The notes under the pieces were generated by a model. That model was not told the origin of the DNA. It was given only the letters and a program-made list of their open reading frames with translations, and did not search any database. From the NCBI GenBank assembly GCA_946965045.2, contig OX337237.1:372001-436000 (forward strand): a DNA stretch of 64,000 nucleotides, in the 5' to 3' direction. Below are positions 1-64,000 of this stretch, piece by piece. Every line of letters begins with the position of its first letter. The stretch's first letter is position 1. A program made the translations under genes and the position numbers. The stretch comes from Epithemia pelagica. Lineage: Eukaryota; Protista; Bacillariophyta.

Positions 1-2771
1 TCACTGATAAGAGTCTCCATGGCACCACGAAACCGGATGTTATCCTGAAGAGTATTGACAAACTGTTTGGTTGACTTGATCCCATAGATATCAGTAACCA
101 GAGTATCTCGACCAACAAAGATTTGTGCGACTTTACCACCATGGTCAACAGCAGGGGTGTCGGAGAAAACCGAGTCAGTAGCAACGGGTTCATGACGTCG
201 AGGTATATTAAGGACCGGATTGCGAGCCTTGAAATGTTTCTTGAGGGTGTCGTGGTCAAAAGTAATGCTACCATTACGTGTAGTGTGCTTGAACGTATCG
301 GCAATAACATCTTCAGATTGCCAACCAAAGAATGGACGGAACTTCTTCCAGTCATATGCTTCCTGGTAACGACGGTGGACAGAGGCATGAAGTGTAGGAT
401 CATTACCTTCTGCGTCAGCATAGATAGAAAAGAAGGGTGCGTCGTCGGGTCCATGATCGTATGGGAGATCCAAAAGGAGATTGAGGTTACAAACAACACG
501 ATCAGTGTACTCCCCATAGTTGTCATATGGATGGTTCGACATACTACCATCAGTCTTGACGTGTTTCCAATCAGGATCATTGTCAGAGGGTGTGGGAGAA
601 TACGAATGGTCCAGAACACCAGGATCCCATGTGTCGTGTGACGTGAAGATGATCTGAGGTAAGGTATCCATGTCATCGTCGCTGGGGATACCCAAGGAGT
701 GGATATAGGCTAACCCATCCTTGATGTGAAGGGGTATGGCACGACCATCAAGTGTAGTGATGCGTTGTTTACCATCAACTTTAACAGATCGTTCATCAAC
801 AGCAAGTCCGAAATGCTCGAATTGACCAGGAGCATGGATAGATAAGCCCTTTCCATAATAAGCATATTCATTGAAGATGCCGACAATAGGTCCGTCATTG
901 GTCTCAAACTTTGCGGCACATGTGACGACAGGAAGTCCAGTAAGTTCATGGTTATCAATACCCACAATAGTGATATGGCGGCCAGTCTTAGAAAGGATGC
1001 GCATGTCAGAACCAGCAAGTCCTCCATTAGCACCACGGTCAATCAATTGATTTCCTGGTAAAGTAGATTTCCTGGAAAACAGATAGCGTGGAACATGTCC
1101 TGCTTGTTTATGCATGTTGGTTTTGAAAGTAACCTTCTTGCTCGTCTTGGACTTGGCGTTAGAAAGAACACTAGTCAGGTCAGTTGCCGGGTGATTGATA
1201 TCAGTCGTCATGGCTTGGTTGATAAATTGTGTAACCGGATCTGAATCATCTGAATGCTCAGGGACTATGCCAGGTGAGTCGTCATCAGATGCAACTTGGT
1301 TGGGGTCAGGATCAGGTTCCGGATCAATGTCGAGGGCATGTGTTTGCACTGTCCTCGGTGTTGTTGATGAAGGTGCTTGAATCATCTTGTTATACTCAAT
1401 GATCAACTTGCAATCTTCTTCAGAAAGTTTGAACCATAGGTCACGCGGTAGACTAACCTTGGACGAAGAGGATGGAGATTCAGATGTCGCTTTGGTGTTG
1501 TGGACATGATACTCCATATCATCTTGTGAGGTTATGTCAGCATCTGTATCTTGGCCATATAGTGATTCATGTTGTTTGACATGTCGACGGCGACTATGAA
1601 CAGATGACTGGGTTGCTTGATCATGGTCATAAGCTGCGTCTAGAAGGAGACGGAAGTATGATTGATAGCAAAGGGATTTTGCACCGGATTTGGTGTTCAC
1701 CACATTATCCAAGATCTTGACTCGGCGGAGATCAGGTACCTTTTCTACAGCTTGCATGAGGAAGGTCATCCTGGTATGATCAGGGATGCAATCAGACAAT
1801 GTCACTAAATTGTCTAGCAAACGTAGCTGCTCTTGAAAGTGTAGAAGAAATTGACGTGTTGTTCCGCGCCATGTGTCGTCAAGGCGTAGATTGGAAATGT
1901 AGTTGGTTAAGCGGAGGACTTCTCGCTTTGCTAGGTCGGATTCGGTATGCAAAGAGTGTAACTTCTGCAATACGGCACGCGCATCTTCATCATGTTCATG
2001 TTCACGTACATAGGCTCGACCTTGGTCAGTCTGAATGATACGGACAAGAACGGAGTAAAGAAATACTTGTTGCTCTTGGAAAAGTTCTTCGGCATACTCA
2101 TCATCATGGGGTGGTGTGTATTTGAAATTCAGAACGTTGGATAGGCCTTGAGCCTTAGCTGTAGTCTTGAATACACGCCAGAATGAATCGTAGTATCGTT
2201 CATCCTTGAATACCTCATATGCAGTTGCGTCGCGCTTAGTTCCCTTTCTGAATGCTGTAAGGTCTTGTTGAGATTGGGATGCGGCAGTAACTGTGCTGAC
2301 AGATTTCACAGATGACGGTGACTTCATTGGCGAGACTGGGACTTGGCTAGGTGGTCCTTTAGAGAAATCTGTGTTGATCCTCCAAGTGTTGAACTCTTTC
2401 CTCGTTAGGTTCATCCAGTCGCTATTGGATAGCTGGTCTTGAATTTCATTGGTCTTGTATGTGGCCCAATAAGCCAAGAGCTTGATCTGCTGTCTTGTGG
2501 GGCCTTGTAGATCATGTGTCTGTTTGTTGACCTTGTATTGTGTCAGTTCCTTCATGGATTCCTCGGTATTAGTTTGCATATACGAGATAACATGGGTAAT
2601 GTTCTCAAAACCATGGTATTTCATCCACTTCATTAAGTAGTCGGCCCTTTCTTTGGTAAAGAATTGGCAGACAGTAAATATGATGTGGTCGAATAAGTCT
2701 GTGTCCGAGACATTGTCTTGGTTATCTTCTCCCTTAGGAGTCGTAGGTGTCTTGGGTGATTGAGGATCCAT
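1..2771 (-). CDS. gag-pol: Gag-Pol polyprotein of copia A (partial: gag, protease, start of integrase)
   Basis: ATG at 2771 (MDPQSPKTP...). Hand translation of several segments gives FRKGTKRDATAY, protease LIDRGANGGL and integrase LQDNIRFRGAMETLIS, all aligning to element C. Start and window-edge codons share a frame. It is probably missing from the ORF track because there is no stop inside the window. Confidence 0.88.
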   Translation of the reverse strand, partial: MDPQSPKTPTTPKGEDNQDNVSDTDLFDHIIFTVCQFFTKERADYLMKWMKYHGFENITHVISYMQTNTEESMKELTQYKVNKQTHDLQGPTRQQIKLLAYWATYKTNEIQDQLSNSDWMNLTRKEFNTWRINTDFSKGPPSQVPVSPMKSPSSVKSVSTVTAASQSQQDLTAFRKGTKRDATAYEVFKDERYYDSFWRVFKTTAKAQGLSNVLNFKYTPPHDDEYAEELFQEQQVFLYSVLVRIIQTDQGRAYVREHEHDEDARAVLQKLHSLHTESDLAKREVLRLTNYISNLRLDDTWRGTTRQFLLHFQEQLRLLDNLVTLSDCIPDHTRMTFLMQAVEKVPDLRRVKILDNVVNTKSGAKSLCYQSYFRLLLDAAYDHDQATQSSVHSRRRHVKQHESLYGQDTDADITSQDDMEYHVHNTKATSESPSSSSKVSLPRDLWFKLSEEDCKLIIEYNKMIQAPSSTTPRTVQTHALDIDPEPDPDPNQVASDDDSPGIVPEHSDDSDPVTQFINQAMTTDINHPATDLTSVLSNAKSKTSKKVTFKTNMHKQAGHVPRYLFSRKSTLPGNQLIDRGANGGLAGSDMRILSKTGRHITIVGIDNHELTGLPVVTCAAKFETNDGPIVGIFNEYAYYGKGLSIHAPGQFEHFGLAVDERSVKVDGKQRITTLDGRAIPLHIKDGLAYIHSLGIPSDDDMDTLPQIIFTSHDTWDPGVLDHSYSPTPSDNDPDWKHVKTDGSMSNHPYDNYGEYTDRVVCNLNLLLDLPYDHGPDDAPFFSIYADAEGNDPTLHASVHRRYQEAYDWKKFRPFFGWQSEDVIADTFKHTTRNGSITFDHDTLKKHFKARNPVLNIPRRHEPVATDSVFSDTPAVDHGGKVAQIFVGRDTLVTDIYGIKSTKQFVNTLQDNIRFRGAMETLIS

Positions 2772-3091
2772 GGTGTTATTTGGTTGGTTCGATGTTTATT
2801 TAATGTGCGGTGTGATGTGGTTTATTTAATGTGTGATGTGATGTGAACCCGGATGTACCACGTGTGCCACGTATGTACCACGTATGTGATACCCGGATGT
2901 GTGTTGTGATGTGCGACTCCTGGAAATTTCCGTTGATTTCGACAAATTTTCGCCGAGTTTGAACAAATTTTCGCCGAATTTTCGCGATTTGACGGGAATG
3001 TGTGGCGTGTTGTGCGACCAAGGGTACCCGGATGTGCGTTGAGTTTAAGTCTTGGAAAGGTTTTGAGAGGACGGGAGTTAACTATGAGTAA

Positions 3092-3871
3092 TTAAGCTTC
3101 GGTCTCCGAATCCTCACCCTCTTCCGAATGATCAGAGTCGCTTCCAGGCTCAGATGGGGCAGCACAAGCAACAGAAGAAGGGGTATCACCTTCAGCCAGG
3201 TGGTTCTCGACCTCGGTACGCAAAGGGTAGATAGTTGCACGATGGTCCTCGATGGTATGGACCTCGTGGATGTAGGCAACGTAGTTATCTAGGCGTACAA
3301 CGTTAGGAGGCAGAGGGCAAGTCGTCGCGTTCACGACGTGGATGGTATTGTAGTATCCAGTTGGGCGCTCGAAGGTTAGGAAGCGGAGGTGGACAGTACG
3401 GATGGGGTTGCCCGAGAGGGCGGCAAAGATGAGGCGACGCCTCGGAGAACGATGAAGTTGGTCGTTCAGACGGTCAATGTCTTCTTGGTCGACGATGTGG
3501 GTCACCGATTGGAACTGGCGTTCGATCTGGGTCTCCCCACGGATGATCTCGGGATCGAAGGTCGAACAAGTTGGTTGACGGAAGTACTTGATATGATCAG
3601 CAATCAACCGGGTGGTACGACGGGATCAAGAAGGGACGAGCCGACGAGGCGGACTCGGGGGCCGAAGCAACGGCGCAGGGATTGGAGCGTGAGGCTGGGT
3701 TGGAGTCTCGAATGGGTTGCTGTTGGAACTGTCGACGGAGATGTTGACCGATGTGTTGGCTGCCTTCGGCGTCGGCACCAGTTCCTGCTGCACCAGGGTA
3801 TCGGGCTGCCCGGGATGCAGGTTGGCTCGATAGATCTGTCGTACAGGAGTGATAATCTCGTTAGTATCCAT
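3092..3871 (-). pseudogene. Accessory ORF0 of copia A, with a premature stop at 3626-3628
   Basis: ORFs 3626-3871 and 3092-3607 are in one frame. They read ...PPRRLVPS*SRRTTRLIADHIKYFR, against PPRRLNPTRTRRTSRLLTAHIRHFR in element B, so TGA replaces an Arg codon. Confidence 0.8.
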
Positions 3872-3893
3872 GAAACCACAAGGAAATAAGCTT

Positions 3894-3907
3894 TGAGACT
3901 GTTAATC
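3894..3907 (-). other. Primer-binding site of copia A (GATTAACAGTCTCA)
   Basis: Directly follows the LTR-terminal CA. The identical 14-mer follows the 5' LTRs of B and C. Confidence 0.8.
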
Positions 3908-4690
3908 TGTTACAATTCTTTCTGAATCGTAGGGACATTGGTGCTCGGTAGAGCAGACAATCAGGTAGGTCACCAACCGATACAAGCTTCTCAGGGTCAG
4001 AGAAGCAAGCAAGTCAAAGTCTATCAGAAGGATAGTCGGGACACAAAAGAGGATGTGATAAATGGTGATATTGTTAGATTGTGTGTTGATTACTACGATA
4101 GGTCTACGTGAAATGTTCGGTCCTGCCAAGGGTCATGTGTCATAAGTTCTTGGCGGCAACAGGTTTGGAATAGTTGGAGTTGATTCATGTGATGTATATG
4201 ACATGTATATGTGGGCGGATAACATATACAGGGTCAACAGCTCTTGCTTTGGATTGGCATAGTTGTTTTCATGGCGCGCAGCTTGTTGACAATTTGGAGA
4301 TTGTGGGAATGGAAATATGGTCTCGCGTGATCGTGTGTCGTGCTTGGGATACTTAGACCGTTGGGTCGGATAGATGCCGATAGCGCTCGGATGTCGCTTG
4401 GGCGCGCTCGATGATTTCGGGCGCGTACGCTTAGGGCGTTAGTATAATGTCCGAGCAACGGCCAAATTTACGTCCGTTGTAATACCGCACGACCCAGTTT
4501 AGTCTTGAGAGTGAGTTCGTCAATCTATTCTCACTTTTCATGATTTGCGAAGAAATATAGGTCGATATAGCGCGAAGCTAGGAAACATAGCTCGAAGCTA
4601 GAGGGCATGATGCGATAGCACGAGGCTATGTGACATGGGGAATCGATGAGATGTAGAATCTAACCACCATAGACGGTGAGAATTCTAACA
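3908..4690 (-). repeat. 5' LTR of copia A (783 bp)
   Basis: TG...CA termini; blocks of similarity to the B/C LTR (e.g. CACGATCACGCGAGACCATAT). The partner LTR is outside the window. Confidence 0.85.
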
Positions 4691-7600
4691 ACCAACCCAT
4701 AATTTTCTTGCGGGCTGTTTCAAAAGGCCCCGTGTCAAGTGGCTTGGTGAAAGTGTCGCCAAGTTGGTCGGTTGTAGCAATGGCCTTCATGAAGATACCA
4801 TTGGGATCAGAGCTGTTGGGTGAACTGAGATGTGAGCGGAACCAGTGATATTTGATGCCGATGTGTTTGCTGCGTGGTGTCATACGTGGGGGATCTTTTG
4901 TTGCCAGTTGTAAGGCGGCTTGGTTGTCCTCCCATATGGTACAGACGAAGCTGGGGCCAGCTGCATTGAGGTGCAGGTGCTTGATGATTTTGGCCAATTG
5001 ATTCCGTAGAGGCAGTAGGGTACGCATACTTGTTGAAGCAGCAATATATTCGGCCTCCATGGTTGAGAGGGCGATCTCTGTTTGAAGTTTACTGCTCCAA
5101 GTGATAGGAGATTGTCCAATAGTGATGATGAAACCGGTTCTGGAACGTACAGAGGTGGGATCGTCGGAGTTTTCGTTGCTCCATAGGCCAGCGAAATCGG
5201 CGTCCACGTAGCAGTGTAAGCTCAGGTCTTTGGAGGGTTGTAGAATGAGTCCTCGTTCGGCGGTTCCCATTAGGTAGCGACCGATTCGTTTGAGTGCTTT
5301 GCCGTGCAGTGCTGTGGGATTATTGCTAAATCGCGCTGTCTGGTTGATTGCGAAAGCACAGTCAGGTCGTGTATTGTTGCCAAGGTAGAGGAGCATTCCT
5401 ACGACCGATCGGTAATTGTAGGTAGCGTTGAGTGGCTCACCGTCGATGTCTTTTCCGATCGTTTTGGTTGCGGGTGTCGGCTTGGGATTAGATTTCTCCA
5501 GACCCAATGCGTTGATGATGCTGCGTGTGAGATGAGGTTGTCGTAGTTCGACGGTTCCGTTATCGTGGTGTTTGATCTCTACACCGAGGTACGTTGGGAG
5601 GTCACCGAGATGTTCGTAGTCCATCTTCAGTTTTGTGAGGCCTTCAAGGATCCGGTTGACACTCGCTTCGTCATGCCCACAGATCACTGCGTCATCCACA
5701 TAAGTGATCATGACACATCCTAGTCCAATGAACAAGCAGGGATCTGATCCATCGGGCTTGAGCCCAATTTGCTCCAATTTCTCCCGGAGGTAGTCATACC
5801 ACAAGCGTGGCGCACGACAGTCTCCATACAGACTCTTCGTTACCTCCAGCACCTTATCGCGTTGTCCGGTGCCATATCCTTGGGGCAAGTTGACGTAGAT
5901 TGGTTCTGGGAGATCCGACTGCACGAATGCGTTTTTGAAGTCGATTGACACAGTGTGTAGCTTGTGTTGTATCGACAAGTTCAGCAGGAGACGAACCGTT
6001 GGCCAATCAATCACTGGGGCGAAGGTATCGTCGCGGCTGAAAGAGGCTTTCTGTTGGTCGCCTCGGACGACCAGTCTGGCTTTGTAGCGTGATATCGTTC
6101 CATCGGGTTTACGTTTTCGTACGAACGTCCACATGACGTCAACAATCTCTTTACCATTTGCCTTGGATCGTGGAACAAGCTTGAAGGTTCGCTTTGCTTC
6201 TAGTTCGTTGAGTTCCTTGTCCATGGCGGCGATCCATTTGTCTTGTTCCTCACGTGAAAGCATTCGGATGTCGAAGTAGGACGGTGCATCCTCATTGATG
6301 GCCTTGGCGTTGAAATACAGTGGATGCCAATCGTCGATGATTCCCAGTGGTGACTGAATCTGGGCGAGCAAGTGTGAATCGAAGGTTGAGGATAACTTGT
6401 CTGGGTGCAGAGACGTTGGAAAGTCCCATTGGAGGGAGTTAGCGTAGTGTCCGAATGCCACAGGGTCGTCGTTGATGGCAGACATTGAAAAGCATCGGTC
6501 TTGGGAACTAACATGTGTCCAGAAACTGTCTTGAGTGCCATGGTCATTGTCTGGGAATCGTGTGGGAGCGCGACGTTGTCGTTGAGGACGTGCTGCTGGT
6601 GGTGGTACAGACTCACCCAGTGTCGATCCAACTGGTGATCCATCGACCTCGCCCGATTTTGAAGAGGGTTGAGACTGCTCGCCCGATTTTGGAAACGGTG
6701 ACTCGCCCGATTTTGAAGAAGGTAATGGAGTCGGTAGTTCCTCGTCCAAGTGCAAAGGAGGTGGGTCGATATCGTCGTCAAGGGGTTCGAAAGAATCGGA
6801 AGTTTCGGCCGTCTCGTGGAGGGGTGAGAGAGGAGTGTGATCGTCCAGTTGGAGGGGTGACTGTGAATCAAGGGTCGTCCGGCGATGATTACGACCAAGA
6901 ACTAACGGAGTACTAGGTGTTGTAGGACTGTCGGGTGACGGTGGCTGTGCCTGCTCGCCCTCGGGGACACTCGGGACTGGAAGGGACGGAGTGTCATCGA
7001 AGGAAACGGTAGGGGAAGACCAAATCGAATCTAAGTCGGGCATAGGCCCATCGCGTACCGGGTCGTGGTCATCCAAGTAGTGGTCACGGGTAAAGAAATC
7101 CGGCAAACTGTTATCGGAAGGGAAAGACCATGTACTGTTGACAGACATGAACAGTTCATCATAAACCACGTGGAACTGAGGTGAAATGTGGCCAGTATCC
7201 AGGTTCCGAATCATTCCAACCAAGCTTGAATGCTGTGAAGAAAAACCAAGGAACTGACCACGGCGCGAACGACGGGCCCACTTGGGGAGTTTCTTACCAT
7301 CTTGTAGTTTAGGATCTAAGACGTAACTAGGACATCCCCAAACACGAACACGACGTAACAGCGTACAGTCAATCTTGGATCCAGAGAAAACTTCCATCGG
7401 TGACAGATTCGTATCTTCATGAGGAACGTGGTTGTAAATCCATGTGGCGTACTCAACAGCCATGGGCCACAAGGACGGACAGAAAGCAGACGGCCATCGG
7501 ATGTGGCAGTGAATCATCATGGCTCGTGCCATGTAGGTGACAGTCTGTATTGCCCGTTCAGCTCCGGCGTTTTCATGATGGGCACCAACGCCAGACAATG

Positions 7601-9467
7601 TGCTTGTTGGAGACGGAAATGTATTACGGTCAGCCTTGATAGATTCCTGAAAAGCATCAGAAGTAAAGACGCCATTGTCGGAATGGTAGCGATGAACCTG
7701 TCGTCCAACTTGGAGAAGAGAAGTTTCGAACTGGTTCTTTGAAATGATAGTGTCGCTACTACCAAGTGAGACTTGAGGGTAACAGAAGATCGCCTTTGAT
7801 CCGTGATCAAAGAAGATTGTACCTCCTACGAAGCGATGCTCTGGTCGTTCTCGACCTCGAGTATGCCACAAGCGTCCACGAACGGTAGATTCGAAATGAT
7901 CCATGGAGACCAATTCACCTGGAATGAGTTTTCGATCGGTTGGCGTCAGGTGACCGGCTTGGGGATGCGGAACGTTGGCTTTTGTTTGCGTTGGACGTCG
8001 TCGAGCCTTCGCGTATAAACATGCCAAACATTTGGGAGCTTCACAGGTGCCACTGCTCTTGAAAGTGGCAGGAAGGCATGATGGTGTCATGTCGTCGGAA
8101 TCAGAAGTCGAACGGTCTCGGTACAAACGCTGGATGCGACGCATATGGACGTGACCCAAACGTTGATGATCCAACAAAAGCTGCTTTTGAGGTCGACTCA
8201 GATTGCGATTGGATGCATCCAAAGGATTGTCTTCGTGTTCGGATAAGAATTGGTGCAAGGTTGGTGGTGATTCGATCAATGCTCTGTCTTCTAAATGGCA
8301 ACGACACCACTGATTGAACCCACAACAACAATCAACCGGTCGGTGTTGAGGTGTTGTATGACTGGCGGCCTTGATATTCTTGACACGAACGATTGGAAGG
8401 TTGCTTGAGTAGTCGATGGGAATGGTGATGCGGCGTTCACTGTTCTTGTCAAGCATGATGCTTGCGAAGGACTGATTGCTAACGAAGGTTGGAAATCGCT
8501 GATCCTGTCGGAGATATGCGGCATTAATTTGAGGGGAACATAGTCGTGTTCCAGCGGCCTTGCAAAGATTGGCAGGGTAAACCCATCGACGTATGGAACC
8601 GTCCTCGTGGATAGCGTCATATCCAACAATCCCTGTGCCAATAATGGGAAATCGGTTGTCACTTGCGGCAGTTGACATGGAACCGTAGTTTCCATACTCC
8701 AACTCGACAAAGTCATCTTCGTTCATGGTTAAACCGGTTGAGGCGCCAGTGTCGAGGATAATTGGCACCACAGGATCTGTTGAAGCATCGCTCGTTGTCG
8801 TTTGGTAAACGGTCATGGTAGAGTCAATATGATGCATGGCATATCGGTACGTGTAACAAGGTGTATTGCTGTTGGCACGCAAAAGGTTGCTAAAGTCCGG
8901 ACCAAGTCGGTAAATGTGAGGATCATTGGACAAAGGTAAAAGGGTGTCTCGTGGCAAAAGGCGACGTTGATGTCCATTGTAACAATCAACCGTGGTGTCG
9001 TAGCGGCGTAGAGCACGCATTATCGGCCATGTATTCCAATCCGCTTCGTGTCGTGAATCACGCCATGTCTTGGTTCTTGCTCGTGCTTTCGTAGTATGCT
9101 CGCCCCTGACCCGTGGGAGAGGGAAACTCATAACTCCCAAAGGGTAAGTTGACGACGTAAAGACGAGGAAATGGAAGGCAAGGTAAAGGACCGAAAGGGG
9201 TTTCAAGCAAATGACATGATCCGACAAGCACAGACGGCTGTCGAAACCGCTGGGTGGGAAATGGAACGGTGGCTTGGGAAGTAAACGGTTGAGTTGTCGA
9301 AGATGTGCACGGCTAGAGGAAGTAAAGCGGAAGAACCAACCAACCAAGAGTAAAACCAAACAATCAACAATCGAAATCAAACAAAACCAACCACAAAGAC
9401 CGACCCAACAAAGAAAGGTATCCAACCACCAAGGGGGAGAAAGGGCATTCGAGTGCTGGAGAAACAC
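4626..9467 (-). CDS. pol: Pol of copia D (protease, GAG-pre-integrase, integrase, RT, RNase H)
   Basis: ILDTGAS (PR); HQRLGH...C..C; YHSDNGVF and ENAGAERAI (IN); KARLVVRGDQQ and YVDD (RT); YVDADFAG, TMEAEY, WEDNQ (RH). The natural end is ...RKKIMGW; the last 21 aa come from the A LTR. There is no ATG start at the 5' end of the frame, which fits entry by frameshift. Confidence 0.95.
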   Translation of the reverse strand: MFLQHSNALSPPWWLDTFLCWVGLCGWFCLISIVDCLVLLLVGWFFRFTSSSRAHLRQLNRLLPKPPFHFPPSGFDSRLCLSDHVICLKPLSVLYLAFHFLVFTSSTYPLGVMSFPLPRVRGEHTTKARARTKTWRDSRHEADWNTWPIMRALRRYDTTVDCYNGHQRRLLPRDTLLPLSNDPHIYRLGPDFSNLLRANSNTPCYTYRYAMHHIDSTMTVYQTTTSDASTDPVVPIILDTGASTGLTMNEDDFVELEYGNYGSMSTAASDNRFPIIGTGIVGYDAIHEDGSIRRWVYPANLCKAAGTRLCSPQINAAYLRQDQRFPTFVSNQSFASIMLDKNSERRITIPIDYSSNLPIVRVKNIKAASHTTPQHRPVDCCCGFNQWCRCHLEDRALIESPPTLHQFLSEHEDNPLDASNRNLSRPQKQLLLDHQRLGHVHMRRIQRLYRDRSTSDSDDMTPSCLPATFKSSGTCEAPKCLACLYAKARRRPTQTKANVPHPQAGHLTPTDRKLIPGELVSMDHFESTVRGRLWHTRGRERPEHRFVGGTIFFDHGSKAIFCYPQVSLGSSDTIISKNQFETSLLQVGRQVHRYHSDNGVFTSDAFQESIKADRNTFPSPTSTLSGVGAHHENAGAERAIQTVTYMARAMMIHCHIRWPSAFCPSLWPMAVEYATWIYNHVPHEDTNLSPMEVFSGSKIDCTLLRRVRVWGCPSYVLDPKLQDGKKLPKWARRSRRGQFLGFSSQHSSLVGMIRNLDTGHISPQFHVVYDELFMSVNSTWSFPSDNSLPDFFTRDHYLDDHDPVRDGPMPDLDSIWSSPTVSFDDTPSLPVPSVPEGEQAQPPSPDSPTTPSTPLVLGRNHRRTTLDSQSPLQLDDHTPLSPLHETAETSDSFEPLDDDIDPPPLHLDEELPTPLPSSKSGESPFPKSGEQSQPSSKSGEVDGSPVGSTLGESVPPPAARPQRQRRAPTRFPDNDHGTQDSFWTHVSSQDRCFSMSAINDDPVAFGHYANSLQWDFPTSLHPDKLSSTFDSHLLAQIQSPLGIIDDWHPLYFNAKAINEDAPSYFDIRMLSREEQDKWIAAMDKELNELEAKRTFKLVPRSKANGKEIVDVMWTFVRKRKPDGTISRYKARLVVRGDQQKASFSRDDTFAPVIDWPTVRLLLNLSIQHKLHTVSIDFKNAFVQSDLPEPIYVNLPQGYGTGQRDKVLEVTKSLYGDCRAPRLWYDYLREKLEQIGLKPDGSDPCLFIGLGCVMITYVDDAVICGHDEASVNRILEGLTKLKMDYEHLGDLPTYLGVEIKHHDNGTVELRQPHLTRSIINALGLEKSNPKPTPATKTIGKDIDGEPLNATYNYRSVVGMLLYLGNNTRPDCAFAINQTARFSNNPTALHGKALKRIGRYLMGTAERGLILQPSKDLSLHCYVDADFAGLWSNENSDDPTSVRSRTGFIITIGQSPITWSSKLQTEIALSTMEAEYIAASTSMRTLLPLRNQLAKIIKHLHLNAAGPSFVCTIWEDNQAALQLATKDPPRMTPRSKHIGIKYHWFRSHLSSPNSSDPNGIFMKAIATTDQLGDTFTKPLDTGPFETARKKIMGWLLEFSPSMVVRFYISSIPHVT

Positions 9468-9485
9468 TCGCCCTAGTGAAAATCC
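9442..9485 (-). other. Predicted -1 ribosomal frameshift cassette (G GAU UUU plus hairpin)
   Basis: Heptamer GGATTTT at 9485-9479 lies just before the gag stop. A -1 slip enters the open pol frame (TCA CTA GGG CGA GTG). A hairpin AGGGC-GAGTGT/GCACTC-GCCCT starts 4 nt downstream. Confidence 0.72.
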
Positions 9486-11311
9486 CGGAGGGAAGTAAGG
9501 GCAATGTTGGCATAGGTCGGAGGAGTCGACGATTCAGTAGCGGAAGTGGGACTGTCCGATGAATCAGAAGGTGGTGGAGAATCCGTAGTATGCGCAGCAG
9601 CAGCATCAGTGGCAGCAGGGGTGCTACGACCGGAGTTCACCTTAGTAGGGTCATGGCGATCGGTGCTGTGATTGCCCCATCGGCCAATACCATTGGGAGT
9701 GCCATTCGGACACAACGCACACCACCACAATTTGCGCTTGGGGTTCGTCGGATGGGGCTTGGAATTGGCCTCACCAGGTCCAGGAGGAGTGGTATCGATT
9801 GGCAGTGGGGGACGACGGTTGTTAGTCTTGGGAGTCCCAACTGGAGCGGCCTTCTTGGTCTCGGTCAAAGCAGGGAAGGCTGGAGTATCGGATTTGGAGG
9901 TTGGAAGCCATTTCTCAGAAAGTAAGAGGGAGTGGTATTTGGCCACCACGCGTTCACGCAAACCGAAAAAGTCTTGAAGGATGGGATCATCATGATTGTC
10001 CAGATAGTCCATCATACTGCGAAACTTGGGAACCGTGCACGTTAGAAGGCGTTCGACGAAGATACTGCAAATGTCAGCAGGAACATGGCCACTCATATTC
10101 AAGCGTAGTACCACATTGTTAAACGTAGAACAAAACTGGTTAATGTTTTCACCTGGATAGGTGGTCACACTGTGCTTCTCCAAACGTCGAACAATGCCAC
10201 GAGCAGCGTCAGTAGTAGTCATCATGAGCTGCGTGAGAATCATGTGGAGCACCAAAGGACCACCTTGTTCATTGTCGGGAATCGTAATCAAGCGATTTTC
10301 CAGATCGGCACGGAGAGTTCCATCGCAGGAGGCAAGAAGCAAGTCTTGGGTCCAAGAGAGATTCTGCGGATGCAAACTATCAGTGATGCGTTCCGCGTAG
10401 ATCTGATTACTTAGACGAACTTGGGCTTCGGAGATGGAGCAAGCGTGGTCCAGTAAACTCAAAGTAGCCCCAGAAGAATCCAAGACACCGGTCGTTTCGT
10501 CAACTGGAAGAATGTCGAACACAGAATGCATACAGTACGTAGTAAGACGAGTCTTAAGTGCGTAAAGTTGCATCATGATCTTGTTGTTGTCTTCAAAGAA
10601 CGACTTGTCGTCGGTAACACTGATCACGGCCCAAGTAAAACTGAAGGGAGGAGTCAGGCCCACGACAGCTTCATTGCGGAAATCGAACAAGGTCTTGCCG
10701 GTCAAAGAGCTGCGATAGGCAGGAGAGACGGTATCCGCAAAGGCGCCAAGTTCAAACGAGCGATTCTTCGTGGCGGTCAGGGCGATTCCGTTGATCTGGG
10801 TATCCGCCGATAAGGAACCAACTCCTGAAGACTTCTTGGGGGTCGAAACGGGTGTAGGGATCTTCATGGTCGCAAAGGTAAGCAAAGGTAAAGGGAGCAA
10901 CAACGACAACGGTGTGAAAACACGAAACTGTTTTGGGTCAGACCAAAAAGTGAGTGGTAGCAGTTCCCGTGCCTCAGGTCGTGTTGAGTAAGGCGAAGAA
11001 GTGATCTGGTTGGTGGACCAAGTCTCCAACTGCAATGTTGACTCCCAGTTACTGGTCGTTGGTCGCGGTAGAGTTCGGATTCGTGTAAGGGGCACAAGTG
11101 AATTTTGTCGTACCACGAATGAATCAATAAGTAAATCAATTCTCATCGGTAAGTAAATGGTCATCAGTAAGGTGAATACTGTTACAACCCAGTGGAACCG
11201 CTTGGGCTCATAACCTCTCATTGTGAAGGAGTTTTCCGTTCCACCCGATGAGTTGTTCGTAGAATGTCCGAATGAGGCGGCCGTTCCGTTGAGGGAGGTT
11301 CCCATGGTCAT
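9473..11311 (-). CDS. gag: Gag of copia D (612 aa)
   Basis: Long ORF immediately upstream of pol, with a C-terminal zinc-knuckle-like WCALC-x11-H-x4-H and a Pro/Ser/Thr-rich tail. The start could also be the internal MKIPTP. Confidence 0.82.
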   Translation of the reverse strand: MTMGTSLNGTAASFGHSTNNSSGGTENSFTMRGYEPKRFHWVVTVFTLLMTIYLPMRIDLLIDSFVVRQNSLVPLTRIRTLPRPTTSNWESTLQLETWSTNQITSSPYSTRPEARELLPLTFWSDPKQFRVFTPLSLLLPLPLLTFATMKIPTPVSTPKKSSGVGSLSADTQINGIALTATKNRSFELGAFADTVSPAYRSSLTGKTLFDFRNEAVVGLTPPFSFTWAVISVTDDKSFFEDNNKIMMQLYALKTRLTTYCMHSVFDILPVDETTGVLDSSGATLSLLDHACSISEAQVRLSNQIYAERITDSLHPQNLSWTQDLLLASCDGTLRADLENRLITIPDNEQGGPLVLHMILTQLMMTTTDAARGIVRRLEKHSVTTYPGENINQFCSTFNNVVLRLNMSGHVPADICSIFVERLLTCTVPKFRSMMDYLDNHDDPILQDFFGLRERVVAKYHSLLLSEKWLPTSKSDTPAFPALTETKKAAPVGTPKTNNRRPPLPIDTTPPGPGEANSKPHPTNPKRKLWWCALCPNGTPNGIGRWGNHSTDRHDPTKVNSGRSTPAATDAAAAHTTDSPPPSDSSDSPTSATESSTPPTYANIALTSLRDFH

Positions 11312-11829
11312 TCGGAGGAGTTCCGGTTTGCAGTCTGTGGATACTGCTAGGGACGAATGTAAATTGTAGTGCAGATTTTGTTGCTTCTCAAATTATGGCT
11401 AGTTACTAAGTTGGGTGTAGTGTGAGATCGATATTTTTGAGTGTGTGTGCTGAAGGGACATGGTGGAGGCGCATGACCGCTGATAATTCTCCACTGTTTT
11501 CCTGGTGGTGGTGGATACGGTTATAATTATTTGAGCTACTATACGTTTTGAAGGAGACTCGGTTGTTTTTTCTTGGATGAGAAGTGCTGCTACACTATGA
11601 AGATCATTCATGAATCGACTCCAGATGCTTGCAGAAGTCAGAACAAAGTCGTTGGCCTCCATGGCAATCAGAAGTGAGGCCAATCCGGACAATGCAGGTG
11701 TTCCCCTTGGAGCTTTGGCCATTTGGACATTCACAGTCATTTGGACATTCACACCGAGCTCAGTTGGACGATATTGGGAAAACTCTGTTCCAAAGCATGG
11801 CTTGAACTGCAGTTGGATCTTCCGTGGCC

Positions 11830-11853
11830 ATATATATATATATATATATATAT
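11830..11853. repeat. (AT)12 microsatellite in the probable 5' LTR/UTR of D
   Basis: Read directly from the sequence. Confidence 0.9.
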
Positions 11854-12576
11854 GTGCACCGGATCTTTGTCCTGGCTGCTGCCACTGTTGGTTGTGAACA
11901 TGGGTGTGCTGTGGTTTGTGCCCTCAGACCCTGAGACTTGGTCTCTTTGTCGGTGTAGAATTTGATGACAAGCATGAATGTAGGAGTGAATGTCTACTAC
12001 ATCCATTTCTGCTCCTTTGTCTCCCCACCGAATGTGTAGGTTGATCAAGTTGGGCGGCACAATACTATGAGGTGGAAAGACAAGTGGGGGCCCCTTAACG
12101 GCAGAGTCTACTACTCTGGAAGAAACGCTTGAAAACAAAAACTCCTTGGTAGATCTGACGGATGGCACAATGCCATGAGGTGGGTCCGTCTTGTTGTCTG
12201 CATTCCGCCGAGACTTGGTCCAGTGGTTGCACCAATTTTGGGAGAAGGGCAAAGTGTGGGAGGCTATGGTCGTTGTCAATACGATTGTGTCCTCGTGTCC
12301 CTCGACCAGATTTCCATTTAGAAGTGAGAGTGAACGAACTCACACAATTGTCGAGACGACTCGAGGCTTGCCGCTTGGACGATTGCTCGCAGTCGCAGTC
12401 GCAGACGCTACTTGCAAAATCACGCGAGCATCGCGCCTGTCTGTCCAACGGTCCAATTACCGAAAAAAGAAAAACATGGCGCACTGTTTTCCCCCTTGTT
12501 GCGATCCTTTGGATGCTTTTGGCCCAATGTTTCGGGTGGAGAGCGGCACAATCCGGCTTTCCCAACAACAAATACT

Positions 12577-13743
12577 ATGAGTAATACGAATCGGACTTCA
12601 CTTCCCTCGTTCTCACCTCCATCCTCCAGCACAACGACGAGGACCACGACCACCAATGGTCCTTCCTTCCGCAGGGTGGTCCAAGTTGTCCTCCTTTTGC
12701 TGTTACTGGTCCAAACCCGGTACCTTCACCAAACATTTTTTCGCAACAGACAACAGCGAGGAAGCATTGCACGGCTCTCGCATGACAACCGCAATCGATA
12801 CAACAAATTCGAGTTTTCTTGTATGGAACTTTATCAATCAAAGTTCTGTCAGATTTGAAGACGAGAGGAGAGAACCAAAGGCCAACATGACGAGTCCTGT
12901 TATCAACAATCCTCTGAATTCCAACAAGAAGCACAAGAACAGACACAACCAGACTCTCACAACCTTTCGTATCGAGCTCTCGGATCCCGAATACAAGGGG
13001 GGATGGCATGATCCACCCTTTGTGATTGAAAAATACAAGCTCTTGTTTTTTAGCACCGCCAAAGTCGGATGTACTCATTGGCATTTGCTCTTCATGCGCA
13101 TGATTTACAATCGCACGTATGCATCTCATCAAGAAGGTCGCGTCCATGAACATGCCGTTAGCCAGCTCAAATTATTGCGTCACTATTCGGTCCAACAAGC
13201 GACGCACATGATGACGTCTCCCGACTGGACACGGGCCATTTTCTTGCGCGATCCCTTGGAACGCTTTGTGTCGGCGTATTTAGACAAGGCTTTGGGCCCG
13301 GATGACTATGTTCAGAGACATTGCTGTGGTAAACACAGTGCCAGCTGTCGGAGGCGTTTGAAACAATCAGCGGAAGCCGCCTTTCCTATTATGAAACAGT
13401 GTAATGACATTCATTGGAAACCGCAAAATCAACGCATCTCGCACAAGTACATGCAACAAGTGAATTTTGTGGGACGCATGGAAACCATGCAAAAGATACC
13501 GAACGATTGTTTCGACGGATTGGCGCCTGGGAAGAATATGGGACACATGGCACCAGGACATCAAGCACGGCCCAACCACGCCTTGCCGGTCAGAATCATG
13601 CGACGGGGGCATCCTCCAAAATGACCCAGCACATTACTCCCAACTTGTATCAACAGCTCATGGAGTTTTATCGGGTGGACTACGAAAATTCCTATTTCAA
13701 CTTTCCCAAACCAAACGTGTCTTGGTTGGAACAATCATCCTAG
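12577..13743 (+). pseudogene. Sulfotransferase paralog ST1 (Sulfotransfer_2-like), two frameshifts
   Basis: MSNTNRT... with TM VVQVVLLLLLLVQ, FSTAKVGCTHW (5'-PSB) and FLRDPLERFVSAY (3'-PB). Relative to intact paralogs it has a 4-nt insertion (AGAC, ~12747) and a 1-nt deletion at ~13492. Confidence 0.88.
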
Positions 13744-14701
13744 CAGCATCAGCCGTCGAGAAAGCAACGTGCGGTCCCATGAATTGCCGTTGACCAACCA
13801 ACGACTGTGGTAGGTTGGTTGGATGCGCCAGAAACGAGCCATGCGTACGAATGACAACGCACATAGATGACAACGACTTTCGAATTGGTCACAACACATT
13901 GTTGCCATTGTCATTGGTCCAAAAAGACTCACTGGTATTGTTACTCATACAGTAGTAGAGAGTGCAGTACAACCAGATTTGACGGTGACCTCTCTACTAT
14001 TCCAACAATGTATGTTTTTGCAGACTCTTTTTTGATATCGTTCTCGATGCTCCACGCATTTGGTGTCTCCAAAGCAAACACTCGACTATAGAGCGAAGAA
14101 CGGGTAGATGTAGGTAGAACTACTGCCCTCAAAACCGTCGTGCTGCCTCTAGAATGAAAAAAGTGACAATGGCAAACCATGACGACAACTGCGAGTGATA
14201 TGGAACAATACTTCACCATGGGAACTTGATGTGTGTTTCGAAAGAGGCTCCTCGATGTTTTGTGGTGGGTTGTGGGTTCCTTGTGTATAGTTCAGGTTTG
14301 TTTTGTTGTTGTTGTTGTTGTTACGGTTCGGCACACTCTCTATTCGCATCCTCCTTGTTGCCGTCGACACTTCGTGTTTGTCTCGGGAACGCGTGGAGGC
14401 TTTTGGGGATGATGTATGTGCATAGAAACCAGAACGACAACCATTGCAACGACAATCATGGATCTAGAGTTGGAATACATACAGAAGATCCGTGCCTCTC
14501 ATTCCTTGAGACACACGGGGGGCATGTCCTCGTTTGGTGTCGATCGAGTCCCCCGGCTCTCCCATGACGTCGGCCCCATCAAGATCAAGCGCGACATACT
14601 TCTGAGTCCCGCACAATGACCAGTCCCGAATTTAGTGCGACGACTTAAGCGCGACTTGATCTCTCTCTGGATTGTACGACTACGAGGGTACAATAAGAAG
14701 A

Positions 14702-15552
14702 ATGACGACCGCGTCTTTGCCAGTGGAGGAAGAACTGGAAGAAGATATCAGCGGAGAGGAGGAGGGCGCGGAGCAGGAACGCGACGAAGAGGACGGTGAA
14801 GCTGAATTTCTGCCGCATGTCGATCGTTACATTCAACAACTCCACGAGAATCATCGGTCTGGCTTCTGTTACGATCCGCAGCGTCTCAAAAAGTTCCATT
14901 CCGCGGTCCGCTTGACTCCCAAGAACTTGTCGTACTATGCCAAGCCACGTCCAAGAGACTGCATCGAGAGAGTGGATGAAACTCCCAGCAGTGACCATCC
15001 ACTCCGGGCCATTGCCGCGGTTCTAGAATCCGCCCCAGTTCCATTGTTCGAGTCACTGCTTACTCATTGACCGATATGTGTGCCATTGATCTCCTCTCAC
15101 ATCATGGCGGCTCCAAAACAGTTCTCCTGCATCGTTCCACGGACACCAGAAAAGCTCTTGCGAAGTGGGTCACTGAGATTGGAAGGGCTCTCTTGGAGAA
15201 TGTCGAAATTCGGTTGGTCGCCATGTCTACTTTTGGGGCCAATAGCAGCAGCAAAGCATCCCTTGATGTAAAATCAGTCATTACTGACACATACACTGTG
15301 CTAGGGAGCTACAATCTCTCCCGAGCTGGGAATTTTGAGGTGATCGCCACCCAGCAGGAGAGTATCACAACGTTCGACGAGATGTGGGACAATGACTTGG
15401 TTTTGACAAACCAAGCAGAGCGGATATACAACGAACTTTACTATGCCGCGCCGGAAGGATCGAAACGGAAAGCTCGGTATGATGCCATAAATGCTCAAGT
15501 TTCAGCCAGAAAGCGAGCCAGCAAAGCTACGACCCAATCCCAAGCATCCTAA
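14702..15552 (+). pseudogene. Phospholipase D-superfamily (PLDc_2/Nuc/Zucchini-like) nuclease gene, frameshifted
   Basis: Joining the two ORFs across a -1 shift near 15040 gives ...RAIAAVLESAP..IVRVTAYSLTDMCAIDLL...VEIRLV...SLDVKSVITDTYTVLGSYNLS..GNFE...FDEMW. This matches the HxKx4Dx6GSxN pattern with H replaced by D. The N-terminus is acidic. Confidence 0.7.
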
Positions 15553-15573
15553 TGGATCGTACCACTCAAGGGT

Positions 15574-15870
15574 ATGCACGGTGACGGACACGACACTTGG
15601 GAAATCCAGGATTTCGAGCTTGACGTCGCACATACAGTTGTGGCTCACAGAAAGTGGCATTCCAACAATTGGAACCGGTACAAACTATCTAAAATGCTGC
15701 ATTTGAAATTCCCAAGTTTTGATCAAACCGGGAAAAAGGCTTATGATTTCATTGAAGATGGAGACTTACCTGACGACGCAATTGAGCAGGAAGAAAAAAT
15801 CATTGACAGTGGAGACCCGATAGAGCCTTGCTTCGAGGATCCCGACAATGTTGAAGATGATAGGTTTTAG
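15574..15870 (+). CDS. Hypothetical 98-aa acidic protein
   Basis: ATG-started ORF directly after the PLD-like gene; no recognised domain. Confidence 0.3.
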   Translation: MHGDGHDTWEIQDFELDVAHTVVAHRKWHSNNWNRYKLSKMLHLKFPSFDQTGKKAYDFIEDGDLPDDAIEQEEKIIDSGDPIEPCFEDPDNVEDDRF

Positions 15871-16334
15871 GAGACAAAAATGACAAGTAGGAAAACCAAA
15901 TAGTTTACTAGCATGGTCAACTCTTTGTCTGGTAGAAGCCAGTGATCATCGGAAGCATTCATTACCTTTGTTGAATCGTCCCTTGGCCATGGTGATGCTG
16001 TTGCGGGGATTGCTTTCGGTGGATAGAAGACGGAACGCGAGACCTGTGCTTAGGCATCATAGATTACATAGCGTTCATCTACCTGTCGTCGTGATTGTCG
16101 TGACGATGTTCGACTGAGTTCAGAATGAACGTGTCGGGTAAGCCGGCAGGCTAAGGGGGTCTGGGGGTGGGAAAACAACAAAGACTAGGAAGAATTTTTT
16201 TAGCTCAAGAGTCGAAATTCAGTACTTTTCACCAAAAGCTTCCCACGTTAGGCAGAAAACGCCGGGCCAACCCCTATTCAAAACCATTCAGCCCCGAAGA
16301 AAAACAATGATCGAAGAACGGTCATCCATTGTTC

Positions 16335-16449
16335 TATCAATCCATTAAATAAAAACCATTTCACCACGCTGTTCCACGTCAGAATCTCGTCTGTTTTATC
16401 AATCCATCTATAAACTCATTTTTTCACCACGCTGTTCCACGTCAGAATC
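16335..16449. repeat. Two imperfect ~52-bp direct repeats (TATCAATCCAT...TCACCACGCTGTTCCACGTCAGAATC)
   Basis: Copies at about 16335-16386 and 16397-16449. Confidence 0.8.
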
Positions 16450-16745
16450 ACGCCCAACGAACCAACCCACGAAACATCCCCCCACGCCATAAGGAGTTTA
16501 GCAACTTTGTCACTAACACCTAGCCAAACATAGAAGCTGAAGACCCAGACTTGTAGAAATGCATCCGAAGGCAACACAAATTGGAGTAAGATCCCCCCAG
16601 ACATAGGCATTCTTAGTAAGAATCAGGCGTACCGACGAAAAATCGTACAGTATTAGCATACTAAAGTTTTTTTAGAATATAGGCGGGATTACGTTTCTAC
16701 AACCGATCGTACCCATTCACTCTCTCCGTTCCTCGTACTTTCCGA

Positions 16746-17477
16746 TTAGACGAGATCCACACGCGGAAAATAGTTCAAGTACTGATGTTCCTGTACAACG
16801 GCATCCATCAATCCCACGTTAAATTCAAGCTCTAGTGTCACGATAGCATTGTCGTCGAAAATCGTTTCAACCACAGTCGCATTAATGCCCAATTGGTCGC
16901 TCGTCCCTGATTTTTTGAGAATCATGAAACCAGGGTCAACCCCCGGTAGGTAGGTCTTGTACAACTCAGCCGTCACATCACGAATCTCCCAGAAACGATT
17001 TACATGAACAATCAACTCACCCATCAAATTGTTGGTCTTGACGCGGCAAGGGAGCCAGTCGTGAGATGGACTACCAAACGTGACAGGGCGTTGAATACCA
17101 GACGGAAAGCGATTACAAAATCCTCCCTCAATCGTCGACAACTTGTCAATCGGAAAGGGCCTGGACGTAGTAGGCGGACGAAAATAGATCTTGTAGCTAC
17201 CCTTCAATACCAAATCTTGCTCAACCGTAGGCAATCCCCAGCTGTGTCCCTCACTCGAATCCACTGACCACCGAACTCGCATGATTCGTCCGTCATGACC
17301 AAGAGACTCACCACCATCGATCACCTGGTTTGTCTGTTCATCTGCCAAGCCAATCAAAGTTTGCGGAACCTCCAACGCTTCGGAAACGCGAAGCCGAATG
17401 ACGTCGAGTGGAGTGTCTTGCATGCACATTGCACCGAATCCCCACGTCGGCGAAACTTTAACAATAAACTGCGCCAT
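16746..17477 (-). CDS. Protein with two predicted ubiquitin-like (beta-grasp) domains (Ubl-1), 243 aa
   Basis: ATG at 17477 (MAQFIVKV). The C-terminal unit LIVHVNRFWEIRDVTAELYKTYLPGVDPGFMILKKSG..QLGINATV follows the ubiquitin pattern TI..VK..I....GIPP.QQ.L...G..L. Full-length paralog of 28017-28784. Confidence 0.62.
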   Translation of the reverse strand: MAQFIVKVSPTWGFGAMCMQDTPLDVIRLRVSEALEVPQTLIGLADEQTNQVIDGGESLGHDGRIMRVRWSVDSSEGHSWGLPTVEQDLVLKGSYKIYFRPPTTSRPFPIDKLSTIEGGFCNRFPSGIQRPVTFGSPSHDWLPCRVKTNNLMGELIVHVNRFWEIRDVTAELYKTYLPGVDPGFMILKKSGTSDQLGINATVVETIFDDNAIVTLELEFNVGLMDAVVQEHQYLNYFPRVDLV

Positions 17478-17830
17478 CTCGTCCCAACAACGAAGTGCCG
17501 CGACGGCAAAACAACCAACTGAACCATAGTCTTGACAACTGAGGTAAGTGCACAAAAGCAGACTGTGGTGGACACGAAAATTTATGAGACAACTTCGTCT
17601 CTAACCTTTTCCTCTATTCTGTTACCAAAAAAACCCACCCGCAAACCTATTTGACAGAAACCAACCGTAACCACACCTCCACGGAGGTCGTGCCGTGGAA
17701 ACTCGTCACGGTGGACAGAAACCGACCGACACGACAACCAACCGAAAACCCACCCAACAATCAAACACATTTCGACGACGGACCGTGCCATGGCTATAAA
17801 GCTACGTTGGTTGTTCCATTGTTTTGTTAC

Positions 17831-18496
17831 ATGTATCCTCGTCGTGCCATCTACCGTAACCGTGCCGGCTTTTTGCGTCATCCAGGCATGCCTGGTTATC
17901 GTGCACGCACAACGATCGACGGCGGCTGTTCCTTCCAACCCGTGGATTGTTACGTGCGTGTGAGTGATACGGTCGACTTCCGTACCTGCGTAGTCAAAAA
18001 GTACTCCACGGCAATTCACGTTTTACGCACCATTGCAAAAAAGATGCGGATTCCACTATGTGACATTCGCCTAACCAAGCAAAACGGAAAACGGATTGCT
18101 ATGAAGGCATATGTGTACGAAAACGACAGCGATCTCACTAACGGTGCTATTACACTGGCTATGGTGATGGGAAGTCATCGTGATTTCAGCGAGACTTACC
18201 TTCCCGAGAATTTTTCGCTTTCGTCAACACCAGAATGCAAACAGGAGAGCGACAATGAGCAAGACGACGAGGATGAGGAAGACGATTCCGAAGAGGAGCT
18301 AGATGGGCAAGACCATGAGGATGAGGAAGATGATTCTGAAGAAGAGAAACAAGACGGGCAAGACCATGAGGACGATGATTCAGAAGAAGATGATGATTCC
18401 GTTGTGTTGGTTGACAAGAACGAACAAATGGAGAGCAATGGAGGCAAGCGAGACTCGTGCCGATCGTCGCGTTTGGTTGAAGAGGCGTATGTCTGA
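17831..18496 (+). CDS. SUMO/ubiquitin-like domain protein with long acidic tail (Ubl-2), 221 aa from the first in-frame ATG
   Basis: VRVSDTVDFRTCVVKKYSTAIHVLRTIAKKMRIPLCDIRLTKQNGKRI...DLTNGAITLAMVMG resembles a SUMO/Ubl fold and is followed by a D/E-rich repeat. Probable 5'UTR intron 17544-17657 (GTAAGT...CTAAC...TTGACAG). Confidence 0.6.
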   Translation: MYPRRAIYRNRAGFLRHPGMPGYRARTTIDGGCSFQPVDCYVRVSDTVDFRTCVVKKYSTAIHVLRTIAKKMRIPLCDIRLTKQNGKRIAMKAYVYENDSDLTNGAITLAMVMGSHRDFSETYLPENFSLSSTPECKQESDNEQDDEDEEDDSEEELDGQDHEDEEDDSEEEKQDGQDHEDDDSEEDDDSVVLVDKNEQMESNGGKRDSCRSSRLVEEAYV

Positions 18497-19133
18497 TTGT
18501 TGCGGCTCGTCTCCAGTTGCGGCGGATCAAGAAACCAAACACCATTGTTTTTTGACGTGAAAAATTGAGTACCTTTCCGCCGTCTGTCGTCTTTACCACG
18601 TCTCAATTTAGATGACAGTAGTTTCTCTTGCATCACATCTTCTTGTTCATTTCCATAGGGATCTTCTTGTTGGGATCTTCTTGTTCATTTCCATAGAAAG
18701 TGAGAGCCAAATGGACAACGGCAGCCTTGAGAGCCTCCATTTGGCCGTATCGCCATTGTTCCCCGATCTTTTTGGACAATCCTTTGCCAATTAGGCATCT
18801 TTGGTCTTTGGCATGTCGTCGATGATGGATGGTCAACAAATAACGCTAAACGCACGTCTCGTATTCTTCCATGTCCACGTAGGTGTCTCTCTGTTTCTCG
18901 CTTTTTCAATTGTCAATGGTGCCAACCAAAGATCCGTCATCGCTCCCATGTGCAGAGCGAGACGAAAATGAAAGTAGGAGAATCACCGCGAATCGCAATG
19001 AAGGACAACCACCTGTATCTGTATGCAACCCTATAAGCACGAAACACTTGCGGCGCCGGCCTTAAGACTTAAAGATTAGATTACTACAACAACTAATCAA
19101 AGGCCAATCTCTCCGTGCTCTCCATACAAGACG

Positions 19134-20014
19134 TCAGCCTTGAGTCATGCCGGGATATCCGAACTTGAAGCGCGCGACATTCGAATAACGACCGTTACGG
19201 TCGACGCTGAAAACCGAGTCATGTTCCACGTGTTCACCACCTTCACCACCGTCAAAAAACTGGGAATAAAAATCCGTCGTGGGACTCCCTTCCTCGGCCA
19301 AGTAGCTATCGATTATTTCCGCCACGTGCTCATCTGTAAATAGATGATCAAGCGCGCAAGGCGGGCTCTGAGTGTGGTCGAACTCCGCCTTGTAAATATA
19401 GTCCTTTTTCCAAGTAACATTGGGGTTCTCATTGTCCGCGCGCTCAAGAATCTCGATTAGCTTCTCCGCGAATTCTTTCTTGAGCTGCGCGTGCGCAGTG
19501 CTATCAACCAACGGATCGTGCTCGGTAGGCGGGCACGCGACAACACATGGCCAGAAAAAAACACCTTGGTTCGGCTTGGGGGGGCCCTTCACCAACGGAA
19601 GGTTCTTCTCGCGCGACACACGACGGTGTAGGGTAGTGATGCGCATGTCATACGATTCGAGCTCGCCTTGCGCACTATTGAGAATTTCGTCAGTGACTGG
19701 CTTCAGATATCCCGATTCTTCAACACCCGCCTTCTGAAGCTTAAGATACCCAACAATAAACGCTCCCTTCGGACCACACTGTTCGAGGTGAACTTCCGTC
19801 ACCTGTGGCCCAGCCGCAGATGCACGGACGTCCTTCACTTTCTTCTTCCCTTTCGAAGCAAATGGACTCCTCTTGAGCTTAACGGGAGTAACCACTCTGT
19901 GTGCACCCTGGGACACATCGGATGTTTCTGTTGCGTTGGTCTGCAAAAATGGGGAAGGTAAGTAAGCGCCGGGCCAAGCACCATGGTTATTGCACGACGA
20001 ACGGAACTCACCAT
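19134..20014 (-). CDS. Hypothetical 269-aa protein with an ATG-only first exon and a 71-nt intron (20011-19941)
   Basis: ATG|GTGAGT donor, CTTAC branch, TTTTTGCAG acceptor; joins in phase to the long ORF ending at 19134. No recognised domain. Confidence 0.65.
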
Positions 20015-20197
20015 GCTGTCTTACTCAACTTTCTCCAGATAAGACACAAATTGTTCTCAGCCGGATTTATGAGATCAACAGGAAATGAATGCTGTTAAGG
20101 TTGATTGTCGTGCCATCTCCATCAGTCCATTAACGTCGAATCCAGGTCGAGTCGTACCGTGGACTGCAACGGTCCATTTATGTCATCATCAGGACAC

Positions 20198-20489
20198 ACA
20201 ACAATTTACACACATACCCAACAATCAACCACGAATGCAGCAGCGTGAATCACCGGACGAAGTGCCAATGCAATCGGAGACACCACAAACAGCACACAGA
20301 TTCAACAATCAACCACGACCGCAAGAGGACCGTGGAACACAACCGACAACAATTTACACACATACCCAACAATCAACCACGAATGCAGCAGCGTGAACCA
20401 CCCGACGAAGTGCCAATGCAATCGAAGACACCACAAACACCAACAGATTCAACAATCAACCACGACCGCAAGAGGACCGTGGAACACAA
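20198..20489. repeat. Tandem duplication, period 148 bp
   Basis: ACAATTTACACACATACCCAACAATCAACCACGAATGCAGCAGCGTGAA... starts at 20201 and again at 20349. Confidence 0.9.
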
Positions 20490-21770
20490 GAGCGTGAAAC
20501 ACCACGCCGTACCGGGGGAGATGCCAATGCTGACGGAGACACAACAACGCGATGCACAGCAATCAAACTACCTAGTCCGTTCCCATCAGCCCACGGCGTG
20601 CAGTCTATTTCCACGATCTTTCAAGCACCACACATATTCAACAATCAAACACGACCGCAGCGTGAAACACAACACTAGTACACTATTCTAGCGTGGTGAT
20701 TAACGTAGTAGTCCGGCGTGTTAGTTGTGTGCCGTCCACGTTTTTCTAGTACATTACGGATTGGAACTGATCAGCATCCACTCCATCCATCTTGTCTCAT
20801 TATTTCTTGCTTTCATTATTTTGTTTTCCGGTGCTGGTTCACAGTTCACAGCTCACAGCATAATTTGTCGGTTGGTTGTTGGTACTTGGTACGAAGTTTA
20901 TCACACGTATTGTTGTGTAACCGCGTGTTCTTGTGGCGGCTGAGTAACCACGTGTAACCACGTGTGTTTGTGTGAAACGATATGAGGAAGGAAGTGTATC
21001 GCTTGATTCCGTGTGTGAGTTCTGTGTCTTTGCTAACAAAATCCGGGGAACCATCGGTGGTAACCAATCCAACCGGCAACTGGATTTCCAATCCCTAGAG
21101 ATTGTTGAACACCCCCATCCCGTACCTTGAGTACAAGTAGACCGAAAGGTTGAAAAGAGGGCGATCCTTGCCAGACCGGCTGGATACCGTCAGGGGGGCG
21201 GAGTTTAAAGTACTCGACAGGTACAACTCCGCGTGCTACGGCACATCATTGCGCACTAACGAAACATCTGTCGCGGCTGTGCTCGCCACATAGTCGGTAC
21301 TCTTTTCTGCATCACGGACAGGGCGACTGATTCCGCGGGACCGAAACTGAATCTCGCTTGTCTAACGACATCGTCTGTCGTCGGCCGTGTGAAGAGGGCG
21401 ACTGATTCGCAATCTGAACGGAAATCTGAATCTTGGTTGACCGAGGACGCCATCTGTCGTCGGCCGTGTGGAGTACGGGCAAGGGACTGGCGATCCCACA
21501 GTGATTGGGCAAGACTCAAGTATCAAGACTACAAGGACAGGCTCAGTGCGTGGATCCCTAACAGGTGAAGCTGCCAGTCACGTGACATTATTGTCTGTGA
21601 TAAACTGACAACCTGGATTACTACGGTGTGAGGGGCCCGCGTTTCCTAATTAGTCGGGTACTACGGCAACGCGGCTGTTGGAAAAGAGGCTTCCTCAATA
21701 GTTGTTTCTGACAACAAAGAAATTCCCGCCACAGCTTTCGTGCTTACAGCAACTTACACTGAGTAACATA

Positions 21771-22005
<235 letters not shown>

Positions 22006-22012
22006 CAGCGAC

Positions 22013-25000
22013 ATGCATTTTGTTTATTTGATTTTTAGCTTCATTTTAGTCATGAATGCAGATGTTAGGGCAAGATCTCAGGGCATTAGAAATGCAGAAT
22101 CCGCGCGCAATGGGTTGTTGTACACAGACGCACGGGGCAACTCCAACGCAAAAATATGCTGTGTTTGTGACACATTGATTCCATACGGTGATGAGAAATG
22201 CTTGACCATACAGGACATCCGTCACAAACGTTTGTGTTCTGTGTTGTCGAAGAAGAACTTGGGTTTGTTGGAGTATGGGATTAAACAGGAAGGGCAGGTT
22301 GCTATCCAGAAGCACTATACACAGCACTGTTATACGACTAGGCGAAAGGAGTATAAGTTTCTGAACAATTTGGTTTTGTCCCCCAAATCATACCCCGCCA
22401 AAAAGGGCACAAAAGAAGGCCTTGGATGCTGTAGGGCTTGTCACTCGCACCTTCAGAACATGAAAAACAAGAAAGGTGACTGCACCCCACCACGCTATGC
22501 CATTGTTAACGGCCTATCGATTGGAAAGCCTCCTGTGTGTTTGAAAGACCTTAATGAGGTTGAATTGGCTATGATAGCGCCCGCTAGGACAAACAAACAC
22601 ATTTTTTCATTTACCGCTGGTAGCCATAAATCAATCAGGGGATGGCATTCGCTGTACTATAATGACCTTGATGCCGTCAATGGCGTTGTTAATTGGTGTA
22701 ATGAGGCAACCACACAACGACACCAGCAAGGAGAAAGCAATGATAGCTTGGGTGGGGAAGAAAACGCAGAAAAGAAGTTATACATTCCTACAATCGCGGT
22801 GGTATTGTGCGGCCCGTTTACGTCGGCCCAGCGTGCAAAAGTGAGGGAGAAAACCGAAGTGAGATGGGAAAAAATGCAAAATGCACTGGTATGGTTAAAA
22901 GCAAATAAACCACTATATGCAGAATATGATCTCCCAACAGACGCAATGCTGAAACCAATTTTCCTTGACAAAGCAGAGATTGTTCCTGAATCGTCGTCAA
23001 ATGTCGAGCTGGTTTTTGAAATCAATGCGGTTTTCCCGGACTCTGATGAACCCAAAACAGGTAATGGTGGGTTCGCGACTCAGCAGGAGTTCAGAAATGC
23101 TTCTGTAGAAAATTTAGTAACACCAGAGTCGGACAAGCAAGCAACATTGATATCCCGGCCAACCCCACATCTACTCCGTGATTATGAGGGTGACAACTTG
23201 ATTCGTGCGTTCCCCCTTCAGTTTCCCTACGGAATTGGCGGTCGTAATTCGGAGGGTGAATTGCGGCAGGGGGTTGGGTATCTGAAACATTTGTCTATGT
23301 TAGCCCCATCACGTTTTCATGGGGCAGCCTTTATATGTGTCCTTCATAATATGTTTGAGAGACAAAGAATGGTTGCCAATACTTTCCTTAGGGTGTCTGA
23401 TTCACAAGCACAGTCGTTTCCAGATATTTCGACAGAGGCAATTGAGGAGGCCTTGCGGATGATGCAGGACAACGTGTCATGTTCCACCCCGGGATACATG
23501 TTTCTTCAAAAGCTGAGAGCGATTACTTCTTCCATGGGCCATACGTCGGGTTCGGCAAAAAGGGCCCGACAGAGAATGTTTTCGATGATTTCGCATCATG
23601 GTTTGCCGTCTTTGTTGTTTACCATTACACCAGAGGATGCAATTAACTACAGAATCAGGGTAATGTCGACGGGCGGGACGGGCGAGCGTCCACCACCCGA
23701 TCCATTCACTTGTGATTTCAGTGAACTTGCAAAATATGCTAAGGAATGTAAGGAAATTAGGGTTGATAATCCAGGGCTGTGTGCATTTGATTTTGAGAAT
23801 GTACTCCGGATTACAATCGCACATTTGATAGGGTGGGACGAAACTGAACAGAAAAACAAACCCTGCTTTGGAATATTTGGAGACATAAGTGGGTGGTGTT
23901 ACGCAGTTGAGGAGCAGGGACGAAAAACCCTACATGCACATTTTCTGCTGTGGGTGAAAGATTGGGCAAAATTGCTAAATGGGCTATCAGATGAAAGCCT
24001 CAGGGATACGTTCAAGAAGCAAATGGAGAAATATGTGTCAGCCGTGTCAAGTGCGGAATTGCATGGTAACGATTGTCAACCGGTGTGCACAAATGATGGC
24101 TGCTCTGGGTCTGTCTTGGAGCACTGCAGTGCGCAGGACTTGCGAAATCTCCGTACACGGGCAGGAAAGACGGCTTTCGGTGGGAAACAAATTATGAAGT
24201 GTGGGACCTGTGACAAAGGCTACTCAAGTGAGGATCTGGTAAAAATCCTACTTGACCCAATGTTTTCTCTGCAGGGGGGGGGGGACGATGAACCGTTTTG
24301 GCCACATGTTTCTTCACAACACACAAAATATCAGCTACTTATGGAGTTTGCATTGATGCGGCATAATCATCCGTTTGTTCCGAAGATCCTCGACGATAAA
24401 CAAGCTGCAAGGTTTGTCGCAGCTTTGAGGAACCTACATAGTTCGAATCACTGTACAGCATGTTTCAAAAAAGGGGGAGAATGCCGGATGAAGATTCCCA
24501 ACCTTCCCTTTGAAAAAACCACTTTGGTTTTTGATGAGCATTACACTAATTGGTACGACTGGAGAGGGAACAACCGTGCACGACAGCTTTTCCATGTAGG
24601 TCATAAGCGTTCCAGAGCAGATGTTATGATGAATATCCATAATCGTGCGGCAAGTAATCTGTTTGCTTGTAACACCAATGTGGTTGCGGGTGTCGATGGT
24701 GGTAGTGTCATGTATATGACATGCTTTGTGTCGAAGAATACGCAGAATGAGGACAATGAGCATTTTGCTTCTGCCGCAAAGCATATGGTTCGTAAAATGA
24801 AGACGTATTTAAGCAACGATTTAGAGGACAATGAGAATCGGGAGAACAACACTGCCGATACTAATAATGACAGAGTCCTGCACGGTATGCGTGGGCTAAT
24901 TGGTGCTGTTTTGCTTTCTACAGGGGCACACGTATGCAGTGCACCAATGGCAGCGTTTTTGTTGAGGAATGAGTCTCGTTTTGGGTTTTTGCATGAATTT

Positions 25001-27718
25001 GCATATGTTGATCTCAGGGATTTTGAGTCAGACAAACTTCAGAAGTTTTCGTGTGATGCCTATGACGGCGAGGTTTTCCTGAAATCGTCTGTGGCTGATT
25101 ACTTATATAGGCCACATGATTTAGAGGGTGTGTGTCTTTATGACTTCCTCTGCAGTTATTCTGTTGGGTGTGCGACCTCTAAAAACCGTGGAATGGAGTG
25201 GGTAGCAGAGCATCCGTCGCGGGGTAATTTGGTGTTGAAAAAAAATAAGAAAGACAAAATTCCACTTATTTCCTTTCTGGATTTTGTTGATACAAAATTT
25301 TTTGGGGACAGGTCAATTGACAATGTTGATGCATCGGGAGATGTTGTTCTTGATTCTGGTTTGGCAGCCATGGAATCTTATGCAAAGAAGGCCTGCCTTC
25401 TTTTTTACCCCTTTCGGCAGACAGGAGATCTTAGATCAGGGAACGGGAGATATCTGGGGAAATTCCAGCAGGGTTTGGCTGGTGGTATCATTTTAGAACA
25501 GCATTTGACGGTTCTTTCAAACATACAAGACTGTCGTAATAGTCTTAATTGCGGGAGACCGAGCGATTCTCTAGAAAGAGTGACAGAGCAACCATCGCTT
25601 GTTGTTGGTAATGCAGGTGATTCTGAGGAAGAGTGCGAAACAGGAATCGACCCTGGCATGGATGCAGTTTTTGATGAATTGATTTCGTGCCTGGATGTGA
25701 GTCGGCCGTTGTCAAGAAACGCTGATGGATTGTTGGCAGTTGATAGCAGGTTTATTCGGTCATGTGGGACAAACAAATGTGGTGAAAACTTGGTGGTCTG
25801 TCCGGAGTTGCCTGACTCGTCGCCATCAGTGTTTCGTGTCAGTTCGGATGAGCAGGCAGACAGTACTACCTTTGTACAGCATGCAAGTGTGGATGAGAAG
25901 GTATTTGAATCAAGAAGAATCACTTATAGAAGTTTGCATGAACTGTCTGTCCGTTTTCGTGAGCGTGTGATGGGTGTAGATGCTAGCAGTCACCTGCAGG
26001 CAACTGGGACATTGGAGAATATTCGGGCGTATGCGGATGTGTGTTTTGGATCTGATGTGGATCAAAAAAGAGCTTTTGAGTCAATAGTAGCTGCGTTTGT
26101 GCTGGAATTATATAAGGAGGCAAATAGAACACAAGCAGCAGTCGACTCCGAAGATGAACTGGAGGCAAACCACCAGAATACGAGGTTTCTTAGTTTACGC
26201 AAAAAAGAATTGGAAAAAGTGAATAGAGGTCATCAATACATCGCGTTCCTTTCTGGTGCAGGTGGTACGGGGAAAAGCCATGTTTTAAAATCGGTTGTCC
26301 GATATGCCAAGAGCATGTGCCGCAATTTGAGTGTTAAGTACAACAAGCGGACAATTGTTGTGACCGCGCTTACTGGTGCGGCTGCTGTTGGTATAAATGG
26401 TGAAACAACCCATAATGCCTGTGCTATAAATCGAGAGGTTGATGGAGAGGTCGAGGAGTGGACAAATGCGTATATGTTGGTTGTGGATGAAATTTCGTTT
26501 GCATCCAAAGATGTGCTTATATGTCTGCATCATAAACTGCGTGAGATCAAGGAAAATGCAACTGCCCGGTATGGAGGAATTCCTGTGTTATTTGCTGGGG
26601 ATTTTACGCAGTTGAAACCCGTGAAAGGATACCCCTTGTTTGTGTATAAGGATCTTGAACATTGGTATGATTGGGTACATACGTTTATGGAGCTTCGAAC
26701 TAATCATAGATTCGTTGACGATCCAGATTACGGTGAACTGCTTTTAAGGTATAGAGATATTGGGCCTGATGCAATAGATCTGGATACATTGAATACACGT
26801 GTTGTTGGTAGTCCTGGGGGGCCACGTGAGAGCGACATACCGTCTACGGCAGATTATGCCACAAAGTCCAACATTGATCGTGCGGCTATTAACGATGCCA
26901 TCTTTTGCAAACATTTGGCAGAAACACATTCAAAGGATCCGGAAAGGGACCCCCCTTTGCATACGATTTGCGTTCGTGCGTCTGACTTGCGTTGGAAGAA
27001 GCCAAAGACGAGAAGGGACTATGTGGACTTTAATTCGGCCAGTAAAGACATGTTATATGCGTATTGTGGTGAAGGACATGTTAAGAGTAAAGATAATAAG
27101 CATTACGACCCATTGTTGAAATTTTACTATGGTCGTCCATTGATGATTAATGACAATATCGATGTTGAGAGGTGTGTTGCTAATGGGGCAATGTGCACTT
27201 TCCGTGAAGTTGTGTTGATGCCGGGAGTTACAGTTAGTGATATGGAGAAGATATGTATTGATGGCTACTTTGTTTGGTGTGTTAGTGTGTCACAAGTTCG
27301 GGGTTTGAGAGTGACAATGCAAGATGGTGTTGAAGGTTTCGTAGTGAATTTGGAGGCTACAAAAGTTACAGCGACTGTTCAGTTTCTTCTGCCGGAATTT
27401 GGTAGGAATGTGAGGATTAAGAAGACTACTATGAGGCTGAAGCAGTTTCCGATTAATGTATCAAATGCACGAACAGGACATAAATTGCAGGGAAGGTCGT
27501 TGCGTCATTTGGTGATTAGTTCATGGGACTATACGGATAATTGGGTGTATGTGTGTTTGTCTCGTTGTGCTACTTTGAATGGTTTGTTTTTGCGGCAGCC
27601 GTTAAATTTGGACAAAACAAGAGGCATTTCGGAAGAGTGTGCGAGATTCTATGAGTTGTTCAGGGAGACTAAACAGCTACCAGAAAAGGTTGTTCTGTTT
27701 GAGGAGGAGAGGGGATAG
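22013..27718 (+). CDS. Helitron Rep-helicase (HUH endonuclease plus PIF1/SF1B helicase), 1901 aa
   Basis: N-terminal Cys clusters; Rep motifs FTITP, VEEQGRKTLHAHFLLW and YMTCFVSK; helicase motifs SGAGGTGKS, VVDEIS, FAGDFTQLKPV, TGHKLQGRSL and YVCLSR. Confidence 0.95.
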   Translation: MHFVYLIFSFILVMNADVRARSQGIRNAESARNGLLYTDARGNSNAKICCVCDTLIPYGDEKCLTIQDIRHKRLCSVLSKKNLGLLEYGIKQEGQVAIQKHYTQHCYTTRRKEYKFLNNLVLSPKSYPAKKGTKEGLGCCRACHSHLQNMKNKKGDCTPPRYAIVNGLSIGKPPVCLKDLNEVELAMIAPARTNKHIFSFTAGSHKSIRGWHSLYYNDLDAVNGVVNWCNEATTQRHQQGESNDSLGGEENAEKKLYIPTIAVVLCGPFTSAQRAKVREKTEVRWEKMQNALVWLKANKPLYAEYDLPTDAMLKPIFLDKAEIVPESSSNVELVFEINAVFPDSDEPKTGNGGFATQQEFRNASVENLVTPESDKQATLISRPTPHLLRDYEGDNLIRAFPLQFPYGIGGRNSEGELRQGVGYLKHLSMLAPSRFHGAAFICVLHNMFERQRMVANTFLRVSDSQAQSFPDISTEAIEEALRMMQDNVSCSTPGYMFLQKLRAITSSMGHTSGSAKRARQRMFSMISHHGLPSLLFTITPEDAINYRIRVMSTGGTGERPPPDPFTCDFSELAKYAKECKEIRVDNPGLCAFDFENVLRITIAHLIGWDETEQKNKPCFGIFGDISGWCYAVEEQGRKTLHAHFLLWVKDWAKLLNGLSDESLRDTFKKQMEKYVSAVSSAELHGNDCQPVCTNDGCSGSVLEHCSAQDLRNLRTRAGKTAFGGKQIMKCGTCDKGYSSEDLVKILLDPMFSLQGGGDDEPFWPHVSSQHTKYQLLMEFALMRHNHPFVPKILDDKQAARFVAALRNLHSSNHCTACFKKGGECRMKIPNLPFEKTTLVFDEHYTNWYDWRGNNRARQLFHVGHKRSRADVMMNIHNRAASNLFACNTNVVAGVDGGSVMYMTCFVSKNTQNEDNEHFASAAKHMVRKMKTYLSNDLEDNENRENNTADTNNDRVLHGMRGLIGAVLLSTGAHVCSAPMAAFLLRNESRFGFLHEFAYVDLRDFESDKLQKFSCDAYDGEVFLKSSVADYLYRPHDLEGVCLYDFLCSYSVGCATSKNRGMEWVAEHPSRGNLVLKKNKKDKIPLISFLDFVDTKFFGDRSIDNVDASGDVVLDSGLAAMESYAKKACLLFYPFRQTGDLRSGNGRYLGKFQQGLAGGIILEQHLTVLSNIQDCRNSLNCGRPSDSLERVTEQPSLVVGNAGDSEEECETGIDPGMDAVFDELISCLDVSRPLSRNADGLLAVDSRFIRSCGTNKCGENLVVCPELPDSSPSVFRVSSDEQADSTTFVQHASVDEKVFESRRITYRSLHELSVRFRERVMGVDASSHLQATGTLENIRAYADVCFGSDVDQKRAFESIVAAFVLELYKEANRTQAAVDSEDELEANHQNTRFLSLRKKELEKVNRGHQYIAFLSGAGGTGKSHVLKSVVRYAKSMCRNLSVKYNKRTIVVTALTGAAAVGINGETTHNACAINREVDGEVEEWTNAYMLVVDEISFASKDVLICLHHKLREIKENATARYGGIPVLFAGDFTQLKPVKGYPLFVYKDLEHWYDWVHTFMELRTNHRFVDDPDYGELLLRYRDIGPDAIDLDTLNTRVVGSPGGPRESDIPSTADYATKSNIDRAAINDAIFCKHLAETHSKDPERDPPLHTICVRASDLRWKKPKTRRDYVDFNSASKDMLYAYCGEGHVKSKDNKHYDPLLKFYYGRPLMINDNIDVERCVANGAMCTFREVVLMPGVTVSDMEKICIDGYFVWCVSVSQVRGLRVTMQDGVEGFVVNLEATKVTATVQFLLPEFGRNVRIKKTTMRLKQFPINVSNARTGHKLQGRSLRHLVISSWDYTDNWVYVCLSRCATLNGLFLRQPLNLDKTRGISEECARFYELFRETKQLPEKVVLFEEERG

Positions 27719-27728
27719 TACCGCTTTC

Positions 27729-27930
27729 GATGTTTTTGGATCGACACCAGTCCATTTCCGTCAAAAATTTGATTCGTGAGGCCCAGTTCTATCATCCGTC
27801 GGCCTTGCGTCGTTCCTTGTCCGTTCCAATCGATTGTTTGTGTACAAATCAAACATGCATTGATGGTTTTGGATTGACAGTCCATTTCCGTCAGAAATTT
27901 GAGTCGTGAAGTCCGGTTCTATCATCCGTC
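27729..27930. repeat. Two imperfect ~70-bp direct repeats just 3' of RepHel
   Basis: CAGTCCATTTCCGTCA.AAATTTGA.TCGTGA...GTTCTATCATCCGTC at about 27729-27800 and 27862-27930. Confidence 0.85.
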
Positions 27931-28016
27931 ATCAGACAGCCAAATCGGGCTTTCATTGGTCTCATAAATTCTGTGAGATAGATTTCTGTTGGGTTGTTGG
28001 TTAAATAGTCAAGATC

Positions 28017-28784
28017 ATGTGCCGTTATATTGAATTGTCCTTGGATAGTTGTGATTTTGAGACAAGCGATAAGTCAGTGGAGTTTCAGGTTCAGGTTGGT
28101 CTGTCGGATCGCTGGCGGTTCAAAGGAGTGTGTCCACGGAACACACGGATGGCTGTGCTTTGCCAGAAGGTTGCTGATGCATTGGAAGTTGAGGCTTGTT
28201 TAAAAGGGTTAGTCTGTTTCACGACGAATCGGGCGGTCAGTGGTCGTGAATGTGTCGGTGACCAGTGCTGTGTGGGAGTTCGGTGGGCTGTGAATCCAAA
28301 TGAGAGGAATGATACCTGGGGGTTCGAACGTGCAACACCAGATGACTTCGTGCTGCGTGATACCTACAATAGATATTTTCGTTGTGAGGCCAACGAGTAT
28401 GTTGATCTGTTGAATGAGTGGGAGCGTGGGTATGATTGTTCCTTTCCGTCTGGTCGCGAATGGCCGGTCACGTTCCAAGAAAATGTGGTTAATTGGCTGT
28501 CTTGTCGTGTGGCTACGAATGCATTGTTAGGGGAGTTCACCGTCATTATTAACTGTTATTGGAAGGTTCGCCATGTTAAAGCGGAGTTGTATAAGTTTTT
28601 GGGGGTCGATCCAACTTTTATGATTCTTCAAAAGTCGAGAGAGAGTGCAGAATTAGATGACGATGCAGCGGTGATCCAAGAGATTTATAGGGAGAATTGT
28701 ACGGCGGTTTTGCAGTTGTCCTTGGATGTTGAAATGATGGTCAAGTTGGTGGCAGGGCATCCATTGTTGTGTTTCTTTCGTTAA
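28017..28784 (+). CDS. Protein with two predicted ubiquitin-like domains (Ubl-3), 255 aa; paralog of Ubl-1
   Basis: Aligns end to end with 16746-17477 (FPSG.. PVTF, W..CRV.TN.L.GE, V.AELYK..GVDP.FMIL.KS). KVRHVKAELYKFLGVDPTFMILQK...ELDDD is ubiquitin-like. No C-terminal GG. Confidence 0.62.
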   Translation: MCRYIELSLDSCDFETSDKSVEFQVQVGLSDRWRFKGVCPRNTRMAVLCQKVADALEVEACLKGLVCFTTNRAVSGRECVGDQCCVGVRWAVNPNERNDTWGFERATPDDFVLRDTYNRYFRCEANEYVDLLNEWERGYDCSFPSGREWPVTFQENVVNWLSCRVATNALLGEFTVIINCYWKVRHVKAELYKFLGVDPTFMILQKSRESAELDDDAAVIQEIYRENCTAVLQLSLDVEMMVKLVAGHPLLCFFR

Positions 28785-30273
28785 ATCGATTTGGTCATGT
28801 GAGCGGGTAGACAGGGGTCTTGAGTGTTGCTGTATGGTTTGGATGGCCTAATGTTACTCTTGAAATTTAATTTATTCTCCTAGTCATGATTGTTATGGAA
28901 CTTTAGAGTCCCATCTCATAGTGGGTGGATTTCAGGTTGTTTTGATCTACTCTTTCCTCTTCTTGTTTTGACGTGGACCGACGTGGTGAGGTGGTTGTGA
29001 TTTATTGCGGACGCCAGCCCCAGCCGTCATGGGAGGTATGGGTGGGTCAGGTTGGCGTGGTAGGTTATGAGCCCTTTTATGTTTGGGTGATCGTTGAACT
29101 CAGACGTTCCATCCCGAAGGGTACTGTCGTCTGACTATGGGAGCAAGTCGACTTTGTCTATTGTGTGTCGTGATGACTGTCGTGAGAATGTCGTGATCGT
29201 CGAAAATATGTCGTATTCGCATTGTTAACTCGTACTCAATACGGTTCAGTGTGCATAGCCACGATTTAGGATAGTATACCGGTAGTTGTGGTTGTCATCC
29301 CTTTGGGCACTCCAAACAAGACAAGGCGAGCGAGCGAGTTTCCAGAGACTCTCTTGCAACAACTACAAGAACAACACAAGAACAACAAACTTCCTTGAGA
29401 GCAAAAGAACCACTCTAAGACAACGACCAACAACGACGAGACACTGCAACCAACAAGCCAAAAGAGAATCCAACGAGTTCTCCTCCCCTCCCTCTCTTCA
29501 ACACGACAAACCTCCCTCCACTGAACAAACAAGAACCACTCTCCTTCTCACCACCACCAAGAGACAAACAACGACAACGTCTTGAGATTCTCTCCAACAA
29601 CAACCAACAAGTCAAGAATCGATCCACGAAAACACCGTATTCGGACGTCCAGAACTGCGAGAAGTGGAATTCCAATGGAAAGCCACTTTTTTCTCGGTTT
29701 TGGGTTTTGGGACATTAGGCCCAACTAAAACTAATACAGCTACTAAAGTTACTTAAGTACTCGTCCGAATCCGATTCCGTAGTAGAAGTGTACTCCGCAG
29801 TCCACCGCACTCTCGTGGGATCCCAAAATTGATCCAACCCCTCGACCGGAACCCATTAAAGAGTCGACTACAAAGGGACGACGATGTTTGGACGACAACC
29901 GCCAACAGAATACCTACTACCTAGGTAGTTGAAGGAGAGTGTTGTGTCAAAGATGAATTAGTATCACGGTCGTTCCTTTTCTCCTTGTCAAGAACACACA
30001 TTGTTGTTGTTGTTATCCTGCTCATATTATGGTGGGATCCAATAGGTCGTCCTCGTCGTTGTTGGACCCTAATCCAATCACAGAAATTTTGACAGCCAGA
30101 AAGAGCGATACCAAACTACCCAGGCAGGATACGTTGTTGGAGAAAAAGGCAATTGCTCGTTCAGCATGGACTTTTCCACCGCCAAGACACATTGGTACTA
30201 ACAAATTTATTTCTCCGTGTGCTATCGGATTGTCATGTGTGTTTGTTTGTTTCCGGAGACTCCAACAATGTCG

Positions 30274-31840
30274 CTACAGTGACACTGCAACTTGGTTTGT
30301 CAACGGCGGATGGTGGGAGAATGATTGATCCACCCAAGACAGGTTGGGTGGAGTAAAGTTGAAATACGGGTTTTCGTAGTCGACCCGATAATACTCGAGG
30401 AGTTGTTGATACAACTTGGGAGTAATGTGCTGGGCCAGTTTCGACGATGCACCCGTCGAATGATGCTGACCGGCATGACGTGGTTGGGTAAAGTTGGAGG
30501 CATGGGTGGCGTTTCTTGTCGTCGTCATTGTACTGGTGCTATGTGTACCATATTGCTCCCATGCTCCAATCCGTCGCAACAATCGTTCCGTATCTTGTTG
30601 CATGGTTTCCATGCGTCCAATAAAGTTCACTTGTTGCAGGTACTTGCGAGAAATGCGGTGACTTTGTGGTGTCCAATGAAAGTCGCGACACTGTTTCATA
30701 ATGGGAAAGGCTGCTTCCGCCGATTGTTTGGAACGAGCCAGACAAGCGGCGTTGCGTCTACAACATGTTTTTTGAAAATACTTCTCCGTACTATGAGCCT
30801 TGTTGAGATAGGCCGAGACAAAGCGTTCCATGGGATCTCGCAAGAAAATGGCCCGTGTCCAGTCAGGCGACGTCATCATGTGTCATCATGTGTGTGGCTT
30901 GTTGGACCGAATAGTGACGCAACAATTTCAATTGACGAAAGGCGTGAACATTGACATAGTATTCGTCATCCAATGTATAGGTGCGATTCTGTTCCATGCG
31001 CATAAAGAGCAAATGCCAATGCGTACAGCCCACCTTGGGCGAAGAAAAGAACAAGAGCTTGTATTTTTCAATCACAATGGTTGGAAATGTTCGCCTACCT
31101 TTGTATTCTTGATCCGAGAGCTCGATACGAAAGGGTGTAAGAGTCTGATTGTGTGTACTCTTGTGCTTCTTGGTGGAATTCAAAGGCATGACAACGATTA
31201 TGACGAAGACAACGACACGGCCAACGACGACGTTGCGTCATCACGGCCACCCAAAAAGAGGGCCAAACGGTTTATGAAGTCAACCCAGGCATCTGCAGCG
31301 AACGCTGTCGTGACGTCCAATGCTAATGACGATCGTCCACGTCAAGAGAGCCTTGACGCACTGTCGGAGGTGTTCATCAACAATCACACTTTCCAGCACA
31401 AAGTCAAAGCACCGTCTTTTGTCAGCTTTTCCTACGGCTCCGTGTGGTTCAGTTGCCTCACGGGCGATGCTGAAGCGCTACGTAAGGCCCTTGTTAGATT
31501 GTTCCTTCCCAACCTCCCCCCCCCCCCCCCCCCCCCCCCCTCCCATTCCCTTTACATGTCCCTCCTGCAATGTGACGGCCTTTGGTTCTTCCCTTTCCTC
31601 TTCAAATCTGGGAGAACTTTGATTGATATAGTTCCATTCAATAGAAGTCGATTCACTGGGGTTGTCATGCGAACGCTCTGACTCGTCGTGTTGGCCTTTG
31701 GTTCTACGCCCTCGTCTTCAAATCCGGGGGAACGTTGATTGATATTATAGTTCCATGCGAGGGAGCTCGAGTCTGACAGATCCATTACAGTTGTCATGCG
31801 AGCGCCATGCAATGCTTTTTCGTTCTTGTTGGGAACAAAG
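30274..31840 (-). pseudogene. Sulfotransferase paralog ST2: 5'-truncated, frameshifted, with a foreign insertion
   Basis: Same subtype as ST7 (SPKVGCTHW, EQNRTYTLDDEYY, AHSTEKYFQKTCC). It has a 10-nt duplication near 30875-30890 and an insertion at 31187-31576. The N-terminal TM segment is missing. Confidence 0.85.
31187..31576. other. ~390-bp foreign segment inside ST2, containing a C25 run (31516-31540)
   Basis: Replaces ~27 nt between GGAATTCAAAGG and GGCCTTTGGTTCT that are contiguous in the paralogs. Confidence 0.75.
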
Positions 31841-32709
31841 TTCGGGAAAGTCAAGGAACAGCCTGATAGTTGCAGGTTTGCAGAGACTGGTAATGATACT
31901 GTTAGAGCTGAAGGTAGACATTGCATGTTGACAACAAGGAAGTTGTTGGGTATACACTATGCATTCATGTTACCTTGATGGATGCTGACTTTGTCATTGT
32001 CGTTTCTTGCTAGGAGTAGACTGCACCGAGACTGTGTGTGGGCAGGTAGCTGAGTTAGACTACCAATTTAAACTTTCCTTCATCCATTTGGCGACAAAAA
32101 CACATTTTGAAGTGGCCAATCGACAGATCTCGTTCTGGGCTTTTGAATGACACCTCAAATTCCAAAATTGGTTAAGTAGAAGTTAAGTTATAAATTGTCA
32201 AAGTTTTCTACGGTGGCATCGCGGTGACCCCAGAATTCCGCCCACCAAATTTAGTCAGGCTGCCAAATTAGTCAGGTTGCCTCTAATTTAAATTTTTTGA
32301 GTGTGTTTTCCGTTTTCTGTGTGGACGAGACAGACAGGCGCGAAGCTCGCGTGATTTTGCGAGTACCGTCTGCGAGTGCGAGCAATCGTCCAGGTGGCAT
32401 ACCGTACAATACGCCTCTCATCTCTCATCGCAACAAGAAATAAAAATAAAAAATAACGACGAATGAGAGGAGAGATACAATCCGCGGTCACTCTCCGAAA
32501 AAAATGTAAATTTGATCGAAGGACAGGAGGACCATCGCAATGACAACGACAACAACCTCCCACACTTGTCCTGCTCGAAAAATTAGTGCATATCAGAGTC
32601 TGGCTGCACTGTGCGTAAGAACACCAATGAGTTTCTGAGCGATACTTTGGACACTATTTATCTCCATGCCTAGAGTGTGATTTGTACCCAAACGATCCGC
32701 CTACAGTCA

Positions 32710-33906
32710 TCAAACCGCGAGTTGCTTTGTCGACAGCGCATGTTGCTGCAGGGAGGATTCTTGTTTCAACCAAGACAGGTTGGGTGGAGTAAAGTTGAAA
32801 TACGGGTTATCGTAGTCCACCCGATAATACTCGAGAAGTTGTTGATACAACTTGGGTGTAATGTGCTGGGCCAGTTTGGACGATGCACCCGTCGCATGAT
32901 GCTGACCGGCATGACGTGGTTGGGTGAAGTTGGAGGAATAGGTGGAGTTTGCGGTCGTCGTCATTGTACTGATGCTATGTGTACCATATTGCTCCCATGC
33001 TCCAATGTGACGCAACAATCGTTCGGTATCCTGTTGCATGGTTTCCATGCGTCCAATAAAGTTCACTTGTTGCATGTACTTGTGTGAAATGCGGTGACTT
33101 TGCGGTCTCCAATGTTGGTCGGTGCACTGTTTCATGATGGGAAAGGCGGCTTCCGCGGATTGTTTTAAACGACTCCAACAGGTGGCATTGCCATGACAAC
33201 AGTGGTTGTAAATAAAGTCTTGTGGACCCAATGCCTTGTTGAGATAGGCCGAGACAAAGCGTTCCATGGGATCTCGCACGAAAATGGCCCGTGTCCAGTC
33301 GGGAGACGTCATCATGTGCGTCGCTTGTTGAACCGAATAATGACGCAATAATTTGAGCTGATTCACTGCCTGTGCATGGACGCTGTCTTCTTGATGGGGT
33401 GCATAGGTGCGATTGTAAACCATTCGCATAAAGAGCAAATGCCAATGGGTACATCCGACTTTGGCGGTGCTAAAAAACAAGAGCCTGTATTTTTCAATCA
33501 CAAAGGGTGGATCATGCCATCCCCCCTTGTATTCGCGATCCGAGAGCTCGATACGAAAGGGCGTAAGAGTCTGATTGTGCGTACTCTTGTGGTTCTTGTT
33601 GGAATTCAAAGGCTTGTGGATAGCAGGACTCGTCGTGTTGGCCTTTGGTTCTCTCCTCTCCTCTTCAAATCTGTTCAGAGAACTCGAATTTGTCGTACTC
33701 ACTGGGGTTGTCATGCGAGTGCCGTGCAATGCTTTTTCGCTTTTGTTGGGAAAAAAGTTTTGATAGAGGTAATGGATTTGGACCAGTAAGAGCAAAAGGA
33801 AAACAACTTTGACTGCCCTGCGGAAGGAAGGACCATTGGTGGTCGTTGTTGTGGGAGAGTATGGAGGTAAGAAGGAGGGAAGTGGTGTCCTATTCGCAGT
33901 ACTCAT
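32710..33906 (-). CDS. Sulfotransferase ST3 (Sulfotransfer_2-like, type II membrane), intact, 398 aa
   Basis: N-terminal TM, TAKVGCTHW, FVRDPMERFVSAY, HWRPQ, FIGRMETM; uninterrupted ORF. Confidence 0.9.
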   Translation of the reverse strand: MSTANRTPLPSFLPPYSPTTTTTNGPSFRRAVKVVFLLLLLVQIHYLYQNFFPNKSEKALHGTRMTTPVSTTNSSSLNRFEEERREPKANTTSPAIHKPLNSNKNHKSTHNQTLTPFRIELSDREYKGGWHDPPFVIEKYRLLFFSTAKVGCTHWHLLFMRMVYNRTYAPHQEDSVHAQAVNQLKLLRHYSVQQATHMMTSPDWTRAIFVRDPMERFVSAYLNKALGPQDFIYNHCCHGNATCWSRLKQSAEAAFPIMKQCTDQHWRPQSHRISHKYMQQVNFIGRMETMQQDTERLLRHIGAWEQYGTHSISTMTTTANSTYSSNFTQPRHAGQHHATGASSKLAQHITPKLYQQLLEYYRVDYDNPYFNFTPPNLSWLKQESSLQQHALSTKQLAV

Positions 33907-33979
33907 GTTGTTTGTTGTTGGTTTCTATGGATTCAGTGCCAGGACGATGCACACAACAATGCGCCTCCACAACACAAAT

Positions 33980-36900
33980 GACTTTTTATTTTACAATCTA
34001 TGGTCGATAGGGGGGGGGGACTCCTAAGCGGGCAGGTCGCAAAGGAGTGGGGCGTTATCAGTAAGGTGAACATATTCCTCCATGGGGATGGGGGAATAAA
34101 TTGGTGTCACTGGAGCGAATCCAAGACGGGCTAAGTTTTGGATCTGTGATGTCCTTGTGGTGGTTTTTGCTTTGTGGTTCCGGATGGTGGCCATGTGTGT
34201 ATTGGCATGGGTGGCTAAACTGGAGACGATAGCGTGGCTGAGGGAGAGTTTGGCGAAGTGGCCGAGGGAGTAGACGTTGGCGGCCGGGTAGCAGAATTTG
34301 GTGATGTCTTTGTTGGCGGTGGATATGATCTTGGATGGTGCATGTCGAAGGTGTTGATACAGTGCGAAAGCTGCTGGGTGGGAGAGACTGCGGGAGGCGT
34401 TTCTGCCAAAGTGTGGGTCTTGCCAATCTGGTGGGTGGGCAGTGGAAAAAGGGTGTGGGTTGTTGTCGCTTGAGAACAGCAATGTTTCAGCGAAAGATCC
34501 CAAGGATCCAAGGTGGTCGACGGTAAAAGGAAGAAGATACACGCCGTTGTGGAGGAGGTGTTTGGCTGTCTCTGGGTCCCTGCAGTATTTTGCTCGCGCT
34601 GATTCTTGATGCGTCCTGGATGCATGTGCTGTTAGTTGTTGATGGTCGGACGGGTCAAGGGTGGGCGTTGGCTGCTGCGGTGGGGGGACAGTGACGTCGA
34701 TTGCGAGGTATTGAAATTCATCGTTGTTGTGTGGCTGACTCAGCAATAAACCGACATCAGCGGGCCGGATGTTGCGGTTGTGCATCGGCGCAAGGCCTGG
34801 TGGTTCGACGTGGACATCGTGTGGGGTGTCTACAACCTTGGCAGCGGGGGCCAGATGGCGTAGGACGTCATACAGAGTGTCTCGGATGGCGTTTGACAAA
34901 GCAGTTTTGGATGCTTGACTGCAACCGAAGAGGTGGTCGCCGTGTGGATCGAGTGGCTTGGAGCATTTGCACGATTGAAGGTCGTTGCAAGGGTGGTCGA
35001 AGTGGAGTGGCAAGCGTAGTTTTCTTTTCAGGGCGGTCGTAAAGACTTTGTTGTCGAGGCGGAAATCGGAGGCTGGAAGGGGTACGGAGAAGGGTATACT
35101 CGTGAGGGGAGACAGGACGGACGGAAGGAAGATCCGTTGGTCTGGTTTGGTTGCGCGGAAGATCTTCGGGATCACATGCTCTTTGAGGATATGGTCCATT
35201 TGGCGGTTGTGAGTTGAGCGATCGAAGCATTCGACGGTGAACAACGATTCGTCGGCATATTCGTTGGCGAAAAGTGAGAGTGCTTTGCGGAATTTCGTCA
35301 TTTCTGGGCTGGTGTTGTCCTGCCAGTTTCTGTATGTTTGTTGATGGACAGTCGGGAGGGGGCTGTGTTCGGAATGTGCCATGGCTATGGCCCGTGCCGT
35401 TTGGGTCAAAAATCTTGGATATGCCGCGGCCGCGGCGTTTTGGTATCCTGTGCCGCCCAGTCGTTGGGGCAGGGAAGCGATCAGGGTTGACGGGACAAGG
35501 ACCATGTCGATTGGGGTGGATGTGAGTCGTGCAAGGAATGTAGCAATCAGCCGTTCCATTTTGATTGTTGTTGGGCTGGTCCAGAGTGTGGACGTTGGGC
35601 GCCCGGCCGGGTTGGCCAAGGTGATATCTGCTGGTAGTAAATGCAGAATGGAGGAAACCAGCGAGAAGCGGAAGAGAGTGTGTTTTGTTTGGAGGTCGTG
35701 CAGCTGATGAAGCTTGTCTAATTTGTTTTCCAGTTTTGCGATTTTTGAGGCGATGTATTGTCGGGCGAAATTGGAGGATCCAATTGGTTGGCCAAGGAAT
35801 CGGACGCCGGTTGTGATTTCGGCCTTTTCTGGGGACGTCGGTGAGAGGAATGTCAAAGCTTCTTGCAGTCCTTGTCTTTGGCTGGGTGAGAGCCTGTCGA
35901 TGGGAGATTCACCAGTTGTGGAGGTGAGTATGTTTGTTTTGTTGTGGTTGAGGATGATGCCAAGCGGTGTCCCTAACTCTTGGAATCTCTGCAGAAACCA
36001 GGGGAGGTCGGCATGGGGGAGACATACGGAGGTGTCGTCCATGATTGACGCCGTGTGTGCTAATCCGCCCATTCCGTCGTCGTATGGAATGTCTTGTTGT
36101 TTGCGTTTTGCCGCTCGTTGTGCCTGTTCTTTGTTGATTTTGTTTGTCAGGGCCAGTAGGACCAGACAAGAGAAAAGCGGGCTGAGTGGGCAGCCCTGTG
36201 GGAACCCTTCCTCTTGCCATAGGTGTTGTGGCTTTTTGTTTTCATCGAAGTACCATGATTTGCATGGTTTCGAAGTGAGGAGGTCGAAGATTGGGACCAG
36301 TGGTTTCGTGGCGTCGTCGCACAGCAATATACGTCTCGCTTCTGTCCGGGAGACATTGTTAAACATGTTGGTAAGGTCTAACAACAATAAACTTCTGGTT
36401 GGTGGTTGGTTGCTGGTGGTGTCCTTGGTGTCGTTTTGGCGGGTGATGAATTGGCGAACCGCGGCGGCTGTGGTCTGGGCGACGACGTCGACGCCGCCGG
36501 GAATTTGTATTCCATACTGTCCCCCTTTTAGGAGGATGGGGGATATGTGTTCTGTGACGTGGACTAGTGCCGTTTTTGCGGCGACTCTGCGGATTGCTGT
36601 CCCGATCCCGATGGGACGGAGCTTCTCCAGGTTGGACAGGTCCTTGTGAAGGGCCAGAAAGTAGTTGCTTGCCAACAGGGTTTGTATCGATGGCGGGACT
36701 TGAGCCGTTACCACGAGCTGGAGGAGCGATTTGATCTTGCCAAAGTATGGTCTGGTGGAATTGGCTGCTTTGGTTGTACGGTGGAGAGCCATGGAGACGA
36801 TTGCGTCTATGCAGTTGGCGAATGGGCCGGAGGCCGTGCCCGGTTTCATTTGGCGGAGGGCTAGCTCGAAGTTGCTGTCTTCCAGTCTGAGGTATTGGTT

Positions 36901-37857
36901 GGCCGGTGGAGGATCTCCCGTTTGTCCTTGTGCTCGTGTGCTTGGTGGTGGTTGTCGACGGGGGGGAAACAGTTCGTCTTTGCATCGTTGAATTCTGGGT
37001 GGTGTAAGGGTCGCCGTGGGCGTATTTGTGGTCAGCCTTTGGAAGGCTGCTCTGTAATTTCCAAGGTCTGCCGCTTGTTGTGCTGACCGGAGCCTCCACG
37101 TTGGCAGTTTGTTGTCTGTTTGGTGTTGCTGTTGTCGGCGTTGTTGTTGTTGTTTGGATTTGGTGCTTTGGTGGCGGTGGTGCGTCGGTGGGAGGGGGGT
37201 TGGGTTCCATGTCGTTTGGTGGAGTTCTTCGATCCTTCCTTGTTTGAACATGGACAGCCTTGCCTTGAAGGCGTTGGAGTAAGTAAGGTGGACCGTCCCC
37301 TTGATGGGGGCCAGGAGCATGGGCTCCAGCATCAGGAGGAGTTTCCAGAAGGGACTTGAATCACACTCGTGTTGTGGTGGTCTGTCGTCCCGTATGATGG
37401 CGGGCGACATGATGGGTGATGCATCGATGATCCAAGAGACGACGGTGTTGTAGACGTTGTAGAATTCGGCTCTTATTGGTTGCTTGAGTTTGTGCCAAGT
37501 TGTCCTTCGGAACGGTGGTGGTGTCAATTCGAGGTTGAACAGGTACGAGAGGCTGGTTTTCCAGTTTGCTTCGTTTTCTGGGGTTGTGTGTCTGTAGATG
37601 TTTGCTACTAGTTTGCTGTTTGTTTCGACTCTACTATGTTTTTTTGTTATGTGCTGTTTCAGGTGGCTTTGGCAGGTGAAGATCGCCGTTGGTGTGTCGC
37701 ATGTTTGGCAGAGGTGGAAACCGTGTCGTTGGCAATAGTTGGGTGTCATGTAGGTTGTCGGCGTTGTGTCGCCATGTTCGGTGATGAGATGCTCCTTGAT
37801 GGATGCATGTGGTCGTTGGCAGTTGGTTGGCACCTTCCACGGACAGTCGGGAACCGG
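33980..37857 (-). mobile_element. Non-LTR retrotransposon, CRE-like clade (RT plus restriction-like endonuclease), 5'-truncated
   Basis: The host sequence AACACAAAT|CATCGAGA (contiguous upstream of ST5) is split at 33979/37858. The 3' end is A-rich (GTAAAATAAAAAGT) and the ORF is open up to the 5' junction. Confidence 0.85.
34024..37857 (-). CDS. RT-RLE ORF of the CRE-like element (no start codon at the truncated 5' end)
   Basis: N-terminal C2H2-like fingers; RT motifs KLRPIGIG, LDLTNMFN, GFPQGCPLSP, IMDD, FLG; CCHC CKC..LDPHGDHLFGC; RLE RPADV...LAIDVTV. Confidence 0.9.
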   Translation of the reverse strand, partial: PVPDCPWKVPTNCQRPHASIKEHLITEHGDTTPTTYMTPNYCQRHGFHLCQTCDTPTAIFTCQSHLKQHITKKHSRVETNSKLVANIYRHTTPENEANWKTSLSYLFNLELTPPPFRRTTWHKLKQPIRAEFYNVYNTVVSWIIDASPIMSPAIIRDDRPPQHECDSSPFWKLLLMLEPMLLAPIKGTVHLTYSNAFKARLSMFKQGRIEELHQTTWNPTPLPPTHHRHQSTKSKQQQQRRQQQHQTDNKLPTWRLRSAQQAADLGNYRAAFQRLTTNTPTATLTPPRIQRCKDELFPPRRQPPPSTRAQGQTGDPPPANQYLRLEDSNFELALRQMKPGTASGPFANCIDAIVSMALHRTTKAANSTRPYFGKIKSLLQLVVTAQVPPSIQTLLASNYFLALHKDLSNLEKLRPIGIGTAIRRVAAKTALVHVTEHISPILLKGGQYGIQIPGGVDVVAQTTAAAVRQFITRQNDTKDTTSNQPPTRSLLLLDLTNMFNNVSRTEARRILLCDDATKPLVPIFDLLTSKPCKSWYFDENKKPQHLWQEEGFPQGCPLSPLFSCLVLLALTNKINKEQAQRAAKRKQQDIPYDDGMGGLAHTASIMDDTSVCLPHADLPWFLQRFQELGTPLGIILNHNKTNILTSTTGESPIDRLSPSQRQGLQEALTFLSPTSPEKAEITTGVRFLGQPIGSSNFARQYIASKIAKLENKLDKLHQLHDLQTKHTLFRFSLVSSILHLLPADITLANPAGRPTSTLWTSPTTIKMERLIATFLARLTSTPIDMVLVPSTLIASLPQRLGGTGYQNAAAAAYPRFLTQTARAIAMAHSEHSPLPTVHQQTYRNWQDNTSPEMTKFRKALSLFANEYADESLFTVECFDRSTHNRQMDHILKEHVIPKIFRATKPDQRIFLPSVLSPLTSIPFSVPLPASDFRLDNKVFTTALKRKLRLPLHFDHPCNDLQSCKCSKPLDPHGDHLFGCSQASKTALSNAIRDTLYDVLRHLAPAAKVVDTPHDVHVEPPGLAPMHNRNIRPADVGLLLSQPHNNDEFQYLAIDVTVPPPQQPTPTLDPSDHQQLTAHASRTHQESARAKYCRDPETAKHLLHNGVYLLPFTVDHLGSLGSFAETLLFSSDNNPHPFSTAHPPDWQDPHFGRNASRSLSHPAAFALYQHLRHAPSKIISTANKDITKFCYPAANVYSLGHFAKLSLSHAIVSSLATHANTHMATIRNHKAKTTTRTSQIQNLARLGFAPVTPIYSPIPMEEYVHLTDNAPLLCDLPA

Positions 37858-37873
37858 ATCATCGAGAGAAGTA

Positions 37874-38340
37874 CCGTAAATGTTGGGTCTATTGCACCAT
37901 CCGTTGATTGACCGGATGCTTTTTACTATAGGCCCAAGTAGTAGGCCTCAACGGATTGGTGGTTAATTTTTTGAATCTATAATAGAATAATTCCAGAACT
38001 TGCTTGAAAGAATAACTCAAGAACACTATTGAATTGACCGATGGTGAGACCATCATTCGAAAGAGCTCGTCACGCGCTTTCCGAATCACTGCGTTTCATT
38101 AAGATCGGACGTACCCTTCTAATGTTATATAAGGTCGAAATGTATGCAGTCAGTTCGTGAAAGATAAGGATTTTTTGGCATGGTCTCTCCCCCCACGCTC
38201 TCCACTACAACTGTGATTTCTTCTTTATGGGCTCTGTTGGAGGGAAGGGCGGGCGAATTTCTGGCAGACAGGCTCCTTTAGCAGTTAAATCATGCGTTTG
38301 GTGCTATAAAGCAATGGTGCAATAGACCCAACATTTACGG
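37874..38340. mobile_element. MITE/non-autonomous Tc1-mariner(pogo)-like element, 467 bp
   Basis: Perfect inverted repeat TACCGTAAATGTTGGGTCTATTGCACCAT at 37872-37900 and 38314-38342, i.e. 27-bp TIRs plus a TA target duplication. Removing it restores the host motif GAGAAGTAG. Confidence 0.88.
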
Positions 38341-39279
38341 TAGGGAAGTGTTGTCTGTCGTGGAGGCGATATTTTTCCGCTAGTTGGACCGTCGGTTGGA
38401 CAGGGCTCGCGTGAATTGGCGAGTAAAACCGTCTTCGAGTGCGAGCAATCGTCCAAGCGGCAAGCCTTCTCTCCATCCAACATCCAACAGCTCAAATCTC
38501 CAACTCCTACGTCCTCGAAACTGTTTCCAAAGATCACGACATTGTGTCCTTGCAAGAAATGTTCCCAATTCTATGACACTCTTGCTTGTTTTTGCAGTGT
38601 GATATTTTTTGTTGCGATCCTAGATGGTCCAACGATGAAGAGGAATCTCACGAGAGCGCTACTATTTTACACATTATGGTTCGTGGTGGTGCGGATTGCG
38701 ACTCCACACAAAAAAACAGAATTCTTCCACGAACGACTAGTCGTCTTGTGTGTGTGTCCAACAAGGGTAGTCCCTGCACATCATGGGACACCAGGAATGT
38801 TTGGACGACACCCGCCAACAGAATACCTACTACTACTACCTAGGTAGTCGAAGGAGAGTGTTGTGTCAAAGGGAATATTATACCACGGTCGACCTTTTCT
38901 CCTTGTCTAGAACACGCATTGTTGTTGTTGTTTTCAGTGTCGTTGTTATCCTCCTCATAGTATGATGGGATCCAATCATAGGTCGTCCTCGTCGTTGTTG
39001 GAACCTACCTATAATCCAATCACAGAAATTTTCGTTATACTGGATGCCTCGCATACTCATTACTGCCGTTCGAGCTACGGACCAGGGGTAAAAACCGATA
39101 CCAAACTACCTAGGCAGACTACGTTGTTGGAACAAAGGCAATTGTTCGTTCCGCATGGACTTTTCCACCGCCATGGATACATTTGTACTAACAAATTTAT
39201 TTCTCCGTGTGCGTTCGAATTGCCATGTGGGTGTGTGGGTGTGTGGGTGTGTTTGTTTCCGGCGACTCCAACAATGTCG

Positions 39280-40527
39280 CTACAGTGACACCGCCACTTG
39301 GTTTGTCAACGGCGGCGGAAGCTGGGAGGATGATTGTTCCACCCATGACAGGTTGGGTGGAGTAAAGTTGAAATACGGATTTACGTAATCGACCCGATAA
39401 TAGTCGAAGAGTTCTTGGTACAACTTGGGAGTAATGTGCTGGGCCAGTTTGGACGGCGCACCCGTTGCATGATTCTGACCGGCACGACGTGCTGGTTGGG
39501 TGCCGGTGATGGAGGAATTGGTGGTGCTTATCGTCGTCGTCGTAATAGGCCTGGTGCCATGTGTCCCATATTGTTCCCAGGCTCCAATCTGTCGCAACAA
39601 TCGTTCGGTATCTTGTTCCATGGTTTCCATGCGTCCCACAAAATTCACTTGTTGCATGTACTTGTGCGAAATGCGGCGACTTTGCGGTTTCCAATGAACG
39701 TCATTACACTGTTTCATGACGGGAAAGGCGGCTTCCGCTGATTGTTTCAAACGCCTCCGACAGGTGACCCTGTGTTTACCACAGCAATGTCTCTGAACAT
39801 AGTCGTCCGGGCCCAAAGCCTTGTCCAAGTACGCCGACACAAAGCGTTCCAAGGGGTCGCGCAAGAAAATGGCCCGCGTCCAGTCGGGAGACGTCATCAT
39901 GTGCGTCGCTTCTTGGACCGAATAGTGACGCAATAATTTGAGTTGGCTCACGGCATGTTCATGGACGCGACCTTCTTGATGAGATGCATACGTGCGATTG
40001 TAAATCAGGCGCATAAAGAGCAAATGCCAATGAGTACATCCGACTTTGGCGGTGCTAAAAAACACAAGTTTGTATTTTTCAATCACAAAGGGTGGATCAT
40101 GCCATCCCCCCTTGTATTCGGGATCCGAGAGCTCGATACGAAAGGCTGTGAGAGTCTGGTTGTGTCTGTTCTTGTGGTTCTTGTTGGAATTCAGAGGATT
40201 GTTGATAACAGGACTCGTCGTGTTGGCCTTTGGTTCTCTCCTCTCCTCTTCAAATCTGACATAACTTTGATTGATATAGTTCCATACAAGAGAACTCGAA
40301 TTTGTCGTATCGGTTGCTGTTGTCATGCGAGAGCCGTGCAATGCTTCCTCGCTGTTGTTGCGGAAAAATGTTTGGTGAAGGTACCAGGTTTGGACCAGTA
40401 ACAGCAAAAGGAGGACAACTTGGACCACCCTGCGGAAGGAAGGACCATTGGTGGTCGTGGTCCTCGTCGTTGTGCTGGAGGATGGAGGTGAGAACGAGGG
40501 AAGTGAAGTCCGATTCGTATTACTCAT
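39280..40527 (-). CDS. Sulfotransferase ST4, intact, 415 aa
   Basis: ATG at 40527 by alignment with paralogs; all PAPS-binding motifs present; very close to ST1. Confidence 0.9.
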   Translation of the reverse strand: MSNTNRTSLPSFSPPSSSTTTRTTTTNGPSFRRVVQVVLLLLLLVQTWYLHQTFFRNNSEEALHGSRMTTATDTTNSSSLVWNYINQSYVRFEEERREPKANTTSPVINNPLNSNKNHKNRHNQTLTAFRIELSDPEYKGGWHDPPFVIEKYKLVFFSTAKVGCTHWHLLFMRLIYNRTYASHQEGRVHEHAVSQLKLLRHYSVQEATHMMTSPDWTRAIFLRDPLERFVSAYLDKALGPDDYVQRHCCGKHRVTCRRRLKQSAEAAFPVMKQCNDVHWKPQSRRISHKYMQQVNFVGRMETMEQDTERLLRQIGAWEQYGTHGTRPITTTTISTTNSSITGTQPARRAGQNHATGAPSKLAQHITPKLYQELFDYYRVDYVNPYFNFTPPNLSWVEQSSSQLPPPLTNQVAVSL

Positions 40528-40795
40528 AGTAGTATTTGATGCTGGGAAAGCCGGATTGTGCCGCAGAACTCTCCATCCGAAACATTGGGCCAAGCATCCA
40601 AAGGATCGCAACGAGGAGAGAAGATATATTAGGGGAAGAAAGGTGTCATGTTTTTTTTGCCACTTTTTTCGGCAATTGGACCGTTGGACAGACAGGCGCG
40701 ATGCTCGCGTGATTTTGCAAGAACCGTCTGCGACTGCGGGTGCGAGTCGTCTCGACAATGGTGAGTTCGTTCACTCTCATCAATCTGGTCGAGGG

Positions 40796-41553
40796 TGTTA
40801 GGATTCTCACCGAAAACTAGGTGGTGAAACCTACAACTCATCGAATGATGCTAGTATTTTATGGCATCCGATGACATTTTCCTAAAAGTGAGAAAAGAAT
40901 GTCGGCATGCTCGCGAAACTATAAATTTGGCCACGGCATGCTCGCAGTGCACGCGTTATCGGCGACCGCTCGGATATTAACTATGGCCCAACACGTGCGC
41001 GCCCAAAACTATCAAGTGCGCGCCTCTACTATCCGAGTACGCGCATCCACGATTCGACCTAACGGTCTATGTAATCAAAGCACGAATCACGATCACGCGA
41101 GACCATATCTCTGTTCCCACAAATCCAAGAATGCAAACAGCAACGCGCCCAGGACAAGACTTATACCACGACAAAGCAAGAGCTGTTGCATCCCATACAT
41201 GTTATCCATCACCCCATACATTCAATACACACCAATGCCGGTCTACTCCAACCAGTGAGGACCTATCACACCAGATCCATGGCCGTATATAAGAGCCAGG
41301 ACTTCGGCACCATCAACCACCTTAGTTAGTAATCGTCGCACAATCATTAATATCACCATTTTAACACTCATCTTAAGACTTACCTCTTATCAGTGGACCG
41401 ACTGCCCCCACCCACGGCGGACTTCGACTTGCAACTCTTCTCTGACCCGTGGAGGATTGTTGTATCGGTTGGTGATTCGATTGTCGGCTCAGCGAGCCTT
41501 TTACCTATCCTAACTATCTGTCTAACCCCTGTTGAATCGAGAGAAGTTGATCA
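40796..41553 (+). repeat. 5' LTR of B
   Basis: 758 bp; I counted 3 mismatches to the 3' LTR by eye. Confidence 0.96.
41286..41293 (+). promoter_or_regulatory. Candidate TATA box in the B LTR (TATATAAG)
   Basis: Position is plausible for the U3/R boundary; both C LTRs read TATACAAG here. Confidence 0.35.
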
Positions 41554-41567
41554 GATTAACAGTCTCA
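41554..41567 (+). other. Primer-binding site of B (GATTAACAGTCTCA)
   Basis: Abuts the 5' LTR; identical in A and C. Confidence 0.82.
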
Positions 41568-41591
41568 TCGTTTATTTCCGAGAAGCTTTCG

Positions 41592-42347
41592 ATGTCTCAC
41601 GACGATTCCAACCTCTCTATTCGACACATCTTTCATTCCTTCCAACAAAGCGGGGAGGAACTCCATCCACCCGTGTCCCATCCGGGCGAGCCCTTGGTTG
41701 AAACTCCGAAACAGACCCCGACTCAGGCCAGTGCTCCGAATCCCTTCCAGACCCCGGACCAAGTGGTCCAGCCTCCTTCGATCCCGACTCAACCTTCGAC
41801 TCCGCCTCGCCGTTTGAACCCTACTCGCACCCGACGTACGAGCCGTCTTCTTACTGCGCATATCCGACACTTCCGCGAGCCGACTGAGTCGACTACCGAC
41901 CCCGACGTGATCCGTTCCACAACCGAACGCGAGATCGATTTCCAGTCCGTCCAACCCGTGACTGACCTTGAGGACATCCAACGACTTCTCGACCTCTTGA
42001 ACCAGTGCTCGAGACGCCGTTTCATTGTCCAAGCCCTGTTGGGCAACCCTGTGGAACCCATCCGTATTCGATTCATCTCCTTTGAACGTCCAACCAACTA
42101 CTTCCACACCATCTGGATCGTCAACTCGACGACGAATCCGCTACCTACCCCGACTACTCGTCTCGACGAGTACGTCTCCTTTGTTCACGAGATCCATCTC
42201 TGCCAGGATTTCCGTGCGACTACCTACCCTCTCTTCACTCAACACGTGAACCACTTGTTGGAAGACGACGACGTTGAAGAACTAGCCACTACAGTGACCG
42301 ATTCCGCATCTCGTCTTCAGTACCGAGCCGAAAGTGACCAAGAATAA
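41592..42347 (+). CDS. Accessory ORF0 of B, intact, 251 aa, unknown function
   Basis: ATG at 41592 (MSHDDS). Pro-rich N-terminal half, a ~145-aa core conserved with ORF0 of A, and an acidic tail. Confidence 0.75.
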   Translation: MSHDDSNLSIRHIFHSFQQSGEELHPPVSHPGEPLVETPKQTPTQASAPNPFQTPDQVVQPPSIPTQPSTPPRRLNPTRTRRTSRLLTAHIRHFREPTESTTDPDVIRSTTEREIDFQSVQPVTDLEDIQRLLDLLNQCSRRRFIVQALLGNPVEPIRIRFISFERPTNYFHTIWIVNSTTNPLPTPTTRLDEYVSFVHEIHLCQDFRATTYPLFTQHVNHLLEDDDVEELATTVTDSASRLQYRAESDQE

Positions 42348-42661
42348 GTAACTTTACGTAGTTTCTACACCAAACCAGACACAAGACCGAGTTCCGCACA
42401 TCCGGGTACCCTTGGTCGCACAACACGCCACACATTCCCGTCAAATCGCGAAAATTCGGCGAAAATTTGTTGAAACTCGGCGAAAATTTGTCGGAATCAA
42501 CGGAAATTTCCAGGAGTCGCACATCACAACACACATCCGGGTATCATATACGTGGTACATACGTGGCACACGTGGTACATCCGGGTTCACATCACATCAC
42601 ACATTAAATAAACCACATCACACCGCACATTAAATAAACATCGAACCAACCAAATAACACC

Positions 42662-45600
42662 ATGGATCCTCAATCACCCAAGACACCGTTTACTCCTTCT
42701 GAGGACAAGTCAAGTCATATAACCAATCAAGATCTCTTCGACCATATAACTAAAGGCATCTTTGGTTGTAATGATGAACGAGCCCAATCACTTCAAAAGT
42801 GGATGCAACATCATGGTTTTGAACATATCCTTCATGTCCTCGACCATGTTGCAACTGATCCCGAGGAGACACTCAAGGATCTCATGCAATACAAGGTTGG
42901 AAAACAAGTCAACGACCTACAGACAAGTACAAGATTACAACTCAAACTAATGGCATATTGGTTACTACAACAACGGCAACTCCAACATGGAAAACTACCC
43001 CGTGCTACCAAGGAAGAGCATATGTTCGAGAACATGAACATGATGAAGATGCAAGAGCCGTCTTGAAGAAACTCCATGTTCTACACACTGAATCTGATCT
43101 AGCTAAGCGAGAAGTGTTACGCCTAACAAGCTACATTTCGAATCTTCGACTGGGTGACTCTTGGCGTGGTACAACTCGTCAGTTTCTCCTACATTTTCAA
43201 GAACAGCTCCGACTTCTGGATAACCTTGTACCACTGTCGGATCGTATCCATGACCATACAAGGATGACCTTCCTTATGCAAGCTGTTGAAAAGGTACCTG
43301 ATTTAAGACGAGTCAAGATCTTATATAACGTTGTCAACACAAAATCTGGAGCCAAGTCTCTCTGTTATCAATCATATTTCCGCCTGCTTCTTGATGCTGC
43401 TTTTGACCATGACCAAGCTACCCGAACTTCTGCGTCTAACCGCCGTCGTCATGTAAAGCAACATGAATTTCAGTTGGATGAACCTTTTGAACCAGTGGAG
43501 CCCCCTGACTACCAGATCAACAACACGAATATCCAATCCGAAAAGTCCCCAACTTTGTCGAAAATCAGCCTTCCAAGAGATGTATGGTTTAAACTCTCTG
43601 AAGAGGATCGGCAAATCATTGTCGACTTCAATAAATCCGTCCAAGATTCCCCGACAACTCAACGCAAGGTCCAAACACATTCTCTTGACATTGATCCTGA
43701 ACCGGACCCTGATCCTGATGCCAACAACATTGGTGATACCCATCAAGATGCACCAGAACAAGATCCATTCGATACATCCTCTGATCCGGTTACCCAGTTC
43801 GTACACCAGGCTATTGCATCGACAGATATCAATCATCCAGCATCTGACCTCAGCAACATCTTGTCAACTTCTACAACAAAGTCAAGTCCTAAAGTCAAGT
43901 TCAAGTCTTCTGCTGATCACAAGCAAAAGGTTCATATGTCACGAAATCTATTCTCCCGCAAATCCACCTTTTCTGGTAATCAACTCATCGATCGAGGTGC
44001 CAATGGAGGCCTTGCAGGATCTGACATGCGTATCCTTGCCAAAACCGGACGTCATATTACCATCGTAGGTATTGACAATCATGAATTGACTGGCCTTCCA
44101 GTTGTTACCTGTGCTGCCAAGTTTGATACAAGTGATGGACCCATTATTGGTATCTTCAATGAGTATGCCCACTATGGAAAGGGTTTATCTATCCATGCCC
44201 CAGCGCAATTTGAACATTTCGGCCTATCTGTCGACGAACGATCCGTCAAGGTTGATGGCAAACAACGCATTACTACCCTTGATGGACGCGCATTGCCCTT
44301 ACGCATCAAGGATGGCCTTGCATACATTCAATCTCTGGGAATCCCTTCTGATGACGATATGGATAAATATCCGCATATTGTGTTCACTTCACCCCATCTC
44401 TGGGATCCTTCTGTACTTGACCATACCCATCCAGACCCCCATCAAGACCCTGCACCGAACTGGACATCTGTGGAGACTGATGGTAGTATGGAAACGTACC
44501 CCTATGACCAATATGGGGAGTATACCGATCGCGTTGTATGCACTTTGAATCTCCTCCTTGATCTCCCATATGATCATGGCCCCGATACACCTTCCTTCTT
44601 TTCCATCTATGCTGAAGATGGCAACGACCCCACACTTCATGCGTCTGTCCACAAACTCTACAAGGAACAATACGACTGGAAGAAATTTCGCCCTTTCTTT
44701 GGGTGGCAATCGGAAGACGTAATCGCCGATACGTTCAAGCATACAACTCGTCATGGACACATTTCCTTTGACCAGGATACCTTGAAGAAACACTTTAAGG
44801 CCCGGAATCCTATCCTTAACCTCCCACGACGGCATGAACCCGTTGCCACTGACTCCATCTTCTCCGACACCCCGGCTGTTAACCATGGTGGCAAGACTGC
44901 TCAGATTTTTGTTGGTCGTGATACTTTGGTTACTGACATTTATGGTATCAAGTCTACCAAGCAATTCGTCAATACCCTCCAGGATAACATTCGTACACGT
45001 GGTGTCATGGAGACTTTGATCAGTGATGGTGGTTCGTCACTTATTTCCCACAAGGTCAAGGATATTCTTCGCACCCTTCTGATTGGTGAGTACCGTTCCG
45101 AGCCCTATCATCAACACCAGAACAAAGCTGAGAACCGCTACCAGACCGTTAAGCATATGACCAATGCTATCATGAATGCCTCCGGTTGCCCTGCTTCTGC
45201 ATGGTTACTTTGTTTAGAATATGTGTGTGACCTCCTCAATCACACTTCCTCTCCCACCCACTCTGGCCGCACCCCTCTTGAGGCTCTTACCGGTACCCCA
45301 CCCGACATTACCCATCTCCTTTTCTTTCCTTTCTGGGATGAGGTCTACTATCGTGTCGACCCTTCTGAACCTACCTCCGGTTCTTACCCTTCGTCTCCCG
45401 ACGAGAAGATTGGCCACTGGGTTGGTTTTGCCCACAATGTTGGTGATGCCTTTACTTGGAAGATCCTCACTGCCGACAACGTCATCATCTACCGTTCCGC
45501 TGTCCGTCGCGTTGCCTCCACTACCCCCAACCTTCGTGTGGATATCTCTTCAGGGGAGGAGTCGCCACATAAACCCACTGACAAGCAAGGTGACACTGTC

Positions 45601-47937
45601 TTTATTCGCAGCAGAAGTGAAGACCCATCCACACCTATGCCAACAATTGACTACGACGATTTAGTTGGACGCACATTCCTTTGTGACACTGAAGAGAATG
45701 GGGAGCGCCACCGAGCACGAGTAATCAAACGAGTTGTCGACCTGGAACAAGATGCAACCAAACAAGAAGATCGACTCAAATATATCTTTCGCAAGTCTAA
45801 CTCCAATGTTGATGAGATGATCTCCTACAACCAGCTCATGGAATACATTGAAAGGGATAATCAAGCCCAAACGACAGGGGATAGTCTCTTCCGATTCAGA
45901 GACGTTATTGCACACCAAGGACCTTTGAACTCAAGCGACCCAGACTACAAAGGGAGAAAATATAATGTCCTTGTTGATTGGGAGACTGGGGAGACGACAT
46001 ACGAACCTCTATCTCTTATTGCAAATGATGACCCCATCACAGTCGCCATCTATGCCAAGAAAAATGGTTTGCTGGATCTACCTGGATGGAAACATCTCAA
46101 GCGATACGTCAAGACAAGCAAAAGACTCATTCGAGCAGCTAAACAATCCAGGATCAAACAAGTTCGTCGCTCTATCAAGTACAAGTTTGGTTTCCAAGTA
46201 CCTCGCACCTATGAAGAAGCAGTGGAACTAGACAAGCAATTTGGGAACACGAAATGGCAAGACGCAACAGAATTGGAACTCTCACAGATCCAATCGTATA
46301 ACACTTTCAAGGACCATGGAAAAGCCAAGTTCATTAATGGGAAATTGGCCAATGCACCAGAAGGATATCATAAGATAAGAGTACATCTGGTCTTTGATGT
46401 CAAGCATGACAGAAGGCACAAGGCACGACTTGTCGCAGATGGACATCTCACCAAGGAACCCGTTGAGACCATCTATTCAGGGGTTGTCTCCATTCGCAAC
46501 CTTCGCATTGCCATATTTCTTGGAACCATGAACAACATGGAAATATGGGGAGCAGATATTGGGAACGCATACCTAGAAGCATTGACAGGAGAGAAGATTT
46601 TCATCATTGCAGGACCAGAGTTCAAGGAGTTAGAAGGACATATCTTGATCATCTACAAGGCATTATATGGTCTCAAATCCTCAGGTGCTCGCTGGCATGA
46701 CAAACTGTTTGATGTTCTCATTGATATGGGATTTTCTCCAAGCAAGGCTGACCCTGATATCTGGATGAAGAAGGCTCCTGGAGAAGACTGTTATGAATAT
46801 ATCGCTGTATATGTTGATGACTTAGCTATCGTTGCCATGGACCCTGAAGCTGTCTGCAAGATCTTTACAGACAAATACAACTTCAAACTCAAAGGAGTCG
46901 GACCTATTGAGTATCATTTGGGGTGTCGTTATACCAAAGATCCAGACGGTACACTTGTGTCTGACCCACGAAGGTACATCGAGAAGATGATGGATACCTA
47001 TGAACGATTGTTCAATGAGAAACCCAAGAAAGCAAAGCCGCCAGTCATTGCTAACGATCATCCTGAACTCGATGACTCTGAGCTCTTAGATGAAGAAGGG
47101 ACCCAGCATTTCCAGACTCTTATTGGACAACTGCAATGGCTAATTACCATTGGCCGTTTTGATGTCTTTCCTGCTACCATGACTCTATCAAGGTTCAGAG
47201 CTGCTCCAAGGATTGGTCATTTGAAGCGAGCTAAACGCATCTATGGATACCTCATGTCATTTCCTGATGGGTCTATCAGATTCTGCACTGGGGAGCCAGA
47301 TTTATCAGCTTTACCTATCCAAGAATACGATTGGAGTCGTACCGTATACATGGACGCCAAGGAACGTATCCCTGAGGACTGTCCAACCCCACTTGGGCGT
47401 TTTGTGACAACTATACATTATGTCGACGCAAATCTCATGCATGATATGGTTACTGGGAAAGCAGTTACAGCCATCCTGCATTTTGTAAATGGTACACCCG
47501 TGGACTGGTACAGTAAGCGACAAGCCACAGTGGAAACAGCCACGTATGGATCTGAATTTGTTGCCGCAAGGACTGCAGTTGATCAGATCACGGAGCTACG
47601 CCTTACACTCCGATACTTGGGAGTCCCTCTGCGAGAGAAGAGTTACATGTTTGGAGATAACCGCTCTGTCGTTATCAATAGCACCACACCACACTCAATC
47701 ATCTCCAAGAGGCACCATCTCCTATCCTATCACCGAGTCCGCGAAGCTATCGCTGCAAAGTACGTCGCATTCTACTGGAAAGATGGAAAGACAAACCCAG
47801 CTGATATCCTCAGCAAACATTGGGAATTCGCCGCAGTTTGGCACATGCTCAGATCTTTGTTATTCTGGAGAGGAAAAATCCAGGAAAGTGATGAGGGAAT
47901 TGACAATCCTCATTCGACGAATTGTGGGGAGTGTTAG
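42662..47937 (+). pseudogene. gag-pol: gag-pol of B; gag broken by a 403-bp frameshifting deletion, pol frame (42958-47937) open
   Basis: Nearly identical to C. The junction CGTGCTAC|CAAGGAAG removes the equivalent of C 54169-54571. Motifs LIDRGANGG, YVDD and YVDAN are present. Confidence 0.92.
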
Positions 47938-48689
47938 GATTCTCACCGAAAACTAGGTGGTGAAACCTACAACTCATCGAATGATGCTAGTATTTTATGG
48001 CATCCGATGACATTTTCCTAAAAGTGAGAAAAGAATGTCGGCATGCTCGCGAAACTATAAATTTGGCCACGGCATGCTCGCAGTGCACGCGTTATCGGCG
48101 ACCGCTCGGATATTAACTATGGCCCAACACGTGCGCGCCCAAAACTATCAAGTGCGCGCCTCTACTATCCGAGTACGCGCATCCACGATTCGACCTAACG
48201 GTCTATGTAATCAAAGCACGAATCACGATCACGCGAGACCATATCTCTGTTCCCACAAATCCAAGAATGCAAACAGCAACGCGCCCAGGACAAGACTTAT
48301 ACCACGACAAAGCAAGAGCTGTTGCATCCCATACATGTTATCCATCACCCTATACATTCAATACACACCAATGCCGGTCTACTCCAACCAGTGAGGACCT
48401 ATCACACCAGATCCATGGCCGTATATAAGAGCCAGGACTTCGGCACCATCAACCACCTTAGTTAGTAATCGTCGCACAATCATTAATATCACCATTTTAA
48501 CACTCATCTTAAGACTTACCTCTTATCAGTGGACCGACTGCCCCCACCCACGGCGGACTTCGACTTGCAACTCTTCTCTGACCCGTGGAGGATTGTTGTA
48601 TCGGTTGGTGATTCGATTGTCGGCTCAGCGAGCCTTTTACCTATCCTACCTATCTGTCTAACCCCTGTTGAATCGAGAGAAGTTTATCA
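47932..48689 (+). repeat. 3' LTR of B
   Basis: 758 bp, followed by the TSD GAGGG. Confidence 0.96.
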
Positions 48690-48961
48690 GAGGGACAGGA
48701 GGACACAATCAGAATGACAACGACCATAGCCTCTCACACTTTGCCCTTCTCCCAAAATTGTTGCAACCTCTCGGCGAAATGGAAACAACAAGAAGGACAT
48801 GAACCAGGAACCTCCAAACCATTAAAGTGTCTACTACAAAGACGACGACGACGAGACAACCACCCCAAGAAAAAGCAACAAGACGAGTTCACACGTGTCC
48901 AAAAAGAGCAGGCTAGACGGACTATTTCATCGTTGGCCTTGAGCACACAACCTGGATCCAG

Positions 48962-49170
48962 CTCTCCATCGAGGGCCATGCCATGGTCTATTTGCAACTT
49001 GACCAAATTGTGTATCGCGATTTGAAACCCTCCAATCGCGGATTGATTCCGGATCACCAGGGTATCTTGAATCCTCCACTAGTGCGGTACTCAAGGGTTG
49101 TAATGGTACATGAAATGGCCGCACAGAACCTAAATCCAGGTCTCCGGCATCAACATAAATCTTGTTTTTG
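48962..49170 (+). pseudogene. Degenerate protein-kinase fragment (subdomains VIa-VIII)
   Basis: AMVYLQLDQIVYRDLKPSNRG resembles AMxYLH...YRDLKPxNIG; downstream RY...MVHEM; the second copy at 51970-52083 (minus) reads LAMAYLQLHQV and TLRYMLPEM. Confidence 0.6.
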
Positions 49171-49256
49171 TTCAACAAGCAAATCTTTCCGATACTTTGG
49201 ACACTATTTACTCCAAGCCTTGTGCTGTGTACTCAAATGAGCCAGCTATCTAGTCG

Positions 49257-50431
49257 TCACATCGCAAGTTGCTTTGTCGACGGCTGATGCTGGGAAGATG
49301 ATTGATCCAACCAAGACCCGTTTGGTTTGGGAAAGTTGAAATACGGGTTTTTGTAATCGACCCGATAATACTCCATGAGCTGTTGATACAACTTGGGAGT
49401 AATGTGCTGGGCCAGTTTGGACGACGCACCCGTCGCATGATTCCGACCGACTGCAGGGTGTCGAGTCGGGTTGGAAGAATTGGTCATGGAGGTGCTGGTT
49501 TTCGGGGTGGTAGTGCTAGTACCATATTCTTCCCAGGCTCCAATCCGTCGCAGCAATCGCTCCGTGTCCTGCTGCATGGTTTCCATGCGTCCAATAAAGT
49601 TCACTTGTTGCATGTACTTGTGAGAAATGCGGTGACTTTGCGGCGTCCAATGAAAGTCGGCACACTGTTTCATGACGGGAAAGGCAGCTTCCGCTGATTG
49701 TTTCAAACGACTCCGACAGGTGGCATTGCGTTGACAACAGCGGTTATAAACATAGTCTTGCGGACCCAGTGCCTTGTTGAGATAGGCCGAGACATAGCGT
49801 TCCATGGGATCGCGCAAGAAAATGGCCCGCGTCCATTCCGGAGACGTCATCATGTGTGTGGCTTGTTGTACTGAATAATGACGAAGCAATTTGAGCTGAT
49901 TCACTGCCTGTTTATGGACGCTGTCTTCTTGATGGGATGCAAAAGTACGATTGCAAATCATGCGCATAAAGAGCAAATGCCAATGGGTACATCCGACTTT
50001 GGCCGTGCTAAAAAAATGAGTTTGTATTTTTCAATCACAAAGGGTGGATCATGCCATCCCCCCTTGTATTCGCGATCCGAGAGCTCGATACGAAAGGGTG
50101 TTAGAGTCTTGTTGTGTGTACTCTTGTGCTTCTTGTTGATGGAATTCAAAAACTTGCGAATAGTACTTCGGTTCATATCATAGTTCCATACAAGAGAGCT
50201 CGAATTTGTCGTTTCGATTGCGGTTGTCATGCGAGCGCCGTGTAATTCGTTGTTGTTGTTGTTATTGGTGGCGGAAAACGTATGATAGAGGTGCCAGATT
50301 TGCATCATCAACAGCAAAAGGAGAGTCACTTGGACCACCCGGCGGAACGAAAGACCATTGGTCGTTGTTGTCGTTGTAGAAGTGGATGGAGGTGATAAAG
50401 AGGGAAGTGGTGTCCTATTCGCAGTACTCAT
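49257..50431 (-). pseudogene. Sulfotransferase ST5, single 1-nt frameshift in a T homopolymer (~50010-50016)
   Basis: ORFs 49958-50431 and 49257-49976 join at KLIF(F)STAK. The run has 7 T where 8 are needed, so this could be an assembly error. Confidence 0.8.
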
Positions 50432-51304
50432 GGTTGTTGTTGGTTTCTATTTTATGGATTCTGTGCCAGGACGATTCACACAACCATGTCTTTAACACAA
50501 ATCATCGAGAAGTAGAAGTGTCTTCGAGGCTGGCATCAGTTGGACCGTCGGTTGGACAGGGCTCGCGTGAATTGGCGAGTAATACCGTCTGCGAGTGCGA
50601 GCAATCGTCCAGGCGGCAAGCCATGTCTCTATCCAACAGATCTCAAATCTCCAACTCGAGAATCTCCAATGGAGCCTCGTCTCGAAACTGTTCCAAAGAT
50701 CACGACATTGTGTCCTTGCAAGAAATGTTCCCAATTCCATGACACTCTTGATTTCTATGCAGTGTGATATAAGTTGGTGCCATCGTTGGTGGTCCAACAA
50801 TGAGGAGGAATCTCACGAGAGCGCTACTATTCTCACACATGGTGCTTGGTGGTACGGATTGCGACTACACAAGAAAAAACAGAATTCTTGCACAAAAGAC
50901 TTGTCGTCTTGTGTGTGTCCAACAGGGGCAGTCGGTTCACACCATGAGACACCATGAATGTTTCGACGACACCCGCCAACAGAATACCTCCTACCTCTAG
51001 GTAGTCGAAGGAGAGTGTTATGTCAAAGATGGAATAGTATCACGGTCGACCTTTTCTCCTTGTCCAGAACACGCATTGATGTTGTTGTTGTTGTTCTCAG
51101 TGTCGTTGTTATCCTCCTCATACCTAGTATGATGGGATCCAATCATGGGTCGTCCTCGTCGTTGTTGGAACCTACCTATATTCCAATCACAAAAATAAAT
51201 TTCGATCTGTTGTTATATACTGAATGCCTCGTATCCTCGTTACTGCCGTTCGTGCTACGGACTACGGACACCGAGTTGAGCAGCTAGAAAAAGCGATACC
51301 AAAC

Positions 51305-51331
51305 TACCTACCTACCTACCTACCTACCTAC
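51305..51331. repeat. (CTAC)n tetranucleotide microsatellite
   Basis: Expansion of a single CTACC present in the paralogous spacers (e.g. 39105-39110). Confidence 0.85.
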
Positions 51332-51486
51332 CGAGGCAGAATACGTTGTTGGAACAAAGGCAATTGTTCGTTCCGCATGGACTTTTTCACCGCCATGGAC
51401 ACATTTATACTAACAAATTTATTTCTCCGTGTGCGTTCGGATTGCCATGTGGGTGTTTGTTTATTTCCGGCGACTCCAACATGTCG

Positions 51487-51969
51487 CTAGAGTGACACTG
51501 CAACTTGGTTTGTCAATGGCGGCAGATGCTGGGAGAATGATGATTCCACCCATGACAGGTTGGGTGGAGTAAAGTTGAAATACGGGTTTTCATAGTCCAC
51601 CCGGTAATACTCGAAGAGTTCTTGGTACAACTTGGGAGTAATGTGCTGAGCCAGTTTGGACGATGCACCCGTTGCATGATTCTGACCGGCACGACGTGCT
51701 GGTTGGGTGCCGGTGATGGAGGAATTGGTGGTGCTTGTCGTCGTCGTCGTAGGCCTGGTGTCATGTGTCCCATATTCTTCCCAGGCTCCAATCCGTCGCA
51801 ACAATCGTTCGGTTTCTTGTTGCATGGTTTCCATGCGTACCACAAAATTAACTTGTTGCAGGTACTTGTTCGAAATGCGGTGACTTTGCGGCGTCCAATG
51901 ACCGTCGCCACACTGTTTCATGACAGGAAAGGCGATTTCCGCCGACTGTTTGGACAAAGCCAGACAAGT
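51487..51969 (-). pseudogene. Sulfotransferase ST6, 3' fragment only
   Basis: CLALSKQSAEIAF...QVAVSL*; similarity stops at 51969, where an inverted kinase relic begins. Confidence 0.85.
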
Positions 51970-52083
51970 ACAAAAACAAGATTTAGATTCATGGTGGAGA
52001 GCTGGATTTAGGTTGTGTGCGGCCATTTCGGGTAGCATGTATCGCAAGGTACTTGGTGAAGTTGCAAATAGGCCATGGCCAAC
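51970..52083 (-). pseudogene. Second, inverted copy of the kinase relic
   Basis: Reverse complement matches ~48977-49165 with an internal deletion; continues past element C at 60261. Confidence 0.6.
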
Positions 52084-52841
52084 TGTTAGGATTCTCACCG
52101 AAAACTAGGTGGCGAAACCTACAACTCATCGAATGATGCTAGTATTTTATGGCATCCGATGACATTCTCCTAAAAGTGAGAAAAGAATGTCGGCATGCTC
52201 GCGAAACTATAAATTTGGCCACGGCATGCTCGCATTGCACGCGTTATCGGCGACCGCTCGGATATTAACTATGGCCCAACACGTGCGCGCCCAAAACTAT
52301 CAAGTGCGCGCCTCTACTATCCGAGTACGCGCATCCACGATTCGACCTAACGGTCTATGTAATCAAAGCACGAATCACGATCACGCGAGACCATATCTCT
52401 GTTCCCACAAATCCAAGAATGCAAACAGCAACGCGCCCAGGACAAGACTTATACCACGACAAAGCAAGAGCTGTTGCATCCCATACATGTTATCCATCAC
52501 CCTATACATTCAATATACACCAATGCCGGTCTACTCCAACCAGTGAGGACCTATCACACCAGATCCATGGCCGTATACAAGAGCCAGGACTTCCGCACCA
52601 TCAACCACCTTAGTTAGTAATCGTCTCACAATCATTAATATCACCATTTTAACACTCATCTTAAGACTAACCTCTTATCAGTGGACCGACTGCCCCCACC
52701 CACGGCGGACTTCGACTTGCAACTCTTCTCTGACCCGTGGAGGATTGTTGTATCGGTTGGTGATTCGATTGTCGGCTCAGCGAGCCTTTTACCTATCCTA
52801 CCTATCTGTCTAACCCCTGTTGAATCGAGAGAAGTTGATCA
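52084..52841 (+). repeat. 5' LTR of C
   Basis: 758 bp; 2 mismatches to the 3' LTR seen by eye. Confidence 0.96.
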
Positions 52842-52855
52842 GATTAACAGTCTCA
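52842..52855 (+). other. Primer-binding site of C (GATTAACAGTCTCA)
   Basis: Abuts the 5' LTR; identical in A and B. Confidence 0.82.
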
Positions 52856-52879
52856 TCGTTTATTTCCGAGAAGCTTTCG

Positions 52880-53631
52880 ATGTCTCACGACGATTCCAAC
52901 CTCTCTATTCGACACATCTTTCATTCCTTCCAACAAAGCGGGGAGGAACTCCATCCACCCGTGTCCCATCCGGGCGAGCCCTTGGTTGAAACTCCGAAAC
53001 AGACCCCGACTCAGGCCAGTGCTCCGAATCCCTTCCAGACCCCGGACCAAGTGGTCCAGCCTCCTTCGATTCCGACTCACCCTTCGACTCCGCCTCGCCG
53101 TTTGAACCCTACTCGCACCCGACGTACGAGCCGTCTTCTTACTGCGCATATCCGACACTTCCGCGAGCCGACTGAGTCGACTACCGACCCCGACGTGATC
53201 CGTTCCACAACCGAACGCGAGATCGATTTCCAGTCCGTCCAACCCGTGACTGACCTTGAGGACATCCAACGACTTCTCGACCTCTTGTACCAGTGCTCGA
53301 GACGCCGTTTCATTGTCCAAGCCCTGTTGGGCAACCCTGTGGAACCCATCCGTATTCGATTCATCTCCTTTGAACGTCCAACCAACTACTTCCACACCAT
53401 CTGGATCGTCAACTCGACGACGAATCCGCTACCTACCCCGACTACTCGTCTCGACGAGTACGTCTCCTTTGTTCACGAGATCCATCTCTGCCAGGATTTC
53501 CGTGCGACTACCTACCCTCTCATCAACACGTGAACCACTTGTTGGAAGACGACGACGTTGAAGAACTAGCCACTACAGTGACCGATTCCGCATCTCGTCT
53601 TCAGTACCGAGCCGAAAGTGACCAAGAATAA
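52880..53631 (+). pseudogene. ORF0 of C, frameshifted near the C-terminus (net 4-nt loss at ~53521; stop at 53533)
   Basis: Near-identical to B ORF0 until RATTYPL, then INT* instead of FTQHVNHLLEDDD... Confidence 0.8.
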
Positions 53632-53821
53632 GTAACTTTACGTAGTTTCTACACCAAACCAGACACAAAACCGAGTTCCGCACATCCGGGTTCCCAGCAC
53701 ATCACACATCCGGGTACCTACATACGCGTCACATCCGGGTTCTTCACACCGGTTAAATAAAATTTTCGCAAGGACATCACGCTACACACTGTGATAACAG
53801 CTGAACCATACAAGTACTATC

Positions 53822-56800
53822 ATGGAAGCGACACCTCCCAAGACACCGTTTACTCCTCCTGAGGACAAGTCAAGTCATATAACCAACCAAGATCTCTTCG
53901 ACCATATAACTAAAGGCATCTTTGGTTGTAATGATGAACGAGCCCAATCACTTCAAAAGTGGATGCGACATCATGGTTTTGAACATATCCTTCATGTCCT
54001 CGACCATGTTGCAACTGATCCCGAGGAGACACTCAAGGATCTCATGCAATACAAGGTTGGAAAACAAGTCAACGACCTACAGACAAGTACAAGATTACAA
54101 CTCAAACTAATGGCATATTGGTTACTACAACAACGGCAACTCCAACATGGAAAACTACCCCGTGCTACATGGATGAACCTCACGAGGGACCAATATGACG
54201 ATTGGAGGATTAACACCGACTTTACCAAGTCTGGTATGAACCAAGACCCAGTTTCTCCTCTGAAATCACCTGCACACTCCGTATCATCCCGATCTCCCAC
54301 TACATCCTCTACAACATCTCAATCCATGTTAGATCTCTCTGCTTTCAAGAAAGGAACCAAAAGAGATGCAACAGCATTTGAATCATTCAAAGACGAACTA
54401 TACTTTGATTCGTTTTGGCGTGTATTCAAATCAACTGCGAAAGCACAAGGATTGTCGAATGTTTTTGATTTCGATTACAAGGTACCCAAGGATGACGAAT
54501 GTGCAGAGTTACTTTTCCGAGAACAACAAGTCTTTGTCTATTCTGTACTTGTACGTATTATCCAAACCGACCAAGGAAGAGCATATGTTCGAGAACATGA
54601 ACATGATGAAGATGCAAGAGCCGTCTTGAAGAAACTCCATTTTCTACACACTGAATCTGATCTAGCTAAGCGAGAAGTGTTACGCCTAACAAGCTACATT
54701 TCGAATCTTCGACTGGATGACTCTTGGCGAGGTACAACTCGTCAGTTTCTCCTACATTTTCAAGAACAGCTACGACTTCTGGATAACCTTGTACCACTGT
54801 CGGATCGTATCCATGACCATACAAGGATGACCTTCCTTATGCAAGCTGTTGAAAAGGTACCTGATTTAAGACGAGTCAAGATCTTGGATAACGTTGTCAA
54901 CACAAAATCTGGAGCCAAGTCTCTCTGTTATCAATCATATTTCTGCCTGCTTCTTGATGCTGCTTTTGACCATGACCAAGCTACCCGAACTTCTGCGTCT
55001 AACCGCCGTCGTCATGTAAAGCAACATGAATTTCAGTTGGATGAACCTTTTGAACCAGTGGAGCCCCCTGACTACCAGATCAACAACACGAATATCCAAT
55101 CCGAAAAGTCCCCAACTTCGTCAAAAATCAGCCTTCCAACAGATGTATGGTTTAAACTCTCTGAAGAGGATCGGCAAATCATTGTCGACTTCAATAAATC
55201 CGTCCAAGATTCCCCGACAACTCCACGCAAGGTCCAAACACATTCTCTTGACATTGATCCTGAACCGGACCCTGATCCTGATGCCAACAACATTGGTGAT
55301 ACCCATCAAGATGCACCAGAACAAGATCCATTCGATACATCCTCTGATCCGGTTACCCAGTTCGTACACCAGGCTATTGCATCGACAGATATCAATCATC
55401 CAGCATCTGACCTCAGCAACATCTTGTCAACTTCTACGACAAAGTCAAGTCCTAAAGTCAAGTTCAAGTCTTCTGCCAATCACAAGCAAAAGGTTCATAT
55501 GTCACGAAATCTATTCTCCCGCAAATCCACCTTTTCTGGTAATCAACTCATCGATCGAGGTGCCAATGGAGGCCTTGCAGGATCTGACATGCGTATCCTT
55601 GCCAAAACCGGACGTCATATTACCATCGTAGGTATTGACAATCATGAATTGACTGGCCTTCCAGTTGTTACCTGTGCTGCCAAGTTTGGTACAAGTGATG
55701 GACCCATTATTGGTATCTTCAATGAGTATGCCCACTATGGAAAGGGTTTATCTATCCATGCCCCAGCGCAATTTGAACATTTCGGCCTATCTGTCGACGA
55801 ACGATCCGTCAAGGTTGATGGCAAACAACGCATTACTACCCTTGATGGACGCGCATTGCCCTTACGCATCAAGGATGGCCTTGCATACATTCAATCTCTG
55901 GGAATCCCTTCTGATGACGATATGGATAAATATCCGCATATTGTGTTCACTTCACCCCATCTCTGGGATCCTTCTGTACTTGACCATACCCATCCAGACC
56001 CCCATCAAGACCCTGCACCGAACTGGACATCTGTGGAGACTGATGGTAGTATGGAAACGTACCCCTATGACCAATATGGGGAGTATACCAATCGCGTTGT
56101 ATGCACTTTGAATCTCCTCCTTGATCTCCCATATGATCATGGCCCCGATACACCTTCCTTCTTTTCCATCTATGCTGATCAAGATGGCAACGACCCCACA
56201 CTTCATGCGTCTGTCCACAAACTCTATAAGGAACAATACGACTGGAAGAAATTTCGCCCTTTCTTTGGGTGGCAATCGGAAGACGTAATCGCCGATACGT
56301 TCAAGCATACAACTCGTCATGGACACATTTCCTTTGACCAGGATACCTTGAAGAAACACTTTAAGGCCCGGAATCCTATCCTTAACCTACCACGACGGCA
56401 TGAACCCGTTGCCACTGACTCCATCTTCTCCGACACCCCGGCTGTTAACCATGGTGGCAAGACTGCTCAGATTTTTGTTGGTCGTGATACTTTGGTTACT
56501 GACATTTATGGTATCAAGTCTACCAAGCAATTCGTCAATACCCTCCAGGATAACATTCGTACACGTGGTGTCATGGAGACTTTGATCAGTGATGGTGGTT
56601 CGTCACTTATTTCCCACAAGGTCAAGGATATTCTTCGCACCCTTCTGATTGGTGAATACCGTTCCGAGCCCTATCATCAACACCAGAACAAAGCTGAGAA
56701 CCGCTACCAGACCGTTAAGCGTATGACCAATGCTATCATGAATGCCTCTGGTTGCCCTGCTTCTGCATGGTTACTTTGTTTAGAATATGTGTGTGACCTC

Positions 56801-59503
56801 CTCAATCACACTTCCTCTCCCACCCACTCTGGCCGCACCCCTCTTGAGGCTCTTACCGGTACCCCACCCGACATTACCCATCTCCTTTTCTTTCCTTTCT
56901 GGGATGAGGTCTACTATCGTGTCGACCCTTCTGAACCTACCTCCGGTTCTTACCCTTCGTCTCCCAACGAGAAGATTGGCCACTGGGTTGGTTTTGCCCA
57001 CAATGTTGGTGATGCCTTTACTTGGAAGATCCTCACTGCCGACAACGTCATCATCTACCGTTCCGCTGTCCGTCGCGTTGCCTCCACTACCCCCAACCTT
57101 CGTGTGGATATCTCTTCAGGGGAGGAGTCGCCGCATAAACCCACTGACAAGCAAGGCGACACTGTCTTTATTCGCAGCAGAAGTGAAGACCCATCCACAC
57201 CTATGCCAACAATTGACTACAACGATTTAGTTGGACGCACATTCCTTTGTGACACTGAAGAGAATGGGGAGCGCCACCGAGCACGAGTAATCAAACGAGT
57301 TGTCAACCTGGAACAAGATGCAACCAAACAAGAAGATCGACTCAAATATATCTTTCGCAAGTCTAACTCCAATGTTGATGAGATGATTTCCTACAACCAG
57401 CTCATGGAATACATTGAAAGGGATAATCAAGCCCAAACGACAGGGGATAGTCTCTTCCGATTCAGAGACGTTATTGCACACCAAGGACCTTTGAACTCAA
57501 GCGACCCAGACTATAAAGGGAGAAAATATAATGTCCTTGTTGATTGGGAGACTGGGGAGACGACATACGAACCTCTATCTCTTATTGCAAATGATGACCC
57601 CATCACAGTCGCTATCTATGCCAAGAAAAATGGTTTGCTGGATCTACCTGGATGGAAACATCTCAAGCGATACGTCAAGACAAGCAAAAGACTCATTCGA
57701 GCAGCTAAACAATCCAGGATCAAACAAGTTCGTCGCTCTATCAAGTACAAGTTTGGTTTCCAAGTACCTCGCACCTATGAAGAAGCAGTGGAACTAGACA
57801 AGCAATTTGGGAACACGAAATGGCAAGACGCAACAGAATTGGAACTCTCACAGATCCAATCGTATAACACTTTCAAGGACCATGGAAAAGCCAAGTTCAT
57901 TAATGGGAAATTGGCCAATGCACCAGAAGGATATCATAAGATAAGAGTACATCTGGTCTTTGATGTCAAGCATGACAGAAGGCACAAGGCACGACTTGTC
58001 GCAGATGGACATCTCACCAAGGAACCCGTTGAGACCATCTATTCAGGGGTTGTCTCCATTCGCAACCTTCGCATTGCCATATTTCTTGGAACCATGAACA
58101 ACATGGAAATATGGGGAGCAGATATTGGGAACGCATACCTAGAAGCATTGACAGGAGAGAAGATTTTCATCATTGCAGGACCAGAGTTCAAGGAGTTACA
58201 AGGACATATCTTGATCATCTACAAGGCATTATATGGTCTCAAATCCTCAGGTGCTTGCTGGCATGACAAACTGTTTGATGTTCTCATTGATATGGGATTT
58301 TCTCCAAGCAAGGCTGACCCTGATATTTGGATGAAGAAGGCTCCTGGAGAAGACTGTTATGAATATATCGCTGTATATGTTGATGACTTAGCTATCGTTG
58401 CCATGGACCCTGAAGCTGTCTGCAAGATCTTTACAGACAAATACAACTTCAAACTCAAAGGAGTCGGACCTATCGAGTATCATTTGGGGTGTCGTTATAC
58501 CAAAGATCCAGACGGTACACTTGTGTCTGACCCACGAAGGTACATCGAGAAGATGATGGATACCTATGAACGATTGTTCAATGAGAAACCCAAGAAAGCA
58601 AAGCCGCCAGTCATTGCTAACGATCATCCTGAACTCGATGACTCTGAGCTCTTAGATGAAGAAGGGACCCAGCATTTCCAGACTCTTATTGGACAACTGC
58701 AATGGCTAATTACCATTGGCCGTTTTGATGTCTTTCCTGCTACCATGACTCTATCAAGGTTCAGAGCTGCTCCAAGGATTGGTCATTTGAAGCGAGCTAA
58801 ACGCATCTATGGATACCTCATGTCATTTCCTGATGGGTCTATCAGATTCCGCACTGGGGAGCCAGATTTATCAGCTTTACCTATCCAAGAATACGATTGG
58901 AGTCGTACCGTATACATGGACGCCAAGGAACGTATCCCTGAGGACTGTCCAACCCCACTTGGGCGTTTTGTGACAACTATACATTATGTCGACGCAAATC
59001 TCATGCATGATATGGTTACTGGGAAAGCAGTTACAGCCATCCTGCATTTTGTAAATGGTACACCCGTGGACTGGTACAGTAAGCGACAAGCCACAGTGGA
59101 AACAGCCACGTATGGATCTGAATTTGTTGCCGCAAGGACTGCAGTTGATCAGATCACGGAGCTACGCCTTACACTCCGATACTTGGGAGTCCCTCTGCGA
59201 GAGAAGAGTTACATGTTTGGAGATAACCGCTCTGTCGTTATCAATAGCACCACACCACACTCAATCATCTCCAAGAGGCACCATCTCCTATCCTATCACC
59301 GAGTCCGCGAAGCTATCGCTGCAAAGTACGTCGCATTCTACTGGAAAGATGGAAAGACAAACCCAGCTGATATCCTCAGTAAACATTGGGAATTCGCCGC
59401 AGTTTGGCCCATGCTCAGATCTTTGTTATTCTGGAGAGGAAAAATCCAGGAAAGTGATGAGGGAATTGACAATCCTCATTCGACGAATTGTGGGGAGTGT
59501 TAG
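53822..59503 (+). CDS. gag-pol: Gag-Pol polyprotein of C, single ORF, 1893 aa
   Basis: gag, PR LIDRGANGG, IN (TDSIF...ISDGG...AENRYQ), RT (KARLVADG, YVDD), RH (YVDAN, EFVAA, FGDN, ADILSK). The stop TAG lies within the 3' LTR. Confidence 0.97.
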   Translation: MEATPPKTPFTPPEDKSSHITNQDLFDHITKGIFGCNDERAQSLQKWMRHHGFEHILHVLDHVATDPEETLKDLMQYKVGKQVNDLQTSTRLQLKLMAYWLLQQRQLQHGKLPRATWMNLTRDQYDDWRINTDFTKSGMNQDPVSPLKSPAHSVSSRSPTTSSTTSQSMLDLSAFKKGTKRDATAFESFKDELYFDSFWRVFKSTAKAQGLSNVFDFDYKVPKDDECAELLFREQQVFVYSVLVRIIQTDQGRAYVREHEHDEDARAVLKKLHFLHTESDLAKREVLRLTSYISNLRLDDSWRGTTRQFLLHFQEQLRLLDNLVPLSDRIHDHTRMTFLMQAVEKVPDLRRVKILDNVVNTKSGAKSLCYQSYFCLLLDAAFDHDQATRTSASNRRRHVKQHEFQLDEPFEPVEPPDYQINNTNIQSEKSPTSSKISLPTDVWFKLSEEDRQIIVDFNKSVQDSPTTPRKVQTHSLDIDPEPDPDPDANNIGDTHQDAPEQDPFDTSSDPVTQFVHQAIASTDINHPASDLSNILSTSTTKSSPKVKFKSSANHKQKVHMSRNLFSRKSTFSGNQLIDRGANGGLAGSDMRILAKTGRHITIVGIDNHELTGLPVVTCAAKFGTSDGPIIGIFNEYAHYGKGLSIHAPAQFEHFGLSVDERSVKVDGKQRITTLDGRALPLRIKDGLAYIQSLGIPSDDDMDKYPHIVFTSPHLWDPSVLDHTHPDPHQDPAPNWTSVETDGSMETYPYDQYGEYTNRVVCTLNLLLDLPYDHGPDTPSFFSIYADQDGNDPTLHASVHKLYKEQYDWKKFRPFFGWQSEDVIADTFKHTTRHGHISFDQDTLKKHFKARNPILNLPRRHEPVATDSIFSDTPAVNHGGKTAQIFVGRDTLVTDIYGIKSTKQFVNTLQDNIRTRGVMETLISDGGSSLISHKVKDILRTLLIGEYRSEPYHQHQNKAENRYQTVKRMTNAIMNASGCPASAWLLCLEYVCDLLNHTSSPTHSGRTPLEALTGTPPDITHLLFFPFWDEVYYRVDPSEPTSGSYPSSPNEKIGHWVGFAHNVGDAFTWKILTADNVIIYRSAVRRVASTTPNLRVDISSGEESPHKPTDKQGDTVFIRSRSEDPSTPMPTIDYNDLVGRTFLCDTEENGERHRARVIKRVVNLEQDATKQEDRLKYIFRKSNSNVDEMISYNQLMEYIERDNQAQTTGDSLFRFRDVIAHQGPLNSSDPDYKGRKYNVLVDWETGETTYEPLSLIANDDPITVAIYAKKNGLLDLPGWKHLKRYVKTSKRLIRAAKQSRIKQVRRSIKYKFGFQVPRTYEEAVELDKQFGNTKWQDATELELSQIQSYNTFKDHGKAKFINGKLANAPEGYHKIRVHLVFDVKHDRRHKARLVADGHLTKEPVETIYSGVVSIRNLRIAIFLGTMNNMEIWGADIGNAYLEALTGEKIFIIAGPEFKELQGHILIIYKALYGLKSSGACWHDKLFDVLIDMGFSPSKADPDIWMKKAPGEDCYEYIAVYVDDLAIVAMDPEAVCKIFTDKYNFKLKGVGPIEYHLGCRYTKDPDGTLVSDPRRYIEKMMDTYERLFNEKPKKAKPPVIANDHPELDDSELLDEEGTQHFQTLIGQLQWLITIGRFDVFPATMTLSRFRAAPRIGHLKRAKRIYGYLMSFPDGSIRFRTGEPDLSALPIQEYDWSRTVYMDAKERIPEDCPTPLGRFVTTIHYVDANLMHDMVTGKAVTAILHFVNGTPVDWYSKRQATVETATYGSEFVAARTAVDQITELRLTLRYLGVPLREKSYMFGDNRSVVINSTTPHSIISKRHHLLSYHRVREAIAAKYVAFYWKDGKTNPADILSKHWEFAAVWPMLRSLLFWRGKIQESDEGIDNPHSTNCGEC

Positions 59504-60255
59504 GATTCTCACCGAAAACTAGGTGGCGAAACCTACAACTCATCGAATGATGCTAGTATTTTATGGCATCCGATGACATTTTCCTAAAAGTGAGAAAAGA
59601 ATGTCGGCATGCTCGCGAAACTATAAATTTGGCCACGGCATGCTCGCATTGCACGCGTTATCGGCGACCGCTCGGATATTAACTATGGCCCAACACGTGC
59701 GCGCCCAAAACTATCAAGTGCGCGCCTCTACTATCCGAGTACGCGCATCCACGATTCGACCTAACGGTCTATGTAATCAAAGCACGAATCACGATCACGC
59801 GAGACCATATCTCTGTTCCCACAAATCCAAGAATGCAAACAGCAACGCGCCCAGGACAAGACTTATACCACGACAAAGCAAGAGCTGTTGCATCCCATAC
59901 ATGTTATCCATCACCCTATACATTCAATATACACCAATGCCGGTCTACTCCAACCAGTGAGGACCTATCACACCAGATCCATGGCCGTATACAAGAGCCA
60001 GGACTTCCGCACCATCAACCACCTTAGTTAGTAATCGTCTCACAATCATTAATATCACCATTTTAACACTCATCTTAAGACTAACCTCTTATCAGTGGAC
60101 CGACTGCCCCCACCCACGGCGGACTTCGACTTGCAACTCTTCTCTGACCTGTGGAGGATTGTTGTATCGGTTGGTGATTCGATTGTCGGCTCAGCGAGCC
60201 TTTTACCTATCCTACCTATCTGTCTAACCCCTGTTGAATCGAGAGAAGTTGATCA
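59498..60255 (+). repeat. 3' LTR of C
   Basis: 758 bp, followed by the TSD CCAAC. Confidence 0.96.
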
Positions 60256-60800
60256 CCAACAATGGAATAGTCCGTCTAGCTTGTTCTTTTGGGGCACGTG
60301 TGAACTCGTCTTGTTGCTTTTTCTTGGGGTGATTGTCTCGTCGTCGTCTTTGTAGTACACACTTTAATGGTTTGGAGGTTCCTAGTTCATGTCCTTCTTG
60401 TTGTTTCCATTTCGCCGAGACTTGGTCCATAGGTTGACCCAATTTTGGGAGGAGGGCAATGCGTGAGAGGCTATGGTCGTTGTCATTCTGATTGTGTTCG
60501 ACCAGATTGATGAGAGTGAACGAACTCACCATTGTCGAGACGACTCGACACTCGAGGCTTGCCGCTTGGACGATTGCTCGCAGTCGCAGTCGCAGACGGT
60601 ACTTGCAAAATCACGCGAGCATCATCGCGCATCTTTGTCCAACGGTCCAACGGCCGAAAAATGATATGGTTTCCTCCTCCCTTCACCTTCACCTTCCTAT
60701 CTTCTGTCCTTGTGTTGCGATCCTTTGGATGCTTGGCCCAATGTTTCGGGTGGAGAGTTCTGTGTTGCACGACAATCCGTCGTTTCCAGCAACAAACAAT

Positions 60801-62117
60801 ATGAGTCGTACGAATCGGACTTTACTTCCATCCTCCTGCGCAACGACGAGGAGGACCACGACCACCAATGGTCCTTCCTTCCGCAGGGTGGTCCAAGTTG
60901 CTCTCCTTTTGCTGTTACTGGTCCAAACCCATTACCTCTATCAAACCTTTGTTCCCAACAACAGCGAGGAAGCATTGCACGGCGCTCGCATGACATCTGT
61001 AATGGATTTGGCAAACTCGAGTTCTCTCGCATGGAACTATACTATCAATCAAAGTTCTGTCAGATTTGAAGAGGAGAGCGTAGAACCAATGGCCAACACG
61101 ACGAGTCAGAGCGATCGCATGGCAACCCCAGTGGATACGACAAACTTGACTTCTCTTGTGGGGAACTATCATATCGCTCAAAGTTCCCTCGGATTGAAAG
61201 AGGAGGAGAGAGTCCAACCAAAGGCCAACACGACGAGTCCTGTTATTGACAAGCTTTTGAATTCCGACACCAAGTTCAACCATTCGAACCAAACTCTCAC
61301 GCCCTTTCGTATCCAGTTCTCGGATCAAGAATACAAGGGCAAGCGTCGCCAAAAAACATTTCCAACCATTGTGATTGAAAAATACAAGCTCTTGTTCTTT
61401 TCTTCGCCCAAGGTGGGCTGTACGCATTGGCATTTGCTCTTTATGCGCATGGAACAGAATCGGACCTATACATTGGATGACGAATATTATGTCAATGTTC
61501 ACGCCTTTCGTCAATTGAAATTTTTGGGTCATTATTCGGTCCAACAAGCCACACACATGATGACGTCTCCCGACTGGACACGGGCCATTTTCTTGCGCGA
61601 TCCCATGGAACGCTTTGTCTCGGCCTATCTGGACAAGGCTCATAGTACGGAGAAGTATTTTCAAAAAACATGTTGTAGGCGTAACGCCACTTGTCTGGCT
61701 CGTTCCAAACAATCGGCGGAAGCCGCCTTTCCCGTTATGAAACAGTGTCGCGACTTTCATTGGACACCACAAAGTCACCGCATTTCGCATAAATACCTGC
61801 AACAAGTAAACTTTATTGGACGCATGGAAACGATGCAACAGGATACCGAACGATTGCTGCGACGGATTGGAGCCTGGGAACAATATGGGACACATGGCAC
61901 ACGTACAATGACGACGACCGCAAACGCCACCCATGCCTCCAACACCACCCAACCACGTCATGCCGGTCAGCATCATTCGACGGGTGCATCGTCCAAACTG
62001 GCCCAGCACATTACTCCCAAGTTGTATCCACAACTTCTCGAGTATTATCGGGTGGACTACGAAAACCCCTACTTCAACTTTACTCCTCCTACCCTGTCTT
62101 GGGTGGAACAATCATAA
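60801..62117 (+). CDS. Sulfotransferase ST7, intact, 438 aa, with duplicated stem segment
   Basis: ATG at 60801 by alignment; TM, SPKVGCTHW, FLRDPMERFVSAY and HWTPQ; a 43-aa internal repeat at 60987-61244. Confidence 0.9.
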   Translation: MSRTNRTLLPSSCATTRRTTTTNGPSFRRVVQVALLLLLLVQTHYLYQTFVPNNSEEALHGARMTSVMDLANSSSLAWNYTINQSSVRFEEESVEPMANTTSQSDRMATPVDTTNLTSLVGNYHIAQSSLGLKEEERVQPKANTTSPVIDKLLNSDTKFNHSNQTLTPFRIQFSDQEYKGKRRQKTFPTIVIEKYKLLFFSSPKVGCTHWHLLFMRMEQNRTYTLDDEYYVNVHAFRQLKFLGHYSVQQATHMMTSPDWTRAIFLRDPMERFVSAYLDKAHSTEKYFQKTCCRRNATCLARSKQSAEAAFPVMKQCRDFHWTPQSHRISHKYLQQVNFIGRMETMQQDTERLLRRIGAWEQYGTHGTRTMTTTANATHASNTTQPRHAGQHHSTGASSKLAQHITPKLYPQLLEYYRVDYENPYFNFTPPTLSWVEQS

Positions 62118-63869
62118 TCCACCCAGCATCCGCCGTCGATTAAGCAACTTGCAGTGTGACGACTGCAACGGCTTCGTTGGAGTGTTACTACTAGAATGTT
62201 TGGACCTATTTGCCCTGGACCAACCAACGGCTGTTGTTGGGTTGTGGGATGCACCAGAAACAAGGAACGAAAACAGAAACGAGCCTTGCGTACGAATCCC
62301 ATCGCATAGAGAGACGACAACGACGTTTGAATTTGTCACAACACACATGGTTGCCATATTGTCATTGGTCAAACAAAAAGACTCCATTGTAGTGTTACTC
62401 CTATACTTTATAGTAGAGAGTGCCGTTGCCTCTCAACTATTATTCCAACCATGGATGTTCTTGTAGACTCTTTTTTTTATATCGTTCTCGCTGCTCCACA
62501 CGTTTGGTGTCTCCCAACCAAACACTCTACTACTAGGAGTAATAGAGCGAATATTGACTCGAGCAGCCGCAGCAGCAGCATGTGCCGCGACAAGGTGCAC
62601 CCTCTCTATTACTACCCAAGGGTCATGCCCTCATGGGACAGCCGGCAAGGTCCCGTCCATGGTCGGTTCCAGTTTCACAAAACGGCACGGAATGGTGGGT
62701 CATGACACTCGTTTGGTTCACCCCCCACACTGTTGTTGTGGCGCCACAAAAAAAAGTCTCCCTGACATTCCATTGGAGTGTGCTGTATAACCATAAATGT
62801 GGTGTGGAGAGGAACAAGGAGCGAGTTGCAAAATCGTGAACGACCCAACCGCAGAACCGTGCCATATACAAAATCCAAACGGCGAGCCGGTACGAGCATT
62901 CGACTCGTTGTGCCAAGTGTGGATCCCACCCGTGATCCCGTCGTTTCCGGTACACCCCAATCGATAATCCCACACACACCCGACGAGGCCCCCCAAGACA
63001 AGACAATGGGTGTGTTGTTGTTCCTCCAGGTGGAGGAGGTGGAGCGTGTGTACGGCGTGCCGAACCGACCCGGATACGCTCGAGAAGCAACACACACACA
63101 CACACACACACGAGCGCGCACAAGGGACCGAACCAACTCCAGCACGGTTGTGGATGGGAATCTACTACAATATATGGACAACAACAAGAGAGGAGATGTC
63201 GAAGGTCCTTGGAGGTCATTCCCACTGGGAATGAATGTTACAGGTACTACTACATGTTGGGTGTCTACGAATTCTAATTTAGAAATGGATTTGGAAACGG
63301 TCGATTCTAGTAATATAACAGTTGGATGTTTTGGTGCTTGGGGTGTGCATCGTTTTGTGCGGACCAGACAATTCCCATTCGTTTCCTGCTCGGTTGGCTC
63401 GCTTTTTGTTGGTCCCAACCACTTTCAGGGACTTGAGCCTCTTGATCTTGATGTCTCGATACCAAAAAATGGAGCCGCATAATATCCCAGACCCAGATGT
63501 AACCTTTAACCTTAATAATACGAGAGTATTATTATTTGCCAAGACTTTTTTCCATGCTCCACATCCGTTCAGGGATTTCAAGACAATTGCCCTTTTGCAC
63601 TTTGTGTGCGCCGGCTCACAAGTCTTGCCTTTTTCAGGGACATTTCCAAATTTTGCGACAAGAGAGCATCAGTCATTCATTCCTTCGGAGAGGCATCCTT
63701 CCTCTCCATATTGCATCACCATTCCATATCATTCATCATCCTTTCAGGACACAAGTCATTCTCTCCACCTGCTTGGTTTGGGATTCTCCTGTGGAACTCC
63801 AGACGCACAGAGTTTGCTGAACCAGGCCAGCAAGCAACAACAACAACAAGGCATCCACAAGACAACATC

Positions 63870-64000
63870 ATGTCGTTTGGCGGTGGTGGTATTGATGTCG
63901 GTCCGACGCCTCCCACGGATCCACCCACGTTGGCTCCCACCTTTTTTCCCACGCGATCGCCCGTTGCCTTTGGCAGTGGGGGCATTGTGGTGGGGCCCAC
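63870..64000 (+). CDS. Partial Pro/Thr-rich ORF (PTxxPT-type), runs off the right edge
   Basis: MSFGGGGIDVGPTPPTDPPTLAPTFFPTRSPVAFG...; resembles low-complexity surface-protein stalks. The start is uncertain. Confidence 0.3.
   Translation, partial: MSFGGGGIDVGPTPPTDPPTLAPTFFPTRSPVAFGSGGIVVGP

Follow-up and report, generated by a model that had tools for sequence, protein, structure and literature searches.

Do the open reading frames that surround the Helitron transposase (RepHel) in this part of the Epithemia pelagica genome belong to the transposon or to its host neighborhood, and what kind of proteins do they encode? The window that we analyzed, the whole stretch of 64,000 nucleotides at positions 372,001 to 436,000 of contig OX337237.1, had been read in an earlier note as containing a Helitron that carries a module of non-conjugatable ubiquitin-like proteins. 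The stretch from 16746 to 28784 of the window lies inside a single autonomous rolling-circle transposon of this diatom, of the Helitron2 type (HLE2, without endonuclease), with the following extent, ends, and repeats:

16110–29127, plus strand: full extent of the autonomous Helitron2-type element (about 13.0 kb), established by blastn to the copies on C5 and C13, an eight-copy alignment of the ends, and 11 empty sites.
16110–16389, plus strand: left terminal sequence, about 280 nt, common to the non-autonomous derivatives, including a 12-nt inverted repeat at 16111–16122.
29082–29127, plus strand: right terminal sequence, about 46 nt, common to the non-autonomous derivatives, with a subterminal inverted repeat at 29095–29106.
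21774–22005, no strand: microsatellites (AAGGAC)15 and (ACA)50, directly 5' of the RepHel reading frame and differing in length between copies.

The definition of the ends from a multi-copy alignment, which the earlier note had recommended, could be carried out with the eight copies of the element that are present in the genome (divergence 0.25–4.1%), and since TGT is found at both ends, each boundary is ambiguous within 3 nt. On C10, 11 empty paralogous sites, established by a short pattern search, have both flanks joined over a single TGT, and insertion is therefore precise and causes no target duplication. With the TGT counted as part of the left flank, this flank ends in T in 7/7 copies, and the first base of the right flank is C in six of the eight copies and T in the other two. 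The inverted repeats at 16111–16122 and 29095–29106 can pair at 11 of their 12 bases and are kept in the copies; by our own estimate, the chance expectation for such a pair in two 40-nt ends is about 0.002. At least 10 short non-autonomous derivatives have the termini of the element, and the left end recurs at no fewer than 17 additional loci with 92–96% identity, the alignments stopping at query base 280. The right end also has the mini-palindrome CCCGAAGGG (29113–29121), followed by the terminal CTGT; this 3-bp palindrome is all that is seen of a 3' stem-loop, and with a folding z-score of −0.07 the hairpin is not significant.

Between these ends lie the transposase and four further genes, one of which, Y, is absent from the earlier note:

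16746–17477, minus strand: gene A, 243 aa here and 262 aa in other copies, an orphan two-lobed protein.
17831–18496, plus strand: gene X, 221 aa, with an N-terminal motif GF..HPGMP, a predicted ubiquitin/SUMO-like domain, and an acidic tail.
17939–18169, plus strand: predicted ubiquitin/SUMO-like domain of X, residues 37–113.
18245–18445, plus strand: acidic tail of X, 44% Asp+Glu by composition.
19134–19946, minus strand: gene Y, 270 aa, a conserved orphan accessory gene.
22013–27718, plus strand: RepHel transposase, an open reading frame of 1901 aa, identified by Pfam domains, motif alignment, and comparison of eight copies.
28017–28784, plus strand: gene B, 255 aa, a paralogue of A.

The RepHel frame is uninterrupted, as had been claimed, and has Pfam matches to DUF6570 (PF20209; E 7.8e-14, residues 159–309), Helitron_like_N (E 3.7e-16), and PIF1 (E 2e-18). 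Its likely start is Met14 (nt 22052), and in four of the eight copies, codon 6 is a stop. The HUH motif reads His-Ala-His (residues 641–643), and the tyrosine motif (901–905), Walker A (1415–1422), and Walker B could be aligned across families. The copy in the window has a private defect, Tyr905Phe (nt 24725–24727), in which Phe replaces the second Tyr. Among the copies, the synonymous excess in RepHel (omega 0.38, p 3e-11) indicates purifying selection.

With respect to classification, RepHel has no AP-endonuclease match (Exo_endo_phos; Pfam, E ≤1), and the element is therefore Helitron2-like and not a Helentron, which would have such a domain. A canonical Helitron (HLE1), with a 5' TC, a 3' hairpin plus CTRR, and insertion at A/T, is not what we see: the 3' end is CTGT and not CTRR, the left flank before the TGT ends in A in only two of seven copies, and terminal inverted repeats are present. 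The N-terminal DUF6570 domain of RepHel, which PMC11417382 describes as almost exclusive to HLE2, is shared with that group, as are the short inverted repeats at the 5' terminus and close to the 3' terminus, the lack of a target duplication, the non-autonomous derivatives with the same termini, and the position of accessory genes 5' of RepHel. Two features appear to differ: with the TGT in the left flank, insertion is at T^C or T^T instead of strictly at T^T, and only the short palindrome is seen in place of a 3' stem-loop.

Our data support that A, X, Y, and B are cargo of the Helitron and not adjoining host genes, as the earlier note had assumed for the genes it listed: gene order is constant in 8/8 copies, and the cargo genes travel with RepHel in all of them, which rules out host genes that happen to lie beside a Helitron. 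A reading as chance open reading frames was likewise rejected. The genome also contains diverged RepHel families with transposases that are 51% identical, and at all 10 other-family RepHel loci that keep the N-terminus, open reading frames for X (34–59% identity) and Y (31–37%) are found within 6 kb on the 5' side. X and Y have thus accompanied this lineage of transposases for a long time. A and B are restricted to the family of this element, and an HMM of A/B detected nothing in the sequences that flank RepHel in the other families. Co-occurrence with RepHel at other loci, which had been suggested as a check, therefore holds for X, but for A and B only within their own family.

The genes differ in how they are maintained. 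A is intact in 8/8 copies (omega 0.23, p 2e-5) and Y in six of eight (omega 0.29, p 8e-5), both values indicating purifying selection, and in the window copy a private 7-bp deletion just 5' of A removes the usual start of the family. For X, the synonymous excess is not significant (omega 0.55, p 0.06). B, with omega 0.51 (p 0.017), is intact in only three of the eight copies and deleted or broken in the other five, including lineages that kept transposing, and B is therefore dispensable in cis. Since gene capture by Helitrons is well known (PMC11417382) and B is decaying in most copies, the additional frames might be passively captured host gene fragments that have no function for the element. 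We consider this very improbable, as the frames are complete, the synonymous excess in A and Y is significant, X and Y have been kept beside transposases that are only half identical, and a host gene from which A/B could stem is missing from the 60.5-Mb genome, where a degenerate fragment on C16 is all that we found. A recent capture from a host gene was likewise rejected. In our searches, relatives outside Epithemia pelagica were not found: word-index searches returned, for B, no more than a 96% twin in an ENA assembly and, for X, no more than a 97% twin, the search with Y gave only matches that appear to come from the same organism, an exhaustive profile search with A and B gave three clusters that all stem from this element family, and metagenome scans with the Y and RepHel alignments returned nothing. 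Y has no Pfam match among its members and no sequence match in the PDB; a designed protein that came up in a PDB profile search (E 0.13) was discarded as chance.

What kind of protein X is can be answered from its AlphaFold2 model, in which residues 37–115 have a pLDDT of 81–87 and follow the order strand-strand-helix-strand-strand. Foldseek returned 299 matches at E ≤1e-3, with SUMO1, ubiquitin, and ISG15 at the top (probability 1.00, TM about 0.8), and in VIA-align the best 50 rows were all ubiquitin-like (Z 9.4–11.2, SUMO1 at 11.2; rmsd 1.7–2.5 Å over 73–82 residues). By its predicted structure, X is clearly a ubiquitin/SUMO-like beta-grasp protein, and Pfam detects nothing in any of its members. 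X exists as three subfamilies, which adjoin all RepHel families of the genome, and in none of them does a Gly-Gly follow the last strand. The acidic tail that had been noted for this frame is indeed present, and its acidity (34–51% Asp+Glu) persists in all three subfamilies although its sequence and length vary; a SIM-like motif in the tail is not conserved in the other subfamilies. One could argue from this persistence that the tail does most of the work of X, either as a chaperone that imitates histones or DNA or by regulating the surface with which RepHel binds DNA, comparable to the acidic tails of single-strand-binding proteins; the ubiquitin-like domain would then serve for docking only and be unconnected to the ubiquitin and SUMO pathways of the host. 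Rolling-circle elements often bear accessory genes for single-strand binding, such as RPA and Ssb-like_OB (PMC11417382), but an OB fold or DNA-binding domain is missing from X, in which conservation is highest in the N-terminal motif and in the beta-grasp domain, not in the tail, so that we regard a mainly tail-borne function as unlikely.

The assignment of A and B is more difficult. That they are paralogues, as the earlier note stated, is evident from 39% identity over 243 aa (E 4e-51), but their description as double-domain proteins did not hold on the sequence level: no internal repeat emerged when the halves of the A, B, and X proteins were compared by BLASTP, and the halves resemble neither each other nor X. 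The beta-grasp pattern that had been proposed for all three proteins was likewise confirmed for X but not for A/B, for which the sole model has a pLDDT of 35, and fold matches obtained with it are unreliable for this reason. With this low-confidence model, VIA-align aligned the N-domain almost only with chains of the ubiquitin superfold (Z 5.4–6.5, 70–77 residues) and the C-domain with ACT/ferredoxin-like and other chains, not with ubiquitin, and Foldseek on the B model gave nothing at E ≤1e-3. Every B-type protein has Ubiquitin_2 as its only Pfam family, with E-values of 0.02–0.2 that are below the cut-off and a match that spans residues 180–218 in B, whereas A-type proteins have no ubiquitin family and no Pfam match at all. 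In the Atlas, Ubl-domain clusters account for nine of the ten best family-bearing language-model matches of whole B and for 10/10 of those of its C-half (residues 140–255), with scores of 0.83–0.88 that are below the level of evidence and serve as leads only. Profiles of A/B and X compared with hhalign gave a non-significant E of 0.47, in a single alignment that places B 178–221 on the region of the helix and third strand of the X domain. A BTB domain found with the A/B profile in the PDB (E 1.3) was discarded as chance.

Taken together, these weak but concordant indications make the N-domain of A/B a probable beta-grasp, and each of the two proteins probably holds one or two beta-grasp domains in addition to that of X. 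It has to be weighed against this that X could be the only ubiquitin-like protein, with A and B being lineage-specific orphans of another fold and role, e.g., in binding the DNA of the element ends or in regulating RepHel, so that there would be no common ubiquitin-like module. The poor model and its lack of a significant Foldseek match, the C-domain likeness to ACT-like chains, the non-significant hhalign comparison, the missing Pfam match of A, and the dissimilar halves are in line with such orphans, but the N-domain matches, the recurrence of Ubiquitin_2 in every B-type protein, the Atlas neighbors, and the position of the hhalign alignment point toward ubiquitin, and we regard the orphan reading as possible but rather doubtful.

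With moderate confidence, we favor an HLE2 element with four genes of its own, of which X and probably A and B encode ubiquitin/SUMO mimics that would act non-covalently. None of the three ends in Gly-Gly, exactly as had been noted, and we therefore do not file them as ubiquitin-like modifiers; as they are not conjugatable, they would most likely act by non-covalent binding. Such element-encoded mimics could dock the transposition machinery to host readers of ubiquitin or SUMO, or else sequester these readers; candidates are the SUMO E2 and factors of repair, replication, silencing, or the proteasome that bear a SIM or UIM. In X, the acidic tail may add another interface, at which basic partners (histones, or RepHel with its DNA-binding face) would be bound. 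Much more tentatively, and at a probability that we rate as low, this diatom Helitron2 lineage might need non-conjugatable mimics of its own (X in all families and A/B in one), with the orphan Y as their partner, so as to engage host readers of ubiquitin/SUMO during rolling-circle transposition or to disarm them, as a counterpart of the deubiquitinase and SUMO-protease domains of animal Helentrons. The loss of B in five of eight copies speaks against an essential role for all three genes. The young family, with its defined ends, empty site, and non-autonomous partners, offers a compact system for asking what a rolling-circle transposon needs ubiquitin or SUMO for, with X conserved across transposase families that are only half identical. 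The element also shows that accessory genes that Pfam cannot see can be core components of Helitron lineages.

Among known proteins, the RENi family (Rad60/Esc2/NIP45) has SUMO-like domains without Gly-Gly in tandem, and these bind the SUMO E2 and SIM-bearing proteins non-covalently in genome maintenance. The predicted SUMO-shaped, non-conjugatable domains of the element are comparable, and PDB 3rcz (Rad60 SLD2-Ubc9) is among the structural matches of the low-confidence A/B model. Unlike for RENi proteins, however, there is no sequence similarity and no Pfam Rad60-SLD match for A, B, or X, X combines one domain with an acidic tail, and A/B are orphans on a transposon. The tandem Ubl domains of USP7 (HUBL), USP4, USP40, and USP47 form the language-model clusters nearest to B, both for the whole protein and for its C-half, and those of USP7 are also among the structural matches of the B N-domain in the low-confidence model; no protease domain is present here, and at scores below the evidence level this likeness does not establish homology. 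ISG15 and FAT10 have two beta-grasp domains in one protein of about 160 aa, and ISG15 ranks high among the matches for X as well as for the low-confidence B model, but these proteins end in Gly-Gly and are conjugated, whereas A, B, and X lack a Gly-Gly end. Helitron-like elements with deubiquitinase and SUMO-protease domains have already been described, and HLE2 is a group that is tied to ubiquitin/SUMO biology through these proteases (PMC11417382, PMC9741609). The accessory domains of HLE2 (Helitron2/Helentron) include RPA, OTU, UCH, Ulp1/Peptidase_C48, a viral-tegument-like deubiquitinase, and F-box-associated domains, and the cargo type described here is absent from those of the 20 accessory domains that the main text of PMC11417382 names. 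What sets the present element apart is that, in place of OTU, UCH, or tegument-like deubiquitinases or SUMO proteases, the cargo appears to consist of proteins that are themselves shaped like ubiquitin.

The genome (60.5 Mb, 23 contigs searched) holds eight copies of this Helitron2-type element, all with one gene order, on contigs C10 (the window copy), C16, C8, C5, C7, C13, C11 and C3. It also encodes 11 or more complete silicon transporters (PF03842), by which we regard the source as a diatom. Reading of the ORFs in the window recovered all those that the earlier note had listed (A, X, the Rep-helicase transposase RepHel, and B), and its claim that A and B are paralogues was borne out by 39% identity over 243 residues (E 4e-51). 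A fourth cargo gene, the conserved gene Y, was absent from its list.

Genes of the element in the window, with intact copies among the eight and omega (each variant counted once against the family consensus)
16746-17477, minus strand: A, ORF, paralogue of B; intact in 8/8 copies; omega 0.23, p 2e-5
17831-18496, plus strand: X, ORF, beta-grasp domain followed by an acidic tail; intact in 7/8 copies; omega 0.55, p 0.06
19134-19946, minus strand: Y, conserved gene of 270 aa; intact in 6/8 copies; omega 0.29, p 8e-5
22013-27718, plus strand: RepHel, 1901 aa with Pfam DUF6570, Helitron_like_N and PIF1; fully open in the window copy only; omega 0.38, p 3e-11
28017-28784, plus strand: B, ORF, paralogue of A; intact in 3/8 copies; omega 0.51, p 0.017

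Similarity to two fully fetched copies spans 16107 to about 29129 and drops sharply at both ends, and the multi-copy alignment that had been proposed for defining the ends was run on seven left ends (C3 is without the first 230 bases) and eight right ends. The flanks of the window copy are repeated host sequence, and the insertion was precise and without target duplication, as evidenced by eleven empty paralogous sites on C10 at which the left and right flanks are joined exactly over a single TGT. Because TGT is found at both element ends, each boundary is ambiguous within 3 nt; we place the element at 16110-29127. The surrounding host repeat (15707-16106 and 29132-29531) was found on contig C10 only, at about 495-585 kb, 650 kb and 2.64 Mb, with some units spaced about 6.5 kb apart (e.g., 501960 and 508525; 540213 and 546784).

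An inverted repeat is formed by 12 nt at 16111-16122 that are complementary to 29095-29106 at 11/12 positions, and the latter stretch precedes a small palindrome and the terminal CTGT; folding gave no support for a hairpin at this 3' palindrome. Terminal inverted repeats and DUF6570 characterize the HLE2 group as described (PMC11417382), and as the element has both and Pfam detected no endonuclease domain in RepHel, its sequence features place it in HLE2, as Helitron2-like and not as a Helentron. The T-T target rule of HLE2 holds in part, with T^C in six copies and T^T in two. The terminal 280 nt on the left and 46 nt on the right recur at further loci in ten clear pairs, on the same strand and 0.36-9.5 kb apart, and these loci are non-autonomous relatives with the same ends. 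Gene-free short elements with both termini (e.g., C1:6213976-6216046, C2:5805029-5807478, C3:570019-570382 and C8:888987-891421) presumably moved in trans.

The earlier note had regarded the ubiquitin-like genes as cargo, and this is upheld by the conserved gene order in the eight copies, by the genome search, which found no host parent gene of A/B, and by the presence of X and Y beside other RepHel families. Most genes show a synonymous excess among the copies. Open homologues of both X and Y lie at most 6 kb upstream of all ten diverged RepHel loci of other families in the same genome that keep the N-terminus; there, RepHel is about 51% identical to that of the window family, X 34-59% and Y 31-37%, and gene arrangement and orientation vary between families. 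The suggested co-occurrence with RepHel at other loci thus extends to other RepHel families for X and Y but not for A and B, whose homologues are confined to the family of the window element, save one degenerate fragment on C16. That the cargo consists of host genes lying beside a Helitron is ruled out, since the genes move with the element copies and a host parent is lacking, and recent capture is ruled out by the same lack of a parent gene and by the occurrence of X and Y next to RepHel families of only about 51% identity. Given the cross-family co-occurrence of X and Y and the lack of a host parent gene, A, B, X and Y are genes of the element, and X and Y have long accompanied this transposase lineage.

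The copies diverge by 0.25-4.1%. B was lost by one shared 947-bp deletion in C16, C8 and C11, and by one shared deletion of roughly 221 bp in C5 and C13; as each deletion is common to copies at different loci, B-less elements kept spreading, and B is therefore dispensable in cis. C11 is nearest overall to C13 (0.72%), yet it has the 947-bp deletion in common with C16 and C8, and C13 carries the other deletion, in common with C5, which suggests that the copies are mosaic, via recombination or template switching between elements. The fully open RepHel of the window copy may be catalytically impaired, as residue 905 (TTT, 24725-24727) is Phe in place of the second Tyr of the Rep motif Tyr-Met-Thr-Cys-Tyr, a Tyr that is kept in all seven sister copies and in all four aligned RepHel sequences of other families. 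A stop at RepHel codon 6 in four copies makes Met14 (nt 22052) the probable true start. In the window copy, a private 7-bp deletion just upstream of the Met of A (about 17480-17500) puts the normal start of the family out of frame, at a cost of 19 N-terminal residues; A has a 262-aa form in the other seven copies. In the C13 copy (C13:2243635-2244717), A contains a tandem duplication of 354 bp that keeps the frame and extends it to 398 aa, and the public ENA assembly also has a 380-aa form.

Between the genes, microsatellites, (AAGGAC)15 and (ACA)50 at 21774-22005, adjoin the RepHel ATG and vary in length between copies, the combined difference reaching about 400 bases. Variation within the element peaks in the intergenic stretch after X (0.10 variants per site at 18950-19133), and 18540-18947 is largely replaced or expanded in C16 and C8, where about 500 additional bases are split among many small blocks. 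At 20085-20691, ORFs that resemble a Gln/Pro-rich protein arise from a pair of repeats, each about 150 bases long. A 10-base insertion disrupts their frame in all other copies, and the stretch here, between Y and RepHel, is therefore probably non-coding repeat DNA.

Ubiquitin-like folds had been proposed for A, X and B, and the proposal stands for X, but not as an established fold for A and B. X was aligned as nine sequences from three subfamilies, and its AlphaFold2 model reaches pLDDT 81-87 over residues 37-115, in the order strand, strand, helix, strand, (strand), strand. Foldseek matched it to 299 PDB chains at E<=1e-3, with SUMO1, ubiquitin, ISG15 and NEDD8 on top and a TM of about 0.8 on target, and VIA-align, run separately from it, reached Z values of up to 11.2 (SUMO1, SUMO2), all 50 of the matches listed being ubiquitin-like. 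By this model and both sets of matches, X is a beta-grasp, ubiquitin/SUMO-like domain, one that Pfam does not recognize in X members. An N-terminal motif (Gly-Phe, two residues, His-Pro-Gly-Met-Pro) precedes it and does not vary among the subfamilies. The acidic tail that the earlier note had ascribed to X was found in all three subfamilies (34-51% Asp+Glu), with neither sequence nor length conserved, and a SIM-like stretch (Val-Val-Leu-Val, Asp-flanked) occurs in the tail of the window family only.

A and B constitute an orphan family: when 1.84 billion representatives were searched exhaustively by profile, three clusters came up, all of the same family; one is a protein of 105 aa that shares about 50% identity with the N-domain of A and is not encoded in this assembly. 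Owing to the shallow alignment, the model of B reached a pLDDT of only 35, and Foldseek found no significant match for it. Evidence for a ubiquitin-like fold in A and B is indirect. For the N-lobe of this model (residues 15-95), nearly all matches are ubiquitin-superfold chains (midnolin, parkin, tubulin cofactor E, USP7, BAT3), aligned over 70-77 residues at Z 5.4-6.5 and rmsd 2.4-3.0 A; Z in this range can reflect a common arrangement alone. The C-lobe matched ACT-like and other chains. Pfam Ubiquitin_2 is the sole family for every B-type protein (residues 180-218), at E 0.02-0.2 and thus below cut-off, and A-type proteins had no Pfam match. By language-model features, B has Ubl-domain clusters of USP4, USP7, USP40 and USP47 as its neighbors (scores 0.83-0.88), whether the query was the entire protein or just residues 140-255. 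The Foldseek result, the C-lobe and the A-type proteins speak against the fold, as do an hhalign comparison of A/B with X, which was not significant (E 0.47), and the N and C halves of A/B, which have no mutual similarity. We consider the N-domain of A/B to be probably a beta-grasp, and we lean slightly toward this fold for the C-domain. Y had no Pfam match and no PDB sequence match, and no relatives of Y turned up in scans of ocean metagenomes.

Conjugation of ubiquitin-like modifiers requires a free C-terminal glycine. The absence of a terminal Gly-Gly from A, B and X, which the earlier note had pointed out, is correct by sequence and implies that these proteins are not attachable to targets, and we infer that they act by non-covalent binding. 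Rad60-type SUMO-like domains bind the SUMO E2, and the ubiquitin/SUMO-shaped domains could likewise be mimics that bind ubiquitin/SUMO readers or the SUMO E2. Such mimics would recruit repair, replication or proteasome factors of the host to the site of transposition complex assembly or, alternatively, would titrate silencing factors, and the acidic tail of X could offer an extra surface for basic partners. We regard mimicry combined with this acidic surface as the account that would fit best.

Mimicry would also fit the finding that Helitron-like elements have repeatedly captured deubiquitinase and SUMO-protease domains (PMC11417382); some Helitron-carried domains of this kind are enzymatically active (PMC9741609). 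Of the literature found on Helitrons and ubiquitin-like genes, the deubiquitinase paper came closest. The element itself is a member of the known HLE2/Helitron2 group, but unlike its cargo, the HLE2 accessory domains named in the text of PMC11417382 include no ubiquitin-like domain, and within the literature covered, the cargo is thus new in kind for Helitrons.
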